Source: an uncultured Desulfomonile sp. (GTDB lineage: Bacteria > Desulfobacterota > Desulfomonilia > Desulfomonilales > Desulfomonilaceae). Taken from it: a stretch of DNA of 64,000 nt. Positions 1 to 64,000 of this stretch are shown piece after piece. The notes beneath the pieces are model-generated. The model ran no database searches. It worked only from the letters and a program-made list of their open reading frames with translations, and was not told the origin of the DNA. Positions within the stretch are counted from its first letter, which is position 1. Every line of letters starts with the position of its first letter. The stretch covers positions 22,898 to 86,897 of the forward strand of contig CALGLN010000085.1 of NCBI GenBank assembly GCA_937930835.1. Direction: 5' to 3'. The position numbers were made by a program, and so were the translations under genes.

Positions 1-373
1 AATCCGGTAGACATTTTCCACCTACCAAATGCGTAGATGAACTATTAAAAGCTTCACCAATAGCGCTCAGCCAAATCTTGTCAGCAACAATGTCGTCGTC
101 CACAAATACGAGAATGTCCCCATCTGCCTCTATCGCCCCTCTGTGTCTTCCGGAAAGCAGTCCCGGGATTGGCTCAAAGTAATATCTGATCCTAACCCCG
201 TAATTCGATTGAATAAGTTCTCTAGCAACATTTGCAGTATCGTCAGCTGAACCGTTGTCTATAATGAGAATTTCATACAAATTACGTGAAATTTCCTGAT
301 TCAAAACGGACAGGACAGCAATTTTCAGCGAGGCGCTTCTATTAAGAGTCGGAACAATAATTGAATACTTCAT
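1..373 (-). CDS. Family 2 glycosyltransferase (GT-A), N-terminal part only; the rest lies beyond the left window edge
   Basis: My own minus-strand translation from ATG (371-373): MKYSIIVPTLNRSASLKIAVLSVLNQEISRNLYEILIIDNGSADDT...GDILVFVDDDIVAD. This is a typical GT2 N-terminus (IVPT.N, DNGS.D, DxD). It is absent from the ORF track because it runs off the edge. Confidence 0.8.
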   Translation of the reverse strand, partial: MKYSIIVPTLNRSASLKIAVLSVLNQEISRNLYEILIIDNGSADDTANVARELIQSNYGVRIRYYFEPIPGLLSGRHRGAIEADGDILVFVDDDIVADKIWLSAIGEAFNSSSTHLVGGKCLPD

Positions 374-824
374 TCAGGAAGCTCCAATAAAATGCTTCAA
401 TATGATTTTACTGAGAGCCTAGCCAAGTTCCCTCTAAATTCATTTCTTCAAGGATAAGCTCTGTTTGAAGATATATCCTCTCTAGTCCGGCCCTTCAGCA
501 GGCAAAGAAATTATATCACAACCTGTTATGGTTGTGAGACGAGGTAAAATATTTTTCAAATACATTCAAACACGCCAAAAAAACCCTTTGGTCATCCTTT
601 GCGATTACAACTAGCTATCTGTGAACGCGATTAGAAATCATTAGCGCCATAATATGAGTAAACCTTTGAATGCGGCTCTTGGATAAATGTCGCAACATTG
701 TTGTTACTGAGGCAATCAATCTAAGAGTTAGTTAATTAACTTTTTGATTTTACCAGGTGTTTTTTATTATAATTTTCTTTGGGAATAGGGGTCTATGCGT
801 CAATCAATCTTGAAAGAGGTTTAG

Positions 825-3158
825 GTGAAGACAGTTATCTTGGTCCTGTCATGTGGCAAGCCTGAAAACCAACGTACAAGTTGGGAAATTCCATTTTATG
901 CTCACGGGCTAATTACTCGCCTTATAGAAGTATCAAAGGTCGAGATATTGCTCATGGACAATAATAATGAATCGCGCCATCTCCATGAGATAAAATCATA
1001 TTCTGGAACGGAAATCAAATTGAACAAACCGAGAAATAATATTCTTGGGTTGCCTTTTGATGAGCGGTTTCTCGACTATCGTCCATTCATCAATGACTCT
1101 ATGAGGGTCTATGAGTTTTTGAAGGAAAACTCCTACGATGTCGTAATATTTGATGTTCATAATGCATACGGTTTTGTGCCGATAAGATCTAAAAAAGTTG
1201 GATCGGATTTTCAAGATGCTATCCTAATGAGCTGGTTCAGGACCTGCCACGAGTTTGAAAGGGACCAGTCGCTTTATTCTCCGGGGGTTTGGGACGACTA
1301 TATGCTGGACCGTCAACGCGATTTTGTAGAAAGATACGGCTGTGAGAACTCGGACTTAGTATTGTTGCAAGCTGACGCTTTGCTGGAATGGAGCAAGGAA
1401 CGTGACTGGGAAATAGATCCCAGCGCTGTTGTTAGGGTTTCAGAATTCAAGGACGGTAAAATGGACCGTTTCTTTACAGATCTGGCTAAAACAGCAAATA
1501 AAAAGTCAACGATTGTTGAAGCGCCGGATAAATTGCCCAAAGTATCCATATGTGTTGCTCACTTCAATGATGGAAAGAATCTCGTCGGACTTCTCAAATC
1601 GATCGAAAAAAATGAATATGAAAACTTTGAAGTGGTTGTGGTAGATGACGGCAGTTCCGATTTAGAATCGCTCAAGATCTTGAGACAGCTCCAATCACAA
1701 TACGCAGACAAGAATTGGCGATTTGTTTTCAAACCGGAAAACGAAAGCATTGGTCCAACCAGGAATTTTTCCGTAACCCAAGCCACTGGTGAATTGATAA
1801 TCTTTATGGATTCTGACAATCTAGCGACCTCAAACATGATAACCGACTTTGTCGAGGGAATTCTGATCTCTGGAGCCGATTGCCTTTCATGTTCCATGAT
1901 ACAGTTCTCAGGGGAATCTGATGAGGTGAATCATACGAACATCATAGGCTTCTGGATGCCACTCGGTACTTGCTTGGAAGCGGGAATTTATTCCAATGAA
2001 TTTGGGGATGCCAATTTTTGTGTCAGAAAATCGGTGTTTCTGGAACTTGGAGGATTCACAGGTGTTCGGGGGGAAGTTGCCGACGACTGGGAATTCCTTT
2101 CGAGGCTTGTGTTATCCGGCCGCAAACTTGAGGTAGTGCCAAGACCTCTATTTTTCTATAGAATTAGATCGTCTAGTTGGCTTAAGAGCGCCTGGTCCCA
2201 CCATTCTACTCAGACATTGAGATTGAAAATTCTCTCCAACACATCTGTTTCCCATCAAAAGATCATCCACAATATGCTGGTCGAAATGATAGCCGAGAAT
2301 GAGCGACTCATAAGTGTCGTTTCCAGATTGGACAGGAAAATAGTTAGAATAGTCCTCAGATGCTCCGAATTGATTACTGAGAAACAGCGAGTCGCCGTAG
2401 TAAAATTTTTCAGCAGGATTGCCAATTATTGCCGCTTCGATTTGCTGTCTGGGATTCTCGAGGAAAAAATTGCTGCCCTGAAAAAAAAGTATTCAGGGAT
2501 CAAAAAAAGCGTCATGACTTCACGTTTGACTCAGCAAAATCCTTTGAGCGATGAAACTCTCAGCGCCTGTTCCAAAAAACCTATAAATGGAGCCACTAGC
2601 CTGCCTATAAATGAATCTCGGTCATCTCAGTTGGCGCAAGTGCTAGAGGGTTGGAATTTGCCTTCGGATCGCCCGCTTTTTGCGTTCATTGGCGAACTAA
2701 CCGAACAAACACGACCACTTGGTTTTCTAAGACTCGCTTACTGGATGCAGATGCTCGGTGACAACAGTTATTTCCTAATGCTTGGAGGGGGTCCTTTGAG
2801 CAAGGATGTTGAGCTAACTGTCCAAAAATTCAAGCTCAAAAATTTTAAATGGACTCTTGACACAAAATTGCGTCACGATCTGTTCCCCCTCCTTACGGGA
2901 TTTGTGTCAACAACCATGTCCGGGTCATTACCATTTGAAGTGGTTGAAGCGCTTTCTCATGGAATACCGGTGTTTGCCGCAGAAACTCCAGCGGTCAAAA
3001 ACCTCTTGTCAGACTATCAAAGTGGCTTCACAGTAAATCACGATCCCGAAAAGAAGGACTTTTCAGACTGTTTCAGGATGTGGAAAGATAATATAGAGCT
3101 GTATAGATCATCAGCTATTGAAACAGCTCCCCTCATACAAAAATCTTTTCAACATTGA
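825..3158 (+). CDS. Large multidomain glycosyltransferase: a central GT2 (GT-A) domain flanked by GT4-like (GT-B) N- and C-terminal halves
   Basis: 777-aa ORF with a GTG start and AGAGG 6 nt upstream. The GT2 core is VSICVAHFNDGKNL...NFEVVVVDDGSSD...ELIIFMDSDN. The C-terminus PFEVVEALSHGIPVFAAETPAVKNLLSDYQSGFTV matches the GT4 E-x7-E region. The N-terminal ~210 aa resemble a Glyco_trans_4 Rossmann half. Confidence 0.8.
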   Translation: MKTVILVLSCGKPENQRTSWEIPFYAHGLITRLIEVSKVEILLMDNNNESRHLHEIKSYSGTEIKLNKPRNNILGLPFDERFLDYRPFINDSMRVYEFLKENSYDVVIFDVHNAYGFVPIRSKKVGSDFQDAILMSWFRTCHEFERDQSLYSPGVWDDYMLDRQRDFVERYGCENSDLVLLQADALLEWSKERDWEIDPSAVVRVSEFKDGKMDRFFTDLAKTANKKSTIVEAPDKLPKVSICVAHFNDGKNLVGLLKSIEKNEYENFEVVVVDDGSSDLESLKILRQLQSQYADKNWRFVFKPENESIGPTRNFSVTQATGELIIFMDSDNLATSNMITDFVEGILISGADCLSCSMIQFSGESDEVNHTNIIGFWMPLGTCLEAGIYSNEFGDANFCVRKSVFLELGGFTGVRGEVADDWEFLSRLVLSGRKLEVVPRPLFFYRIRSSSWLKSAWSHHSTQTLRLKILSNTSVSHQKIIHNMLVEMIAENERLISVVSRLDRKIVRIVLRCSELITEKQRVAVVKFFSRIANYCRFDLLSGILEEKIAALKKKYSGIKKSVMTSRLTQQNPLSDETLSACSKKPINGATSLPINESRSSQLAQVLEGWNLPSDRPLFAFIGELTEQTRPLGFLRLAYWMQMLGDNSYFLMLGGGPLSKDVELTVQKFKLKNFKWTLDTKLRHDLFPLLTGFVSTTMSGSLPFEVVEALSHGIPVFAAETPAVKNLLSDYQSGFTVNHDPEKKDFSDCFRMWKDNIELYRSSAIETAPLIQKSFQH

Positions 3159-3170
3159 TCGGAAAATTAG

Positions 3171-3779
3171 TTACATCTTCGAATAGCAATCCCTACACAC
3201 TTTAAGCTCTCCGACCAATTCAGTCTTGGATGGCATAGTTGGCTCCATGCATTTTTGACACAATTCCGACGGTTCAATCACAGCCTTTGCCGGCATCTCC
3301 AATTTGGCCTGCGTCAAAGCAAAAAGTTCATCAATCTCTTTGGCCAGAATAGAGTGGCTTTTCTCGGTGTGGATCTTTCTAAATTCAGCAATCTCGTCTT
3401 CATTAGCCTGATCCAATCTGACCAGGTTGATTAATTCCCGGTGGCGCGGATCAAGAGATAATATGTCGGGCTTCAGAGAAATTCGAATCCCCTGTCCAGT
3501 GTTTCTACTGACAAAAGTAAAAACGTTTTTCCCGTAATCTTTCAGGATCAAATTACCTTTGCCTGATGTGCAGCCGGTAATGGTCTGTATGGCGTCTACG
3601 CCACATGCGTTAGTTTCTGAAATGGCCACAATTTCTTCGTCCAATGAACGCTGATCCTTCAACCAATCCATAGCAGTCATGGCAGCCCTGTAACCAATAG
3701 CCAACCCCGGACACACATGGCCATGAAATCGTGCCGCCGTTTTCCAAGAATCGCTCTCAAGTATTTCGCGTAGTTCCAT
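3171..3779 (-). CDS. FmdE/FwdE-family protein with a C-terminal zinc ribbon
   Basis: 202-aa ORF with FHGHVCPGLAIGYRAA and NACGVDAIQ motifs typical of the FmdE domain. The C-terminus carries CQKC...CRDC. Confidence 0.75.
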   Translation of the reverse strand: MELREILESDSWKTAARFHGHVCPGLAIGYRAAMTAMDWLKDQRSLDEEIVAISETNACGVDAIQTITGCTSGKGNLILKDYGKNVFTFVSRNTGQGIRISLKPDILSLDPRHRELINLVRLDQANEDEIAEFRKIHTEKSHSILAKEIDELFALTQAKLEMPAKAVIEPSELCQKCMEPTMPSKTELVGELKVCRDCYSKM

Positions 3780-3848
3780 TGTATTCCCCTAAGATTAATG
3801 AAATGGATCATTAATAGATCAAATTTATTAACTTAAAATCAAGCCCTC

Positions 3849-4218
3849 TCATTGGTCTGTCAATTCAGACCTCGCTTTTACCGCGCTAAGATGCATCTCG
3901 TCCGTCGGCCCAAATTTATCAATATCCTGCAACGTGTAATATCGCTGTCCCTTGATAAATCCACTTAGAACCAAAGGCCTTGTTTTCAAAACGTCAAGTG
4001 ATCAATCCTCGTTAATCGCTTGGTCCTCAACCTCTAGACTCAGCGCCTTACCGATCAATAGTACATAATTTTCTTCAGAAATTAACTTTACGAGTTCACA
4101 CTCCATCCACGCATAGCATTTAGCTATTCCCTGGCGGTCTCACAGTTCTAGATGGCTTCTCTTGAGGTCCGGCAACTTCAAATTCATAAGAGACACTCTT
4201 AGCACGTTTAACCGTTAT
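3849..4218 (-). pseudogene. Decayed flavin-reductase-like (FMN-binding split-barrel) gene remnant
   Basis: My translation of the minus strand gives ...GIAKCYAWMECELVKLISEENYVLLIGKALSLEVEDQAINED-TGA-SLDVLKTRPLVLSGFIKGQRYYTLQDI. This resembles the C-terminal half of PF01613 flavin reductases. It is interrupted by an in-frame TGA (4002-4004), an upstream stop and at least one frameshift, and no intact N-terminus is present. Confidence 0.4.
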
Positions 4219-4421
4219 GTGCTACCTAAATCTTCGATAATCGGAAACCTCTGTAAAAACATGTCTTCAGATTCCTATGCTTAAAATCATTTACAAATGG
4301 ACTCAATCTATAAACTAAGTCAGTTTCAATTTTTCCACAAATAGAATATTAGCTAAAGAATCATCATCATGATTTGACTTGTATAGGGGAGCAATGTCTG
4401 TGAAAGAACCAGGAGCACGTT

Positions 4422-5027
4422 ATGGAACAAAAGATTCGCAAGTCATCGACAACAAGCTACGAAATACCTGTTACTTATTTCAATCGTCCCGGTCGTCGTA
4501 ATACAAAAAAAGTCCTGGAATGTGTGCGCCGTAGAAGCGACGAAACAAATATCAAGGTCGTATTGGTTCCATCTGTTAGTGGAACAACGGCTATGATGGC
4601 TCGGGACATCTTGGCTACGGATGTCCGAATAGTTGTGATAACGCATGTAACGGGTTTTGAAAAACCTAATCATCAGGAGATGCCCAATGAAATGCGACAG
4701 GAACTGGTTGCAAAGGGAATAGAAACTCTAACCGCTCAACACGCTTTCGGCGGTGTCGGACGAGGTATCAGGAAAAAATTGGGAACTTATCAAGTCGATG
4801 AAATAATAGCCTACACATTACGAATGTTTGGTCAAGGAACCAAGGTAGCCATAGAACTTGGCTTGATGGCTGCCGACGCAGGTTTGATAAGAACTGACGA
4901 AGATGTCATATCCCTTGGCGGCACAGAGCAAGGTGTGGATACTGCTCTTGTCATTCAGCCGGCATACAGCGCTGATTACCTTAAACTAAAGATTAGAGAG
5001 GTGATATGCAAGCCTGCCAAATTTTGA
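4422..5027 (+). CDS. Pyruvate kinase alpha/beta (C-terminal) domain-like protein
   Basis: 201-aa ORF with AGGAG 7 nt upstream. YFNRPGRRNTKKVLECV...VVLVPSVSGTTAMMARD resembles the stand-alone PK_C-like family seen in anaerobes and archaea. Recognised from memory only. Confidence 0.55.
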   Translation: MEQKIRKSSTTSYEIPVTYFNRPGRRNTKKVLECVRRRSDETNIKVVLVPSVSGTTAMMARDILATDVRIVVITHVTGFEKPNHQEMPNEMRQELVAKGIETLTAQHAFGGVGRGIRKKLGTYQVDEIIAYTLRMFGQGTKVAIELGLMAADAGLIRTDEDVISLGGTEQGVDTALVIQPAYSADYLKLKIREVICKPAKF

Positions 5028-5237
5028 AATCGTTAATTCTTTTGAAAGTCTTTGGACAATGAATATGAACTTATGGGAATTAAAGGAGGGATTCTGGTTT
5101 TGTTCAGTAAACACAAAAATTTGCTCTTTATTATTTCAAATTGGAACGGTCACAGGAAGTAATTTCGGAGTTATTTCAGTTAGGGCCAGATGCTTGAAAT
5201 AACCGTTTCAGGTCATGCGAACCCTGGCCCCAATTGA

Positions 5238-5957
5238 TCACAGAGCCCTGATTTTTTCGAGGTCAAGTGTCGTCATAATCACTGCCCCATTTTCTGACAT
5301 GTCTTTTAGGGCCTTCTTGGAAGAATCATCTGCGACTCCCCGGCACAATTCCTCAACAACGTAAACTTTATAGCCGTTTTTCAAGCCATCCAGCACAGTG
5401 GCGTTAACGCAAAAATCCGTCGCGATTCCGTAAACTACTATAGTTTTTATTCCCATTTCTTTGAGCATCTTGTCTAGATCTGTTATTGCCCCACCGTCAT
5501 CTTTGAAGCCTGAGTAGGAATCAAATTTTGAGTCAGAGCCTTTCTTCACAACTTTGTTTATCAACGCTGAATCCAAAAGAATCTCGGAGCCAGGGGAAGC
5601 TTGAACGCAATGAGGCGGCCACAACACCTGTGTCCGGCCATCAGGTAGCTTAATAGTGTCGAAAGGGTTTTTGCCTGAGTGATTAGTTGCAAAAGACATG
5701 TGGTTAGCTGGATGCCAGTCCTGGGTAGCCAATACCGGTATTCCCAAATTCTTCAATTCCTGGGTAGCCTTAGACACTTTGTCAAGATACGCTCGGTCTG
5801 ACCCGGGAACAGCAAGTGATCCATTTCGAGCAGTAGTAAAGTCACCCTGAACATCCACCACTACCACGGCCACTCCTTCCTTCGCGTGCGATACGAGTGT
5901 TGTCATGCAAATTCCCAGAAGTGAGAAGCAAAGTGCCACCGCAATCATACCTTTCAT
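5238..5957 (-). CDS. pncA: Nicotinamidase/pyrazinamidase (isochorismatase family) with an N-terminal signal peptide
   Basis: The ORF is trimmed to the ATG at 5957, which is preceded by GGGGAG. The signal-like N-terminus is MKGMIAVALCFSLLGICMTTLVSHA. Catalytic motifs are VVVDVQGDF, QDWHPANHMSF, WPPHCVQ, VVKKG and TDFCV. Confidence 0.7.
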   Translation of the reverse strand: MKGMIAVALCFSLLGICMTTLVSHAKEGVAVVVVDVQGDFTTARNGSLAVPGSDRAYLDKVSKATQELKNLGIPVLATQDWHPANHMSFATNHSGKNPFDTIKLPDGRTQVLWPPHCVQASPGSEILLDSALINKVVKKGSDSKFDSYSGFKDDGGAITDLDKMLKEMGIKTIVVYGIATDFCVNATVLDGLKNGYKVYVVEELCRGVADDSSKKALKDMSENGAVIMTTLDLEKIRAL

Positions 5958-6074
5958 GTTTTTTCTCCCCTTTTCGAATTTGAACATTGTCACGTGGATT
6001 CCCTCGCAACATGATGAAACATTTTTGTTGAAAGTCAATTATCAAAGAAACTCTCTTCAAGGCCTGGAGATTTG

Positions 6075-6251
6075 CTACTCAGTTGTCGTCATCCTGGGAA
6101 AAAATATTACCAAAAGACCAAAAGGACCTAGAAGCACCCCTGCAAAGAACCATCCTGGAACACTTCTATTCTTTATTTTTGCAATTAAGCCGCTCAAAAA
6201 TCCAAAGATCAACGGTAAAACAATCGCAAGAATTAAGGGGGGTTCCATCAT
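6075..6251 (-). CDS. Small two-TM membrane protein, function unknown
   Basis: MMEPPLILAIVLPLIFGFLSGLIAKIKNRSVPGWFFAGVLLGPFGLLVIFF has two hydrophobic helices. GAGG lies just upstream of the tandem ATGs at 6251/6248. The start choice is uncertain. Confidence 0.5.
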   Translation of the reverse strand: MMEPPLILAIVLPLIFGFLSGLIAKIKNRSVPGWFFAGVLLGPFGLLVIFFPRMTTTE

Positions 6252-6299
6252 CAACCTCACTGATAGTCTATTCGAGAAGCTCACGAATAAACTACAATC

Positions 6300-6788
6300 T
6301 TACTCTCTGAATCTGTCATCGGACCGCTTGACTCTAAATCTAACTGCCTTATCATCCAGCCAACCTCTAGCGGATTCGGCTCTGTTATCAATGTCGGAGA
6401 CAAACGGTTTTATGTCTATCAAAGGTGTTCCATCAAGTATGTCTAAATCCTGAATGTGAAGAATGTTCTTTTCGACTGAGATTAATCGGACCACAGATAT
6501 TCCAACAGGATTCGGTCGCTTGGGGGACCTAGTCGAGAAAACACCTCGTAAAGTCTCATCTAGAAATGGTTTTGTCAGCAGAGAGTAGCCCTTGGAATTA
6601 TGAAAGTGGTATATCAAGAATATATGTGAAAAGCCCTCTAAGTCCTTCAAACCGGGAGCAAACGGATCGAATATCTCCACATGTCCCGCGAAATCCTCGC
6701 CCCCAGCCGGTTGAATGGGCATGCCTTCTGCACTTTCAAAGGGTGAGTGAATTATGCCGATGGGTTCGTAAATTATTTTGTCGCTCAT
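6300..6788 (-). CDS. trmO: tRNA (t6A37) methyltransferase TrmO (TsaA/YaeB family)
   Basis: PIGIIHSPF...GMPIQP...VEIFDPFAPGLKDLEGFSHIFLIYHFH...RSPKRPNPVGISVV is characteristic of the UPF0066/TrmO family. I prefer the ATG at 6788 over the TTG at 6812. Confidence 0.8.
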   Translation of the reverse strand: MSDKIIYEPIGIIHSPFESAEGMPIQPAGGEDFAGHVEIFDPFAPGLKDLEGFSHIFLIYHFHNSKGYSLLTKPFLDETLRGVFSTRSPKRPNPVGISVVRLISVEKNILHIQDLDILDGTPLIDIKPFVSDIDNRAESARGWLDDKAVRFRVKRSDDRFRE

Positions 6789-6930
6789 TAGATAGGGCCT
6801 CGAAAAACTCAATTCATTAAAGGTCTAACGAAGACGTCAAATGTCCAAAACATGATCAGGACATTTGAGTAGTCCTAAAACAGCGTATGCAATTTCCCCA
6901 AATTTTCTGGCTCTAAAGTTTCTTAAAATA

Positions 6931-6959
6931 TTAGAGGCGGTTAAGTGGACCGCCTCTAA
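6931..6959 (-). terminator. Rho-independent terminator after the ACAD/hbd operon
   Basis: Perfect 11-bp stem TTAGAGGCGGT / ACCGCCTCTAA with a 7-nt loop, 29 nt beyond the stop at 6988. On the minus strand it is followed by TATTTTAAG. Confidence 0.75.
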
Positions 6960-6987
6960 GAATAGCCTAGAATCATTCAATCATAAA

Positions 6988-8157
6988 TTAGAGTGTCCCA
7001 GAGATAACGATCCTTTGGATCTCGTTTGTGCCTTCGTAAATTTGAGTTATCTTTGCGTCTCGCATCATTCTTTCAACAGGATATTCGGTGCTGTAACCGA
7101 ATCCGCCCAGAACCTGAACTGCCTCTACTGTAGTCCACATTGCAACGTCAGAGCAGTATGCCTTTGACATTGAGGAGTGCCTAATGGTCTCGGGCGGTAT
7201 CTTGGAAAGATCTTTTTGGACTTTATCGAGAAGAGAACAGGTTTTCCACAACAACATACGTGCGGCAGTAATTCGCATCGCCATGTCTGCTAGCTTGAAG
7301 GCGATCGCCTGATGTTTTATGATCGGCTTACCAAACGCGACCCTCTCCTTGGCATACTGAGTAGCATACTCAAAAGCTCCAGCTGCTATTCCTAGGGCCT
7401 GCGCCGCCACAGACGGGCGACTGAAGTCCAGCGTTTTCATCATGATATGGAAACCGGCGCCTTCTCCGGCCAAGAGGTTTTCGGCAGGCACTTCGACATC
7501 CTCAAATATTAGTTCTCTTGTGTCTGAAGATCTTATGCCGAGTTTGCTTTCCTTTTTGCCAATCGTGAAGCCTGGCATTCCCTTTTCGAGTATGAATACG
7601 CTGGCCCCTTTATATGGCGCGACATCGGGATCCGTCACAGCGTAAACACTGAAGGTGTCAGCGATTCCACCGTTGGTTATCCACATCTTCGAGCCATTGA
7701 GTATATACTTGTCGCCTTTTTTGACTGCCCGGGTTTTCAGAGCCGCTACGTCAGAACCACCCTTGGATTCGGTCAAACCGAACGCCGCAGTTGTTTCTCC
7801 GGTTGACAAAGGTTTGAGATATTTTTCTTTCTGCTCATGATTACCCGCTAGGATTATCGGAAGACTACCAAGTTCCTGAACAGAAGGTATAAGAGCTACC
7901 GAAGCATCAGCCTTTGCTAATTCCTCTACCACGATGCAGTGAGCGATCATGCCGGCGGCCATTCCATCATATTCTGCTGGAAAATCAACGCCCATGAGAC
8001 CGTTTTCTCTCATGAGCTCGAGCATGTCGTATGGATATTCCCCCTTTTTATCTCTCTCCTCGGCTGTTGGGGCAACTTTTTCCTTAGCAAGCCTCCTGAC
8101 CATGTCCTGTAGCATCTGTTCTTCTTCGGTCAACGAGAAGCGGTCATTATCTTTCAT
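6988..8157 (-). CDS. Acyl-CoA dehydrogenase (short/medium-chain, butyryl-CoA dehydrogenase-like)
   Basis: 389 aa. Motifs: AFGLTE..GGSD, WITNG, and C-terminal QIYEGTNEIQR. Confidence 0.9.
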   Translation of the reverse strand: MKDNDRFSLTEEEQMLQDMVRRLAKEKVAPTAEERDKKGEYPYDMLELMRENGLMGVDFPAEYDGMAAGMIAHCIVVEELAKADASVALIPSVQELGSLPIILAGNHEQKEKYLKPLSTGETTAAFGLTESKGGSDVAALKTRAVKKGDKYILNGSKMWITNGGIADTFSVYAVTDPDVAPYKGASVFILEKGMPGFTIGKKESKLGIRSSDTRELIFEDVEVPAENLLAGEGAGFHIMMKTLDFSRPSVAAQALGIAAGAFEYATQYAKERVAFGKPIIKHQAIAFKLADMAMRITAARMLLWKTCSLLDKVQKDLSKIPPETIRHSSMSKAYCSDVAMWTTVEAVQVLGGFGYSTEYPVERMMRDAKITQIYEGTNEIQRIVISGTL

Positions 8158-8188
8158 TGTATCCTCCAGTTTTCTTCCATTCCATTAA

Positions 8189-9043
8189 TTATTCATAGTC
8201 GTAGAAACCCTTACCGGATTTTCTACCGAGCCTTCCAGCTCTAACCATCTTTTTCAATAGCCCGGGAACCCTATACTTCGGATCGCCAAACTCTTCATAC
8301 AAATGTTGCTGAACGTTTAAAAGTGTATCCAAGCCCACCAGATCAGCGAGGGCCAAAGGTCCCATGGGATGATTTGCCCCGAGTTTCATTCCTTCATCTA
8401 TCTCTTTTGCTGTGGCTAGGCCCTCTTGCAGAACGAAGATAGCTTCGATAACCATAGGAACGAGAATACGGTTGACCACAAAACCAGGGGCTTCTAAGAC
8501 TTCTATGGCAGTCTTACCCATTTTGGCTGACAGATCCTTGATAATCTGAACAGTCTTGTCTGAGGTTCCATAACCTCTTATAATCTCAACGAGTTTCATC
8601 ATTGGAACAGGATTAAAAAAATGCATGCCAATAAATCTGTCCGGTCTAGATGTAACTGCAGCCATTTCCGTGATGCTAAGACCTGAAGTGTTGGTTGCAA
8701 AAACAACATGAGGGGCGGCTAGCGAATCGAGTTCCGTGTACACGCTCTTTTTAAGATCCATCTTTTCAATGACAGCTTCAATTGTAACATCCACGCCATC
8801 CACCAAGTCCTTTAGCCCAAGACATCCAGAAATTCGTCCCCGGATTGCCTCGGCTTCTGATGACGCAATAAATCCCTTGTCCGTCATACGCTTCAGATTC
8901 TTCTCAATTGTTGAAATCCCTTTTTCAAGAAATCGGGTTTCAACATCCATTAGGTTGACCGAAAAACCACTTTGTGCGGCTACCTGGGCGATACCAGCGC
9001 CCATTAGACCTGCTCCAATAACACCTATTTTTTTGATTTCCAT
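8189..9043 (-). CDS. hbd: 3-hydroxybutyryl-CoA dehydrogenase
   Basis: 284 aa. N-terminal [14 protein letters not shown] Rossmann motif, HFFNP, GFVVNR, and the C-terminal 3HCDH domain. Confidence 0.9.
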
Positions 9044-9186
9044 AAGGCTTACGCCCCTCCTTCAACACACGGATTAAGACGTTGGCAAATCTTTTTAGAA
9101 GGCCCATAATTGCGGGCTGATAATCTGAAACATTACCAGAGCGCAACTTTTTGATCAAGCGTTTAAAATAGTTATGAATCGTTTGG

Positions 9187-9218
9187 TTGATGAAATTTGA
9201 TGAACATGTTAATGAAAT
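9187..9218 (+). repeat. Three phased direct repeats (TTGATGAAAT / TTGATGAACA / TTAATGAAAT) in the divergent hbd / thiolase promoter region
   Basis: The repeats start at 9187, 9197 and 9209 (10-12 bp period). They sit immediately upstream of a TATAAT hexamer at 9223-9228. Confidence 0.45.
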
Positions 9219-9266
9219 ATAGTATAATAAAAAAATTAGGCTGATTACATCGAGAAGGAGGATTAG

Positions 9267-10421
9267 ATGGCCAAAGTCGCTGTAATAGGGGTGGGACAGA
9301 GCTCTTTTGTTCGTGCCTATCCCGGTTCCATTCGTGAACTGGCGTTTGAAGCCTTCAGAGAGGCCATGAAAGATGCTGGTCTTAAGTCCGAGCAGATTGA
9401 GGCGTCTGTAATATGTTCGGCCCCTGAGTATGATAAACAGAGGACACCCGCAGGCTTGATGGCAGAATATTGTGGATTAAATCCGCAACCGACATTCTAC
9501 GTTGAAAGCGTCTGTTCCTCGAGCTCTAGCGGACTCAGAACTGCCTATGCGCTCGTGGCCTCAGGGTTGCATGACGTGGTTATTGTCCTCGGATTTCAGA
9601 AGATGTCCGAAATTTCATCAGCGGAATCCCAGGAAAGAATGGGGCGAGGCGCCGACATACAGTGGGAAGCTCCATTTGGAACGATGATGCCGGCTTATTA
9701 CGCCATGTACGCTCGAGGCCATTTTGAAAAATATGGCACCACGGAAGAGGATTTGGCCTTGATTCGTCTGAAATCATCCACCTATGGTGTGATAAATGAC
9801 AAGGCAGTTTTTCGCAAGTCTTTGGATTTACCAAAAATTATGGAACCAAAGTATATCGCTACCCCTCTGAAAATGTATGATTGTTGCGCAAATGCCGACG
9901 GATCATCCTGCATGATCCTAGCCTCTGAAGAAAAGGCAAAAGAACTATGCGCTAAACCGGTCTGGATAAGAGGTCTCGGCATGGCTACTGCGCCCATCAA
10001 CATGGCCGGTAGGGATACTTTTTCCGGACTCAAATGCGCCCAACTTGCTGCAAAGCGCGCTTACGAAATGGCAGGAGTAGGCCCCAAAGACATCAATGTG
10101 GCGGAGGTGCATGATTGTTTCACCATAGCTGAGATGATGGCTTACGAGGATCTGGGATTTGCTGAACCTGGAAAAGGTAAAGACCTTATTCGAAATAAGG
10201 AAACATACAAGGAAGGCAAAATTCCAGTTAATGTTGACGGTGGTCTTTTGTCTAAGGGGCATCCTATAGGAGCCACAGGCGGCTCTCAAATTCGGACTAT
10301 CGTGCTTCAACTTAGAGGAGAAGCAGGAGAAATGCAGGTCCCAGAAGCTAAAATAGGTCTAGTTCACAATATTGGTGGAGTTGGCATTTACGGAAACGTC
10401 AGCATTTTCAGCGCTGATTAA
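9267..10421 (+). CDS. Thiolase-fold protein (SCP-x/archaeal-type acetyl-CoA acyltransferase)
   Basis: 384 aa with AGGAGG upstream. The active-site region is VESVCSSSSSGL, and the C-terminus has HNIGG. It is paired with a DUF35 gene, as is typical for this thiolase subclass. Confidence 0.85.
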   Translation: MAKVAVIGVGQSSFVRAYPGSIRELAFEAFREAMKDAGLKSEQIEASVICSAPEYDKQRTPAGLMAEYCGLNPQPTFYVESVCSSSSSGLRTAYALVASGLHDVVIVLGFQKMSEISSAESQERMGRGADIQWEAPFGTMMPAYYAMYARGHFEKYGTTEEDLALIRLKSSTYGVINDKAVFRKSLDLPKIMEPKYIATPLKMYDCCANADGSSCMILASEEKAKELCAKPVWIRGLGMATAPINMAGRDTFSGLKCAQLAAKRAYEMAGVGPKDINVAEVHDCFTIAEMMAYEDLGFAEPGKGKDLIRNKETYKEGKIPVNVDGGLLSKGHPIGATGGSQIRTIVLQLRGEAGEMQVPEAKIGLVHNIGGVGIYGNVSIFSAD

Positions 10422-10519
10422 TGCTTGAGGGATCATTCAACCAACTTAAGAATAGTTATCATTGGAAATAGAGAAACTAATTTTGAGCCTTATAAGTTGT
10501 ACACTCTGGAGGCAACGAC

Positions 10520-10933
10520 ATGGGTTTTGATCAATTTGGAGTAGTAAGCTTCACATCAGCTACGAAAACTGAGAAGTTTGTAGAATTCCTTGAAAATAAA
10601 AAATTATGTGGAACCGTATGTAAATCATGTGGCGCAAAATTCTTTCCACCTCGAAGCGACTGTAGTCTTTGTCTCAGCGACGACATGGATTGGTTTGAAA
10701 TCGAGGGTCCAGGAGAACTGATAAGCTACACGACCGCCATGTATGCTCCCGCAGGGTTTGAAAATGATGTTCCTTATTCATTGGGAGTAGCGAATTTTCC
10801 CGAGGGTGTAAAGGTTTTTGGCCGTCTAGACAAATCCTTGACCGATGACAAAATCAAAGCCGGTATGAAGGTCAAAGCAAAAATAGTTACCTCAGGAGAG
10901 GGAAGGGTAAGTTACGAGCTTTCAGCAGCCTGA
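10520..10933 (+). CDS. DUF35 Zn-ribbon/OB-fold protein (thiolase partner)
   Basis: 137 aa. Rubredoxin-like CKSCGAKFFPPRSDCSLC followed by an OB-fold region. GGAGG lies upstream. Confidence 0.8.
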   Translation: MGFDQFGVVSFTSATKTEKFVEFLENKKLCGTVCKSCGAKFFPPRSDCSLCLSDDMDWFEIEGPGELISYTTAMYAPAGFENDVPYSLGVANFPEGVKVFGRLDKSLTDDKIKAGMKVKAKIVTSGEGRVSYELSAA

Positions 10934-10951
10934 TTAATCTAAAATCAAATC

Positions 10952-10984
10952 AAAGGCCGGTAAGCAAAATTGCCGCCGGCCTTT
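10952..10984. terminator. Bidirectional hairpin terminator between convergent genes
   Basis: 9-bp stem AAAGGCCGG / CCGGCCTTT between the stops at 10933 (+) and 11000 (-). Confidence 0.6.
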
Positions 10985-10999
10985 CCAAGTCTTTAGGAT

Positions 11000-12373
11000 T
11001 TATTTGAGTCTTTCAATAAGAGATAAAAGTTCCTCGGTTTTTTGTTCCAATAGTTCCTGGTTTTGTCTTGTCTCAACATTCAATCTTATCACCGGTTCGG
11101 TATTCGAAGGACGCAAATTGAATCGCCAATCTTCAAACTCCATGCTCAATCCATCAATATGATCCGTGAAAAGCTCTTTTCCTTTGAAGGTCTCCTCAAT
11201 TTTCTTGATAACTGAAATCGGATCTGAAACGGTTCTATTAATTTCTCCACTCACGGGAAATTTGGCCATTCTATATTCCACAAGCTCTGAAAGAGGTTTG
11301 CCGGCCAAGCTGACAGTCTGAACAAGAACAAGCCACGGTATCATACCACTATCACAATAGGCAAAATCCCTAAAATAGTGATGTGCAGACATCTCCCCGC
11401 CATAAATAGCGTCTTCCTGTCGCATCCGTTCCTTTATGAAAGCATGCCCAGCCTTGCACATGACGGATACCCCTCCAGCATTTTTAACCATCTCCACAGT
11501 GTTCCATACAAGCCGAGGGTCATGAACTATTCTTGATCCAGGGTAGGCTTTCAAAAAAGCGTCCGCCAAAAAACCTACAACGTAGTATCCCTCGAGGAAC
11601 TGAGCTCTCTCATCGAAAAAGAAACAGCGATCCGCATCGCCATCCCATGCAATTCCCAAGTCCGCCTTGTGTTCAATTACCGCTTTTTCAGTCACTCCCC
11701 GATTCTCGGGTAGAATGGGGTTCGGTATTCCATTAGGGAAGCTCCCATCCGGTTCAGGGAATATTTTAATGAACTCTAAAGGTAGCCTCTTCTCCAATCT
11801 TTCCAGAATTACGCCTGCACAACCGTTTCCGCAGTTAGCTACCACTCTCAATTTCTTGATTTTCGAAGGATCTATGTAGGTCATTAAATGGTCTACGTAG
11901 GCGTCCTTCACATCGACATTGACCACCGAACCCTTTTTTTGAGCCTCCGGGCCGTAAGTGTCTTCAAAAACTATTTTTTCAATGTCTTTGAGTCCAGTAT
12001 CACCACTTATCGGTTTTGATTCTTCCCGAACAAGCTTCATTCCGTTATAATCCATAGGATTATGGCTCGCCGTCACCATGATTCCGCCGTCTAGCTTGAG
12101 ATGCGAAGTTGCGAAATAAACTTCTTCAGTCGGGCACAACCCAATGTCAACAACATCGCAACCCTGAAAGTTAAGCCCTGCGCTCAAAGCTTCGGAGATA
12201 GATTTACTGGAGAGTCTTACATCTCTACCAACGCAGACTTTCTTGGCGTTTAGTAATGTTGCGTAAGCCCTGCCTATCCTGTAAGCAATGTCCTCATTGA
12301 GTTCATCAGGAATTCTACCTCGAATATCGTAAGCCTTAAAACTCTTCCTGACCGCTGGATTCAACTGGTTCAT
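11000..12373 (-). CDS. Phosphomannomutase/phosphoglucomutase
   Basis: 457 aa. Active-site TASHNPMDYNGMK, metal loop GIAWDGDADR, and GEMSAHH. Confidence 0.9.
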   Translation of the reverse strand: MNQLNPAVRKSFKAYDIRGRIPDELNEDIAYRIGRAYATLLNAKKVCVGRDVRLSSKSISEALSAGLNFQGCDVVDIGLCPTEEVYFATSHLKLDGGIMVTASHNPMDYNGMKLVREESKPISGDTGLKDIEKIVFEDTYGPEAQKKGSVVNVDVKDAYVDHLMTYIDPSKIKKLRVVANCGNGCAGVILERLEKRLPLEFIKIFPEPDGSFPNGIPNPILPENRGVTEKAVIEHKADLGIAWDGDADRCFFFDERAQFLEGYYVVGFLADAFLKAYPGSRIVHDPRLVWNTVEMVKNAGGVSVMCKAGHAFIKERMRQEDAIYGGEMSAHHYFRDFAYCDSGMIPWLVLVQTVSLAGKPLSELVEYRMAKFPVSGEINRTVSDPISVIKKIEETFKGKELFTDHIDGLSMEFEDWRFNLRPSNTEPVIRLNVETRQNQELLEQKTEELLSLIERLK

Positions 12374-12437
12374 GTCAACCTCTTTTCAATTGGAATTATT
12401 AACAATATAAGGTCAAAAAAATGAACTAACTCAATTT

Positions 12438-13511
12438 TTACAATAATCCCTGGTAGCCACGCTCTTTGAGCAATTTTTGGAGTTGCTTGATATCTTGAGC
12501 GCTGTCCTTGCGACAGACCAATATTGCGTCGGGAGTATCGACCACGATGAGATCTTGAACACCAACCAAAGCTGTTAACTTTTGAGGAGATGAAACCACA
12601 CAACCAGACGATCTGAGGCTTAAAGCCTCTCCCTTGACTGCATTGCCGTCTTCATCCGTATTCCAAACATCTTGGAGAGATGTCCAGCTTCCCACATCAT
12701 TCCAGCCCACATCGATAGGAATTACCAGAACTTCCTCTGCACGCTCCATTATTCCGTAGTCTATCGATATGTCGGGCAGCTCCTCATAAAGCGAGTTGAT
12801 TACAGCAGCTTCTCTTTCTGTATTGAGATCATCCTCAATTTTTTCCATGGCTCGGCTGACGGCTGGAAGGTATCTCTCCAGAGCAGCAATGATCGTGGAT
12901 ACTTTCCACACGAACATACCGCTGTTCCAGAGATAATCATCTCTTTTCAAATAAGCCTGAGCAGTCTTGAGATCGGGTTTTTCCACAAACCTGACAACCT
13001 TGAACGCTCTCAATCCATCCTTTTCAGCTATTGCATCGCCCCTCTGAATATATCCATAACCTGTTTCAGGTCTGTCAGGAATTATTCCGAATGTTATTAG
13101 CTGTTCTGTTTCCAACGCAATATGATATGCAGAGTCAAGCGCCTTTACAAATTCATCCTCTCTGCCTATCAAATGGTCTGCTGGAAGGGCTGCCATTACC
13201 GCATCTGGTTCAGTTTTACGTAATTTGTATGCAGCAAGAGCTATACAGGGCGCGGTGTTTCTACCAACAGGTTCCGCTACTATCGATGTATTAGCTATCT
13301 CGGGAAGTTGAGCCCTGATTTTTTCCTCGTGAGAGCCGCCCGTTACCACAAGGATCCGGTCAAAACTTATTATAGGAAGCACTCTTTCCACGGTAGCTCG
13401 AATCATAGTTTTCTCGCCAACTATGTTGAGAAGCTGCTTCGGCCTATGCTTCCTGCTTTGTGGCCAGAACCTGGTACCGCTTCCCCCCGCCATTATTACA
13501 CAGTGAAGCAT
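12438..13511 (-). CDS. Mannose-1-phosphate guanylyltransferase (no C-terminal PMI/cupin domain)
   Basis: MLHCVIMAGGSGTRFWPQSR is an NTP-transferase signature. I chose the start at ATG 13511, which has GAGGAG upstream, rather than the ORF-track start at 13568. Confidence 0.85.
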   Translation of the reverse strand: MLHCVIMAGGSGTRFWPQSRKHRPKQLLNIVGEKTMIRATVERVLPIISFDRILVVTGGSHEEKIRAQLPEIANTSIVAEPVGRNTAPCIALAAYKLRKTEPDAVMAALPADHLIGREDEFVKALDSAYHIALETEQLITFGIIPDRPETGYGYIQRGDAIAEKDGLRAFKVVRFVEKPDLKTAQAYLKRDDYLWNSGMFVWKVSTIIAALERYLPAVSRAMEKIEDDLNTEREAAVINSLYEELPDISIDYGIMERAEEVLVIPIDVGWNDVGSWTSLQDVWNTDEDGNAVKGEALSLRSSGCVVSSPQKLTALVGVQDLIVVDTPDAILVCRKDSAQDIKQLQKLLKERGYQGLL

Positions 13512-13620
13512 CTTAGTTATCTCCTCACCATAAAGTTTCAAAGAAACGTCAAACTCTTTAGCTAACAAGTTTGATGTAAATTGGTCATTCTATAAATTCG
13601 GTTTTCAACCCAATTTAGTC

Positions 13621-15021
13621 CTACTTACATGTGAAAACGGTATTCTTCAGTATCATCCCCCTCGGGACCACACAAGGGCATTCTGGTGGGGCCTTTACAA
13701 TTACCTTGCCCTGAATCTGAATTTGTGACTCAAAATATACTGGCCCCGAAACAGTTAACGATTCCGCCGAAACGATTGATATGGATGAAAGATCTTCAAA
13801 TCTTTCAGAGATCTTTAGCGGTGAATCGATGAAATCACTTGAAAAATTAACATAGGGTCTTAGAGGCAAGTTCTCAGGTCGCATAGGATTTTTCTTGATC
13901 AGGTTACCTTTGTCCAGGATACACGCGTCGGATTGAAGTACAAATAGGTCCTCGATCTTTTTTGTCGGAAAAAAACGGTCGCGGCCAACTCGCAAACCAC
14001 GCGCCTTTTCAAATGAACCCATCGCAGCTCCCATAGCTGTTTCGAGCTGAACCACCCTCTTGCCATGAATCTTTTTTCGATTCTGAATAATAGGCAAATT
14101 GATCGACTTTTCCTCGAGAAGTTGCTTCAAGGATTCCAGATTTACCCAGACGTTGTTCGTATTAAATACTTTAAACTTATTAATATCCATGAACAGTTCA
14201 AGTTGATTGTCCGGAACCTGTCCAATTTCAAGCAATTCAAGACGGCCTTTGTTAACTACGAGAGTACCGCCTTTTCTATCCTCTTCGGTGCGATCCGTGA
14301 CTTCGAGCAAGAAATCAATGGATTTCAAATCCATCAACCCTAAAATCCAGGGTTCAAGTGAAGCAGCAAGATTATCTAAATTTGATATGAAAGCCCATTT
14401 GACTCCTCCAGCAATAAGCTTTTCAAGAAGACCCGATTCATTGAGGCTATCATAGACGTCTCCGTGACCTGGTGGAACCCAATCATCATCCGAATCGGTA
14501 TCAAGAGGAAAAAGACTATCCTCAAGCAATCGAGGCACTTCTTTTTGCAGGAAAGTCAATGATGAAAAACCGTTAGATTCTAAAACATCCTGAGTTGGGC
14601 CATCGGTAAAGAAACTGTTCATAAGAACCAGGGGAATATTAATTCCCAATCGCTCACGTAGCGATTTCATTTGAAGACAAATGATTTCTAGGTAGCTCAG
14701 CCCGTTTTTGGCCACTAGAATTCCTTTAGGAACATTCCCCCCCATTGTCGTGCTTCGTCCACCATTGAGCTTGATAACTGCAACGGAGCCAATCAAGCTC
14801 TCACCCCTTTTGTGCAATTCTATTTTCTGATCTTCATCCAGTGGAGGCTCGAGTAGTAAACTGGAATCCGGGGCGGTCAAACTATTTAGATCAATTTGCT
14901 TTGCTGAGTCTTTATTTGATATTTGGGCAACTTGATATAAAAATAGCTCTATGGAATGATCTGACATTCCACGCAATTTCATTTTTCTTCGAATTTGTTC
15001 GATTGCCTCTTTCACTTCCAT
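13621..15021 (-). CDS. UDPGP-family (eukaryote-type) UTP--sugar-1-phosphate uridylyltransferase
   Basis: 466 aa. VIKLNGGRSTTMGG and LVLMNSFFT correspond to the UDPGP (PF01704) KLNGGLGT.MG / LMNSF motifs. This family is unrelated to bacterial GalU. Confidence 0.75.
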   Translation of the reverse strand: MEVKEAIEQIRRKMKLRGMSDHSIELFLYQVAQISNKDSAKQIDLNSLTAPDSSLLLEPPLDEDQKIELHKRGESLIGSVAVIKLNGGRSTTMGGNVPKGILVAKNGLSYLEIICLQMKSLRERLGINIPLVLMNSFFTDGPTQDVLESNGFSSLTFLQKEVPRLLEDSLFPLDTDSDDDWVPPGHGDVYDSLNESGLLEKLIAGGVKWAFISNLDNLAASLEPWILGLMDLKSIDFLLEVTDRTEEDRKGGTLVVNKGRLELLEIGQVPDNQLELFMDINKFKVFNTNNVWVNLESLKQLLEEKSINLPIIQNRKKIHGKRVVQLETAMGAAMGSFEKARGLRVGRDRFFPTKKIEDLFVLQSDACILDKGNLIKKNPMRPENLPLRPYVNFSSDFIDSPLKISERFEDLSSISIVSAESLTVSGPVYFESQIQIQGKVIVKAPPECPCVVPRGMILKNTVFTCK

Positions 15022-15067
15022 TTTGTTTATTCCATCTCAAACTGCTTAAAATCATCTTCAACAAATC

Positions 15068-15352
15068 TCATCCGTCACTTTTAGATCTGCCGGCTGCTTC
15101 TCGCGCTTTTTCTATCAATTCGATCAATGTAACAATTTTGGGCTTGGGTTCTTTGCTGAAATAAATCTCGAAATTATCCCTCCCCATTTTTTCAGTTAGA
15201 AGTCTAGAGATATCAAAATATGGAGTCCAGCAGCTAACTGATTTAATACAAGGCTGACCAGTGCTTTCGATAATGCAGTATGAGAATTTTACAGGACTTC
15301 CCAGCCGGGGACATCTGATTTCCAACGAACTACAGTCATTTTCTACAGTCAT
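15068..15352 (-). CDS. Hypothetical Cys-rich small protein (94 aa)
   Basis: GGAGG lies 9 nt upstream of the ATG. Five Cys occur in the first 42 residues (CSSLEIRCP...YC...PC...SCW). I recognise no family. Confidence 0.5.
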   Translation of the reverse strand: MTVENDCSSLEIRCPRLGSPVKFSYCIIESTGQPCIKSVSCWTPYFDISRLLTEKMGRDNFEIYFSKEPKPKIVTLIELIEKAREAAGRSKSDG

Positions 15353-15378
15353 TAGTGTAATCCTCCGGAATGGAAAGT

Positions 15379-15407
15379 AACAGGCGCGACAACGAATCGC
15401 GCCTGTT
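15379..15407 (-). terminator. GC-rich hairpin downstream of trpB2 (terminator or attenuator)
   Basis: Perfect 10-bp stem AACAGGCGCG / CGCGCCTGTT with a 9-nt loop, 6 nt after the stop at 15413. The U-tract on the minus strand is weak (ACTTTCC). Confidence 0.55.
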
Positions 15408-15412
15408 AAATC

Positions 15413-16792
15413 CTACATTTTTGGTTTGGGATAATCCTCCAAACATTTCAGAGAACAGTCTATGTCTTCTTGGAGCATTTCGTAATCCACCAATTTCCCC
15501 TGGAAATAAGCGTCATATGCAGCCAAGTCAACCAATCCATGCCCACTCCAGTTTACCAAGATAGTCTTCTCTTTGCCTTCCTCTTTAGCCTTCAACGCCT
15601 CCTGAATAACAGCCGCCAACGCATGATTGGTTTCAGGGGCGCTGATGAATCCTTCCGTTCGAGCCCATGTAACTCCAGCGGAAAATGTCTCCAGCTGTGG
15701 TATGGCTCGAGCTTCTACCAGACCGTCAAGCACTAGTTGACTGACCAAAGGCGCCATACCATGATACCGAAGCCCACCAGCATGAATTGGAGCAGGCACA
15801 TAGGCGTGTCCCAAAGTGTACATGGGCATCAAAGGAGTCATTTTTACTGCATCCCCGAAGTCATAAGCAAATGGTCCCTTAGTCAAGGTGGGACAGGATA
15901 AAGGCTCTACAGCAAGAATATCAATTTTCTTTCCCGCGATTTTGTCTCTCACGAATGGAAAAGAAATCCCCGCAAAGTTACTGCCGCCTCCGGCGCAGCC
16001 GATTACGACATCAGGATAGTCATTGACCTGTTCCAGCTGTTTCTTGGCCTCCAGGCCGATTACCGTCTGATGCAAGAGCACGTGATTTAGCACACTGCCT
16101 AGAGAATATCTCGTTAGCGGGCGTCCGAAGGATTCGCTAGTGACTGCGTCCTCAACAGCTTCACTGATGGCAATACCGAGACTTCCGGGAGAATTGGGAT
16201 CTTGAGCCAAAATAGATCTTCCGGCCTCTGTTTCCGTGCTTGGACTGGGAATGCATGTCGCTCCCCATGTATTCATCATAAGTCTTCTATAAGGCTTTTG
16301 TTCGTAACTCACTCGAACCATGTAGACTTTTGCTTCAAGGCCAAACTGACTGCACGCGAAGCTCAATGCGCTTCCCCACTGGCCTGCTCCAGTTTCCGTG
16401 GCGATTCGTTTTACGCCAAAAATCTTGTTATAATATGCTTGAGGGATTGCCGTGTTAGGTTTATGGCTTCCAGCTGGACTGACTCCCTCGTTCTTGTAGT
16501 AAATCTTGACGGGACATTTGAGGTGTTCTTCAAGTCTAACAGCGCGGTATAGAGGAGTAGGGCGCCAGATAAGAAGCTTTTCCAATACTTCATCGGGTAT
16601 CTTTATCCAGCGTTCGGAGCTTGCTTCCTGCTCTATCAGGTTCATCGGAAAAACAGGAGCGAGATCCTCCGGGGCAATGGGCTGGAAAGTCCCGGGATGA
16701 AGTGGTGGCTGCAAGGGATGGGGTAGATCCGCTACTATGTTATACCATTCACGCGGAATCTCATCTTCATGCAATTGAATTTTTACCGGCAT
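15413..16792 (-). CDS. TrpB-like PLP enzyme (tryptophan synthase beta chain 2, TrpB2 class)
   Basis: IPREWYN near the N-terminus, [18 protein letters not shown] (PLP lysine), [12 protein letters not shown] place the start at ATG 16792 (GGAGGA upstream). Confidence 0.85.
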
Positions 16793-16921
16793 TTTTAGTT
16801 CCTCCTCTGGGGCGCTTATACAACTCATCCAACCAAAATATCTGTACGTTGGATAGGTATTTCTAAATCCCGTTAAATCAAAAAATCAAGAGCTCCTTGC
16901 TTAGCAATTTTTCTGGCAAGA

Positions 16922-18952
16922 TCATCTAACTACGGCCCCTCGGCCTACTTCACTCGAAGGTGTAAGGACCACTGCCTTCCCATCAGGACCGATTGCCGCA
17001 AGAGCCATTCCTGCGCTCGTTCCGAACCTCATCTTTCTAGGCTTCAGATTGGCTACAACGATTAGCGTCTTACCCTCAAGTTCTTCAGGCTTGTAGGACT
17101 CACGGATTCCAGCAAAGATTGTTCGAACCTCAGAGCCTAGATCAACTTCCAGTTTTAGCAATTTGTCAGACCCCTCTACGGTAGAAGCTGAAACAACAAA
17201 TCCCGTTCGAAGATCGACCTTAGTGAAGTCGTCAATTGTGATCTCATCTTTGAATGGAGTGATTTCAGGTTTATTGGCTTGACAGGCCTTCTCGTTTTTC
17301 TCACTTTCTGCTGTCACGAGCATCTGAAAAGCTCCTGGCTCAAGTCTATCAATTAACTTGTCGAAAGTTCCAATTTTTCTGTTGAACAAATCGAACCTGG
17401 CGTCAGACCACTTAAGATAATCAACACACAACATTGCCTCCACTTTGGCGCAATAAGCCGGAAGAATTGGTTTGATCGCTACGGTGATCAGTTTAATGCA
17501 GTTTATGGCAAATGTGAGGTCGTTGCGAGCCCTCTCTGGATCCGATTTCACGATCGACCAGGGCTCAGCGTGCTGAATGTAGTTGTTAGCCAAGTCAGAT
17601 ATCGCAAGTATCTTTCTCGTAGCAGAAGCAATCTTCAGGTTTGAGTAATCCTTGAAAGCCTCATCTATCAATCTCAATGCCTCATGCTGCAGACCTATGC
17701 TATCATCAGGAAGCTTACCCAATGTAGAATCAAGGCGTTTATTCAGAAATCCAACAGACCGACTTATTAGGTTCGTGATGTTGTTAACAAGCTCCGCATT
17801 GGTTCTGTTAACAAATTCCTCAATATTCAAGTCAACATCATCAATGGAATCGGTCAGTTTTGTCGCATAGTAATATCGCAGGTACCAAGGATGTATGTTG
17901 TCGGCAAATTTGCGAGCAGTAATAAATGTTCCCCTGCTTTTTGACATCTTTCGAGAATCAATTGTCAAGAAACCGTGGACATGTATAGCCGAAGGAAGTC
18001 TGTAATACGCGCCTTCAAGCATGGCAGGCCAGAACAAGGTGTGAAAGTATGAAATATCCTTTCCGATAAAGTGGTGTATTTCCACATCTGAATTTCTGTC
18101 AAGCCAGTATTCTTCGACCGTCCTGTCTTCTTTGTCCGAGCAGTAATGTTCTGTTGCGGCAATATAACCTACAGGAGCGTCAAGCCACACGTAAAAATAC
18201 TTGTCGATTTCCCCGGGAATCTCAAACCCAAAATATGGTCCATCCCTGGAGATATCCCAGTCTTTCAGCCCTTGATCAATCCAGGTGTTTACAAAAACAC
18301 GAACTTCATCCTGGAGACGACCAGCGGACGAAGTCCAATCTTTTAGAAATGCAGAGAAATTTTCCAACCTGAAAAAAAGATGTTTGGACGTTCTCAGAGC
18401 AGGTGGAGCCCCGCACAATGAACAACGTGCCTCAGTCAGTTCTGTTGGCCTGTATATAGCCCCGCACGCCTCGCAGACATCACCATACTGGTCCGCAGCT
18501 CCACATTTTGGACAAATACCCTTTATGTATCTATCGGGAAGAAAACGTTTACACGAATCACAATAAAACTGCTCAATGTCACGCTCGATAATGTGGCCTT
18601 TTTCTCTGGCTCTGAGGTAGATGGTCTCGCAATGTTTCCTGTTTTCTGGAGAATCAGTGGAATAAAATTCATCGAAGCCGACTTCAAACCTGCTAAAATC
18701 CTCGAAATGCCGTTTATGGAATTCCGACACCAATTGCTGAGGGGTGACTCCTCGCCGGGAAGCGTTGATTTCAATAGGAGCTCCATGGGCGTCTGAAGCG
18801 CATACATAGATGACGTCGTTACCTGTGATCCTCAAAAAACGCACATATATATCCGTGAAAACGTATTCGACAAGATGTCCTATATGAATGTCACCATTTG
18901 CATAGGGCAAGGCGCTAGTTACTAGTATTTTTCCCAAAACACTCTCCTGCAT
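16922..18952 (-). CDS. metG: Methionine--tRNA ligase with a C-terminal tRNA-binding (EMAP/Trbp111-like) domain
   Basis: 676 aa. ALPYANGDIHIGH (HIGH motif), KMSKS, zinc knuckles CPKCGA...CEACG. Confidence 0.95.
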   Translation of the reverse strand: MQESVLGKILVTSALPYANGDIHIGHLVEYVFTDIYVRFLRITGNDVIYVCASDAHGAPIEINASRRGVTPQQLVSEFHKRHFEDFSRFEVGFDEFYSTDSPENRKHCETIYLRAREKGHIIERDIEQFYCDSCKRFLPDRYIKGICPKCGAADQYGDVCEACGAIYRPTELTEARCSLCGAPPALRTSKHLFFRLENFSAFLKDWTSSAGRLQDEVRVFVNTWIDQGLKDWDISRDGPYFGFEIPGEIDKYFYVWLDAPVGYIAATEHYCSDKEDRTVEEYWLDRNSDVEIHHFIGKDISYFHTLFWPAMLEGAYYRLPSAIHVHGFLTIDSRKMSKSRGTFITARKFADNIHPWYLRYYYATKLTDSIDDVDLNIEEFVNRTNAELVNNITNLISRSVGFLNKRLDSTLGKLPDDSIGLQHEALRLIDEAFKDYSNLKIASATRKILAISDLANNYIQHAEPWSIVKSDPERARNDLTFAINCIKLITVAIKPILPAYCAKVEAMLCVDYLKWSDARFDLFNRKIGTFDKLIDRLEPGAFQMLVTAESEKNEKACQANKPEITPFKDEITIDDFTKVDLRTGFVVSASTVEGSDKLLKLEVDLGSEVRTIFAGIRESYKPEELEGKTLIVVANLKPRKMRFGTSAGMALAAIGPDGKAVVLTPSSEVGRGAVVR

Positions 18953-19012
18953 TTGTTTGGTAGATACATAAAAAGTCTATACCTTCACGTCATTTATAAA
19001 AGAAACTTAAAC

Positions 19013-19438
19013 TTACTCTCTGACGATCTCTAACGCTTCTAAATTTGGGTCTTTCTCCTTGTCAATTCTGAAAACCCTGCAACGCATCACTATCGTTTCC
19101 ATTTCTTTTAGATCATCAAGCGCCTTGGCTTTGTCCTGCTTTATCCACACCTTGTTGAGAGTAATGTAACTCACGCGATCCGCTATTATGAAATTGACGT
19201 AATCATCACCCAAAGGACAAGGCAAATCACCTTTCTTATAGTATCTGACAGAAAAGACTATCTCTTTATCTAGATATTTATTCGGGTTCTCTGTCAGGCC
19301 AACTATTGTAAGATTTTCATCAAGAGCTTTGTGGATCCCTCCCTTGAGGTAATTTGTAGCGCTGCATCCACAAATTATCGCGGCTAAAAGTAAAACAATT
19401 GGCCCCGAGATCAAGACTTTCATGTCACAATCTTTCAT
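19013..19438 (-). CDS. Hypothetical lipoprotein
   Basis: The N-terminus MKVLISGPIVLLLAAIICGCS looks like a lipobox. The alternative start at 19423 is equally possible. No family recognised. Confidence 0.55.
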   Translation of the reverse strand: MKDCDMKVLISGPIVLLLAAIICGCSATNYLKGGIHKALDENLTIVGLTENPNKYLDKEIVFSVRYYKKGDLPCPLGDDYVNFIIADRVSYITLNKVWIKQDKAKALDDLKEMETIVMRCRVFRIDKEKDPNLEALEIVRE

Positions 19439-19634
19439 TTATTGCTTCAAAGAAAGCCGAATTATAAAAGATTGACCACGAAATGTCAAAAATAACGGGA
19501 TTCAATGAGCTTAGCAACTTGTTCGATTCCAGACGAAAGGAGCGCACACAAGAGCGGCAAGAAACTTCCAGGCGGGCCACACCTTGGCAAGGAGTTTTTT
19601 CCAAAATCGGTCTTAGGAAATCAAAAAGACGGTT

Positions 19635-19820
19635 TCAAATTTCTTCAACGGTTATGGCTTCTGTCGGACAAACAGAAATGCAGGATTCACAGCCAAGGCA
19701 TTCTTGAGGTACAGCCACTACAGTAATCTGGCCTTCTACTACTAAAACGTCCGCTGGGCACACATCCACACATTCACCACAATTATTGCACTTTTCCTCT
19801 TCTATCCTTGGTAAAAACAT
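19635..19820 (-). CDS. 2x[4Fe-4S] ferredoxin (~61 aa)
   Basis: CNNCGECVDVCP and CLGCESCISVCP motifs. I place the start at ATG 19820 (GGAG 7 nt upstream); the ORF track extends further, to 19907. Confidence 0.75.
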   Translation of the reverse strand: MFLPRIEEEKCNNCGECVDVCPADVLVVEGQITVVAVPQECLGCESCISVCPTEAITVEEI

Positions 19821-19995
19821 CAAGATCTCCTGCATGATTTGTTTTGGTCTTTCGACCAGACTTCTAGTAAAATGGATTTCTCCCAAGATAACCTCTTTGT
19901 CTAACACAATCCTGGCAATGGGTCAAACTTCCAAAGAAAATTATGTCGTTAGTCTGGATAAGTCTGATTGTATGGGCGGCCTCTGAAATGTTAGA

Positions 19996-22900
19996 GTGTT
20001 ACTCATGGAGAACGTTGAAGACAGTTTTTGCGTCCACGGAGAAGTTGTAAGACTAAATCCGAAAAGGATCCCAGCTCGCAATGGGGCCTACCATTTCAGC
20101 GCCGTTGAATTGAAGGTTGATCTCTCCAATGACCGGACATTCATAATATTTCCAGAATACTCGGGATTAGATTTTTTCGAATTTCCAAAGCTGTGCTGGC
20201 CTGGCGCAAGACTGTCGGCCTATGGTCTTAGACTAAATAATCGCTTGGAAGACGGTTGTGTTATTCTATGCGTAGGGCCTAAATCTGAACTGGTGCTTGA
20301 GCCCTTCAGACCTGTCAGCGTTGTGGAAGCTGTAGAATCATTCAGATGCCTCAGGGCGATTGACCTTAAATACCGGCTTCGGAGCGAGGAACCATTTTAC
20401 CTCGCGAAAGGAAAGGCTATTCACAGCTTGTTTGATCATTTGGTTCGTAACCCATCAAATTCGACCAAGTCGTTTTTCGATTTGCCTTTATCGTCTGCCA
20501 TATCCGCATTTCTCGAAATCTTGCCAGGATCCTCGACTTCCATCACGTATGAAGACCTCAAGAATGAATTCAAAAGACATCATAAGAATCTGGCATATTG
20601 GATCTCCAACAACTTTGGGGATGATTTTGAGGTAGATACGGAGTTTGACAAAATATCTATTCGTTATGGTCTGAAAGGTCGCGCGGATGCAGTTTTTTAT
20701 TCCGACTCTTCAAAAACAATCGTAGAACTCAAATCCGGCAAATTCCCCAGCGACGACCATTTACTGCAACTCCACGCCTACGGGATGATCATGCTTGGAA
20801 CCAGCGCCGAGTGCGAAATGAATTGCTGTCTAGTCTATTCGTCAACAGGCCTATCGAAAAAAGTTGAGAACCTTTCGTTCGACAACAATAGATCTGTTTT
20901 GCACGGGCGAAATAGATGTGTGGCTTTACGGCGCTACTATGCATTTAAGGACAACTTCTGCATACCTTCTGAAATCAATTCATGTGATGTCAACACTAAG
21001 TGCTACTCAAGGAAAAACTGCGAGGATTTTTATTATTCCCGGCCACCCTCGAGCAACTTATCCAACGATATTCAGAGAGAATATTATGACACCTGGTTTA
21101 CTCTCATTGCGATTGATGAATGGCATCAAGAATCTGAATTCGCTAGAATCTTGGACAAATCAACTCTCAATGAGAGACTGGCCGACGGTTCCACGATTCC
21201 AGTAAAGTTCTCAAATTCCTGCAATGTAGTCGAATCAGAATTGGGGGAAGATCATGGGGCGAAGAAGGCAAGAGCTCGTGAAGAAAGAAATGATTCGAGG
21301 AGTTCAATATCAAATTTGGCATCCTCCGGAAATGGACAGGTGGATTTCATATGTATTGATGGGATCGGTGACTTGTCTGAAGGAGATGAGATCATTGTTC
21401 ACAGAGGCGACGTGTGCGCAACAGATTCTATAAGAGGTCGTGTGAACGAGGTCGGTCAGACGAGGCTATCCCTAGTGTCGAAGATTGATATAAGGCGGCA
21501 CAGCCGAGAACTTATTTGCAACCACAATGGTAACGAGATCTGGTACGTCGACAGAGTTCCTTTTCTTCGTGGCAGAGAAGTGTCTCGAAAAGGTCTCTTG
21601 ACCTTTCTAAGGAATGCTGCGCCAAACATACTAAATGCCGTAATAAAAGATTTCCGAGAGCTCATTGATACAAGCCGCCATGATGCTAATCCTACCAAAT
21701 TGGCCAGCGGAATTTCAAAAAATCAGGATTTTGAAAGATCCGATTTGTTACATCCGCCGACTCTCAATCGGATAAAAGACAAATCCAGTGATGATGAAAC
21801 AGGATTTGACCGACTAAACCAAAATCAGAAAGAAGCCGTAATAAGATCGTTGGGCGCTCCAGTATATCACCTGATTCATGGACCTCCCGGCACTGGTAAG
21901 ACTAAAGTGTTGTCTACACTGATTGTCAAATTAATAAACCAAAAAAAGAGAGTTCTTCTCGCTTGTCCTACAAACGTAGCTCTCGATAATGTCTTGATCG
22001 CGTTGCTGGCATTGGGCTTCAAAACATTCCTACGAGTTGGAGGTAGATTCAGTTATTCTGATGAATTTGTTCGTGTGAATCGAGAGATTGGCAATCCTGG
22101 AGCGCTTGTTGACCACCTGTCCAGCTCAACTACGGATTTTCAAAAATTTAGGCGCTGCATCAATACTGCAAAACTTATTGGAGCCACAGCCTATCAGTGC
22201 GCCTCCAATCCATTATTTCTAAAACAACATTTCGATATCGCAATTGTTGACGAAGCTGGACAATTGGATGAACCGTCAACCTTAGCCCCACTGTCTTTAG
22301 CGGATCGTTTCGTGCTAAGCGGAGATCATCTGCAGCTTCCACCGGTTGTAAATAGCCGGTTGGCTGATTCAAATAAGACCCCAATGGGTCTGGAGATTTC
22401 CTTGTTTGAAAGATTGTTCGTCACATCTGCAACCCAAAACGCAACATCTTTGAGAGTCCAATATCGAATGAACTCCGAAGTGCAAGAAATTTCTTCAAAA
22501 CTTTTTTATGACAGCAAACTGGTAGCGTCTCCAGAGATTTGTGGACGCAGGTTTAAAATTACAAGGAAACGGATTGTCAAATCGGAGATCTGGGAAATAA
22601 TTGACCCTGAAAAGTCGACAGTGTTTGTCGATGTGTGTGGCTCCATGGAGACAGGAAAAGCGCGCGCTGAGGAAGCCGAAGTTGCTGTTGAGATCGTCGA
22701 TGGCCTCATGAAAGCGGGTTTGTCATCTCGAGAAATCGGAATCATAACACCATATAGGGCTCAACAGTCCCTTATCAGGCAGAAACTCAATAAACTCAAC
22801 GAATGTCATGATCTCTCTGTAGATACCGTCGATCGCTTTCAAGGAGGTGAACGTGAGGTGATAATAATTTCACTGGCACGGTCTAATGCTGTCACATCTT

Positions 22901-23046
22901 TTCTAGCCGATCCCAAGAGGCTTAATGTTTCACTTACTCGTGCCAGGTCGAAACTGATTCTGCTGGGTAAGGCCTCGGTTTTGGAGGAGCACCCTCTATT
23001 TCATGCAATCGTAAAAAGTATGAACAAGATACGAATGGTCAGATAA
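19996..23046 (+). CDS. Dna2-like fusion protein: Cas4/AddB-type PD-(D/E)XK nuclease domain + Upf1/Dna2-class SF1B helicase
   Basis: 1016 aa. Nuclease core: GRADAVFYSDSSKTIVELKSGK...QLHAYG, flanked by Cys residues (FRC ... C-x5-C-x5-C). Helicase: HGPPGTGKT, IVDEAGQ, QYRMN, TVDRFQGGEREVIIISL, RLNVSLTRAR. The start may be ATG 20005 rather than GTG 19996. Confidence 0.8.
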   Translation: MLLMENVEDSFCVHGEVVRLNPKRIPARNGAYHFSAVELKVDLSNDRTFIIFPEYSGLDFFEFPKLCWPGARLSAYGLRLNNRLEDGCVILCVGPKSELVLEPFRPVSVVEAVESFRCLRAIDLKYRLRSEEPFYLAKGKAIHSLFDHLVRNPSNSTKSFFDLPLSSAISAFLEILPGSSTSITYEDLKNEFKRHHKNLAYWISNNFGDDFEVDTEFDKISIRYGLKGRADAVFYSDSSKTIVELKSGKFPSDDHLLQLHAYGMIMLGTSAECEMNCCLVYSSTGLSKKVENLSFDNNRSVLHGRNRCVALRRYYAFKDNFCIPSEINSCDVNTKCYSRKNCEDFYYSRPPSSNLSNDIQREYYDTWFTLIAIDEWHQESEFARILDKSTLNERLADGSTIPVKFSNSCNVVESELGEDHGAKKARAREERNDSRSSISNLASSGNGQVDFICIDGIGDLSEGDEIIVHRGDVCATDSIRGRVNEVGQTRLSLVSKIDIRRHSRELICNHNGNEIWYVDRVPFLRGREVSRKGLLTFLRNAAPNILNAVIKDFRELIDTSRHDANPTKLASGISKNQDFERSDLLHPPTLNRIKDKSSDDETGFDRLNQNQKEAVIRSLGAPVYHLIHGPPGTGKTKVLSTLIVKLINQKKRVLLACPTNVALDNVLIALLALGFKTFLRVGGRFSYSDEFVRVNREIGNPGALVDHLSSSTTDFQKFRRCINTAKLIGATAYQCASNPLFLKQHFDIAIVDEAGQLDEPSTLAPLSLADRFVLSGDHLQLPPVVNSRLADSNKTPMGLEISLFERLFVTSATQNATSLRVQYRMNSEVQEISSKLFYDSKLVASPEICGRRFKITRKRIVKSEIWEIIDPEKSTVFVDVCGSMETGKARAEEAEVAVEIVDGLMKAGLSSREIGIITPYRAQQSLIRQKLNKLNECHDLSVDTVDRFQGGEREVIIISLARSNAVTSFLADPKRLNVSLTRARSKLILLGKASVLEEHPLFHAIVKSMNKIRMVR

Positions 23047-23086
23047 AATTTAGTAACTATCAATCAAGTTAGGAGAATTTAAACTC

Positions 23087-25753
23087 ATGGCTCAAGAAGG
23101 GCAGGAATTATACCTTATAGATGGGAGTTCTTATATTTACAGAGCATATCACGCCATGGGACCACTATCCAATTCCCAGGGATTCCCAACAGGAGCGATA
23201 TTTGGTTTCACCAACATGATATCTAAAACTCTCAAAGATAAATCCCCCGAGCGCATAGCCGTAGTTTTTGACGCCAAGGGTCCCACATTCCGCCATGAAA
23301 TGTTCTCCCAATACAAGGCCAACAGGCCTCCAGCTCCTGAAGACCTTATTCTTCAAATACCCAGGATTCACGAGTTGGTGGTGGCTTATTCAATACCGAT
23401 AATCTGTGTTCAAGGTTATGAGGCTGACGACGTGATTGCAACCGTAGCGGCAAAGGCTAATAGCCTTGGATGGAAAACCATCATCGTATCTGGCGACAAG
23501 GATCTTACCCAGATTGTAAACCCCCAATCCGTCATGTGGGATCCCCAGAAGGACGTTGTCTATGATGAGCACGGAGTTAAGGAAAAGTTTGGAGTCAATC
23601 CATCACAAATTATAGACTTTCTCGCTCTGACGGGTGACTCATCGGATAATGTCCCAGGTGTCCCGGGAATTGGCCCAAAAACTGCAATGAACCTGATTGA
23701 GATCTATGATTCTTTGAGCGAACTTTACAATCATATTGAAGAGATAAAACAGAAGAAAGTCAAAGCTAACTTACTAAACCACAGGGAAGATGCTCTATTA
23801 AGCAAAAGATTGGTTACTCTTAAATCAGATGTTCCCATAGACGTAAGCATCGAAGACCTCCGCCCTGGTGAACCCGACATTTCAATGCTCCGCTCAATGT
23901 TCAAAGAATTTGAATTTCGAAAAATGTTGGCTGATCTGCCGGCCACCAAGAAACTCGATTTCTCAAAATACGAGTCCATCATCGAAATTCATGAATTGGA
24001 AACTCTAATTGAATATCTCGAACAAAAAAAACAATTTGCTCTTGATGTCGAGACAACCTCACTTCAACCTATGTTGGCTGAACTGGTGGGGATATCCGTT
24101 TGCGCTGAGGCAGGCAAAGCTTTTTATGTCCCCGTTGGACACAAGACCGGAAAGCAACTCGACAAATATGAAGTCTTAAACAAATTCAGAAAAATTCTTC
24201 AAGACCCGAATATCAAGAAAATAGGGCAAAATATTAAATACGATTTGATTGTTCTAAGAAATGAAGGTCTGGAAATCAATGGAATAGCATTCGACACAAT
24301 GTTGGCGTCGTATATCCTTGATCCCTCTCGCAGAGGTCACTCGCTGGATGATCTATCCGAATTGCTTCTGGAACATAAGATGATTCCAATAAAGGATCTG
24401 ATTGGTATTGGCAAAAATCAGATTCTTTTTTCGGAGGCGCCGATCTCTCAAGCTGAGATTTACTCATGCGAGGATGCCGATGTAACCTATAGAATTTCTG
24501 AGCTACTTTGGCCTCGAATAAAACAGGAAGGGTTAGGGGAGCTTTACGACAATGTTGAAATGCCTCTCATACAAGTCCTGGCAGACATGGAAATGGCGGG
24601 CGTAAAAGTGGATGTTCGTTATCTTGCCGAATTATCGGATGAATTTAAGGTTTCCTTGGAATCACTCGAGCAGACCATCTATCAACTAGCAGGAGAGAGA
24701 TTCAACATAAATTCCACGCAACAACTCAGTGAAATTCTCTTCAACAAAATAGGGCTAAAATCCACGAAGAAAACTAAAACAGGCCTGTCCACTGCATTGA
24801 ACGTTCTCGAAGAATTAGCATCGGAGCACGAGTTACCTAAAAAAATACTTGAATACAGGTCAATCTTCAAACTCAAATCCACATACGTTGACTCTCTAAC
24901 GACTCTCGTTAATCCTAAAACTGGACGAATCCACACCTCATACAATCAAGCCGTTGCTGCGACGGGAAGACTATCGTCATCTGATCCAAACCTACAAAAC
25001 ATTCCTATAAGATCTTCAGAGGGAAGAAAGATCAGAAAAGCGTTCGTGGCTGATCAAGGAAAAGTTCTTGTGTCCGCTGATTATTCACAGATAGAACTTA
25101 GGGTTATGGCTCACTTGTCTGGTGACGCGAGATTGACAGAGGCTTTTGAGGCTGGTGAGGATATTCATTCCATTACAGCCGCCAGCGTTTTCGATTGCGC
25201 ACCCGAACTTGTAACGCCTGATATGCGACGGAAAGCCAAGGAAATAAATTTTGGAATAATTTACGGTATGGGGCCATTTAAGTTGGCAGGACAAATCGGA
25301 GTTGGTTTGAAAATGGCCAAAAAGTATCTTGAAGATTATTATGAAACTTATTCGGGAGTTAAAAAATATATGGAAGAAATTCCAGAGAAAGCTGCGAAAT
25401 GCGGCTATGTTACTACTGTCCTGGGTAGACGCCGTCCCCTACCTGATCTAAACAGCCCCAACAAAATCCTGCAGCAAGCAGCAAGACGCATTGCAATCAA
25501 TACTACCATACAAGGTAGCGCAGCCGATTTAATAAAAATTGCCATGATAAAGGTTAATTTAGCAATAAAACAACTTGCTTTTCCCTGCAAAATGATTCTA
25601 CAGGTTCACGACGAACTCGTACTGGAAACGGATTCGAAATACGTAGATGCAATTTCAAAATTGTTAAAGACGGAAATGGAAAATGCTTATAGACTAGTGG
25701 TTCCGCTGGTCGTAGATGTCTCTTACGGAAAAAACTGGGATGAAGCTCATTGA
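23087..25753 (+). CDS. polA: DNA polymerase I (5'-3' exonuclease, 3'-5' exonuclease and polymerase domains)
   Basis: 888 aa. LIDGSSYIYRAYHA; Exo motifs DVETTSL, NIKYDL, YSCEDAD; polymerase motifs DYSQIELR, RRKAKEINFGIIYG, QVHDEL. Confidence 0.95.
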   Translation: MAQEGQELYLIDGSSYIYRAYHAMGPLSNSQGFPTGAIFGFTNMISKTLKDKSPERIAVVFDAKGPTFRHEMFSQYKANRPPAPEDLILQIPRIHELVVAYSIPIICVQGYEADDVIATVAAKANSLGWKTIIVSGDKDLTQIVNPQSVMWDPQKDVVYDEHGVKEKFGVNPSQIIDFLALTGDSSDNVPGVPGIGPKTAMNLIEIYDSLSELYNHIEEIKQKKVKANLLNHREDALLSKRLVTLKSDVPIDVSIEDLRPGEPDISMLRSMFKEFEFRKMLADLPATKKLDFSKYESIIEIHELETLIEYLEQKKQFALDVETTSLQPMLAELVGISVCAEAGKAFYVPVGHKTGKQLDKYEVLNKFRKILQDPNIKKIGQNIKYDLIVLRNEGLEINGIAFDTMLASYILDPSRRGHSLDDLSELLLEHKMIPIKDLIGIGKNQILFSEAPISQAEIYSCEDADVTYRISELLWPRIKQEGLGELYDNVEMPLIQVLADMEMAGVKVDVRYLAELSDEFKVSLESLEQTIYQLAGERFNINSTQQLSEILFNKIGLKSTKKTKTGLSTALNVLEELASEHELPKKILEYRSIFKLKSTYVDSLTTLVNPKTGRIHTSYNQAVAATGRLSSSDPNLQNIPIRSSEGRKIRKAFVADQGKVLVSADYSQIELRVMAHLSGDARLTEAFEAGEDIHSITAASVFDCAPELVTPDMRRKAKEINFGIIYGMGPFKLAGQIGVGLKMAKKYLEDYYETYSGVKKYMEEIPEKAAKCGYVTTVLGRRRPLPDLNSPNKILQQAARRIAINTTIQGSAADLIKIAMIKVNLAIKQLAFPCKMILQVHDELVLETDSKYVDAISKLLKTEMENAYRLVVPLVVDVSYGKNWDEAH

Positions 25754-25802
25754 TATACCCTAGCCTTCAATAAAAGAATAAAAAATAAAGGAATCCCAAA
25801 AA

Positions 25803-27080
25803 ATGTCAGAAAACTTTTCAGCTTGGATATTAACCATCGGTAATGAAATTATTAATGGAGTAATTACGGATACCAACAGAGAAAACATATCCAGAGAGCT
25901 TAGAAGTGTGGGAATCCCGATCAGGGGCATGTCTTCGGTAGGTGATGATGAAACCGAAATTGCTGAGGCGCTAAAATATTCTATGGGCAAGGCGGATCTC
26001 ACAATTGTCAGCGGTGGTCTAGGACCAACCGAAGATGATAAGACGGCTGGGGGGGCAGCGCTGTTTCTTGGTGATACCTTAGTCTTGAACGAAGTACAGC
26101 TAGAAAGGATTCGCGACCGTTTCAACAGAATGGGACGCCCCATGTCACCTAGCAATGCTAAACAAGCAATGCTTCCCTCAAAATCAATTCCTTTGCCAAA
26201 CGACTATGGAACCGCCCCAGGCTTTGCTATCGAGAATTCAAATCGCTACGCCTTATTTTTTCCGGGAATTCCCGCAGAGCTTCTGCCGATGTTGCGCGAA
26301 CAGGCATTGCCGCTCATATTCAAACAGCTTGGTTCTAGCCAAAAAGTTTTCAAAAGCAAGACCACCATTGTTTATGGACATTCAGAATCACGTCTGGGAG
26401 AAATACTCGCCGACATAGCGGTGGATACAGCCAATTGTCATTTGGCCTTTCTCCCTAGGTTTCCAATCATGAGACTCAGAATAGATGCCATCGGGTCAAG
26501 TGAAGAAGAGGCATCCAAAATAATCGAAGACAAGCAACATCTCATCCGCGAAAGAATTGCCGAAAACATAATCAGTGAAGATGGGGAGTCGGTCGAGAAG
26601 ATCATGACAAGATTATTAGTCGAACGGAATCTAACCTTGAGTCTTGCTGAATCTATAACCGGGGGCATGATTGGTGAGATGCTGACTAGGGTTCCAGGAT
26701 CTTCAAATGTTTTCATGGGATCGGTTGTCTCGTATTCCAACGATATGAAGGTAAATCTACTCAAAGTATCGCAAAAAATAATTCAGGACAAAGGGGCTGT
26801 TTCACATGAATGTGCCCAAGCCATGGCCACGGGAGCTCGCCTGGTGGGCAACTCTTCGATCGGGCTATCTGTTACGGGGGTAGCCGGTCCTGATGGTGGG
26901 TCTCCCACAAAACCGGTAGGAACCTTTTTTGTCGGCTTGTCCTCGGAAAACATGTTGATTAGCCGGCGATATTTAATGCCCGGAAAGAGAGCATGGGTAA
27001 AAACATTAGCGGCTATGCAGGCTCTAGACCTGCTCAGGAGGAATCTCCTCGGATTCAGATTGCACGGTGCAACAGACTGA
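25803..27080 (+). CDS. cinA: CinA-family protein (MoCF-binding domain + NMN amidohydrolase PncC-like domain)
   Basis: 425 aa. GNEIINGVITDTN, SGGLGPTEDD, and C-terminal LSLAESITGGMIG. Confidence 0.9.
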   Translation: MSENFSAWILTIGNEIINGVITDTNRENISRELRSVGIPIRGMSSVGDDETEIAEALKYSMGKADLTIVSGGLGPTEDDKTAGGAALFLGDTLVLNEVQLERIRDRFNRMGRPMSPSNAKQAMLPSKSIPLPNDYGTAPGFAIENSNRYALFFPGIPAELLPMLREQALPLIFKQLGSSQKVFKSKTTIVYGHSESRLGEILADIAVDTANCHLAFLPRFPIMRLRIDAIGSSEEEASKIIEDKQHLIRERIAENIISEDGESVEKIMTRLLVERNLTLSLAESITGGMIGEMLTRVPGSSNVFMGSVVSYSNDMKVNLLKVSQKIIQDKGAVSHECAQAMATGARLVGNSSIGLSVTGVAGPDGGSPTKPVGTFFVGLSSENMLISRRYLMPGKRAWVKTLAAMQALDLLRRNLLGFRLHGATD

Positions 27081-27089
27081 CACAATCCC

Positions 27090-27359
27090 TTAAGGTTCAG
27101 TCGTGTGTTGGTTATCCGTGATTCTCACAAATGCGTTTAAGTATCTGGATCGATAGCCGTATCGTTTGAGAAACTGGCTAGTTATATGAGACGTGGTCCC
27201 TGTGATGCAATAGACTACATTTTCTTTATCCACAGTTAGCCTGCAATATTCTTCATGTAGTCTGAAAAATGGAATGTTTAATGCCCCAGGTAACAAACCT
27301 CTGGCAAATTAACTCTCATCCCTGACATCCAAAATGATTTTTCCATCTGAAGTGTGAAG
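27090..27359 (-). pseudogene. Truncated and nonsense-interrupted single-domain rhodanese
   Basis: My translation gives LHTSDGKIILDVRDES-TAA-FARGLLPGALNIPFF...KENVVYCITGTTS. The in-frame TAA (27309-27311) sits where rhodaneses have the Glu of the E-F pair. A TGA (27360-27362) closes the frame just upstream, so the normal N-terminal ~25 aa are missing. The C-terminus lacks the usual GG..W end. Confidence 0.55.
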
Positions 27360-27365
27360 TCATTG

Positions 27366-27392
27366 TGGAGGGTCCTATCAATGGACCCTCCA
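27366..27392 (-). terminator. Stem-loop 14 nt after the stop of the multi-rhodanese gene (possible terminator or 3' stabiliser)
   Basis: Perfect 9-bp stem GGAGGGTCC / GGACCCTCC with a 7-nt loop, extendable by a T-A pair. There is no clear U-tract on either strand. Confidence 0.4.
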
Positions 27393-27405
27393 TGCTCAAA
27401 ATGAC

Positions 27406-28788
27406 CTATTCTTCTAAGGTGTAAGCTCCCTCTTTATCTTTGTCAAAACTCAAGGTGGCACGTAAATAGCCCGCATTGTATCCCGCATTTTTCAATATGG
27501 TGTAGGCCATTTCCGCCCTGGCTCCAGTCGCGCAGTGAACGATAATTCTTTTGTCTTTGGGGACTTCAGAAATCCGTACTTCCAATTCATCAAGTGGAAT
27601 ATTAACTGTGTTTGGAAGTTTACCTTCGTTGACTTCAGCAACATTTCTTACATCAAGAATAATCGTATCAGGAGATGGTTTTTCAAGAAAACCCTTGAAC
27701 ACGGATAGTTCAACTTCGCCTGGAAGTAATTTTCTGACATAGTTAATAGTTGTCGCTGCGGCTTCCGTAGAAACGGTTTTACCCGCTGATTGCCAACCTT
27801 TAAAACCTTTGTCTAGTATACTGACCTGATTGTATCCCCATCCGGCGATAGCGTGAAACGCCTTCTTAGTCTCTTCCGAAACACCATCATCGCCATAAAG
27901 GATTATTGCGGCTCCCTTGAATTTCGGGAATTGATCCTTCAGCGCATCAATGCCGTCTTTCGGTAGCGACACAGCCTTGGGGATGTGTCCTTTAGCAATC
28001 AGATCAGCGGACCTGGTATCAATCAGGATGTATGAAGCGTCCAGTTTGTTATACTCTTCAATAGCTGCGTTGTTTGAAACGACTAAATGTCCAGCTTTTC
28101 TCCAATCAGGTAATCCAGCATGATAAACTTTGACATTCTTGTAGCCTAGTTTTTCCGCCTTCCTGGCGGCTAATGGGCTAAGCACTCAGGAAAATCCAGC
28201 GCAATAATAAATCTGGAGAGTATCTTTGTCCTTGAATAATTTCTCTGCAAGCTTATCAAATGCGAAAAAGGGCATACCAACGGCTGTGGGGATGTGTCCC
28301 TCGTTGTATCGTTCCATCGGACGACTATCAAGGAGGATGTAACTTCCTTTTTCAGGACCTTTGGCGACCAGGTCGGCTAACTGTTCAGCTGTTATGAGCT
28401 GTTCAGCAGGTACCGCAATACCCTTTTTGACCTCGATCTCTTTCGCGTAAGTTTTGCCGTCCTTCTTGGCATAAATTACCTTTACCGATTCCTCTTTGGG
28501 AATTTCCGGAATACTAGGCGCATTCTTGAGAACCGTGGCATCGTCAAAAGTAATGACTTCTAGACCCTTGTCAATCTGAAGCTGAAGGCAATTGGCTTTT
28601 ACCGATGCGCTCTTGAACTTGCCTGCCATCACATTCGATTGCTTGTCATACTCATGACACTTCAAGCAACTCTGATCCGATTTGGCAGGAAGCTTGTCAT
28701 CAGCTACCGCTAATCCGTTGAGCGTCCAAAAAACGCCCACGATCAGAAATGAAAAAGCGCCGATCACGAAAAGTGACCTTTTAGACAT
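27406..28788 (-). CDS. Exported CXXCH + triple-rhodanese protein, probable selenoprotein (Sec encoded by in-frame TGA 28186-28188, residue 201 of 460)
   Basis: ORFs 28186..28788 and 27406..28185 are in the same frame and separated only by TGA. Joined, they read ...DTLQIYYCAGFS-U-VLSPLAARKAEKLGYKNVKVYHAGLPDWRKAG, a single rhodanese domain. GGAG lies 7 nt upstream of ATG 28788. The signal peptide is MSKRSLFVIGAFSFLIVGVFWTLNGLAVA, followed by CLKCH. Domains 2 (ILYGDDG, no Cys) and 3 (IIVHCATGAR) follow. A hairpin lies downstream of the TGA. Confidence 0.6.
28142..28180 (-). promoter_or_regulatory. Candidate bacterial SECIS-like hairpin, starting 5 nt 3' of the in-frame UGA
   Basis: mRNA: UGA GUGCU UAGCC CAU UAG CCGCC AGGAA GGCGG AAAAA CUA GGCUA. 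Three stacked helices (5+3+5 bp) with a CAU bulge, an A5 bulge and a 5-nt apical loop containing GG. Confidence 0.5.
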
Positions 28789-29014
28789 ACTGGACTCCTT
28801 TCTAAAACTTTCTATGCGAACTAGTTAGGTGCAATCGCAAATTCATCCTTTGACGTGACGCCTAATTCAAAATTTGCCAAACAATTTCTAATATAATACA
28901 TATTGAATTCAATGATTGCAATATGTAAATAACTAGATATAACGATCCGGGGATGAACTATTCTTTAGTATTAAAGGTTGATGGCTCTAGCGCCTGTTCA
29001 ATATTGTGATAGCG

Positions 29015-30025
29015 CTAAGCGCGCTCGAACCTTCTCAAAGCATGTTCGATATCATCCGCCAGCTCGTTTGCGCTTGCATATCTCTCTGTCGCGAATGTGG
29101 AAAATCGCATCAGGATTTCATTGAGGTCTGAATGGATATAAGGATAAATCAGTCTGAGATTTGCCACCTGATTCGGAAACACCAACTGCATGTCCTCTAT
29201 GGTGAGGTCGTCAGCAATAACGGGAAACCTTTGGACCGCTTCGGAATATGACAAATAGTCTTTTCCAACGACGAACCCCAATAGTGTTCCCATTTCGAAG
29301 AGATCTCTGGGCTTTAAATCTTCTTTGATGCTGTAGTCGTAATCAAAATCAATCCAGATGAATCTTCCTGATTCCCTTTCAACATAGAGGTGATCCGGTG
29401 ATATATCACCGTGGATCTCCCCCATTTCATGCAGATCGCCCATGGCCCTGTAGGCCTCCACGAGCCTGTCTAAAAGATCCGGTAAAACTTCAGAGTAATA
29501 GCTGTAATGGTCCATTCTTACGGATCTGACCACATTGTCCAGACTCATACCGGCAATTCTTTCAATAATCCTGACGTTGTTGTGGTTTGAGTCAAGTCGA
29601 CTAAAACCCTGCATGAAACCCGAATGTCCTCTTACTCTAGATAGGATTCGAGCTTCTTTTTCAGGGTTCCTCAAGCACGTAGATTTAATTCCTTCAATTC
29701 TGCATTCAAATTCTTCATAAAAAGGAATCTTGATGATCTTTCTGGCGCCTGTAGTCAGGTCCACGCAACTCTTAACCCAGGGCTTCGGTTCTCCTTCAAG
29801 ACCGAATTTCTTTTCCGTTTCCGTCCCTCTCACCAAATATCCGACATCGTCCAAAAGAATTACATCTCCGTAATTCACATCATAAAAGTCGGTCGTATCC
29901 ACCAAAATCCTGTAAATATGACATACGTTGGACTCGGAAACATAGTCTTTTGCTAGTCCGCACCAATCCACACCATTTACATCCGCGGACCTAAGATTGG
30001 AAACACTCGGAGAGCTTTCTGCCAT
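29015..30025 (-). CDS. Atypical protein-kinase-like fold protein (336 aa)
   Basis: Catalytic-loop-like IHGDISPDHLYV and WIDFDYDY (a DFD in place of DFG), with a candidate VAIK-type Lys in KIIKIP. I place the start at ATG 30025. The listed 491-aa ORF extends upstream only by overlapping tspO in another frame. Confidence 0.6.
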   Translation of the reverse strand: MAESSPSVSNLRSADVNGVDWCGLAKDYVSESNVCHIYRILVDTTDFYDVNYGDVILLDDVGYLVRGTETEKKFGLEGEPKPWVKSCVDLTTGARKIIKIPFYEEFECRIEGIKSTCLRNPEKEARILSRVRGHSGFMQGFSRLDSNHNNVRIIERIAGMSLDNVVRSVRMDHYSYYSEVLPDLLDRLVEAYRAMGDLHEMGEIHGDISPDHLYVERESGRFIWIDFDYDYSIKEDLKPRDLFEMGTLLGFVVGKDYLSYSEAVQRFPVIADDLTIEDMQLVFPNQVANLRLIYPYIHSDLNEILMRFSTFATERYASANELADDIEHALRRFERA

Positions 30026-30111
30026 TTTTGTACTGATACCTTGAAATTGGAAAGTTAGCCAAAGCTTGACCTGATGTGATCTATGAAATTTCTGAAAACT
30101 ACTATCTTGAC

Positions 30112-30600
30112 TTAATTTAATTTCCAAATTTGAAAATTCAAGATACCTGCAAACATTACCCAAAGGAAATAGGGTATCAACAGGACCGACGAGACTTTGG
30201 ATATCGGGTAGAAAACACGAATGGTTACGCCTATGGCTACGAGCAGTACTAACAAATCCAGCAAGGCCCATCCTGGTTTCTTTAGGCCAAAGAAAATAAA
30301 AGACCACATGACGTTGAACAGCAGTTGAATCAGGAATACTTTTGCCGGCCTCAAAGTCTGGCCCAAATTTTTTCCGCGAGTTACCAACCACATACTTATT
30401 GACATCAATGAAAAAAGTGCTGTCCAAACTGCTCCGATCGTCCTGCCAGATGGAGTCCACTCCGGTTTTACTAGTGCGCTCTGATACCACCCCTCTACGT
30501 TCCAGCTAGTGAAATAGGCTCCAAGATACGCAGCCCCAAAAGTGATAGCAATTGACAGGAGCAATTTTGCTAAATCGTTCACAAGGTTATTTGTCCACAA
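30112..30600 (-). CDS. tspO: TspO/MBR tryptophan-rich sensory protein (5-TM)
   Basis: 162 aa. WYQSALVKPEWTPSG..IGAVWTALF...LFNVMWSFIFFG...LLIPYFLWVMFAGILN is a classic TspO pattern. TTG start; a nearby GTG is also possible. Confidence 0.85.
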   Translation of the reverse strand: MWTNNLVNDLAKLLLSIAITFGAAYLGAYFTSWNVEGWYQSALVKPEWTPSGRTIGAVWTALFSLMSISMWLVTRGKNLGQTLRPAKVFLIQLLFNVMWSFIFFGLKKPGWALLDLLVLLVAIGVTIRVFYPISKVSSVLLIPYFLWVMFAGILNFQIWKLN

Positions 30601-30737
30601 TCAAATTAAGAATTCTATTCTGGAAACATCAGAACTAAAAAATTAATTATTTGTATGAGATTGAATAGCTTGGAATTACAAAATTTAAGAAGATGGCCTG
30701 TTTTTAGGAAATCTGTTGTGGAAAAAATAGAATTTAG

Positions 30738-30764
30738 CCTGAGAGGAGCAATACTCCTCTCAGG
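30738..30764 (-). terminator. Hairpin terminator after etfA
   Basis: Perfect 11-bp stem CCTGAGAGGAG / CTCCTCTCAGG with a 5-nt loop, 10 nt after the stop at 30774. On the minus strand a T6 run lies 10 nt downstream. Confidence 0.65.
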
Positions 30765-30773
30765 ACAGTCAAC

Positions 30774-31754
30774 CTACTCAGATAAAAGAGCTTTTAATTC
30801 CTTATTGAATTCGGGAACGATTTTGAACAAATCACCGACAATACCATAATCAGCTTTTGTGAATATTGGAGCCTCTGTATCCTTATTAATAGCAACGATA
30901 ACTTTGGAAGATCCCATCCCTGCAAGGTGCTGAATAGATCCTGAAATTCCGCAGGCGATATAGAGATTCGGCGTCACGGTCTTACCCGTCTGGCCAACCT
31001 GATCCGAATGTGCCCTCCAACCAGCGTCTACAGCCGCTCTAGATGCTCCAACAGTTGCTGTTGGGCCCAAAATGGCTACCATCTCTTCCAAAAGGGTGTA
31101 ATCATTACCACCCATGCCTCTACCGCCAGAAACGATTATCTCGGCTTCCGTTAGGTCAACTTTACCGCTGGTGTCGAGATTGAGTTCCTTGGTCGTATAA
31201 GTCGCGCGGCTCGAATCGATTTCCACAGTTATTTTTTCGACTCCTCCGGCCTTGGGGTTTTCAACTGTTTCAAGCACATTTGGCCGTGCAGAAGCAATCT
31301 GGGGATTTCCAGTGGCGCTCCACTCTGCAAAGCACTTGCCGGCATACATCGGTCGTTTACCAACCAATGTGGAACCATCAAGTCTGAAAGAAACACAATC
31401 GGCGATCACTGCAGTTCCGAGCTTGGCAGCCGTTCGAGGCGCCAAATCTTTACCTTGCATGGTGTGGCTGAACAGAACTATCTCAGAACCTTTATCTTTG
31501 ATCACTCCAGCCATAGCCTGAGAGTAATACTCAGAATTGTAAGTCTCCAAAGCAGCTCCTTCAACCACAAATACCTTGTCCACACCGTATTTCGCAAGCT
31601 CAGGGGCGAATTGTTCGGTATCAGGACCTATTAAGACAGCGCCAACTTCTCCACCGAGTGAATCTGCTATCCTGCGAGCTTCACTCGCTAGCTCGAACGC
31701 TGATTTTTTCAATTTCCCAGATTTAACTTCACCGTATATTAGAACCTTACTCAT
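30774..31754 (-). CDS. etfA: Electron transfer flavoprotein alpha subunit (copy 1)
   Basis: 326 aa. C-terminal FAD-binding signature IVSGGRGMG, RAAVDAGW, QVGQTGK.V.P.LYIACGISG..QH..G. Confidence 0.9.
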   Translation of the reverse strand: MSKVLIYGEVKSGKLKKSAFELASEARRIADSLGGEVGAVLIGPDTEQFAPELAKYGVDKVFVVEGAALETYNSEYYSQAMAGVIKDKGSEIVLFSHTMQGKDLAPRTAAKLGTAVIADCVSFRLDGSTLVGKRPMYAGKCFAEWSATGNPQIASARPNVLETVENPKAGGVEKITVEIDSSRATYTTKELNLDTSGKVDLTEAEIIVSGGRGMGGNDYTLLEEMVAILGPTATVGASRAAVDAGWRAHSDQVGQTGKTVTPNLYIACGISGSIQHLAGMGSSKVIVAINKDTEAPIFTKADYGIVGDLFKIVPEFNKELKALLSE

Positions 31755-31795
31755 TGGTCAAAAGCCTCCGTAATAAAAACTTAAGATTAGTGGCC

Positions 31796-32581
31796 TTAAA
31801 TAACTTTGGCCTCGCTCCTCAGAAGACCCACTACTGTCTTTGCCACATCAGCGGGTTCCATACCCTCAAATTTCTGACCGGCTTTTCTCTCTGGCGGCAT
31901 GGTAAAATTGGCGCATTTCAGTTTGGGTTCAGCCGTCACGCCTAAGTCAGCCAAAGTCTTCTTGTCCACCGGTTTTTTCTTGGCCTTCATAATTCCGGGA
32001 AGAGACGCGTAACGTGGCTCATTCAGTCCTTTCTGAGAAGTCACTACGCAAGGTAACGGAGACTCTACTACTTCCTTGCCTCCCTCGACATCCCTTTCGC
32101 ATGTAACGGACTTCTTGTCAGCGGATACTTCCAATTTTGTTACGAGCGTGATCTGGGGAATCTGAAGTAACTCGGCCAAAATGGCTCCGGTTTCTCCCAA
32201 ATCATCGTCAATCGCCCTGTGCCCACAAAAGATAATGTCAAACTCCGCCTGCTTGGCTGCTGCAGCCAATGTCTGGGCTATGCAATACGGGTCTCCCTGA
32301 TTGACAGCATCGTCGTTAACATGTATTCCCTTATCGGCGCCCATTGCTAATGCCGTTCGAATGGCCTCAACCACCCTATCCGGGCCGATGCCTAGAATTG
32401 TGACATCTCCTGCTTTCATTTTCTCCTTAATCCGAAGAGCCTCTTCTACACTAAATTCGTCATAAGGATTAATTACATATTTGATACCGTCAGTAACTAT
32501 TCCTGACCCATCAGCCGCTACCTTTATTTGGGTTTCGGTGTCAGGAACCTGTTTCAAACACACCAAAGATTTCACTGTCAA
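31796..32581 (-). CDS. etfB: Electron transfer flavoprotein beta subunit (copy 1)
   Basis: 261 aa. LVCLKQVPDTE, LGIGPD, FDIIFCGHRAIDDD. Confidence 0.9.
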   Translation of the reverse strand: MTVKSLVCLKQVPDTETQIKVAADGSGIVTDGIKYVINPYDEFSVEEALRIKEKMKAGDVTILGIGPDRVVEAIRTALAMGADKGIHVNDDAVNQGDPYCIAQTLAAAAKQAEFDIIFCGHRAIDDDLGETGAILAELLQIPQITLVTKLEVSADKKSVTCERDVEGGKEVVESPLPCVVTSQKGLNEPRYASLPGIMKAKKKPVDKKTLADLGVTAEPKLKCANFTMPPERKAGQKFEGMEPADVAKTVVGLLRSEAKVI

Positions 32582-32853
32582 ATCTCCTTTCGAAATTAAG
32601 CCTGGTGAAGCAGTTTTTCAAAAACTCCACACTCTAGAGCGACTGGGAACAATCTTCTCGACAGGCCTTGATTATTTCCCCATATCTTTTCGAACAATTG
32701 CGTGAAGATCTACGCTCACAAGTTTTTTTGAGGCGTTTGTGCAACGAATTCTACACCTAAAAAAATAATTATATAACAATTCGCGCAGGTTGGCTATTTT
32801 GTTTTTCAAAAAAATGATTCATTTGTCAATTTCTTTAATCAGTTGCCCGCAAT

Positions 32854-32900
32854 AAAAAAAGCTGGTCGGCTTTCTCTATTTTCCCTAAAACCAAACCAGC
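32854..32900 (-). terminator. Possible rho-independent terminator after the TPR gene
   Basis: Minus strand: GCTGGTT...(long loop)...GACCAGC followed by T7. The ~7-bp stem includes one wobble pair, and the large loop lowers confidence. Confidence 0.4.
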
Positions 32901-32937
32901 GTCTACTTTAGATTATTCCACAAAAAATTAACACGGA

Positions 32938-33732
32938 CTATTTGCTAGCAATTTTTCGCTCCAATTCATTAATTTCTTCCTGGATTTTCTTTTTCATTGA
33001 AGAGTCAGTCTCCATCTGAAATGCCATCTTGTACCATCTCAAGGCTTTTGGCAACTCACCCTTACGTCTTGAAATGAATCCCAAATGTTTTATGGCCATG
33101 CTATTGTTTGGTTCTAAAGCTATGATGCTTCCCAAATCCTTTATCGCCTCATCATATCGACCTAGCTGTTCATAGATGAATGCACGGTTACCTAGTGCGT
33201 TCACCATTTTGGGATTGATCTCTATCAATCTATCAAGATCCTGAAGCGCGTTTTCGTGCTCACCGGTGTCGAAAAACACCGCAGCGCGGTTGATTAGAGC
33301 TTCTGTATTCGAACTGTCCAGGTTTACCGCCTTGGTGAAGTCCTTGATCGCACGTGGAAAATCTCCCATAAGTCGGTAAATCATCCCTCGTGTTAGGTAA
33401 TAGTCATCCTGATCAGGGTTCAGCTTTATTGCCCGGTCTAAATCACTTGCCGCAGCTCCATATTTTCCCTGAATCATCAACACTCTGCCTCTATTGAGAA
33501 AAGCGTCAGGGTTCTTGGACGATGCTTTCAAAGATGCATCAAAATAAGTCAAGGCCTGGTCATATTGCCCTTGGTTGGCACGCTGAATTCCGGTTTGCAA
33601 TAGCTCAGCAGCCTTTGAGTTATCCTGTTGCGGCGCTGACTTTTTAGCAGGGGCCGCCAACACTACGCCAGACCATAGAGTCAGCGCTAAAAGCATGGCC
33701 ATCGAAATCGAACAGTACTTGAGCTTTATCAT
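32938..33732 (-). CDS. Secreted tetratricopeptide-repeat protein
   Basis: 264 aa. The signal peptide is MAMLLALTLWSGVVLAAPA. Repeated A..Y/F..A...P 34-residue TPR periodicity runs throughout. Confidence 0.8.
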   Translation of the reverse strand: MIKLKYCSISMAMLLALTLWSGVVLAAPAKKSAPQQDNSKAAELLQTGIQRANQGQYDQALTYFDASLKASSKNPDAFLNRGRVLMIQGKYGAAASDLDRAIKLNPDQDDYYLTRGMIYRLMGDFPRAIKDFTKAVNLDSSNTEALINRAAVFFDTGEHENALQDLDRLIEINPKMVNALGNRAFIYEQLGRYDEAIKDLGSIIALEPNNSMAIKHLGFISRRKGELPKALRWYKMAFQMETDSSMKKKIQEEINELERKIASK

Positions 33733-34994
33733 TATTTTCGACCTGTTGGAGAATCACTATTGGCTTTGGTCATTGTTGACCCGGCGATAGGCGGCATATC
33801 TTTGAGAAAGAAGGCAAAGAAGTCTTTGGTATAGCTGTCATCATAGCGGTTGAGTGTGTAATTGGCCTGCTCGGGAGATAATTTGGCTTTCCTTACCATA
33901 TTCCCGAACGTATCTCTTATATAAAGGTTGGCTACAATATTATCCGGATTGGCGTCAGCATGCATACCTCTTTCGCAACCAGCCAAAACAAGAGCTTTGG
34001 CCAGATCCTTGCTTCCAATATGATGTCCTATTGCAAAAACAAGGTTACCGTCTTTTCTTATGCCAAAGGCGCTGCGATGAGCCACAAACCAGAAATGTTT
34101 GCCGTCCTGATCTTTTCCACCACCACCCAAAAGGAACCCTAAACCTATCTCTGAATCTTCAATGCGACCCTTTCTCAGAACTGACTGAACGACCATTCCG
34201 TCTTTCACAATAAGATGACGGAGTTGCCGCGCGTCTTGAACAAGACTGACAGGTATGTCCTCAGTCCATTCCCTTATATCCACAGACCCGTCCTTGTAAA
34301 CTATTAGCGTTGCCATTCCTTCTAGCATCGGATAGACCACTTTGCCGCGCCATATGGCTCCTGCGCCCCTGGAATGTCTTTGCATCCACATCGCGTTGGT
34401 GACAGCTAGAATCTTGGAACGCATATCGTTTTCAACTTCTGAATTTCCTTTGGAAGCCGCAGGTTCCTGAGAACCTACGTAATATCGCATGAATGTCAGG
34501 TCCATATCTATGACCATCATGTAAACTACAGCATTAGGAAAATCTACACTTGGTCTATAGAATGTCTTGTAAATAATTGGTCGCCCTTGATTGTCCCGGG
34601 GAGAGCCTGAAGATTCCCAAACTCCTTCGCCTTGCATTGCCGGAGAAGTGTAGAGTGGTTTTATGTTGTCAAGCCGAAGCATGCTGAGGGGATCTCTGGT
34701 AAGAAGGTTAAACTCGCCTCGCTCAGGAAGAATTACAGTCTTTGACAAAAGCTGTTTTTCAGTCACTGAAATCTTGGACGTGTTGGCAACGTTATTTGTC
34801 GTAGCCTCTTGGTCAATTGAACCGCCCGAAGCCTTGGGGCCGGTTCGTGACGTTGATTGAGCCAGGATCTGTGGCTTCTGGATCAACTCGGAATTGCGAG
34901 TGATCTCTGAAGCAATTGATAACCCCGATATTAAAGATAGGATACAGGTAATTGTGACAATAAACGTGAAATATTTTGTGAACAAAATTGCCAC
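33732..34994 (-). CDS. Hypothetical secreted protein, possibly a DUF2233/phosphodiester-glycosidase-like fold
   Basis: 420 aa. N-terminal hydrophobic anchor or signal, then a low-complexity linker. The C-terminal AFGIRKDGNLVFAIGH...DLAKALVLAGCERGMHADANPD loosely resembles DUF2233. Its stop overlaps the TPR start (TAATG). Confidence 0.55.
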   Translation of the reverse strand: MAILFTKYFTFIVTITCILSLISGLSIASEITRNSELIQKPQILAQSTSRTGPKASGGSIDQEATTNNVANTSKISVTEKQLLSKTVILPERGEFNLLTRDPLSMLRLDNIKPLYTSPAMQGEGVWESSGSPRDNQGRPIIYKTFYRPSVDFPNAVVYMMVIDMDLTFMRYYVGSQEPAASKGNSEVENDMRSKILAVTNAMWMQRHSRGAGAIWRGKVVYPMLEGMATLIVYKDGSVDIREWTEDIPVSLVQDARQLRHLIVKDGMVVQSVLRKGRIEDSEIGLGFLLGGGGKDQDGKHFWFVAHRSAFGIRKDGNLVFAIGHHIGSKDLAKALVLAGCERGMHADANPDNIVANLYIRDTFGNMVRKAKLSPEQANYTLNRYDDSYTKDFFAFFLKDMPPIAGSTMTKANSDSPTGRK

Positions 34995-35220
34995 CCTCTA
35001 AAATAAGGATTGAATAATCTTTGAATTAAAATTAGCTTTATTTCCCCCAATGATATAACAATTTGCGATATTTTTCAACATGAATTGAGGTTAACAACTG
35101 GTCCTTATAGCCCGTATACTCTTCATAACACCTTAATATTCAATCGATATAATTGCGCCGACATGGGTCAGGTTGAATTACTTTCATACTAAAGCCCCAT
35201 CTAGAATTTGGATGAAGTAG

Positions 35221-35253
35221 AGATAAAATAACTCTGAGGTAAACCTCTCAGAG
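35221..35253 (-). terminator. Rho-independent terminator after the yqeB-like gene
   Basis: 7-bp stem CTCTGAG / CTCAGAG with an 8-nt loop, followed on the minus strand by TTATTTTATCT. It lies 16 nt after the stop at 35269. Confidence 0.6.
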
Positions 35254-35268
35254 GAATGCGTTTGCAAC

Positions 35269-36126
35269 TCAAATATCAGGCAGGCACAATGACTTGAAAT
35301 TGTGATGAGCTAAAATTGCTTCGAGAACACTCCCTCCAACGGCCCTTGCTTTGTCAGAAATCGTATAGCAATAACGTCTTTCCGAACGAGGGTCGATGTC
35401 ACCAATCTTCGTATACTTGCCGACATATGAACCGTTTCTGATTATTCCCCGCAAAATACCTCTAAGGTTGGATTCAATAAGAGTATCGGCAATTTTACCG
35501 ACAGCAGTTCCACTTTCCACCAAGGCGCCAATTTCAAAATAAGACTCAAAAACACCTTCAACTGGTGATCTTATCACTCGAGCCAAAGTCTGCCCCATGA
35601 TCGAACCAGGAACTCCAGTATTATCTGAGGAATATCCACTAAAAATGAGTCGTCCGAGATCGTGACCGCGATTTGTTTCAACTATGCAGTGACAATCTTT
35701 ACCTGCTTCAAAACCGGGTCCCAAACCAATTACTAATCCGGCGTGATCCATTTTTGTTCCAAGATTTCTTTTTGCCAATATTGCATCTACAAGGATGTCC
35801 GGTTTTAGCCCTGAAAGGCATTCTAGCCAAGGATCAACTATAACGGCGATTTTGTAGCGGTTCCAAATAAGAAAGACATCTTCAATATTCTTCGCCAATG
35901 CGGCTTCAATTTTTTCAACAGTGGCTTCCTCATCGAAGACTGCTTCACAGAAAGATACCTTACGCCTGACTGCAATCGGGTTTTGAATTTCGGTCATCAC
36001 CAATTTTTGAAAACCAGATCGCCAAAGTCGATGCGCCACGCCGCTTGCAATTTCACCAGCCCCTCTAATTAGAACCGTCTTATCGAAAAGTGAACGATCT
36101 CCAGACAAAGCTGTTTTAGGCTCCAA
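35269..36126 (-). CDS. YqeB/EF2563-family protein (selenium-dependent molybdenum hydroxylase system accessory protein family)
   Basis: 285 aa. VLIRGAGEIASGVAHRLWRSGF, AVRRKVSFCEAV, VDAILAKRNLGT, ETNRGHDLGR, GDIDPR, CYTISDKARAVGGSVLEAIL. These match my memory of the TIGR03309-type family. The start is non-ATG (TTG) and overlaps the trx stop. Confidence 0.6.
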   Translation of the reverse strand: MEPKTALSGDRSLFDKTVLIRGAGEIASGVAHRLWRSGFQKLVMTEIQNPIAVRRKVSFCEAVFDEEATVEKIEAALAKNIEDVFLIWNRYKIAVIVDPWLECLSGLKPDILVDAILAKRNLGTKMDHAGLVIGLGPGFEAGKDCHCIVETNRGHDLGRLIFSGYSSDNTGVPGSIMGQTLARVIRSPVEGVFESYFEIGALVESGTAVGKIADTLIESNLRGILRGIIRNGSYVGKYTKIGDIDPRSERRYCYTISDKARAVGGSVLEAILAHHNFKSLCLPDI

Positions 36127-36589
36127 ACTCTTTCAATGCTTTCATAAGAGTTTCCTTTGGGACTACGCCAAAAAAAGAACCTTTGATTTCTCCATCCCTG
36201 ATTAGAAATAAGGCAGGTATCTTGGTAATTCCGAATCTACGCGCTATCATATTCTTGTCCGTGTCCATTTTTCCAATTACCGCTTTACCCTTAAGTTCAT
36301 CTGCTAGTTCTTCCATTATTGGTTCAAGCATCCGGCACGGAAAACACCAATCCGCATAAAAATCAACAAGAACAGGACTTGCCTTGGATGCCTCTATGAC
36401 TTCTATTTCAAAATTTTCATCAGTAAATATTTTGACGTTCTTAGCATTTTTCTGCGTCGTTGATTGCGGGCTGATTGAGTCAAGAAAAGGCACTTTGGTT
36501 CCGCTACGGTGAAGTGACCAAACGACAATCGATGCCCCGATAATTATAAATATCGCTAGAGACAAGACTACGATTTGAGATTTCTTCAT
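36116..36589 (-). CDS. Membrane-anchored thioredoxin (N-terminal TM helix, WCFPC active site)
   Basis: 157 aa with GGAGG 5 nt upstream. MKKSQIVVLSLAIFIIIGASIVVW forms the anchor, and VLVDFYADWCFPCRM is the Trx motif. Confidence 0.8.
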   Translation of the reverse strand: MKKSQIVVLSLAIFIIIGASIVVWSLHRSGTKVPFLDSISPQSTTQKNAKNVKIFTDENFEIEVIEASKASPVLVDFYADWCFPCRMLEPIMEELADELKGKAVIGKMDTDKNMIARRFGITKIPALFLIRDGEIKGSFFGVVPKETLMKALKEFGA

Positions 36590-36841
36590 CTATCCTCCGA
36601 CAAAAGTCTGGAATTAACCGAAACCCTGTTTTTCAGAACAAAAGATGGCTTTGCCTTTGGTTGCCTGAATATGGCGTGAACCTCTGGCAGTATTACTAAT
36701 CTTAATACCTCGATGATATCCACACAATACTAAGTTCATAAGTTGTTTTCAGGTCGATTCCAACCTTTTTTCTAAACAATTTGCCGCCAATTAAATCTTT
36801 AACATTTGGTCGCAGAAATAACGATAGCGATATTGGTCAGT

Positions 36842-39079
36842 TCAAAGAAGGTTGATAGGATCGACATCAATTGAAATCCGCATACCATGAGCTTTGAGAA
36901 CTCCTGATTCTCGTAGCTCCTTAACTACATTTCTGACTTTCCAACGATCTTGTCCCTTAAAAAGAATTTGCCATCTATGTTTCCCCAAAGCCTTTTTTCG
37001 CGGAGCAGGAGCAGGACCAAGAACGGAAACCTGGTCGACGGGTTGTTTAATTTTTCTCGCAATCCTCCCTACTTGCAGAGCCTTTTCCTCGACTCTTTTG
37101 GAATTAGAACCTTCTATTCTAATGAGAATCAAATGGCCATAAGGAGGATAACAGAGTTCACGCCTCAGACCGGAATCTCTTTCGAAAAACTGATCATAAT
37201 CATGCGTGGCGGCAAGTTGAATAGCGTAGTGATCTGGATCGAATGTCTGTAACAGGACTTTTCCATGTTGAGATTCGCGACCAGTTCGCCCAGAAACTTG
37301 TACCAAAGTCTGAAATGTGCGTTCTGAAGATCTGAAATCCGGAAAATGTAAGGCTGAGTCGCCGCACAATATTCCGACAAGAGATATACCAGGGAAATCA
37401 TGACCCTTAACAATCATCTGTGTTCCGGTCAGTATGTCAATCTCCCTGTTCCTGAATCTCGTTAATATGTCATTCAAACTGTCGCGTTTTTGAGTAGAGT
37501 CTCTGTCGAGCCTTGCAATTCTGGCCCTAGGAAAAAGTTGACCCAATTTTTCCTCGATTTTCTGTGTGCCAACTCCAGAGAAAACGAGTTTTTCGCTAGA
37601 ACAAATCGGGCAAGTAGGTGGGGCGACTTTAGCATAACCGCATAGATGGCATCTTAGGCTATGAGCCTTCTTGTGATGAGTCAAACTAATGTCGCAGTTC
37701 GGGCATTTGACAACTGCGCCGCAAGCCGAACACTGAGCAAGTGTGTCAAAACCGCGTCTATTAAGGAACAAAGCTACCTGACCCTTATCTTCAAGTGTCT
37801 GCTCTATTGCCTCTTGCATAGCAGGCGTGAGAAAATATTTTCTTTTCGTAACAGGGAAAACAGTCTTGAGGTCCAGAATTTTAGTCTCGGGTAATGAGCC
37901 ACCGTGAACCCGGGTGGGCAAATCCAATCTTCCAATCTTTCGGTTTATGACATTTTCAAATGTCTCGAATGATGGTGTTGCGCTTCCTAAGATTACACAC
38001 AGGTTTTCAAATTTTCCCCTGACAAGAGCCAAGTCTCTGGCGTTGTAAGTGAAAGAGTCTTCCTGTTTGTAAGACGTATCGTGTTCCTCATCAACAATGA
38101 TCAGACCTAGACGCGGGATTGGGAGGAATATTCCTGATCGAGCTGCAATTACTATTCTCGTGTTTCCTGAACTAACACGCCGCCACTCATCCAGTCTTTG
38201 TGAGTCTGTTAATCCACTGTGAAAGACCGAAATTCCGCCTCCAAAACGTTCAATAAATCTTCTCGCGGTCTGAGGCGTCAGCGCTATTTCTGGAACTAGC
38301 ATCAAAGAGCTTTTGCCAAGACCAAGCGCTTTCTCAATAGCATGAAGGTACACCTCAGTCTTCCCTGATCCCGTAACTCCAAATAGTAAAAAAGGACTGT
38401 AATGGCCTTCCTCAAGAACCAAGTTAATCTTGTCCACCGCATTTTTCTGGTCACCTGTGAGCCTTGGTCTTTCGCCTGTGCTAGTAGAAACGCCTGTAGA
38501 ATAAAGTAATTCCGGGAGGTTCTGGTTTCCGATACGATACGTTGGCGTAGCAATTCGCTCTTCTAAAACAAAATAATCATTTTTGACAGCTTCTTTCAAA
38601 AAGGCGCCGTCGAAATCCTGAGCAAATTGCGAAAAAGGGACAGCCCCCTTTTTTAGCAGTTTCTTAACCGATGGAAACTTATAAAGTTCTTTTGCTTTAC
38701 TGAAAGCCGCCTTTCCAGCGGGGGTGAGAACGGCCCATGGCTTGGATTTTCGATCAGACCCTGGCGGCAAGGCCGTTTTTAGAGCAAGCCCTAGGGGAAC
38801 CATGTAATAATCTGATGACCATATCAGTAGCCTCCAAAGTATTCTATCAAAATAGGGCGGCTCATCAAGAACTTGGTCTATTTCTTTGAGTTGCTCCGGC
38901 TGACCCTCTTGAGGACCTAATCCTACTACAAAACCTGCTCGGATCTTTTTCTGGAAGGAAACAAGAACTCTTGAACCTATTGACAGCTTAGAGAACTTTT
39001 CAGGAGACACCAAATACGAGAATACCCCATGAATAGGTAATTGAAAGGCGATCTGAACTGTATGGGTTTTGTTTGACAT
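36842..39079 (-). CDS. priA: Primosomal protein N' (replication restart helicase PriA)
   Basis: 745 aa. GVTGSGKTEVY, DEEHD, and the Cys-rich Zn region CSACGAVVKCPNCDISLTHH...CHLCGY...CPICSS. Confidence 0.95.
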   Translation of the reverse strand: MSNKTHTVQIAFQLPIHGVFSYLVSPEKFSKLSIGSRVLVSFQKKIRAGFVVGLGPQEGQPEQLKEIDQVLDEPPYFDRILWRLLIWSSDYYMVPLGLALKTALPPGSDRKSKPWAVLTPAGKAAFSKAKELYKFPSVKKLLKKGAVPFSQFAQDFDGAFLKEAVKNDYFVLEERIATPTYRIGNQNLPELLYSTGVSTSTGERPRLTGDQKNAVDKINLVLEEGHYSPFLLFGVTGSGKTEVYLHAIEKALGLGKSSLMLVPEIALTPQTARRFIERFGGGISVFHSGLTDSQRLDEWRRVSSGNTRIVIAARSGIFLPIPRLGLIIVDEEHDTSYKQEDSFTYNARDLALVRGKFENLCVILGSATPSFETFENVINRKIGRLDLPTRVHGGSLPETKILDLKTVFPVTKRKYFLTPAMQEAIEQTLEDKGQVALFLNRRGFDTLAQCSACGAVVKCPNCDISLTHHKKAHSLRCHLCGYAKVAPPTCPICSSEKLVFSGVGTQKIEEKLGQLFPRARIARLDRDSTQKRDSLNDILTRFRNREIDILTGTQMIVKGHDFPGISLVGILCGDSALHFPDFRSSERTFQTLVQVSGRTGRESQHGKVLLQTFDPDHYAIQLAATHDYDQFFERDSGLRRELCYPPYGHLILIRIEGSNSKRVEEKALQVGRIARKIKQPVDQVSVLGPAPAPRKKALGKHRWQILFKGQDRWKVRNVVKELRESGVLKAHGMRISIDVDPINLL

Positions 39080-39110
39080 TATTTAAGAAAGCTCGACTTC
39101 ATTTAGGAAC

Positions 39111-42100
39111 TCATGCTGCAACTACAACGTATTTGTTGTGATGCGTAAAATACAGTCCCTTTTCTATTACAGGTTCTCCAGTAATATCAGCCCACGCCAT
39201 GGAATAGCCCCGGAGCTGAGGCGCATAAAGATCTACAAGGAACTCTAGTTTAGATTCTGGTGAACGATCACTCTTATAGTCAACTATCACCCAACCTGGA
39301 GATTCACGAAAAACTAAATCGATCACTCCTCTAATAACTCTCTTTGAACCTTTTTCATCGACTTTGCGTTTGGAAAGCGAAAATGGAATCTCAACAAAGG
39401 ATCTCTGAGCATTTTGAGCACGTTTGAATATGTCTGATCTAGAGACTCTAATGGCCGTTTCAATAGCGTCTTCCCACAGGTCCTCAATCAGTTCGGTTCT
39501 CGGTAGAGTGACAGTGCGAAAATGGTCGGCGTTGATGTCAAGATTCCTCATAAGGGTTTCAAGCATACTATGGATCGCCAAGCCCCATTCTGTTCCATGG
39601 ACACTTTTTTCAAAAGAAACCTTGTCTAGTGTTGTGAACAGTGACTTTACGGATCCAACTTCGTAGGAATTCTCAAGTGAATTATCAAAACGTTTCGTAA
39701 TCGTTTGCTCAACACAAGAGACTGTTTCAGAATCGATAACAGTTGGGTCGGCTTCAACTTGGTCGGCAAAACCTCGATGGCCAACCTCCCGTGTTCCATC
39801 AAGTTTATGATTGAAAAAGGACCACAGATTTTTGTTTGTGTTTTGGGGACGATTCGAAATCACCATCATAGAACCGGCCCGAGTCGCAGCGACATATTTT
39901 AATCTCAACTCTTCAGACATCTTAAATGTGATTTCTTCTCTTTCAAATGAGTCCCAATTCTCAGGAGCCGCAAGGATTTTATCTTTCAGATTATCTTGAA
40001 TCGTGGCGGTCACTAAAATAAATCCCGTAGTCTTGGACTGAGATCGATCAATTCTGAGGTTTGGTTTCTGATCGTTCCTGCCCGTTGGATCAGCCAGAAA
40101 AACGATCGGCGCTTCCAATCCCTTGGCCTTGTGGAGGTTCATGATTCTGACTGCTGATTCCGTAGAAGCTACTAGAGGCGTCGAATCACTTTTTTTGCTC
40201 CCGAACACCAATTCAGCCATTAAATTAATGTAATCCTGCACCGTCCAAAGCCTCGAACTGGAGCCTCTTAGAATTTCGATTGTCTTACTCATTGCTCCAG
40301 CCGACACGTTTCCACTCGGGCCAATCGCAGCTAATAACTGAATTCCGCTATCGATCATGATGTGTTCGATCGCGGAAATAACCGTCCTTTTCCTCAACAG
40401 TCTCGAATAGGAATTCAATTTATCAAAAAATTCCGTGAGACGTTTCTGAAGAGGCTGCTCCAACGACTCAGGGACGGTAGCCCTGAAGTTAAACTCGCCA
40501 CCAGATAGCATATAATGGTAAAGTTCAGTATCTGAAGCTCCAAAAAGAGGTCCTCTCAAAGTCGCGACGAGCGCTGTAGAATCGTACGGCTCTGAAACCG
40601 TCTTAAGCAACATGTACAGGTAAAACAACTCGGGGACGGAATTTAGCGATCCCCCTCCGGCAACTTCGGTAGGAATCTTATAGCGGCTGAGCTTGTCATT
40701 ATAAACACCGATGTTTTTCATCGTGGGGGTAATAATTAGAAAATCATCAGGTTTAACAGCTTCCGCAGCATCATATACCGTTCCGCTTGAACATCGGTTA
40801 ACGGACAACCTTCTAGAAAGACAATCATTAATGAATGAAGCTATAACTTCTGAGTCATAGTTGACAATTTTTTCTGTCTTCGAGAACTCCTTGGGGATCT
40901 GTAGTTGCCTTACGCCCTCTAGGGCGGCTTCGGCAGCTGAAGGTCTGCCTTTCATGAGAGGTATGTATGCAGGGGAAGCATATTCCGGAAATCGTTTAAA
41001 TTCATTTTCAAAAACAGCGTTGACCCAATCTATGATTGGACCAACGGCCCTGAAATTGCTCGAAAGATGGACTACTCTACCACCGCTCGACTGTATTATT
41101 TCCTTGACACGGTTGTAAGTAATTATATCAGCACGCCTGAATCGGTAGATGGATTGTTTGGGATCTCCGACTACAAAAAGTGATCCTGGAACTGGGCAGA
41201 GATTTTTCCAATTTTTTTCCAAATCATTTTCTGAGGTCAGATAGAGCATGACCTCTGCCTGAATGGGATCTGTGTCCTGAAATTCGTCCACGAGTAAATA
41301 TGAATAACGTTTCCGGAAATAAGATCTAATTTCTGGGTGATCTCTTAACAATCTGGAAGTTATCAACAAAAGATCCTGAAAATTTAGCTTTCCCCTACCC
41401 TTTCTGATGTTGTCATAATAGCTAATCCCGGTCCTGATCGCCCGAAGAAGAGGCTCGTACAAATATTCCTTCCACAACTTAATTAGGGGAGTCGCTACGG
41501 AGTCTCTGAAGAAATTCCAACGGGCCAATTCATCATCAAGGTTCAAACAGGTTTTTTTCCAAATTTTTTTTACAGGCTTGGGATTGGTTAGAAATTCTTC
41601 AAATACTGAAACATAATCATGAATCTCATTACTGTGTTTTGCTTGACGGAATATCCGGGGGATAGCTCTATATTTGGGTATCAAAGCGTCATTACCTGAA
41701 TTTTCAGGCAAATCGGAAGCAATTTTTTCCATATATTGACAATACTCATCCAAAGCAGACAGTTGCTCATTGAAATCAGGGAATACAAATTTTCGTGAGG
41801 GCCAGTTTTCCACATCCGGATAATCGCACATCAACATGAACGATGGTTCCAACTGGCCAATTTCAACCCCTAAATTCTCGAGTTCAATTAATATTGGCGC
41901 GTCACTCTGGTACAGGTCTGCCACGTATCGACGCCATGCAAACTTGCGCAGATCCATATCCTCTTCGTCGTCTATCTCTGAGAAATTAACATCGACTCCA
42001 GCCTCAATCGGTCTCTCGCGAAGAATTCTCCCACAAAAAGAATGGATGGTTCCTATAAAACTCCTATCTAAATTCTCGATCGCTTCTTTTAACCTAGAGC

Positions 42101-42371
42101 GTTGCACAGGCTTATCCGACGCCAAAAAAGCCTGTTCGAGATGGACCTGAAAACGAGACCTCAATTCAGCCGCTGCTTTTCTGGTAAAAGTCACAGCCGC
42201 CACATTATCAATACGCGTCTTTCCTCTGGCCAATAAATTGACCATGCGCCCGACCATACTAGTAGTTTTTCCAGTTCCAGCGGCAGCCTCCACCAAAATT
42301 GTGGTGTCAAGTTCGTTAAGAATGACATCTCTTTGATCTTGGTCAGGTGGTAAATTAATGGGGCTGGACAT
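39111..42371 (-). CDS. addA: AddA/RexA-type UvrD-family helicase with a C-terminal PD-(D/E)XK nuclease
   Basis: 1086 aa. AAAGTGKTT (Walker A), LVDEFQDTDP, GDPKQSIYRFRRAD, and the C-terminal nuclease motif GVIDLVFRESPGWVIVDYKSD. Confidence 0.8.
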   Translation of the reverse strand: MSSPINLPPDQDQRDVILNELDTTILVEAAAGTGKTTSMVGRMVNLLARGKTRIDNVAAVTFTRKAAAELRSRFQVHLEQAFLASDKPVQRSRLKEAIENLDRSFIGTIHSFCGRILRERPIEAGVDVNFSEIDDEEDMDLRKFAWRRYVADLYQSDAPILIELENLGVEIGQLEPSFMLMCDYPDVENWPSRKFVFPDFNEQLSALDEYCQYMEKIASDLPENSGNDALIPKYRAIPRIFRQAKHSNEIHDYVSVFEEFLTNPKPVKKIWKKTCLNLDDELARWNFFRDSVATPLIKLWKEYLYEPLLRAIRTGISYYDNIRKGRGKLNFQDLLLITSRLLRDHPEIRSYFRKRYSYLLVDEFQDTDPIQAEVMLYLTSENDLEKNWKNLCPVPGSLFVVGDPKQSIYRFRRADIITYNRVKEIIQSSGGRVVHLSSNFRAVGPIIDWVNAVFENEFKRFPEYASPAYIPLMKGRPSAAEAALEGVRQLQIPKEFSKTEKIVNYDSEVIASFINDCLSRRLSVNRCSSGTVYDAAEAVKPDDFLIITPTMKNIGVYNDKLSRYKIPTEVAGGGSLNSVPELFYLYMLLKTVSEPYDSTALVATLRGPLFGASDTELYHYMLSGGEFNFRATVPESLEQPLQKRLTEFFDKLNSYSRLLRKRTVISAIEHIMIDSGIQLLAAIGPSGNVSAGAMSKTIEILRGSSSRLWTVQDYINLMAELVFGSKKSDSTPLVASTESAVRIMNLHKAKGLEAPIVFLADPTGRNDQKPNLRIDRSQSKTTGFILVTATIQDNLKDKILAAPENWDSFEREEITFKMSEELRLKYVAATRAGSMMVISNRPQNTNKNLWSFFNHKLDGTREVGHRGFADQVEADPTVIDSETVSCVEQTITKRFDNSLENSYEVGSVKSLFTTLDKVSFEKSVHGTEWGLAIHSMLETLMRNLDINADHFRTVTLPRTELIEDLWEDAIETAIRVSRSDIFKRAQNAQRSFVEIPFSLSKRKVDEKGSKRVIRGVIDLVFRESPGWVIVDYKSDRSPESKLEFLVDLYAPQLRGYSMAWADITGEPVIEKGLYFTHHNKYVVVAA

Positions 42372-45300
42372 TCAGCAATATCTTTCTGGCATCGGCCAGT
42401 TCATGGTTAGAGAAATTGTTTAACTTCGCGTTAGAGCAATCAGCGGTTATCGACGCGTCGCCACAAATAAGCCTATATTCGCAGTACTTGCAGGTATTCT
42501 TGTCATTTGTAGAAATAAATGTTCCTGATGAAACAATACCACAAAGAGCCTGAATCACTTCAGTAGCTTGAGACATGTCACTTAAGGATTTCATGATTCT
42601 CAGCCCATGGGCCGTGGGGGTAGGGAAAAAATAAACAAATTCAAGCGATTTTGAATCCTCCATCTGTCGGCTTTTGATGACATTGGAGGCCATATGAAGA
42701 TAAACAGAATGCTGAACTATTTTTCCACACTCATAGTTTTTTAAATCCAGATGCTTTTTCGGGTTTCCCGTCTTGTAATCTATTATCCGGAAGCGGTTAG
42801 CATGATCCTCAATGCTCTTGTCAACCCTGTCCAATTTCCCGGACAGTTTGACAAATCTCTTTTCGTCTAGTCTTAAAACCACCGGCCCAAATTCTTCAGC
42901 TTCACGCAATGTCTTTCCTCCATTCATTCCAATAGAGGCTTCGAGTAGATGAGGAACCCACCCCCTGGAAGCGACCTCTTCTTCGACGAGGAACACCAGA
43001 GCAGATCTCTCTGACCAGATGATCTGTCGGCGCATTGAACTCTTGTTTGGGGGAGGAGTCAAAGTTGCCTGTCCATTGAGTTGCTCATAAATTATATCGA
43101 AAAGCCTCTCTTTGTCTCTGTGGGCTTCTGTATTTCGTCCTTCGTGTGCCAAGTCTTTCATAAATTCAAAGAAAGCTTCGTGAAGCAATACTCCTAGCTG
43201 AACACGATCCAACCATCTTGAGTGATCAACATCTATGTCATCCAATGGCCTAATTCGGAGAATGTATTTGAAAAAGTACTTTCGTGGACATGACCCTATG
43301 GTCTCTAATGAAGCGCTGGACATTACAGGGCCGTCTTGATGAGTCGGATCGTGCCTGGTTTCCAAGAAACCGATATTTCCATCATAGTCGGTAAAATTCT
43401 CAGAAAGTCGGGATTGTGTTGCGTTGATTCCATGAATGATGTTCGGTCTAAGCTGTCCGATCAATTGAACCTTGTTATCGATAGATTCCTGGCATAAAGA
43501 ACTTAACAGCCATTCGTTGACTGTAAGTGATTGATCTTTATGGACTGGAACATAACAAACAGGTACGCCAAGCTCAGCTAGCATCTTTGTCGGATCCGAG
43601 TGGCGTTGATTAGACAATATTCGGAAAATAGAAAATAGAACACTGCTGGGGAAACTGGATTTTTCTGAATGACCATCTGAGCAGGAATAGCTGAAAGTTA
43701 CATTTCCTCTTAATCGAGCCATTAGGCTGCCAAATTTTTCCATTCTTTTGGCTGACTCGAACCTGGTTTGAGGTAAATCACTGGAAATCCTTTCCCTCTC
43801 TGAGTCCATAAGAAGAGGATCATGAATTCCAGAACCCGGAAACTTTTCATCATCGAGTCCCATAATGAATGTAAGATGTCTTCCCGAATGTCCTCCCGAA
43901 TAAACATTGTCAACATGAATCATTCCAGGTCTCGGACCACTTCCCATGATCCTGAGCTTGTCCGTTAATTCCGTAATCCAGGTGATAACATCAAAATCAT
44001 CCAACCAAGCAAACTCACCGAGGGCTTTTTCCATTTGATCAAGATGTTGCAATAAAGCCTGAAGGCCATAATTATCTATTTCACCGCTTGATTTACAGCA
44101 TGTCTTGAGAAAACGTATTGCATTGCGAAGTTGGTCTCGAGGTTCTGCCTCAGGTTTGGCCGAGCAAGACATCAATTTCTTAACAATTCGAATCAAACCT
44201 TTTAAGCAATCAATTTCGTGAATTACAACCGCGTGTTTTGAATCACTGAGGCAGGTCTCTTCCTCCGAAAATTTACTTTCCTGGACCAATAAAGTCAGTT
44301 CATCAAGACGTTTGCTGAGCATCTCATTTGATCTTTGGAGTCCTGAAACTATCTTCATTTTGCGTAGAATGCTAACGAGATCCTTGTCTCCTGGCGTATT
44401 CTCGTTCGGATCGTTGTCCAACAAACCATCAGATATCATTTGGATTAGGGTTGCTTGCGGATAGTCATCGGACATCCACCTGATCCATGTCCGCAGTGCA
44501 CGAGCCGGTCGTGAAAATCTTATCGGAAGACCTTCTGTGAAGGTTATGGGTAAACTTTCGGAGCCGATGTCAAAAGACAGAGACAAACATTCCATTACTT
44601 CATAGATTACGTGAACATAAGTTTCATAGTCTGTGTGAAGAATTTCCACTTCATCAAATTGAGTGACATCTTGGCTAGCGCTTTTCCCCGCTGGACTGAG
44701 AATCCGACGAAAAACCTCCCTAACTTCGTTTGCAGGTCCAGACGCGTTAAAGATGTTCACTGAATTGTCATTGACGGAGCGAGGCGCATTCAGAGGATCC
44801 TGGAAGTGAACCAGAATGTCACAGTCCGAAGTGATTTTTTCATTCATTCGAGTTTGCACAGAATCTGTTTCGAGCCAGATCAATGAATCCCGAGGAACTG
44901 AATCTAAAAGGTCTCTCTCCAACTTGGACAGGTCATGGTCCCGCACAATAAGTAAAAAACGGTCAAGTTCAACCGAAAACCTGGATGCTATTACGTCGTT
45001 AGCTATACTTAGAACATCCGAATAGTCTACAAGCTGATTGGCCTGTAATATTTCTAAATATTCCTTCAGTATGTATTTGATATTTTGCCCTTTATGCTGA
45101 ATGTCAAAAGAATCCACATCAATGTCTTCTACTGACAATCCTGCAATTCTCAAAGTGTTGACCGTATTGATGAGTCCGGAAATCAAACCTGCGCTGATGT
45201 TTGTATTGGAAAAATAATTTTCACTACTATAAGCTAGCCGCTCCAAGATCCCTTTCATGATCAGGGTCGTCTGAATCTGGTTCACCGGTGTGAGAGAATA

Positions 45301-45543
45301 TTCTCTGAGATGATCATCAACCAGTTCAAAAGCCAAGCCTTTTACTGTCCTTAATCGAACATTTACGCAGGGTTGTCCATGCAACGCCGTGTTATCCAAC
45401 CATATCTGCCCTGTTCTTAAAGACGGACAGATCAGATATTTCTCTGAGAGAAGGCGGTTCTTACAAAACTGTCCTATGGAAGAAATCAATCGATTCAAGA
45501 AGACCCCTGGAAAATTAGGGGTGAGGAATATCAGGTCACTCAC
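42355..45543 (-). CDS. addB: AddB/RexB-type nuclease subunit (no recognisable Walker A; C-terminal Fe-S PD-(D/E)XK nuclease)
   Basis: 1062 aa with a GTG start. Nuclease motif GKLDRVD...FRIIDYKTG. Fe-S Cys set: GSCPRKYF plus CKYCEYRLICG. It overlaps the addA start by 17 nt. Confidence 0.75.
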   Translation of the reverse strand: MSDLIFLTPNFPGVFLNRLISSIGQFCKNRLLSEKYLICPSLRTGQIWLDNTALHGQPCVNVRLRTVKGLAFELVDDHLREYSLTPVNQIQTTLIMKGILERLAYSSENYFSNTNISAGLISGLINTVNTLRIAGLSVEDIDVDSFDIQHKGQNIKYILKEYLEILQANQLVDYSDVLSIANDVIASRFSVELDRFLLIVRDHDLSKLERDLLDSVPRDSLIWLETDSVQTRMNEKITSDCDILVHFQDPLNAPRSVNDNSVNIFNASGPANEVREVFRRILSPAGKSASQDVTQFDEVEILHTDYETYVHVIYEVMECLSLSFDIGSESLPITFTEGLPIRFSRPARALRTWIRWMSDDYPQATLIQMISDGLLDNDPNENTPGDKDLVSILRKMKIVSGLQRSNEMLSKRLDELTLLVQESKFSEEETCLSDSKHAVVIHEIDCLKGLIRIVKKLMSCSAKPEAEPRDQLRNAIRFLKTCCKSSGEIDNYGLQALLQHLDQMEKALGEFAWLDDFDVITWITELTDKLRIMGSGPRPGMIHVDNVYSGGHSGRHLTFIMGLDDEKFPGSGIHDPLLMDSERERISSDLPQTRFESAKRMEKFGSLMARLRGNVTFSYSCSDGHSEKSSFPSSVLFSIFRILSNQRHSDPTKMLAELGVPVCYVPVHKDQSLTVNEWLLSSLCQESIDNKVQLIGQLRPNIIHGINATQSRLSENFTDYDGNIGFLETRHDPTHQDGPVMSSASLETIGSCPRKYFFKYILRIRPLDDIDVDHSRWLDRVQLGVLLHEAFFEFMKDLAHEGRNTEAHRDKERLFDIIYEQLNGQATLTPPPNKSSMRRQIIWSERSALVFLVEEEVASRGWVPHLLEASIGMNGGKTLREAEEFGPVVLRLDEKRFVKLSGKLDRVDKSIEDHANRFRIIDYKTGNPKKHLDLKNYECGKIVQHSVYLHMASNVIKSRQMEDSKSLEFVYFFPTPTAHGLRIMKSLSDMSQATEVIQALCGIVSSGTFISTNDKNTCKYCEYRLICGDASITADCSNAKLNNFSNHELADARKILLNVQPH

Positions 45544-45559
45544 CGAGTATGTTCAAAAA

Positions 45560-48500
45560 TCATGGAAGATCAAAAAGGGAATTATAAATCTTTCGTATTT
45601 CGTAGGACACTTTGAAGTATTCCTGAACAAGCGTCTCCTGGCTTCCTGTTCTGTATCCAAGCCTCTGGGCCAAGCCTTTAAGTTTCTTTCCCGTCAGTGG
45701 CATGCGATCAACACTTTTTTCTTCCATTATCCTGATTCTGTCTTCAAGATCACTGAGAAATCGATAACCATTATCAAGTGTTTCAAATGTCTTGTAATCA
45801 ATTATATGACTTCGATGTAAATGGGCCAGGGCATCCAAAGTATTGGTCTTTATAATCTCCGGCCTATTATGGCCGTGCATCAAGATATTTGCCTGAACAA
45901 AAAATTCTACATCAACCAGGCCTCCTTCGCCGGTCTTGAGGTCAACGTTTATAGAATCCTCAAGAGCCAATTCTCGTTGCATTCGCTTTCTCAGCCGGTC
46001 GATCTCTTCCAGATCGGACCGAGAAATGGAGGTCCTCATAATGCAATCCCGAGTAATGTTATTTACTTTCTCCGACAGTTGCGCAGGCCCAAATACAGGT
46101 CTGGCACGTATGAGAGCCTGCTTTTCCCACAAAGCGGATGTATGCTTGTGATACTCAGCGAATGATTCAAGCGAAGTGACGAGGGCCCCCTTATTTCCGG
46201 ATGGACGAAGTCTGGTGTCTATTTGGAAGGCGATTCCTTCAGCGGTATGCATGTTCAGCACAGAAATGATCCTGCCAGCGAATCTACTGAACCAGTCGTG
46301 GGAGGCAAGTTTTCCAATTTGGGACGAGGGCCATTCGTAAACAAAAATGATGTCCAGATCTGATAGGTATGTCATTTCCTGTCCACCAAGTTTTCCCATC
46401 CCCACAATCACGAAGGGTAGGGCGTCCAATGCTGTGGCCGTTCCAAATTTTTTGGCCATTTCCCGGTTCGCGATTTCTGCCGCCCCGGAAAGACAAACTT
46501 CCGCAAGATCCGAGATTTCCCTGCGCACAACTGTGGATGTAGCATATTCACTTAAATGTCTCACTCCGATAGTGAGCATTTGTTCGTTCTTAAAGCGTCG
46601 TAAAAGGTTCAGCTGGTCCTCAAAATCATCAGAATAGGCTAGCCTCTCATAAAATAATGATTCCAACTCATCCTTACTTTTCGGTCCGTCATCGACACCC
46701 TTTGCTATTAGTGAGTCAATAGCCTGAGGATGCCTAATCAAAAGGTCAGTGAATAGCTTGCTCTCTCCCAGGATTTTTATCAGGAAACCTGCCGTGGCAG
46801 GATTTTCCAAAAAAGTGGAAAAATAAGCGTGACCGGCCTTTAGGGAGCTTACAAAATTGTCCAGAGCCACCAAGGTCCGATCTGGCTCCGGAGATTTAAC
46901 AATCTCATCGATGAAAAGAGGAGTAACTCGCTCCAGAAGCGATCTGCTTTTATCGTAACTTCCGGCCTTGGAGGATTGTCTTACAAGTTTCTTGATGATG
47001 TTGAGTGACCTGGTGACATTGCTGAAGCCAGCATCGCTGAGTAAACCTGAGCACGTGGATTCGTCATCTATCATCTCTACAATGTTTCGACTACTTGCAG
47101 ATGCAACAGACCTCGGTCCTTCTCCAGAAACTTTCAACAAGCCTGAAAACAACTCCTCAACAATCTTTCTATGAGTCTCGAGATCAAAAAGGAATTCTTC
47201 GAGAGGCCTGATCTTATACCCCATTCTGAATGCGAGTTCTTCCATTTCTTCTCTGGATTTGGGGAGCTCGTGAGTCTGAAGTTGCTTGTCTATCTGAATC
47301 CTATGTTCCGTTTTGCGAAAGAAAAGATAGGCTTCCTTCAGTGTCCTGGCTGTAGCCGGATCGACAAGCCCTGCTTCTGAAAGAAGATTGAGCGATTCAA
47401 GTGTCGATGTTGATCTTACTCGAGGTGTACGACCAGCATTTATCAACTGAAGCGCCTGCACGAAGAATTCGACTTCTCGTATTCCCCCCTGGCCCAACTT
47501 GATGTTCACTCCAGGTTTCAGCCTCAGTTGGGATTCAATTCGAGCCTTCATGTCCCGCATGTCGTCAAGTGTAGAATAATCCAAATGCTTCCTGTAGATG
47601 AATGGTTCGAGATCCTTCAGGAATTCTTTTCCAGCGTTGAGATCGCCCGCAATAGGTCTGGCTCGCATAAGGGCTGCTCTTTCCCAGGTGCGACCCCAGG
47701 CAAGATAATAATCTAGAGCGTTCGGAAGCGAAGGAACCAATTCACCTTTTTCTCCCTCAGGACGCAAACGTAAATCGACACGGAACACAAAGCCATCTTC
47801 TGTGACTTCCGATAAAGATTTTGCGACTGACCTTACAAGGGATTCGTAGAATTTACCCACCGTAATCCTCGAATCCCCCTCCGTCCAACCCTCTTCCGGA
47901 ATTCTTAAGAAAATCAGATCGATGTCAGATGAGAAATTCAGCTCCCTACCTGCCAATTTTCCCATTGCAAACGCTACAATTCCCATGCCTTCCAGCAAAC
48001 TTGAGGGTCTACCATGCTTTTGTGCAAGCCGATTAAAATGAAATTCCAGGGAAATATGAACCATTGCCGAGGCTAAATCAGATAGCTCGGCCATTATTTC
48101 GATTACGTCTGCTAATTCAGAAAGGTCTCGGGTTCCGATTCTAAGGAAATCTTCCTCCTTATAAAGACGAAGGAGTTGATCGAAATTGGATGATTCAATG
48201 GCGCCCGAAACTTGCTCTTTAAGCTCCGCCTGTTTCTGGTTCCGATCTTTTCGACTGAAACAACCTCTGTTCAAATAGACGGTTCTCATAAATTGGGGAC
48301 ATCTACGAATAGCCGCCGCCAGATAACTCGATCCAGCAGTAGTCTTTAAAAACACCCTCGAAAGATCCGAATCCTGAAAAATCTTGATGAGATCATCCTT
48401 GGTTTCATCCAAAACAATGTCTTCAAGTCGATTCGTCAATGTTGCTGGATTAGGTATGTCCCCTAAAAACTGAAAGATAGTTTCTATTTCTTTTGAGGCT

Positions 48501-48601
48501 AGCCTGGAAAGCAAATCCGCTAACTTGGGACAACCACGACTTACGAAATTCTTTAACAATTGATCAGGCATATTTTCCTTGTGTCCAAATATTATGTTCA
48601 A
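45560..48601 (-). CDS. glnE: Bifunctional glutamine synthetase adenylyltransferase/adenylyl-removing enzyme
   Basis: 1013 aa with two nucleotidyltransferase repeats (GKLAGRELNFSSDIDLIF and GKLGGQEMTYLSDLDIIF). The start is either TTG 48601 (ATGA-type overlap with purM) or ATG 48571. Confidence 0.9.
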   Translation of the reverse strand: MNIIFGHKENMPDQLLKNFVSRGCPKLADLLSRLASKEIETIFQFLGDIPNPATLTNRLEDIVLDETKDDLIKIFQDSDLSRVFLKTTAGSSYLAAAIRRCPQFMRTVYLNRGCFSRKDRNQKQAELKEQVSGAIESSNFDQLLRLYKEEDFLRIGTRDLSELADVIEIMAELSDLASAMVHISLEFHFNRLAQKHGRPSSLLEGMGIVAFAMGKLAGRELNFSSDIDLIFLRIPEEGWTEGDSRITVGKFYESLVRSVAKSLSEVTEDGFVFRVDLRLRPEGEKGELVPSLPNALDYYLAWGRTWERAALMRARPIAGDLNAGKEFLKDLEPFIYRKHLDYSTLDDMRDMKARIESQLRLKPGVNIKLGQGGIREVEFFVQALQLINAGRTPRVRSTSTLESLNLLSEAGLVDPATARTLKEAYLFFRKTEHRIQIDKQLQTHELPKSREEMEELAFRMGYKIRPLEEFLFDLETHRKIVEELFSGLLKVSGEGPRSVASASSRNIVEMIDDESTCSGLLSDAGFSNVTRSLNIIKKLVRQSSKAGSYDKSRSLLERVTPLFIDEIVKSPEPDRTLVALDNFVSSLKAGHAYFSTFLENPATAGFLIKILGESKLFTDLLIRHPQAIDSLIAKGVDDGPKSKDELESLFYERLAYSDDFEDQLNLLRRFKNEQMLTIGVRHLSEYATSTVVRREISDLAEVCLSGAAEIANREMAKKFGTATALDALPFVIVGMGKLGGQEMTYLSDLDIIFVYEWPSSQIGKLASHDWFSRFAGRIISVLNMHTAEGIAFQIDTRLRPSGNKGALVTSLESFAEYHKHTSALWEKQALIRARPVFGPAQLSEKVNNITRDCIMRTSISRSDLEEIDRLRKRMQRELALEDSINVDLKTGEGGLVDVEFFVQANILMHGHNRPEIIKTNTLDALAHLHRSHIIDYKTFETLDNGYRFLSDLEDRIRIMEEKSVDRMPLTGKKLKGLAQRLGYRTGSQETLVQEYFKVSYEIRKIYNSLFDLP

Positions 48602-49644
48602 TCAATCAATTTGACACTCGTATTGTCATCATCTTTTTCAAATACGTCTCCTATTATCCAACTGGGGACACCGTTTCGATCTAATATTTCCAGAGCCTTA
48701 GACGCTATCTCTGCGCTGACCACCCCTACCATCCCTATACCCATGTTGAATGTCTCGAACATGTCCCAATCATCTAGTGATCCAAGTTCTTGAAGAAATT
48801 TAAAAACATACGGGATTTCCCAGGATCCTGACTTGATCCTGACTCCCTTGTTTGGCGGCATGATTCTTGGGATGTTTCCGGGAAAACCACCACCTGTTAT
48901 ATGCGCCAAACCTTTGACCTCTATCTGTTCCAACATCGACAACACTGGCCTGACATAAATTCTGGTAGGGGTCAGTAGCTCCTGTCCGAGAGGATTTTTA
49001 AAACCGTCAGGAACTGCGTCGATTGAATAATTGTTTTTATCAAACAGTAATTTGCGTACGAGACTGAAGCCATTGCTGTGCAATCCAGATGAAGCCATTC
49101 CAATAACCACGTCTCCAGTCTGAATGGTCGATCCATCAAGAGCTTTAGACCTGTCAACCATTCCGACACAGAATCCTGCCAGATCATATTCTCCCTGACC
49201 ATAAAAGTCAGGCATTTCTGCCGTTTCTCCTCCAATAAGTGAGCAGCCCGCCTGTTTACATCCGTCAGCAATTCCTGTAACTACCGCCTCGAATGTCTCA
49301 GGCTGCAGCTTGCCAGTCGCAAAGTAATCCAGAAAAAATAGTGGCTCAGCTCCGACTACGACCAAATCATTGACATTCATTGCCACTAAATCAATTCCAA
49401 CGGTGTTGTGAATACCGCTCATGAAAGCTAGCTTGAGCTTCGTTCCAACTCCATCCGTAGCGGAAACAAGGACCGGATCGGTGTAAGCTCTCCAGTTCGG
49501 TCTGAACTGAGCCGCAAACCCACCGATACTTCCAATCACTTCAGGTCTAAATGTAGATTTAATTTTACTGGACAAGGAGCTTATTGTCCTATCGGCCAAA
49601 TCAACATCTACACCCGCATCTTTGTATGTAATCTTATTTGACAT
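48598..49644 (-). CDS. purM: Phosphoribosylformylglycinamidine cyclo-ligase (AIR synthetase)
   Basis: 348 aa. YKDAGVD, GGFAAQF, ATDGVGTK, GGETAEMP. Confidence 0.95.
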   Translation of the reverse strand: MSNKITYKDAGVDVDLADRTISSLSSKIKSTFRPEVIGSIGGFAAQFRPNWRAYTDPVLVSATDGVGTKLKLAFMSGIHNTVGIDLVAMNVNDLVVVGAEPLFFLDYFATGKLQPETFEAVVTGIADGCKQAGCSLIGGETAEMPDFYGQGEYDLAGFCVGMVDRSKALDGSTIQTGDVVIGMASSGLHSNGFSLVRKLLFDKNNYSIDAVPDGFKNPLGQELLTPTRIYVRPVLSMLEQIEVKGLAHITGGGFPGNIPRIMPPNKGVRIKSGSWEIPYVFKFLQELGSLDDWDMFETFNMGIGMVGVVSAEIASKALEILDRNGVPSWIIGDVFEKDDDNTSVKLID

Positions 49645-49647
49645 TTC

Positions 49648-51024
49648 TTAACACTCTTTCAAAAGTTGGATACCCGCGTTTTTCGATATCGCGTCAGAGA
49701 ACTCTTCAGCATTTGCGAACACGGATTGTAAGTCAATGGTCTTAATTTCACCTTTGCTAACTACATGTCTTCCATTTACAAAAACATCCCGCACATCTGA
49801 GCCTCGTGCAGAATATACTAGGGCAGATTCGGCGCTGTACAGCGGCCGCAGATGGGGCGCATCAAGCCTTATCACAACAACATCGGCCAGTTTGCCTTCT
49901 TCCAATGATCCAATCAGATCTTCCATACCCAAAACCTTGGCTCCACCCTGAGTGGCCATGAAAAGACTATGCCCAGCGCTCAACGATTGAGATCCCGATT
50001 CGAATATCTTTGAAGCCAAAGCAGCGCTCCTCATTTCCTCCATCAAATCAAGGTTGTTGTTGCTCGATGGTCCATCCGTTCCAAGACCAACATTGATCCC
50101 CTCGTCCAAAAGTCTGCGAATCTGAGCAATACCTGATGACAATTTCATGTTGCTCCGCGGACAATGAGCTACCTGGATTCCTGATTCACTAATAAGCTTT
50201 CTCTCATCATTGTTTATATGAACACAATGTACTGCGACGAAATTCCTATCCAACACCCCTGCATTGGAAAGCCAAACAAAAGGGCTTACTCCATGTTTAT
50301 TCAATGAATTATTCAACTCTGATTCAGTTTCAGACACATGAGAAAACAGTCTCAAATTGTTTTGATGGGCAATTTTATGAGACTTCTCGAACATCTCTTT
50401 ACTGCACAGGTATGGCGAATGGCAAAACAGCGCTGGGGTAGTCAGTGGACTTTTGGGAAAATTCTCTAGAAAAGATTCAACTCTATCAATCCAATTCACA
50501 GGATTGGGGCAGTCAGGAGTTCCAAAGTCTATGATACCCTGAGCAATTACGGCTCGGATACCAACATCCATAGCCGCTCGCGCCGAGTCTTCCATAAAAA
50601 AATACGCATCTGCAACTGTAGTTGTGCCTGACAGAAGCATTTCAATCATCGAAAGTTGAGCTCCAATGTGTACGAAATCAGGGGAAACAAATTTTGCCTC
50701 AGTGGGGAATATATAATCATGAAGCCATTTTTCCAGCGGTAAGTCATCAGCCAATCCCCGTAAAAGGCTCATAGATGAATGTGTATGGGAATTTATTAGC
50801 CCTGGAATTATCAGACAGCCAGAGCAGTCTACGATCTCATCAAATTCGATCTCCTTGTTCTCATCTGAATTGACCAAACTCAATAAATGGTCCTCAAAAA
50901 CAGTCAGCTTATGTTTTTCGACACGTGATTTTCCGGGATGAGTCAAGATCAGTCCATTTACAAGGGCCGTTTTTTTTGTATTCGTTGAACTACCAGTTGG
51001 CGTTTCGGAGTTGTGCCTAGTCAA
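49648..51024 (-). CDS. mtaD: Amidohydrolase, 5'-methylthioadenosine/S-adenosylhomocysteine deaminase-like
   Basis: 458 aa. GLINSHTHSSMSLLRGLADDLPLEKWL, HVSET, GTDG. TTG start overlapping the PNP stop. Confidence 0.75.
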   Translation of the reverse strand: MTRHNSETPTGSSTNTKKTALVNGLILTHPGKSRVEKHKLTVFEDHLLSLVNSDENKEIEFDEIVDCSGCLIIPGLINSHTHSSMSLLRGLADDLPLEKWLHDYIFPTEAKFVSPDFVHIGAQLSMIEMLLSGTTTVADAYFFMEDSARAAMDVGIRAVIAQGIIDFGTPDCPNPVNWIDRVESFLENFPKSPLTTPALFCHSPYLCSKEMFEKSHKIAHQNNLRLFSHVSETESELNNSLNKHGVSPFVWLSNAGVLDRNFVAVHCVHINNDERKLISESGIQVAHCPRSNMKLSSGIAQIRRLLDEGINVGLGTDGPSSNNNLDLMEEMRSAALASKIFESGSQSLSAGHSLFMATQGGAKVLGMEDLIGSLEEGKLADVVVIRLDAPHLRPLYSAESALVYSARGSDVRDVFVNGRHVVSKGEIKTIDLQSVFANAEEFSDAISKNAGIQLLKEC

Positions 51025-51841
51025 TTCTTGAAATCACCTCTTCTATGATGGCTGCAATCTTGGATTCTGCAACTTTTGCATTCGCAATTACTTGATCCAG
51101 AGATATTTCTTCCATGCAGTCAGGAAGATTTACGTTTGTAATTGCAGCGATTGCCATGATTCTGAAACCCTCTTGAACGGCCGTAATAACTTCGGGAATT
51201 GTACTCATCCCAACGCAATCGGCCCCCAATAATTTAAGCATTCTTGTTTCAGCGCGAGTCTCAAGACTAGGTCCAGCAACACCAGCGTATACTCCTTTGT
51301 GCAACTTGATGTTTCTGGACATCGCTGCAGATTCGGCCAGTTCAATCAACTCTGGGTCGTAAGGCCTGCCCATGTCCGGGAATCGCTCTCCGAAACGCGG
51401 GTCTGTAACTCCCCTGAGTGGATTTTGGCCGATCAAGTTGATGTGATCGTCTATTACAATGACGTCTCCTGCCCTGAAACGAGGACTCAATCCACCTACT
51501 GCGCTGTTTATTATTAATATTTTGGTTCCAAGCTGGCTCAAAACTCTTACCGGCAAAGTTATCTGGTCTAGCTCATAGCCCTCATAATAGTGAAATCTGC
51601 CTTGCATGGCGATTACTGATTTGTTGGCGAGTGTTCCAAAAATCAATCTTCCCAAATGTTCCTTCACCGTTGGAACCTTAAAATTGGGGATTTCGTCGTA
51701 AGGGACAATTTCTTTAGGAGTGATACGCTCAGCCACTCCTCCAAGTCCTGTGCCCAAGATTATAGCAATCTCGGGCTGTTCCCCGATTTTGGAAAACACA
51801 AAGTCGGTAGCTTCTAAAATCTGTTCGTACCTTATGGCCAT
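51017..51841 (-). CDS. Purine nucleoside phosphorylase (PunA/MTAP-type trimeric PNP family)
   Basis: 274 aa with GGAGG upstream. IILGTGLGG, MQGRFHYYEG, VGMSTIPE. Confidence 0.85.
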   Translation of the reverse strand: MAIRYEQILEATDFVFSKIGEQPEIAIILGTGLGGVAERITPKEIVPYDEIPNFKVPTVKEHLGRLIFGTLANKSVIAMQGRFHYYEGYELDQITLPVRVLSQLGTKILIINSAVGGLSPRFRAGDVIVIDDHINLIGQNPLRGVTDPRFGERFPDMGRPYDPELIELAESAAMSRNIKLHKGVYAGVAGPSLETRAETRMLKLLGADCVGMSTIPEVITAVQEGFRIMAIAAITNVNLPDCMEEISLDQVIANAKVAESKIAAIIEEVISRID

Positions 51842-51931
51842 GGCGCCTCCGGCTATTGCTCCAACTCAAAACATCATAATATTATAATACAGATCTGGGG
51901 CCCTTTACTTTTTTAATATCTGTGCCATTGT

Positions 51932-51969
51932 AAAAAAAGCCCCGATGCTGTTTTCATCGAGGCGTTTTT
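51932..51969. terminator. Bidirectional rho-independent terminator (A7-stem-loop-T5)
   Basis: AAAAAAA GCCCCGATG ctgtttt CATCGAGGC GTTTTT: 9-bp stem with one C/A mismatch. It most plausibly ends the minus-strand etf2 operon, about 220 nt after the stop at 52192. Confidence 0.65.
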
Positions 51970-52191
51970 CTGAGTATTTCGATCTGTGGAGAAATTGATG
52001 GATTTGTCAGGTTTATTATCTATAGGATTTATTGTGTTTATTGCATGGATGGTCTACACTTTTCTCGCTACTCCAAAGGGACCAAGGCGACCAAATTCAG
52101 GCTGACGCTAAACAATCACGTGTTAGTCTAACACGAATCTGATCGCTCCTGATGATTACTTGATCAAATGGCAGTCCCTAATGCCATTCAA

Positions 52192-53169
52192 TCAACCTTT
52201 AAGCTCTTTTATCTTTTCCTCCAAGGCCGGGACTATTTCGTTGATGTCCCCAACCACGCCGTATTGGGCGACACGGAAGATTGGAGCCCTTGGATCCTTA
52301 TTGACCGCCATAATTAGCGGTGATCCCTTTATGCCACCAACGTGTTGGAACGCGCCGCTTATTCCCAGCGCCAGGTAGATCTTAGGTTTCACCTCAATGC
52401 CTGAAGTTCCCACCTGATGATATTTGGGCAAAAGGTTCTTGTCCACGATTGGTCTTGAACACGCCAATACACCACCAACTGTATCGGCCAGAGATTGATA
52501 CATATCCATATCCGGTTCATCACCAATTCCACGACCAATCGATACGATGATCTCCGCCGATGATATGTCCACGTCCCCTTTCTCAGCCTCTTCGTAAGAA
52601 ACAAAAGTCTTCCTTAGCTTCGCAGAAGCCAATGGGGAATCCCTCTTTTCGATTGTGCCAGAAGCCTGTCCTGCTGGAGTGAACGAAAAACTTCCGCTTC
52701 TAAGTGTGACAACGATCTTATCGCAATTCTTGAATGACACTAACGCATTGATCTTGTAACTGTATATCTGTCTCAGGGCTAAAAGTTGGCCTTCTGACAC
52801 CTCAAATCCAAAACAGTCAGTCGCTAGAGCCGCATCCAACACTACTGAAAGTCCCGGGGCAAGATCTATTACTGAATTTGAATTACCCATCAGCAACAGA
52901 TAGTCGGACTCATCCTTAAGGATTGTGCTCAAAGTTTGTGTCATGGCGTCCGAGTTGAATGTTTCAAGATTAGGATCTTCCACAACCACAACCTTTGAAA
53001 ATTCTTGAGCCAGTTTTTCAGAAATTGAAGAAACATTGTTTCCTAAAAGCAGGCAAACGATCTCTCCTCCGAGTTGAGAGGACACTGATCTAGCTGCCGA
53101 CAACGCTTCCCATGTAGTATCACGTAGAGTTCCGTTCCGATGCTCGGCTAGCACATAAATATTCTTCAT
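52192..53169 (-). CDS. etfA: Electron transfer flavoprotein alpha subunit (copy 2)
   Basis: 325 aa. IVSIGRGIG, SRPIVD, QVGTSG..V.PK.YLALGISGAFQH. Confidence 0.85.
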   Translation of the reverse strand: MKNIYVLAEHRNGTLRDTTWEALSAARSVSSQLGGEIVCLLLGNNVSSISEKLAQEFSKVVVVEDPNLETFNSDAMTQTLSTILKDESDYLLLMGNSNSVIDLAPGLSVVLDAALATDCFGFEVSEGQLLALRQIYSYKINALVSFKNCDKIVVTLRSGSFSFTPAGQASGTIEKRDSPLASAKLRKTFVSYEEAEKGDVDISSAEIIVSIGRGIGDEPDMDMYQSLADTVGGVLACSRPIVDKNLLPKYHQVGTSGIEVKPKIYLALGISGAFQHVGGIKGSPLIMAVNKDPRAPIFRVAQYGVVGDINEIVPALEEKIKELKG

Positions 53170-53171
53170 CG

Positions 53172-53960
53172 TTATAGAACCCCCTTTTCCTTAAGAATCT
53201 CGGCTAGGCGAGCCGCCGCTTCCTCAGTGGAGCCTTTTATGATTTCAGCCCCTTCGCCTTCTGGTGGGAGGTAAACTTTTTCAATAACTATTTTAGAACC
53301 TTCCATGCCAACCTGATTCTCGTTCATTCCAAGCTCGTCAAGATCAACTGTTGGAATATCCACGGAGGCAACTTTTCTGACAGCGCGAATTGAGACAAAC
53401 CGCGGCTCATTCAAGCCAGTTGCCACGGAAATTACCGCAGGTAAACCCATCTCAACGTTCTCATAAAGCCCACCCTCAAGCTCACGCCTGAACTTTGCCT
53501 TTCCATCAGATATTTCTATTCGAGACACTAGTGTAGCGCTGGGAACACCTAACATGGCCGCCAACATTCCTCCGACCTGTCCGCCACCATCGTCTTCGGC
53601 CAGAGTTCCCGTTAATACCAAGTCGAAAGGCCTTTTCTTGATAAATTCGGCAAGAGCCTTGGCCACCACAAATCCGTCGGATCCCTCAAAGGAGTCGTTC
53701 CAAATCTGGAAGGCTTCATCGGCCCCGCGGGCCAGACATTCCCGGAGCATTTCCTCCGCATCTTCTGGAGCAACACTCACCACAGTGACAGCGCCCTCAT
53801 ACTTTTCCTTGAGTTGGACAGCCTCTTCAATAGCAAACCGATCCCAATCGTTGAGGTCATAATCCAGGTCGTCCTTCTTGATGTCTTTACCTCCTGAGGC
53901 TATTGATAACTCAGCCTCAGAGGTATCTGGTATCCACTTCATGCAGGCAATAATTTTCAT
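53172..53960 (-). CDS. etfB: Electron transfer flavoprotein beta subunit (copy 2)
   Basis: I place the start at ATG 53960 (GGAGG 5 nt upstream). MKIIACMKWIPDT, FDLVLTGTLAEDDG. Confidence 0.85.
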   Translation of the reverse strand: MKIIACMKWIPDTSEAELSIASGGKDIKKDDLDYDLNDWDRFAIEEAVQLKEKYEGAVTVVSVAPEDAEEMLRECLARGADEAFQIWNDSFEGSDGFVVAKALAEFIKKRPFDLVLTGTLAEDDGGGQVGGMLAAMLGVPSATLVSRIEISDGKAKFRRELEGGLYENVEMGLPAVISVATGLNEPRFVSIRAVRKVASVDIPTVDLDELGMNENQVGMEGSKIVIEKVYLPPEGEGAEIIKGSTEEAAARLAEILKEKGVL

Positions 53961-54019
53961 GAATCCTCCGAATGGTATAATCAAATGCTGGTCAGCGAAC
54001 TCTCCAACATTCGAGTTTG

Positions 54020-56056
54020 CTATGACATTGAGCGATCTGCCAGTTCTACCAGGTCAATGACTTCTATTTTGCCTTCATTTCCAGTTGTCTTTATGGCGTC
54101 CTCAAGATTGATCAGACAGAAGGGGCAAGCCGTAACAATGACCTGAGCTCCAATTTCTTGCGCCATTCTAACACGTCTCTCGCCCATCCTCTGCGTCTCT
54201 TGTTCGTTCTCATACCACAACATTATTCCGCCGCCGCTGCAGCAAAAACTTCTGGAACGAGATCTTTCCATGTCTCTGAATCGAGCCCCAGGGATACTGT
54301 TAATAACAAAACGTGGCTCTTCATAAACGTTGTTGTGACGACCTAGGTAGCAGGGGTCATGGTATGTCACCACACGGCCTTTCAAATATTCACCAGAAAA
54401 TTTTATCTTGTTTTCACGTATCAGCTTCGACAACAACTGGCTGCAGTGACTGATGGGGAACTTTTTTGGGTAATCGTTCTTGATCACATTGAAAGCATGA
54501 GGATCAAATGTCACAATTTGCCTGAAATTCCTTGCTTCAAAAGCCTCGATATTTTTCTCGGATACCTGTTCGAACAAACCCTCTTCGCCTATGCGCCTAA
54601 CTTCATTGCCCGAATCATTTTCATCTTGACCGAGTATGGCAAAATCACATGAGGACTTACCAAGTATTCTGGCGAAACTCTTTGAAATTTCCTGAATCCG
54701 AGGATCAAAAGATCCGCAACTGTCTACAAAGAAAAGGTATTCGGCGTTTTCCCCTTTCTTTAGCTCTCTTACTTCCACTCCCTCTATGTCTTTGGCCCAA
54801 GCTGACCTCTTGCTCTTCACCGCTCCATAAGCATTGCCCTTTTTCTTGATCTGTTGAAGTGGTTTCTGTAAAGACTGTGGCAACGCTCCTTGCTCAATAA
54901 GATAGCGTCTCATGTCAACTATCTTGTCAATATACTCGATGAAGATTGGGCACTCCTGCTCACACGCTCCACACGTAGTACAAGCCCAAATCTCGTCTTC
55001 AGTAATGATGTCGCCTACAAGCTTTTTGTCTTTGAAATCCTTGGGAGTTCCAAAGACAGGATACTTTGCGTAAGCGTAATCCCGAGCCTTTATACTAATC
55101 ATTTTTGGGGAAAGAGCGCGTCCCACGATATTGGCCGGGCAATTGTCTGAACACCTCCCACAGTCCGCGCATGAATAGAAATCCAGGACATGTTTCCATG
55201 TGAAACCTGTAAGGTCGTTAACCCCACATTGCTCAAGTTCCATCCAATCATCGACTCCATATTTTACAGGCTTGATCTTTCCATGATTGAGGTTAGCGAA
55301 ATACACGTTTGGAATAGCAGTAATTACATGAAAATGCTTGGAAATTGGCAGGTAATTAAGTAGTCCGAAAAAGAATAGTATGTGAGCCCAGTAACCTCCG
55401 ATATGCAATTGCTCCAGTGCCTGCGAAGGAACTGATTTCATGAACATCGCAGCAAAATTTGTCGCTGGAAACAAATACCATGGCTCGGAATGGGCTTCTC
55501 CGATGAATGCGCTGCCATCATAAATCATGTCCGTGACCATAAGCGCCGAGACAAGCCCTAATATTATATAAGCTTCTCCCTCATGTCCTGATGTTCCAGG
55601 ATGAGCGTACCGCTGAGGTTTCCAGATAGCCCTCCTCGCAATAGCTATCAAACAGACCACCAAAACAACCAACACCGTATAATCTTTGATGACATCGTAA
55701 ACAAATGCTGCCGAACCTGTAAGCAAAGGAAGATGAAAATCAGCTGAAAAACCCCTGCCTATAAGCGTCAACGACCTTAAAGACAGAATCATGAAGCCCG
55801 CAAACAGTAAAATGTGTAGTATGCCGGCGCCCAAATAGCGTGGTTGGCGCAACTGCCCAAAACCATACAAAACCATCATTTTGATGCGTTGGGAGACATC
55901 CGAAAAACGTGGATCAGGCGCGCATCTTTTCAGGAGATCAATGCGTTTCCACATGACATAAGCGAAAAAAGATAACGATGCTATTAGAACTATTAAGGCG
56001 ACACTCGGAGCAGGAACTCCGGCTAGTGGAACATTCGCGGGCTCTAGGATTGTCAT
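54020..56056 (-). CDS. Membrane-bound Fe-S oxidoreductase: N-terminal multi-TM (NarI/DsrM-like) domain fused to a HdrD/DsrK/GlpC-like 2x[4Fe-4S] + CCG domain
   Basis: 678 aa with about 6 hydrophobic helices in the first 260 aa. CADCGRCSDNCP and CTTCGACEQECP ferredoxin motifs. CCG-type motifs VDSCGS / DPCYLGRH / FCCSGGG / TACPFC. Confidence 0.8.
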   Translation of the reverse strand: MTILEPANVPLAGVPAPSVALIVLIASLSFFAYVMWKRIDLLKRCAPDPRFSDVSQRIKMMVLYGFGQLRQPRYLGAGILHILLFAGFMILSLRSLTLIGRGFSADFHLPLLTGSAAFVYDVIKDYTVLVVLVVCLIAIARRAIWKPQRYAHPGTSGHEGEAYIILGLVSALMVTDMIYDGSAFIGEAHSEPWYLFPATNFAAMFMKSVPSQALEQLHIGGYWAHILFFFGLLNYLPISKHFHVITAIPNVYFANLNHGKIKPVKYGVDDWMELEQCGVNDLTGFTWKHVLDFYSCADCGRCSDNCPANIVGRALSPKMISIKARDYAYAKYPVFGTPKDFKDKKLVGDIITEDEIWACTTCGACEQECPIFIEYIDKIVDMRRYLIEQGALPQSLQKPLQQIKKKGNAYGAVKSKRSAWAKDIEGVEVRELKKGENAEYLFFVDSCGSFDPRIQEISKSFARILGKSSCDFAILGQDENDSGNEVRRIGEEGLFEQVSEKNIEAFEARNFRQIVTFDPHAFNVIKNDYPKKFPISHCSQLLSKLIRENKIKFSGEYLKGRVVTYHDPCYLGRHNNVYEEPRFVINSIPGARFRDMERSRSRSFCCSGGGIMLWYENEQETQRMGERRVRMAQEIGAQVIVTACPFCLINLEDAIKTTGNEGKIEVIDLVELADRSMS

Positions 56057-56208
56057 GACCAGAATCCTCTACGCTCGTGCAAAAATTTTTGTGGCCTGTC
56101 TCAAATTAAGGATATTCGAAAGGCGCCCACGTCTAAAGAAAGGAACGAAGACCACACCGGGCGCCTTCAGCAATCACCGATTACCAATCAACGTTGACGG
56201 AGACAATT

Positions 56209-56895
56209 TTAGCTTATTATTATCGCCAGAATTCTCGCCGGCTTGTCGCCATAAGCCCTTACCAGGTGAACACTGGTCGAATCGTAATATATTGCGTCAC
56301 CGGGTTTTAACACTGCCCTATGGTCGTCCACAAACGCCTCCATCTCTCCTTCAAGAATAAAGATGAATTCCTGGCCGTCATGGCTGGATTTTTCATCATC
56401 ATCCGAGGGATGAAGCGTCACTATGAAAGGTTCAATCGCGCGATCTTTTTTCCCAGGAGCCAGCGATTCATACTCATAGCCCCGCTTGGCCTCCTTTGAA
56501 GCTCCTAATCTTTTTACTGACTGTCTCTCATCCGCGCGAACAATCGTGAATGATTCAGTTCCTGTCGCGATAACATCCGACATCTTGAGAGACAATGCCT
56601 TGCTCAGTTTGATCAGCTGACCTAGTGGTAACAGATACTCTCCCGCTTCCATTCGCTCCAAAGATTCTGCGTCCAGTCCACTTCTTTCCGCTAGCTCTTC
56701 AACTGTAAATCCTTTGGACTGCCTGATCTGTTTGAGTCTAAGGCCATGTGTCATAGACCGATCCTGAGCCGCTGCGGTCGTAACCTCGGCTATTGCGTTC
56801 GGATCAGTTAACAGATCATGTCCTTTGTCATCTCCATACTCATCAATTGTCTCTCGGAATACGTTATACGAACTCTTATTTTGATCCGATTCCAT
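56209..56895 (-). CDS. XRE-family HTH transcriptional regulator with a C-terminal cupin domain
   Basis: 228 aa. HTH: LRLKQIRQSKGFTVEELAERSGLDAESLERMEAGE. Cupin: HDGQEFIFILEGEMEAFVDD...LKPGDAIYYDSTSVH. Confidence 0.8.
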   Translation of the reverse strand: MESDQNKSSYNVFRETIDEYGDDKGHDLLTDPNAIAEVTTAAAQDRSMTHGLRLKQIRQSKGFTVEELAERSGLDAESLERMEAGEYLLPLGQLIKLSKALSLKMSDVIATGTESFTIVRADERQSVKRLGASKEAKRGYEYESLAPGKKDRAIEPFIVTLHPSDDDEKSSHDGQEFIFILEGEMEAFVDDHRAVLKPGDAIYYDSTSVHLVRAYGDKPARILAIIIS

Positions 56896-56954
56896 TGGTA
56901 ATCCTCTCTATGTAAGAATTACGTGCAAATAATTACGTGGCTGTTCCCCGGAAG

Positions 56955-58124
56955 TTACATGGACCTCCCAGGAGCTCCGATATTGCGAGCAATCACTATC
57001 CTTTGGACCTCCGAAGTGCCTTCTCCAATGTCCAGAAGTTTCTGATTCCTGTAGTGTCTTTCAACCGCGTAATCCTTCATCAATCCGTAACCGCCGTGCA
57101 TCTGAACAGCATGGTTGGCCGCCCTGTAATATGTTTCGGAGCAAACTAGCTTTGCCATTGCCCCGTATTTTGGTGTCAGCCTTTCGTTGTCCTTAAGCCA
57201 GCAGGCCTTGTAAAGCAGTAATCGAGCCATCTCTATTTCAGTGGCCATGTCGGCAAGCTTGAAAGCATTGGCCTGGAATGCTCCTATTGGTCTGCCAAAC
57301 TGTTTTCTCTTCTTCGAATAATCCAGCGCCAATTCAAAAGCGCCTTGGGCTCCACCCAACCCCATGGCCCCTATGGACAATCTACCTCCATCAAGGGTCT
57401 TGAGCATCTGATGGAATCCTTCCCCTCGAGCTCCAAGAAGGTTGTCCTTGGGAACCCTGCAATCCTGGAATGTTAACTGCCCCGTGTTGGACGAGCGCCA
57501 ACACATTTTTCCATGCATGGTCTCCGTTGTGAAACCTTTCGTCCCATTCTCAACCAATATACAACTAATCTCAGGTTTCTTCGGATCAGTGGTGTCGGTT
57601 ATACATTGGACGACACAAACGGCGCTTATGTCTGTTGTTGAATTAGTAATAAAAATCTTGCTCCCATTGATCACCCATTCATTACCGTCGAGCACTGCTG
57701 TGGTTTGTGATGCGCCAGCGTCAGATCCCGCGTCAGGCTCCGTAAGACCGAAAGACGCTAAAATCTTTCCCTTACATAAGTCAGGCAACCATTTTCTTTT
57801 TTGTTCCTCAGTCCCAAAAGCATATATGGGGAATATGCCCAAGGAATTGCCAGCCGCGATCGTAGCCGCCTGAGAACCGTCGATCCTGGCTATTTCCTCC
57901 ACCATAATGATGTAATTGAGGTAGCCAACGTCGCTACCTCCATATTCCTCTGAAACAAATGGGCCGAAAAAGTCCAGGTCCCCCATCTTATGGGTCAGAC
58001 TGTAGGAGAACTCTTCCTTGTCATCGAGTTCCTGAGCGATAGGAGCTATTTCCTTCTCAGCAAATTCACGGACGACCTTACGGGTAAGCTCTGCATCTTT
58101 GGGCAGATCAAAATTCAAGGACAT
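56955..58124 (-). CDS. Acyl-CoA dehydrogenase
   Basis: 389 aa. SFGLTEPDAGSD, FITNS, C-terminal DIGEGTSEVQR. AAGGGGG lies upstream. Confidence 0.9.
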   Translation of the reverse strand: MSLNFDLPKDAELTRKVVREFAEKEIAPIAQELDDKEEFSYSLTHKMGDLDFFGPFVSEEYGGSDVGYLNYIIMVEEIARIDGSQAATIAAGNSLGIFPIYAFGTEEQKRKWLPDLCKGKILASFGLTEPDAGSDAGASQTTAVLDGNEWVINGSKIFITNSTTDISAVCVVQCITDTTDPKKPEISCILVENGTKGFTTETMHGKMCWRSSNTGQLTFQDCRVPKDNLLGARGEGFHQMLKTLDGGRLSIGAMGLGGAQGAFELALDYSKKRKQFGRPIGAFQANAFKLADMATEIEMARLLLYKACWLKDNERLTPKYGAMAKLVCSETYYRAANHAVQMHGGYGLMKDYAVERHYRNQKLLDIGEGTSEVQRIVIARNIGAPGRSM

Positions 58125-58514
58125 ACTTAACCCCCTTGAGGTAGAAATGGTGAATAAAATTCATAGCGGAGAACCTGATATGGATCCTGACATTCCAGTA
58201 GCGCATTTGTGCTGACGAACTACTGTAAAGGAAAATCACTTCGCCTGAACACCGAAAATCATGTTCGGTAAACTTTTTCTATCCCAAAAATTTATATTTT
58301 TAATGACTCAAGTAGTGGAATGACAAAGCCTATGTGGACATGTTCAATTAACAAAGTTTACAGCCCGTTGTCAAGTCGAAGTGTCTGTTTTTAATTTGAA
58401 ACCTAATTTTGTTCATATACCTGAACTTCAGATTTTATTTCGAGTTTGAAAATGAATAGTCATACAAACTCTTCATTATTTATTTAAATGTTATGTCTAA
58501 TTCTTATAATAGTA

Positions 58515-58544
58515 TTGACTTAATAACTATAATATCTTTATAAT
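58515..58544 (+). promoter_or_regulatory. Sigma70-like promoter for the coiled-coil lipoprotein gene
   Basis: TTGACT (58515-58520), an 18-nt spacer, then TATAAT (58539-58544), about 70 nt upstream of ATG 58613 in a very AT-rich spacer. Confidence 0.45.
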
Positions 58545-58612
58545 AAAGGAAAATTATTTTTGAAAATACTTTAGATCGCCTTCTTCAACCTGACGCCTGA
58601 GGAGAAATAACG

Positions 58613-59629
58613 ATGAGACTATTAAAATATGCCTTAGCCATAGTGATATTAGTTTCTCCGGTAATTTTAGGATGTGGTTCGGGAACCAAGTCCGGTTCTG
58701 TCAATGAAGAGCCTCAAAAACTGATCTCTGAATTGCGGGGAGAGCTCGATAAGGCGCGTGGGGAACTCGAGACCCAAACTGATCTTAATAAGAGCCTGGA
58801 CGATCAGGTCCAGTTCCTGAAGGCAAGGCTAGATGAAATCGAGAAGGAATCATCCGATGATCATGCCGCTACTTCACATAGCTCTGAGTCCTCCGGGACA
58901 TTCGACAGCCAGAGTAGGGTAGCCTTGATGGGAGCCAAAGCATTGGCCGAATTCAAAGCCGAGCAGCTCAGCTCTAAATTGGAAAAAATGACCCAGTTGG
59001 TTCAAACTAAAGAAACCGAGTTATCCAAAACTCTAGAAAAATCGCAATCTTTGACTCAGGAGGTCGCCACCCTTAAAGACACCTTGGAAGAGACCACACA
59101 GGAACTGAACAGTCAGATTACCCAAAAGGATGAACAGCTCAAAAAGGTGACCGACGAACTCCAGACGCTCACAAACCAGGTTAGTCATTTGACCAAGGAA
59201 ATTACAGAAAAGGATGAGCTGCTTGTAACCCTTAAGAAGGCCTGGTCTGATGCGACTCAGTTGAAGACTGCTGCGGAGGATGAGATCAATCGTCTGACTA
59301 ATGAAGTCAAAAAAATGTCAGACGATCTGGCTTCTTTCAAAGATTCAGCCCAGAGGGGCGCTCAAGAGGTGTCCCTTTTAAAAAATGACCTTCAGGATGC
59401 GCAACAAAGACTAGTGGAAGCAGGAGCGCAGCTCGAACGATTAACTAAAGAGAATGATGTTTATAACAGGGAAGTAGAGGAGCTCAAAACGCAAGCTAGA
59501 AATCTGGCAAATAAACTTTATGCTATGGAGCGTGCTGCTGGAGTTGACAGCGAAAACTTCGTTACGAGCATCGATAAAATCATCAGTGGTACATTCCCTG
59601 AATCACCTCAAGGAACTGCTACTAGATGA
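58613..59629 (+). CDS. Coiled-coil lipoprotein, function unknown
   Basis: 338 aa with GAGGAG upstream. The lipobox is VSPVILGCGSG. The rest is dominated by heptad-like E/K/Q/L-rich sequence (ELDKARGELETQ...LTKENDVYNREVEELK). Confidence 0.7.
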   Translation: MRLLKYALAIVILVSPVILGCGSGTKSGSVNEEPQKLISELRGELDKARGELETQTDLNKSLDDQVQFLKARLDEIEKESSDDHAATSHSSESSGTFDSQSRVALMGAKALAEFKAEQLSSKLEKMTQLVQTKETELSKTLEKSQSLTQEVATLKDTLEETTQELNSQITQKDEQLKKVTDELQTLTNQVSHLTKEITEKDELLVTLKKAWSDATQLKTAAEDEINRLTNEVKKMSDDLASFKDSAQRGAQEVSLLKNDLQDAQQRLVEAGAQLERLTKENDVYNREVEELKTQARNLANKLYAMERAAGVDSENFVTSIDKIISGTFPESPQGTATR

Positions 59630-59661
59630 TGCGATACTAGTTGATTGATGCGAGGGGAAAA

Positions 59662-60423
59662 TCAGTTTTCGATTTTTTCTGCGAGGCTAAGGTTTTCGAT
59701 AAATCTAAGGGACATTATATCGGCGCCGCGCAACCATCTAACGAAGCTAGACAAGACCTTTCTTAACTCCATCCTACCCTTGGTATTCAGCCTTAGCCTG
59801 TAACGGAGATTTCTCTCCATAGTAAAAGCCGTACGCAACAGAATCAAAGTTTCGGGTGATAGGCTCAGTTGTTGGTCGAATTTGCTGCCAACGCATGCGA
59901 GGTGACAGATTCCACCAGCTTCAAGACTAAAAACTCCCCCCTCCTTGGTGTCAAAAATTTTTGAGCACACTGGGCAAACATTGATAGTTGGTGAATAACC
60001 CAACAGCCCGAGGATCTCTATTTCCTTGATAAGGACCAATGACTTATCAATCTTCCCCTCATTTAATTGCGTGAGGAAGTCTTCGATGAAATCAAAAAGT
60101 TTTTCGTCAGGAGAGGATTCAGGCGAAAATATTGAGGCTAATTCCAGAAAGTAGGACGCCTGGGCAAACGCACCCATATCGAGTCTAATACGATTAAAGG
60201 ATCTAATCACACTCGCGTCGTCAATCCACACAAAATCGTCACGTTTTCTATGTCTAAGTGTGAGATCAACTATTGTATACGGCTCAATATTCCCACCAAA
60301 CCTTACCCGGCTTTTTTTGGAATTCTTGGCTATCCCCGTCATCCAACCGCAATCTCGACTAAAAAATGTGATCAGCTCGTCAGTTTCACCTCGGTCAATT
60401 CTTCTAAGGATAATGGATCTCAA
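59662..60423 (-). CDS. recO: DNA repair protein RecO
   Basis: 253 aa. The N-terminal OB region is ILRRIDRGETDELITFFSRDCGWMTGIAKNSKKS, and the Zn motif is CPVC...CHLAC. TTG start. Confidence 0.85.
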   Translation of the reverse strand: MRSIILRRIDRGETDELITFFSRDCGWMTGIAKNSKKSRVRFGGNIEPYTIVDLTLRHRKRDDFVWIDDASVIRSFNRIRLDMGAFAQASYFLELASIFSPESSPDEKLFDFIEDFLTQLNEGKIDKSLVLIKEIEILGLLGYSPTINVCPVCSKIFDTKEGGVFSLEAGGICHLACVGSKFDQQLSLSPETLILLRTAFTMERNLRYRLRLNTKGRMELRKVLSSFVRWLRGADIMSLRFIENLSLAEKIEN

Positions 60424-60438
60424 AACAACCCCTGTCCC

Positions 60439-61176
60439 CTATATCAAATCCTGGCTTTCCATTTCCTTTATCAGAGGTATGGTTATTCGTTTCTTTCTCT
60501 CTAATGATCTATAGTCAAGCAGCTCAATAATTGTTTCAAGCTCCTTTAAGCTCCTGGATTTGTGTCTCACCAAATAGGCGCAAACTTCCGAACTCACCTT
60601 AAACCCTCTATGCATGGCCATGTTTTCGATTATTGTTATGCGACTGTTGTCATCAGGAGGTTCTAGGCTCAAAACTAGACCAGACAGAAGCCTAGATCGC
60701 AGGTGATCATTTTCTGGAAACATGTCTGCTGGATGAAACCTGGACGTCATTACCATCAGGCCGTCAATCCGGCTCATCTTGTTGAACACACTCCAAAAAC
60801 TACTGGAGTCATCTCCAAACAGCTTGTGGATATCATCAATTAATAGAACTCTCAGATAATTCTCTGTATCACAGTCGTCGCTATCAAGCCTCTGGAGGTC
60901 CGGAAATCGATTGGAATCTGTTGCTGGCTCTATTAATAAGATCTGGCTCTTTGGGAAAGATGTCGAATAAACCAATGAATTGTACAAGGCTCTGAGCAAT
61001 GTAGTCTTACCAGAACCAGATGGACCATGAATGATGATCGGAGAAACTCGTGGCATATCCCTATCCTCGGAGATTGCCCGCAAATATCTCAATGTCGCTT
61101 GGATTCCACTGTGGTCTACAATCTGACTGAGTGTCCATGGATTAGGCCGCTGAAGATTCAAGATCATCTGCTTCAT
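60439..61176 (-). CDS. DnaA-family AAA+ protein, Hda-like
   Basis: 245 aa. IIHGPSGSGKTTLLRAL (Walker A), LLIDDIH (Walker B), and a C-terminal helical lid region. Confidence 0.65.
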   Translation of the reverse strand: MKQMILNLQRPNPWTLSQIVDHSGIQATLRYLRAISEDRDMPRVSPIIIHGPSGSGKTTLLRALYNSLVYSTSFPKSQILLIEPATDSNRFPDLQRLDSDDCDTENYLRVLLIDDIHKLFGDDSSSFWSVFNKMSRIDGLMVMTSRFHPADMFPENDHLRSRLLSGLVLSLEPPDDNSRITIIENMAMHRGFKVSSEVCAYLVRHKSRSLKELETIIELLDYRSLERKKRITIPLIKEMESQDLI

Positions 61177-61233
61177 GGTACTGATAATATTTGTACACTG
61201 TCATTCGATCAATCGATATTTGAAATAAATTAC

Positions 61234-61262
61234 TTGACACCTTTAGTTACGTTTATTAATTA
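61234..61262 (+). promoter_or_regulatory. Candidate rho promoter giving a ~200-nt leader
   Basis: TTGACA (61234-61239), a 17-nt spacer, then TAATTA (61257-61262). Long rho leaders are the site of autoregulatory attenuation in E. coli. Confidence 0.45.
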
Positions 61263-61466
61263 ATTTTTAGACTACTGTGATTTATGATCCTGTTCCGGGA
61301 TTGAAGTTCCTCCGAGGAAAAATCATTAGGGTTGGGACCTCTAAAGTAGAGTTCCGTGATTGATTGGCCCGTCTGAAATCATTCCCCTGAAAAAATAACT
61401 CCAGACAGCAGAATCTGAATTTTCCAAACGCCATGAATTAACATTCATAAATATCCAGGAGACATA

Positions 61467-62720
61467 ATGGACGTTCAAGAGTTAAAAGAAAAAAAGGTGA
61501 GCCAACTGCTGGCCATAGCCAATTCATTGGAAATTGAAGGCGCTAGCAGTATGCGCAAGCAAGAACTAATCTTTGCAATATTACAAGCCCATCAACATAC
61601 CGAAAAAGAACAGCCAATTCGTGGGGAAGGTGTGCTTGAAACATTACCCGATGGCTTTGGCTTTCTGAGAGCGCCAGATTACAACTATTTGCCAGGACCA
61701 GATGATATCTACGTCTCGCCTAGTCAAATCAGACGATTCAATATGCGAACCGGCGATACCATAGCAGGTTACATTAGGCCTCCCAAAGATACTGAACGTT
61801 ATTTCGCCCTTCTCAAGGTGGAACAGATCAACGGTGAGGATCCAGAAATGGTTCGGGACAAGGTGCTGTTTGATAACCTAACCCCCTTGTATCCCGATGA
61901 AAAGCTAAAACTCGAAATATCGCCTACTCTCTACTCAATGCGAATCATGGATCTCGTCGCTCCAATTGGAAAAGGACAGCGTGCCCTTATCGTAAGCCCA
62001 CCTAAAGCCGGTAAAACTGTCTTGCTTCAACAGATCGCAAACAGCCTGACAATTAATCATCCAGAAATTTATCTTATTGTGCTTCTGATCGACGAGAGGC
62101 CCGAAGAAGTCACTGACATGCAGAGATCGGTGAAGGGCGAAGTAATATCTTCTACGTTTGACGAGCCTGCCCAACGGCATGTTCAAGTTGCCGATATGGT
62201 CATCGAAAAGGCAAAAAGACTAGTGGAACATAAAAAGGATGTAGTGATACTACTGGATAGCATTACCCGTCTGGCCCGTGCTCACAACACTGTAGTCCCA
62301 CCAAGTGGCAAAATCCTCTCCGGAGGAGTCGATTCCAACGCGCTACATAGGCCAAAACGGTTCTTCGGAGCGGCAAGGAATATTGAAGAAGGTGGCAGCT
62401 TAACCATTATCGCTACAGCCCTGATTGACACCGGAAGCAAGATGGACGAAGTCATTTACGAAGAATTCAAGGGCACCGGTAATATGGAAATACATCTGGA
62501 TCGACGTTTGCTAGAACGAAGAATATTCCCGTGTATAGACATAAACCGTTCGGGAACCAGAAAAGAAGAGTTACTACTGAGTCAGCAAGACCTCCAGAGG
62601 ATTTGGCTCCTCAGAAAACTGCTTGCCGACATGAATTCAGTAGACGCCATGGAATTCTTGCTAGACAAGATAATGCAGACTGACTCCAACAGGGAATTCC
62701 TCCAGGTGATGAACAAGTAA
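61467..62720 (+). CDS. rho: Transcription termination factor Rho
   Basis: 417 aa. [48 protein letters not shown]. Confidence 0.97.
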
Positions 62721-62951
62721 ACATCGAAAAAGGTTTTGCTACGACTGCAGCTCTGACCGATCCTGAGAGTGGACTAAGTATTTCTTTTTATATGGGTTTC
62801 ATTTCTAATGATCGCAGTTCCCTTGAATTAATGCTTATTATGCCTACTCTATTTAAAGGCGCCATGTAGTCGTGGTATTCAAAAAATAGGTTTTTTAATT
62901 AGCTTGTCTATGCTATTATTTTGTGTTTAAGAAAATTTTTGGAGGGTCAAA

Positions 62952-63242
62952 ATGAAAAAAGGCATTCACCCAGCCTATCAAAACACATCATTCAAATGCG
63001 CCTGTGGCGCGCAAATCGATACAAGATCGTTACAGGAAGAGTATCGAATGGAAATTTGCTCTTCATGCCATCCTTTTTTCACTGGTAAACAAAAACTGAT
63101 AGACAGCGCTGGTAGAGTAGAAAGGTTCATGAAGAAATACGGTGATACCCAGGTTTCCACAGGAAAGAAACCTGCTAAGACCAAGAAGAAAGATGAGAAA
63201 GTTACAAAGGCTACGGCTAAGACCGCCAAAAAGGTAAAATAA
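62952..63242 (+). CDS. rpmE: 50S ribosomal protein L31 (Zn-binding type A) with a Lys-rich C-terminal tail
   Basis: MKKGIHPAY...CACG...[13 protein letters not shown]...GRVERF, followed by [32 protein letters not shown] lies upstream. Confidence 0.95.
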
Positions 63243-63338
63243 GACTTTTTCTTTTCGATTATGGTTCCATAAAGGGCTTGAAAACTTTCAATTAATATCC
63301 GTCGCGCATCTATTGCGGACATAAATAATAGAGGCTCA

Positions 63339-64000
63339 ATGATAATTAATAATCGGAACGAAAACGGGCCAAAGCAGATAAAAGTTGGAGGCCAGGCAGT
63401 AATTGAAGGAATCATGATGCGGGCTCCCAAGACTTTTACCGTAGTCGTGAGGAGACCTGATGGAGGCCTTTCTGTAAGGGAAGATCGCTGGCGTTCTCCG
63501 ATGGAAAGGTGGCCAATCCTCAAGAATCCCTTCCTGAGGGGCTGCATAGTACTTTACGAGGCTCTTTTCAACGGTATTCAGGCCTTGACCTATTCTGCCC
63601 AGGAGGCCCTGGGTGAAGAAGAAGAGAAGCTTGGGCCATGGGCGTTAGGTGGAACGATTGCATTCGCGATCGGTGGAGCAATGATGCTGTTCGTCGTTGT
63701 TCCTCATCTGGCTACTATTGGAGTCGGAGCGATATTTGGGGTTGATCTCGGGGTCCGCAGTGTTTGGTTTCACGTAATAGACGGAATAATAAAGGTGAGC
63801 ATATTCGTTGCTTATATTGCTCTAATATCACTCATGAAAGATATACGTAGGGTGTTTCAGTACCACGGCGCTGAACACAAGTCCATTCACGCTTATGAGC
63901 GCGGTGACGAATTGACTGTCGAAAATGCCAAGAAATATCCAACTCTTCATGCTCGTTGCGGGACTGCCTTCATACTGTTAGTGTTGATGTTGAGTATATT
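63339..64000 (+). CDS. DUF1385 membrane protein (5' part; continues beyond the right window edge)
   Basis: My own translation from ATG 63339: MIINNRNENGPKQIKVGGQAVIEGIMMRAPK...FQYHGAEHKSIHAYE...HARCGTAF. These are hallmark DUF1385 motifs, and the gene is typically found next to rpmE. It is absent from the ORF track because it has no stop within the window. Confidence 0.8.
   Translation, partial: MIINNRNENGPKQIKVGGQAVIEGIMMRAPKTFTVVVRRPDGGLSVREDRWRSPMERWPILKNPFLRGCIVLYEALFNGIQALTYSAQEALGEEEEKLGPWALGGTIAFAIGGAMMLFVVVPHLATIGVGAIFGVDLGVRSVWFHVIDGIIKVSIFVAYIALISLMKDIRRVFQYHGAEHKSIHAYERGDELTVENAKKYPTLHARCGTAFILLVLMLSI

Follow-up and report, generated by a model that had tools for sequence, protein, structure and literature searches.

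An in-frame UGA codon in a triple-rhodanese gene of an uncultured Desulfomonile sp. probably encodes selenocysteine

Introduction

Does the TGA codon that separates two minus-strand open reading frames of an uncultured Desulfomonile sp. terminate translation, or is it read as selenocysteine (Sec) within a single gene? The locus lies in a stretch of 64,000 nucleotides, hereafter the window. An earlier note on this DNA had proposed that the two frames together encode one exported selenoprotein with a CXXCH motif and three rhodanese domains. We analyzed the reading frame, the codon in orthologous genes, the sequence downstream of the TGA, the genomic context and the domains of the predicted product, and we compared the product with known selenoproteins and rhodaneses.

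Reading frame and coding sequence

The minus-strand ORFs 28788..28186 (200 aa) and 28185..27406 (259 aa) share one frame, and the TGA at 28188..28186 is all that separates them. The upstream ORF ends in QIYYCAGFS at this codon and an in-frame GTG (28185..28183) opens the 259-aa ORF. The coordinates and sequence statements of the earlier note (two ORFs in one frame, a TGA between them and a read-through product of 460 aa) were all borne out. It had also stated that the TGA cuts a single rhodanese domain in two; indeed, the best Pfam stretch, residues 139-231, crosses the codon. The following features define the gene:

27406..28788, minus strand: coding sequence of 460 codons plus a TAG stop (27408..27406), with the in-frame UGA as codon 201
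28795..28800, minus strand: Shine-Dalgarno-like AAGGAG, 6 nt 5' of the ATG at 28788
28186..28188, minus strand: UGA codon 201, putative selenocysteine (TGA/Cys pattern across orthologues)
27367..27391, minus strand: perfect 9-bp hairpin GGAGGGTCC-attgata-GGACCCTCC, 15 nt past the stop codon

The 9-bp hairpin is a possible terminator, which the consensus terminator scan did not report because it lacks a T-run. Since TGA terminates 14 other long ORFs within the 64-kb window, the genetic code is standard and a reassigned code (TGA as Trp or Gly) is ruled out. A scan of the window for other read-through TGA candidates gave no convincing one.

Codon 201 among orthologues

Orthologues were found in 80 species-level genomes, and tblastn alignments cross the position of the TGA in all of them. 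Codon 201 is TGA in 74 of these genomes, TGC or TGT in six, and TAA or TAG in none. Adding a tandem copy and the window's own gene to the 74 foreign species loci gives the 76 TGA genes used below. The recurrence of TGA in 74 of 80 other species is far beyond chance. TGA is retained in orthologues down to ~39% identity, and the aligned residue is Cys in 17/17 full-length database homologues. The two halves of the protein are alike in conservation, with 55% identity to the orthologues for the N-terminal part and 53% for the C-terminal part. The search that the earlier note had called for therefore returned single-gene orthologues with either TGA (74/80) or Cys (6/80) at residue 201. The Cys-type genes are dispersed over clades, which indicates repeated exchange between Sec and Cys. 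Frameshifts were seen in some relatives from long-read assemblies, and one locus (L049) carries an extra TGA.

As the earlier note had anticipated, automatic annotation splits the gene: public gene calls give a 200-aa and a 259-aa piece. Over 70 other bacterial species show the same cut in their genomes and public gene calls. More than 100 database homologues or protein clusters, NCBI-annotated MAGs included, are C-terminal stubs of 255-260 aa that start exactly past codon 201, and in those public gene calls the N-terminal 200 aa form a separate call.

Two marks of a bacterial selenoprotein gene are thus present, namely an in-frame UGA in a conserved frame with coding conservation on both sides and a Sec/Cys pair among homologues. 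With the TGA/Cys pair in 80 species, the equal constraint on both sides of the TGA and the covarying hairpin described below, the single-gene claim of the earlier note is upheld: judged from sequence comparison, the apparent stop is very probably a selenocysteine codon within one Sec-encoding gene.

A conserved hairpin downstream of the UGA codon

The earlier note had suggested looking for a SECIS element near 28100-28190. One hairpin was found in this region:

28155..28169, minus strand: SECIS-like hairpin CCGCC-AGGAA-GGCGG, nt 20-34 from the U of UGA, with its loop at 28164..28160

Its 5-bp G+C stem begins 19 nt downstream of the UGA, at a position that is fixed among TGA genes, and the apical loop starts 21 nt after the UGA. 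The core stem is paired in 74/76 TGA genes versus 2/6 Cys genes (Fisher p = 1.2e-4) and is broken in the other four of the six Cys genes. A G occupies nt 26, the second loop position, in 75/76 TGA genes. The pair 21-33 varies between CG (49 genes), UA (14) and UG (8), with compensatory changes at synonymous third positions. As a control on the orthologue alignment, shifting the 3' partners makes the hairpin pairing collapse. Synonymous-site entropy is lowered in codons 7-12, and this suppression is confined to the hairpin codons. The stem is therefore conserved, covarying and decayed in Cys-type genes. The folding energy of the hairpin alone is no outlier (z = -1.1).

The bSECISearch criteria, reportedly set out by Zhang and Gladyshev in 2005, place the apical loop ~16-37 nt from the UGA with a G among the first loop bases. 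The hairpin after UGA 201 shows both properties of a bacterial SECIS element. Rfam scans at gathering thresholds and at permissive ones gave no match to a SECIS family, which is expected for bacterial SECIS elements, as these are short and gene-specific.

Genomic context

We found no selA, selB, selD or tRNA-Sec in the 64-kb window or the fetched flanks (ARAGORN and motif scan), and no tRNA-Sec in 48 flanking loci. This result is uninformative because the sel genes and tRNA-Sec are normally unlinked to selenoprotein genes. Peng et al. (2016, Suppl. Table S2) attribute 28 selenoprotein genes to the related Desulfomonile tiedjei. Across 80 loci there is no conserved operon partner that hints at a substrate or electron donor; synteny with ETF, CinA, PolA and a kinase-like ORF is limited to close relatives. 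A 'cluster' of neighbours at 19 loci was dismissed as an antisense ORF artefact. The neighbouring single-domain mini-rhodanese has truly decayed to a pseudogene: it contains a TAA at 27311..27309 and has lost its N-terminus, so that gene decay does happen at this locus. This pseudogene is diverging much faster than the triple-rhodanese gene.

The N-terminal part

Upstream of the rhodanese domains, the predicted product carries three elements:

28702..28788, minus strand: signal-peptide-like N-terminus, residues 1-29 (MSKRS, a hydrophobic core and AVA|DD), by sequence pattern
28654..28668, minus strand: CLKCH, a CXXCH motif, residues 41-45, invariant in the family
28423..28641, minus strand: OB-fold (CusF-like) beta-barrel, ~residues 50-122, from an AlphaFold model and Foldseek

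The same signal-peptide-like pattern is present in all intact orthologues. This agrees with the Sec-type signal peptide proposed earlier and, as far as sequence patterns can indicate, residues 1-29 are a signal peptide and the protein is exported. The AlphaFold model that we used is that of a 62%-identical Cys orthologue, standing in for the window protein; its pLDDT is below 50 for residues 1-29 and for the CXXCH segment. The best Foldseek matches of the N-domain were CusF and SilF (TM 0.58-0.72). No Pfam or PDB sequence match was obtained for this domain, and an exhaustive search with it returned family members only, plus a spurious eukaryotic Ig-repeat protein.

The only invariant residues of the N-domain are C41, C44, H45, G56 and K121. 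The earlier note had described the CXXCH as haem-c-type. The motif itself stands, as every intact family member (70/70) keeps C41, C44 and H45 and the motif belongs to a putatively exported protein; the haem assignment is less secure, since a CusF-like OB-fold lies behind the motif and there is no cytochrome signature. Indeed, neither a recognizable cytochrome c fold or family nor a distal ligand was found: among the 70 intact family members, no His or Met of the N-domain is invariant. The motif may bind haem, form a dithiol or bind metal.

Rhodanese domains and active-site loops

PF00581 matched the product in three rhodanese stretches, with 150.2 bits against a cut-off of 22.2 (E = 2.8e-44):

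28081..28407, minus strand: rhodanese domain 1, ~residues 128-236, split by the TGA (best Pfam stretch 139-231)
28201..28203, minus strand: Cys196 codon TGC, the domain-1 loop Cys, invariant in 70/70
27769..28071, minus strand: rhodanese domain 2, ~residues 240-340, without an active-site Cys (Gly299)
27454..27717, minus strand: rhodanese domain 3, ~residues 358-445, with the loop H-C419-A-T-G-A-R (Pfam and PDB matches)

Sec201 would lie five residues past the invariant Cys196, in the loop Y-C-x-G-x-x-U-x-L-S-P. The residues C196, G198, U/C201, L203, S204, P205, C419, G422 and R424 are invariant in the family. Profile alignment and the secondary structure of the model show that the loop of domain 1 has 2-3 residues more than that of a canonical rhodanese, and it also exceeds the domain-3 loop in length in the orthologue model. 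The earlier note had placed Sec at the position held by Arg in CATGAR of domain 3. Both residues are at +5 by count, but the longer loop of domain 1 means that the positions are not strictly equivalent.

A catalytic Cys is present in domains 1 (C196) and 3 (C419, codon at 27534..27532, minus strand) and missing from domain 2. The proposal that domain 2 is inactive, with Asp in place of Cys, is right about the missing Cys but only approximate about the Asp: the aligned residue is Gly299 here, followed by Asp300/301, and it varies across the family (N/S/D/A/G/T). The loop of domain 3 is canonical (HCxTGxR) with invariant C419, G422 and R424, in agreement with its description as a Cys-type rhodanese.

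Proposed mechanism and alternative explanations

Taken as a whole, the locus is best explained, with high though slightly lower probability than the recoding of the codon itself, as one gene for an exported selenoprotein of 460 residues in which UGA 201 is recoded. The codon would be translated as selenocysteine under the direction of the downstream G+C-rich bacterial SECIS hairpin. The mature protein would then present, after the signal peptide, a flexible leader bearing the invariant CXXCH, a small beta-barrel resembling CusF and three rhodanese domains, with Cys196 and Sec201 adjoining at the N-terminus of a helix in the extended domain-1 loop. In a possible catalytic cycle, thiosulfate, polysulfide or a related chalcogen donor would load Cys419 and/or Cys196 with sulfane sulfur, or with selenium, as a persulfide. 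The Sec201 selenolate would attack this persulfide, sulfide would leave, and a Cys196-S-Se-Sec201 bond or an S-S-Se bridged intermediate would form. The Se-S bond would finally be re-reduced by electrons arriving via the CXXCH site, either a covalent haem c or a redox-active dithiol, and domain 2 would act as a non-catalytic spacer. This cycle, as drawn, is tentative. It is supported by the invariance of the loop residues C196, G198, U/C201, L203, S204 and P205 and of C419 and R424, by the same C-x4-C loop in the solved rhodanese BH2092, by the U-x4-U loop of TsoB and by the chemistry of MccSep (these three proteins are compared below). We consider it improbable that haem c sits on the CXXCH with its distal side at or facing the Cys196/Sec201 loop, which would make the protein a second, independent case of Se-S catalysis on a haem centre.

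Alternatively, the protein might be a real selenoprotein that does not turn over sulfur but uses its Cys196/Sec201 pair and CXXCH to bind soft metals or metalloids or to detoxify them. It would then be a periplasmic chalcogen or metal chaperone or reductase for Cu(I), Ag(I), Hg(II), arsenite, selenite or tellurite. The nearest structural relatives of the N-domain, CusF and SilF, are periplasmic Cu/Ag chaperones, but the CusF ligands His/Met/Met/Trp have no conserved counterparts in the family. CXXC(H) motifs and Cys/Sec pairs make good ligands for soft metals, but no ars, mer or cus neighbours occur at the loci examined. The extended loop of domain 1 recalls the arsenate-reductase/Cdc25 branch of rhodaneses, in which such loops are characteristic, and the Sb(V)/As(V) reductase LmACR2 is a weak match to the domain; however, the domain-1 loop lacks the Arg of the CX5R loop of arsenate reductases and domain 3 has a canonical sulfurtransferase loop. 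MccSep also reduces selenite and several catalogued selenoproteins work in mercury and arsenic chemistry. On balance, we judge this explanation to be rather unlikely.

It is far less probable that the TGA is a genuine stop and that the locus encodes two proteins, the first an exported CXXCH protein of 200 aa whose rhodanese is truncated, the second 259 aa long and starting at GTG 28185. Gene callers and the NCBI annotation treat the locus in this way and in the window a GTG directly follows the TGA, but the split would halve one rhodanese fold. In addition, nothing like AAGGAG precedes GTG 28185, consistent with the earlier remark that the downstream ORF has no Shine-Dalgarno sequence of its own, and a start codon after the TGA is missing in 25/76 TGA genes, which leaves the downstream part unable to initiate at that point. 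The only stop at this codon is TGA, never TAA or TAG, and it is exchanged only with Cys codons; it is followed by a covarying hairpin that marks TGA genes only. The downstream piece also has no signal peptide, whereas the Cys-type orthologues are predicted to be exported as part of a whole protein.

Finally, a pseudogene or a sequencing or assembly error, in which a Cys codon (TGC/TGT) was mutated or misread to TGA in this genome, has a negligible probability despite the truly decayed adjacent rhodanese, the frameshifts of some long-read relatives and the extra TGA of L049: the same TGA split is found in 74 other species and in three independent assemblies of the window organism, both halves are under equal constraint unlike the fast-diverging neighbour, and we regard this explanation as already refuted for practical purposes.

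Significance

One curated model together with the fixed SECIS position would repair more than 100 stub annotations, and a further family would be added to the selenoproteomes of anaerobes that cycle sulfur and halogens. In the proposed selenoprotein, Sec would partner the catalytic Cys across a C-x4-U loop rather than replace it, in parallel with the U-x4-U of TsoB. Such a pairing suggests that the rhodanese fold serves redox chemistry (selenenylsulfide) here instead of plain sulfur transfer. The combination of an exported CXXCH with a Cys/Sec pair recalls MccSep and makes the protein a candidate for periplasmic sulfur or selenium reduction in Desulfomonilaceae and Thermodesulfovibrionales, where this step is poorly defined. 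If the haem-Sec reading were true, the protein would be a so far unrecognized periplasmic enzyme that reduces polysulfide/thiosulfate (or selenite) on a rhodanese scaffold, and such an enzyme would be widespread in Desulfomonilia, Desulfarculia, Desulfobacteria and Nitrospirota.

Comparison with known systems

Rhodanese selenoproteins have been catalogued in five forms, TsoB (UxxxxU) among them (PMC13188914). TsoB (NF045694; Haft & Tolstoy 2025, listed in the 2026 review PMC13188914) is a U-x4-U rhodanese fused to a DsbD-like thiol-disulfide electron carrier. Like the triple-rhodanese protein, it has a rhodanese loop with an x4-spaced chalcogen pair and Sec at the same +5, and it couples a rhodanese domain to an electron supply of the thiol/disulfide type. 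NF045694 is the best selenoprotein model on domain 1 (residues 122-240), but its 76 bits fall well short of the cut-off of 805 bits and place the protein outside TsoB. TsoB also differs in having two Sec instead of Cys and Sec, and in carrying a DsbD-like membrane module, whereas the triple-rhodanese protein would be an exported soluble protein that has a CXXCH leader, an OB-fold and two more rhodaneses.

The other four forms, 1-4, have the motifs UxxS, UxxG, CxU (NF041203, 'LYCAU') and UxxG (PMC13188914, PMC9312934). They are likewise Sec-bearing proteins of the rhodanese fold, mainly from Deltaproteobacteria, but none is described with a CXXCH or three-domain architecture. Compared by motif only, form 1 (WP_010941598.1, Geobacter) is similar in that the U-V-L-S of the window protein is formally UxxS, with an invariant S204. 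ExtH, a rhodanese lipoprotein of Geobacter, was considered as form 1 and rejected, since reports do not describe it as a selenoprotein. Forms 2 and 4 have Sec in place of the catalytic Cys. Form 3 carries Sec at +2, a position held by an invariant Gly in the triple-rhodanese protein, which has its putative Sec at +5; NF041203 scores 58.9 bits on domain 1 against a cut-off of 115, which excludes membership.

Among Cys-only proteins, BH2092 of Bacillus halodurans (PDB 3NHV, 3O3W) aligns with domain 1 without gaps (ITYC-WGPA-C versus IYYC-AGFS-U) but is a cytoplasmic, single-domain rhodanese; our literature search found no publication on it. YnjE of E. coli (PDB 2WLR/3IPO) and multi-domain rhodaneses such as 1YT8 resemble the protein in being exported and in having three tandem domains, some of them silent. 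The YnjE-type structural match extends over ~410 columns at a sequence identity of ~15%, but YnjE has a single active Cys, in its last domain, and no Sec, CXXCH or OB-fold.

The closest functional analogue of the proposed mechanism is MccSep/ExtKL of Geobacter, a pentahaem selenoprotein polysulfide reductase (PMC13510729). Its periplasmic centre of Sec, Cys and haem reduces polysulfide via a Se-(S/Se)-S intermediate, with cleavage of S-S (and Se) bonds, and selenite too (PMC13510729). The two proteins share a periplasmic CXXCH, a catalytic Cys and a Sec, known in MccSep and predicted here. MccSep has an unrelated multihaem cytochrome fold with five haems and a Cys that is a haem ligand, whereas the triple-rhodanese protein has a single CXXCH as candidate haem site and its Cys/Sec pair in a rhodanese loop. 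The earlier note had not recognized this architecture. Its novelty holds insofar as the triple-rhodanese protein reaches no curated model, but the rhodanese-type selenoprotein is an already known class with five forms, and TsoB already carries Sec at +5.

Gene structure around an in-frame TGA

On the minus strand of the window, two called ORFs share one frame and are parted only by a TGA codon, as the earlier note had described with accurate coordinates and sequence. The relevant features are:

28788..28186, minus strand: upstream ORF, 200 aa, ending in ...DTLQIYYCAGFS at the TGA (28188..28186)
28185 to 27406, minus strand: downstream ORF, 259 aa, in the same frame, whose first codon, GTG (28185..28183), adjoins the TGA
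28169..28155, minus strand: hairpin CCGCC-AGGAA-GGCGG, the window's copy

Reading through the TGA yields a product of 460 aa in which the Pfam rhodanese profile matches (150 bits, E = 2.8e-44) along three stretches. The strongest of them (residues 139-231) runs across the TGA, which agrees with the claim that the stop cuts a single rhodanese domain. The sequence AAGGAG is found 6 nt 5' of the ATG of the upstream ORF; no AAGGAG-like sequence precedes the GTG, and the downstream piece was correctly described as having no Shine-Dalgarno sequence. Each of three independent assemblies from the organism of the window shows the same 200 + 259 split. Fourteen other long ORFs of the window, polA and cinA among them, end in TGA, which indicates that the code is standard and that recoding is local.

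Distribution of the TGA codon across orthologues

A homology search recovered approximately 17 full-length proteins (~460 aa); over 100 further matches are fragments of 255-260 aa, all confined to the C-terminal 56% of the query. Cys stands opposite the TGA in 17/17 full-length homologues, within the motif YYCxGxS-C-VLSP. We assembled 80 orthologous loci from species-representative genomes of Desulfomonilaceae, 'Syntrophaceae', Desulfarculaceae, Desulfobacterales and Nitrospirota/Thermodesulfovibrionales. At the aligned position, 74 loci have TGA (one with two tandem TGA copies) and six have TGC or TGT; neither TAA nor TAG occurs there at any of the 80. Mean identity to the window protein is 55% upstream of the codon vs 53% downstream. 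The codon following the TGA is a non-start codon in 25 of the 76 TGA genes, which excludes the downstream part as a gene of its own.

Several loci presented peculiarities. A Nitrospirota MAG (L051, 6001..8900) carries two tandem family copies, each with an in-frame TGA and hairpin. In a Thermodesulfovibrionales MAG (L049, ~6666), a second TGA stands in frame at the codon of the invariant Trp229 (GMPE*KKAG); the copy may be defective, or a sequencing error or some other cause may lie behind it. In four long-read 'MFD' MAGs (L034, L042, L043 and L048), orthologue match lengths are indivisible by three and frames are truncated; these breaks look like indel errors rather than biology.

A conserved hairpin downstream of the TGA

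Counting nucleotides from the U of UGA, the hairpin has a fixed register and occurs in every TGA gene (stem nt 20-24/30-34, loop nt 25-29). The five base pairs of its core hold in essentially all of the 74 sequences of alignment A2, where pair 21-33 is CG in 49, UA in 14 and UG in 8 sequences, and two-sided changes also occur at the flanking pairs 18-36, 19-35 and 25-29. When the 3' partners are shifted by 1-3 columns, pairing falls to 22-49%, compared with 73% in the original register. Of the 76 TGA genes, 75 have a G in the loop at nt 26. Covariation falls on synonymous third positions in Ala/Ser codons, and third-position entropy is 0.1-0.8 bits at codons 7-12 vs 1.3-1.8 bits at flanking four-fold codons. 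An intact core is seen in 74/76 TGA genes vs 2/6 Cys genes (Fisher p = 1.2e-4), the stem being broken in 4/6 Cys-type genes despite the same encoded peptide (AARKAE/AAKKAE). Taken together, pairing, covariation, the loop G, low synonymous entropy and decay in Cys genes indicate that selection acts on the hairpin. Its folding energy alone is no outlier (z = -1.1) and no Rfam family matches it, as is usual for bacterial SECIS elements.

The alternation of TGA and Cys codons, the equal conservation on both sides and the covarying hairpin uphold the earlier reading of one gene with TGA read as Sec. Based on these sequence comparisons, we consider it very probable that this is a single Sec-encoding gene. 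It is a widely conserved and systematically mis-annotated selenoprotein. NCBI names its closest relatives 'rhodanese-like domain-containing protein' (259 aa), and these entries are a truncated piece of the gene. Neither a tRNA-Sec nor a sel gene was found in the window, nor in the flanking sequence of 48 related loci. In Desulfomonile tiedjei DSM 6799, 28 selenoprotein genes are listed (Peng et al. 2016), so the clade is Sec-proficient.

Other genes of the window

Directly downstream of the selenoprotein gene lies a single-domain rhodanese gene remnant (27090..27350, minus strand) without a proper N-terminus and with an in-frame TAA at 27311..27309 (...ILDVRDES*FARGLLPGALNIP...). The orthologous remnant at locus L001 is interrupted by a stop at this codon too and by a frameshift, and is ~67% identical vs 93% for the main gene of that locus. 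This remnant is a decaying pseudogene. A genuine TspO/MBR gene (30112..30600, minus strand; Pfam E = 4.5e-41) shares ~380 nt with a 491-aa ORF (29015..30490, minus strand) that has no Pfam match. Public gene callers report the full 491-aa ORF and leave TspO out; the called 5' end of this ORF probably lies too far upstream, since the version in relatives is ~338 aa.

Two separate EtfAB-like pairs were identified on the minus strand (52195..56068 and 30777..32617). One adjoins a 682-aa ORF with a Cys-rich C-terminal tail (...VTACPFCLINLEDAIK...), which looked like a putative CCG/Fe-S oxidoreductase, and the other is located a short way upstream of the selenoprotein locus. Finally, ARAGORN reported a 'tmRNA*' at 7019..7403 (plus strand), which is probably a false positive, since Rfam finds no tmRNA there at the gathering threshold and the opposite strand carries a 398-aa acyl-CoA-dehydrogenase-like ORF that encloses the segment.

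Protein anatomy and proposed mechanism

Across 70 intact family members, all with a signal-peptide-like N-terminal segment, C41, C44 and H45 (CXXCH), G56 and K121 are invariant, the CXXCH lying 10-15 residues past the predicted cleavage site. In the domain-1 loop, Y195, C196, G198, U/C201, S204 and P205 are invariant and L203 is found in 68/70; in the domain-3 loop (H-C-x-T-G-x-R-A-E-M), C419, G422 and R424 are invariant. The second rhodanese had been described as inactive with Asp in place of Cys: it indeed has no Cys, but the catalytic position is Gly299, with two Asp after it, and this residue is N/S/D/A/G/T across the family. Likewise, the proposed equivalence of Sec201 with the Arg of CATGAR in domain 3 holds by counting only, because the loop of domain 1 exceeds the canonical rhodanese loop by 2-3 residues.

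The closest Cys-type orthologue was modelled with AlphaFold (pLDDT 84). In the model, a beta-rich N-domain precedes the three rhodanese domains, with the helix starting at +7 after the catalytic Cys in domain 1 vs +4 in domain 3. The structural neighbours of the whole model are multi-domain rhodaneses (1YT8, 6MXV, EanB and YnjE). Modelled alone, the N-domain forms an OB-fold barrel nearest to CusF and SilF (TM 0.58-0.72), which are periplasmic Cu/Ag chaperones; the leader with the CXXCH is modelled at a pLDDT below 50. The N-domain has no sequence match in Pfam or PDB, and an exhaustive search returned family members only, bar a spurious eukaryotic Ig-repeat protein. Domain 1 aligns without gaps to the solved rhodanese BH2092 (3NHV/3O3W), which has the same two-cysteine loop (ITYC-WGPA-C).

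The likeliest role of Cys196 and Sec201, at both ends of an extended loop at the helix N-terminus, is that of a redox-active couple. A persulfide or bound chalcogen would form on Cys196, possibly delivered by the canonical Cys419 domain. The selenolate of Sec201 would then attack it, sulfide would leave with formation of a selenenylsulfide, and the CXXCH site would re-reduce the latter. Two precedents support this Cys/Sec logic. TsoB, whose model is the best selenoprotein-model match on domain 1, fuses a U-x4-U rhodanese loop to a DsbD-like thiol-disulfide electron carrier (PMC13188914), and in the periplasmic MccSep, Sec, Cys and haem reduce polysulfide and selenite via a Se-(S/Se)-S intermediate (PMC13510729). 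The CXXCH may bind haem, as suggested by its invariance, His included, and by the export signal, although an OB-fold in which no distal ligand is conserved argues against it. Alternatively, it may serve as a dithiol or in metal binding. No conserved neighbouring gene among the orthologue loci points to its role.

Comparison with known rhodanese selenoproteins

A 2026 selenoproteome review distinguishes five rhodanese-type selenoprotein forms: UxxS, UxxG, CxU, UxxG and UxxxxU (PMC13188914). The product of the main gene attains none of the NCBIfam cut-offs, including those of TsoB (76 vs 805 bits) and LYCAU (58.9 vs 115 bits). Compared by motif only, its U-x-L-S formally fits form 1 (UxxS, a Geobacter protein), to which it could be related; that the catalogue already covers this very Sec site under form 1 seems rather unlikely. 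The protein is not categorically new: there are precedents for selenoproteins of the rhodanese type, for Sec/Cys pairs and for Sec at +5 in the loop. Its points of interest are the C-x4-U redox loop and the invariant exported CXXCH, together with a possible parallel to haem-Sec sulfur reduction.

Follow-up and report, generated by a model that had tools for sequence, protein, structure and literature searches.

The hairpin CCGCC-AGGAA-GGCGG, which follows an in-frame UGA in a rhodanese gene of an uncultured Desulfomonile species, is very probably (a probability of about 0.9, judged from sequence comparison) the core, bound by SelB, of a bacterial SECIS (bSECIS) element that directs the insertion of selenocysteine (Sec) at residue 201 of the encoded protein. 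A SECIS element at this place had been proposed in the initial annotation of the window, the whole stretch of 64,000 nucleotides that was analysed. The proposal is supported, since the hairpin agrees with the published model of bacterial SECIS elements, the UGA is found in 47 orthologues, compensatory changes and frozen synonymous sites occur in the Sec forms only, and the genome carries the machinery for Sec. In these comparisons, the apical hairpin shows the marks of selection as an RNA structure only in genes that have UGA at this codon.

Table 1. Positions in the window of the host gene, the recoded codon and the elements of the proposed hairpin.
Feature	Position	Strand	Remarks
Host rhodanese gene	27406..28788	-	460 aa when the UGA is read through
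CLKCH, c-type haem-binding-type CXXCH motif	28654..28668	-	invariant in 33/33 family orthologues
In-frame UGA, read as Sec (residue 201)	28186..28188	-	TGA in 47 distinct orthologues, TGC/TGT in Cys forms
Putative core bSECIS	28155..28169	-	stem CCGCC 28169-28165 / GGCGG 28159-28155, loop AGGAA 28164-28160
5' arm UAGCC of the claimed basal helix	28176..28180	-	ensemble probability ~0.46; optional or unfixed
3' arm GGCUA of the claimed basal helix	28142..28146	-	ensemble probability ~0.46
5' arm UAG of the claimed middle helix	28170..28172	-	partner CUA 28147-28149; unsupported, probability ~0.05

The UGA bridges two open reading frames of translation table 11 that lie in the same frame (28788..28186 and 28185..27406). 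In the product of readthrough, Pfam finds three rhodanese domains (PF00581, E = 2.8e-44), and the best-matching stretch, residues 139-231, crosses the UGA. The first domain holds both Cys196 and Sec201, the latter being five residues past the former, which is the canonical rhodanese cysteine; the second domain contains no Cys, its loop included, while the third features a canonical CxxGxR loop. The active-site loop of the first domain reads YYC-AGFS-U-VLS, where U denotes the UGA codon. The closest solved structure by sequence is 6mxv, an ordinary tandem rhodanese (E = 1.4e-12), and the HMMER alignment of the two points to a loop in the present protein with two residues more than the canonical CxxGxRS. 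The N-terminus is a hydrophobic, signal-like segment ending in A-x-A, which is kept in all 33 family orthologues. Since both this segment and the CXXCH motif are conserved, an exported protein is suggested, in which a c-type haem is fused to rhodanese domains.

Just 3' of the host gene, at 27090-27404 of the minus strand, there is a single-domain rhodanese frame with one stop inside it (ILDVRDES*FARG...) and others, also in frame, upstream. Its ORF piece still matches the Pfam Rhodanese model (E = 1.2e-4), and the sequence has the look of a paralogue that has decayed.

When 41 related genomes, counting G000, were searched in six frames, the gene was located in 22, and 20 of these 22 family orthologues have a single TGA at the equivalent codon. 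Among the 21 matches outside G000, 19 have one TGA, at the Sec201 codon, and two have no TGA, one of them being a relative with 37% identity. With a second collection of loci added, there are 35 distinct orthologues of the Desulfomonilaceae type, comprising 33 TGA forms and 2 Cys forms, and a phylum-wide search with domain 1 found 15 further Sec forms, with identities as low as approximately 43%, in other families. The 47 UGA-bearing orthologues used below span several families of the phylum (Desulfomonilaceae, Thermodesulfobacteriota). In a large protein database, all the full-length homologues (approximately 460 aa) have Cys at the position of Sec201; most of the other entries are pieces of 255-260 aa that start after the TGA, mostly a C-terminal fragment of 259 aa. 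As these pieces begin past the TGA, the gene is generally mis-called.

The same entries bear on the reading that the UGA is a true stop between two genes, of 200 and 259 aa, with the hairpin being incidental or serving in pausing, processing or translational coupling. Gene callers and public databases do treat the 259-aa piece as a protein of its own, and a GTG follows directly after the TGA; however, a stop at this point would split one rhodanese domain, the codon is replaced by Cys in the full-length homologues, TGA is held at this one codon throughout the 47 orthologues, whose domain identity reaches as low as approximately 43%, and the genome encodes the Sec machinery. A true stop is consequently extremely improbable.

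The machinery itself was found in the genome. SelB (389 bits, full length, on contig C111) and SelA (602 bits) are encoded, selD is present and itself carries one in-frame TGA, and a tRNA-Sec is recognized both by Rfam (70 bits) and by ARAGORN, which calls it tRNA-SeC with the anticodon TCA (UCA). With selA, selB, selD and a tRNA-Sec (UCA), the genome is, as judged by its gene content, Sec-competent. TGA is otherwise an ordinary stop codon, ending 13 of the window's 35 open reading frames with 250 codons or more, and on these grounds an altered code in which TGA is a sense codon throughout was rejected. In the same genome, selD (L067) and four FdhA-like genes (L073-L076) each have one in-frame TGA that is followed by a hairpin. 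The loops of these hairpins are G-rich (AGG, GGC, GGG and GGUCU) and start 16-23 nt past the UGA. The assembly is broken near two of the FdhA-like genes, each of which sits at the end of a contig.

Two further RNA predictions were encountered. The first is on a short contig, C72 (L011:921-1012, minus strand), where a tRNA of 92 nt reaches 56.5 bits with the tRNA-Sec model of Rfam and is called tRNA-Cys, with the anticodon GCA, by ARAGORN; it adjoins a fragment of a SelB-like open reading frame (C72:109-891) that is cut by the contig end. This tRNA was rejected as a reader of UGA since its anticodon is GCA. It resembles the tRNASec-like 'selC*' tRNACys of PMC5389517, a study that uses Desulfomonile genes, and the contig could be a contamination. 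The second is a permuted tmRNA, marked with an asterisk by ARAGORN, at 7019-7403 of the plus strand, with the odd tag peptide AAVIRIAMSASLKAIA. No tmRNA was matched by Rfam at gathering thresholds in the whole window, and the prediction is possibly a false positive.

The initial annotation described the region 3' of the UGA as a composite hairpin of 13 bp in three helices. Its letters and coordinates are exact: the UGA is at 28188-28186 of the minus strand and is followed, in order, by the ten segments GUGCU, UAGCC, CAU, UAG, CCGCC, AGGAA, GGCGG, AAAAA, CUA and GGCUA, which end at 28142. The apical helix CCGCC/GGCGG is part of the minimum-free-energy (MFE) fold in every context tried with RNAfold, with pair probabilities of 0.99-1.0; it begins 16 nt past the UGA, and the loop 21 nt past it. 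The MFE of the 47-nt segment is -15.1 kcal/mol, and the apical helix in its context has -9.5 kcal/mol. The full 13-bp structure has -13.7 kcal/mol. Of the fold that had been expected, the apical helix is thus recovered, while the lower helix of the MFE structure is in a different register from that claimed, namely GCUUAG/CUAGGC (28183-28178 with 28149-28144), with an ensemble probability of approximately 0.54.

On its own, the hairpin of one sequence is suggestive and not decisive. Its fold is not stable beyond chance when compared with dinucleotide shuffles (z = -1.0; 34 of 200 shuffles as good), nor is it significant when the same peptide is recoded with random synonymous codons, 7.6% of the recodings folding as well. 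Of the window's 2,814 TGA triplets, 9.1% precede a hairpin that agrees with the published bSECIS criteria, whose limits on loop, stem and spacing are all permissive, and only 0.36% precede an upper hairpin that is as stable and no shorter than 5 bp. At gathering thresholds Rfam had no match in the whole window, and a permissive Rfam scan of 28050-28260 gave only matches at chance level (E > 1), one to mir-316 and one to a CRISPR repeat. Since the single-sequence fold is not significant, thermodynamics was not relied on, and it is the comparative evidence that decides.

Positions 28155-28169 are encoded by codons 207-212, GCC GCC AGG AAG GCG GAA, which specify Ala Ala Arg Lys Ala Glu. Among 33 family sequences, GCC GCC AGG AAG GCG hardly changes at the nucleotide level, in contrast to third positions nearby, which are free to vary. 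The normalised synonymous entropies of codons 207-211 are 0, 0.22, 0, 0.20 and 0, compared with a gene mean of 0.83, and these codons form the lowest of the 211 five-codon windows in the gene (0.08 vs a mean of 0.83); they also make up five of the seven codons with a synonymous entropy below 0.25. Elsewhere in the gene, the same amino acids use all their codons.

A second and smaller synonymous dip is seen at codons 216-217 (UAC AAG, 28138-28143 of the minus strand), 12 nt past the hairpin. Here TAC is used 21 times and TAT once, and AAG 25 times and AAA once, in a gene where the Tyr and Lys codons are elsewhere used at approximately 1:1. Consensus folds of the region from -60 to +120 nt contain no partner for these two codons.

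Across the 47 Sec forms, the RNAalifold consensus consists of the 5-bp apical helix alone, with no broken pair in 235 cells. The pairs are of the types CG, UG, UA and GC, and the changes that separate them are three compensatory double changes and five single ones. In particular, L097 has CUGCC...GGCAG, a change from C-G to U-A, and L035 has U-A as its closing pair, with U-G intermediates seen in L046 and L047. In L117 the peptide and the stem sequence are largely different, the paired columns are unchanged and the loop starts with G; in a clade where Lys is replaced by Leu, the hairpin is retained with the loop AGGUU. All 47 Sec forms have G at position 2 of the loop (invariant column 32). 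For the apical helix together with its two flanking pairs, each of the five covariation measures is higher than in any of 500 shuffles and in all slid controls. These orthologues are related, and as most Sec forms share an identical hairpin, the covariation rests on few changes. For the apical helix, the expectation that pairing is conserved in orthologues that retain TGA is borne out, all five pairs being kept in all 47.

The Cys forms provide the complementary comparison, for which the DNA of nine Cys-form homologues was used in addition to that of two found earlier. At the same codons, these use GCA, GCU and UCG in the Ala/Ser positions, AGA, CGG, AAG and AAA in the Arg position, and GCC, GCA and GCU for the last Ala. 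Of 20 distinct Cys forms, distant ones included, 4 retain all five pairs, vs 48 of the 48 Sec forms that are distinct. In the Cys forms the loop is mostly AAGAA, AAAAA or AGAAA, with G at loop position 2 in a minority. In a maximum-likelihood tree, the Cys forms stand at many separate positions within Sec clades and are therefore largely independent replicates; ten switches between Sec and Cys are most parsimonious, of which at least eight are forced by well-supported branches. The repeated switches are most simply explained as losses of Sec.

Two of the Cys forms, L079 and L081, come from metagenome assemblies. In L079, whose Cys codon is UGU, the hairpin is kept letter for letter, which is consistent with a recent switch. 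L081 (UGC) keeps the 5-bp stem through a compensatory change from C-G to A-U, and its loop is AAGAA, the GG having been lost. Since three or four Cys forms retain the stem, the stem alone is not strictly tied to Sec; from L079 and L081, it may outlive Sec or have a minor second role.

The conservation of 28155-28169 might also be ascribed to constraint on the protein or on codon usage only, with no relation to recoding. The peptide AARKAE is itself highly conserved and Ala codons are GC-rich by nature, as this explanation would have it. It is nevertheless very improbable, as the constraint acts on synonymous sites and is confined to five codons, the Cys forms L049 and L034 encode AARKAE with other codons, and the changes seen in the Sec forms are compensatory or wobble changes.

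The lower part of the proposed structure fares differently. On the claimed 13-bp structure, counted over 32 orthologues, 100% of the cells of the apical helix are paired, compared with 77.5% for the basal helix, whose terminal pair is present in 5 of 32, and 66.7% for the middle helix, whose first pair survives in 7 of the 32. In the same 32 orthologues, neither the basal nor the middle helix shows covariation, and their pairing is no better than that of shuffles. For the family set, RNAalifold places a lower stem in yet another register (columns 13-18 with 45-50), in which no covariation was found, the combinations CG 13, UG 8, UA 6 and CA 6 being close to independence; for the phylum set of 47 sequences it gives no lower helix. 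The third-position sites of the lower helices vary freely. Of the three-helix anatomy, the 5-bp apical helix is therefore what is conserved, and the basal and middle helices are neither conserved nor covarying.

It could be held that the whole composite hairpin, 28142-28180, is functional and that the lower helices are required. In favour of this, the claimed basal helix is a near-isoenergetic alternative to that in the MFE fold (-13.7 vs -15.1 kcal/mol, with the ensemble probability given in Table 1), and most orthologues are predicted to pair in some way below the apical helix. The register of that pairing, however, differs from one orthologue to another, few sequences keep the terminal pairs, the pairing is at the level of shuffles, the consensus folds either change the register or omit the lower helix, and the third positions involved are free to vary. 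A requirement for the composite is accordingly improbable, if somewhat less so than the two alternatives considered above. As lower pairing is common and its register is not fixed, it is probably dispensable or merely stabilising.

For the preferred reading, a SECIS core confined to the apical hairpin, the following course of events may be envisaged. During translation of the first rhodanese domain, the hairpin would form just 3' of the UGA in the A site. The C-terminal domain of SelB would bind the G-containing apical loop, and SelB.GTP.Sec-tRNA(Sec, UCA) would be delivered to the UGA, so that, presumably, translation would not end there but continue with Sec as residue 201. The Ala-rich codons right after the active-site loop would double as the stem, which, being written in these codons, would make the same bases both codons and RNA structure.

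The gene would in this way be a clean natural example of dual-use coding sequence, with five codons frozen because they are also an RNA signal that recodes the UGA, and the Cys forms amount to a natural experiment, the RNA constraint being absent wherever the codon is Cys. Public annotation splits the gene, and the conserved UGA and hairpin could serve to correct how the family is annotated throughout the phylum. The selenoproteome of the Desulfomonilaceae gains a triple-rhodanese protein with a haem motif, which may bear on periplasmic sulfur and selenium chemistry. Knowledge of how SECIS elements work is unaltered; the type of hairpin is already known, both rhodanese selenoproteins and bSECIS hairpins being well known.

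The hairpin can be compared with the model of bacterial SECIS elements used in bSECISearch (Zhang & Gladyshev 2005, restated in PMC13188914), in which a loop of 3-9 nt is carried on an upper stem of 4-16 bp, at least one G is found in the first two loop positions, usually a G that is followed by G or U, the distance from the UGA to the loop is 16-37 nt, and the MFE is at most -7.5 kcal/mol. The present hairpin lies inside the coding sequence directly 3' of an in-frame UGA, and has a 5-nt loop, a 5-bp stem, a G at loop position 2 that is followed by another G, a spacing of 21 nt and an MFE of -15.1 kcal/mol, all within the model. It also behaves as a bSECIS element would be expected to, in that the structure is kept in UGA orthologues and relaxed in Cys orthologues, in a host that has the Sec machinery. 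The first and last bases of the loop, A and A, are unpaired in this clade, while those of the AGGUU clade can pair.

The SECIS element of Escherichia coli fdhF has a bulged U in its upper stem and a loop of the GGUC type, and its upper stem-loop suffices for function, the lower stem being dispensable. Like it, the rhodanese hairpin is directly 3' of the UGA and places a G-containing loop approximately 20 nt downstream, and the dispensable lower stem of fdhF fits the pattern of conservation described above. Unlike it, the rhodanese hairpin has neither the bulged U nor GGUC, but a perfect stem of 5 bp and the loop AGGAA. A loop of the fdhF kind, GGUCU, is found in two of the FdhA-like genes of the same genome.

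Knowledge of rhodanese-related selenoproteins in the Deltaproteobacteria goes back to the mid-2000s (PMC1976440), and five forms of rhodanese-like selenoproteins have been catalogued, including form 1 (UxxS), form 3 (CxU, NF041203) and form 5, which is TsoB (NF045694, UxxxxU) (PMC13188914). The catalogued proteins and the 460-aa protein have in common that Sec is in or beside the active-site loop. The sequence U-V-L-S, which is in a rhodanese domain of Pfam, fits the motif of form 1 (exemplar WP_010941598.1), a likeness at the level of the motif. The model of form 3, NF041203 (rhodanese_LYCAU), scores 58.9 bits against a cut-off of 115, and that of TsoB, NF045694, 76 bits against a cut-off of 805, so that the protein reaches neither.

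Unlike the catalogued forms, the protein joins a signal-like N-terminal segment and a CXXCH motif to three rhodanese domains. One may speculate, with considerable doubt, that the host is an undescribed periplasmic selenoenzyme in which a c-type haem is wired to a rhodanese domain with an extended active-site loop, whose Cys-x4-Sec pair works as a selenenylsulfide redox centre, and that its minimal, bulge-less SECIS of 5 bp with the loop AGGAA represents a mode of SelB recognition distinct from the fdhF type. If this were true, the selenoenzyme might reduce polysulfide, thiosulfate or selenite, and not merely transfer sulfur. The C-x4-U spacing of the protein is the same as the U-x4-U spacing of TsoB-like genes of the same phylum, and other rhodanese genes of the phylum with C-x4-U or U-x4-U, including TsoB-like genes with two TGA codons, have GC-rich hairpins at the equivalent Ala-rich codons.
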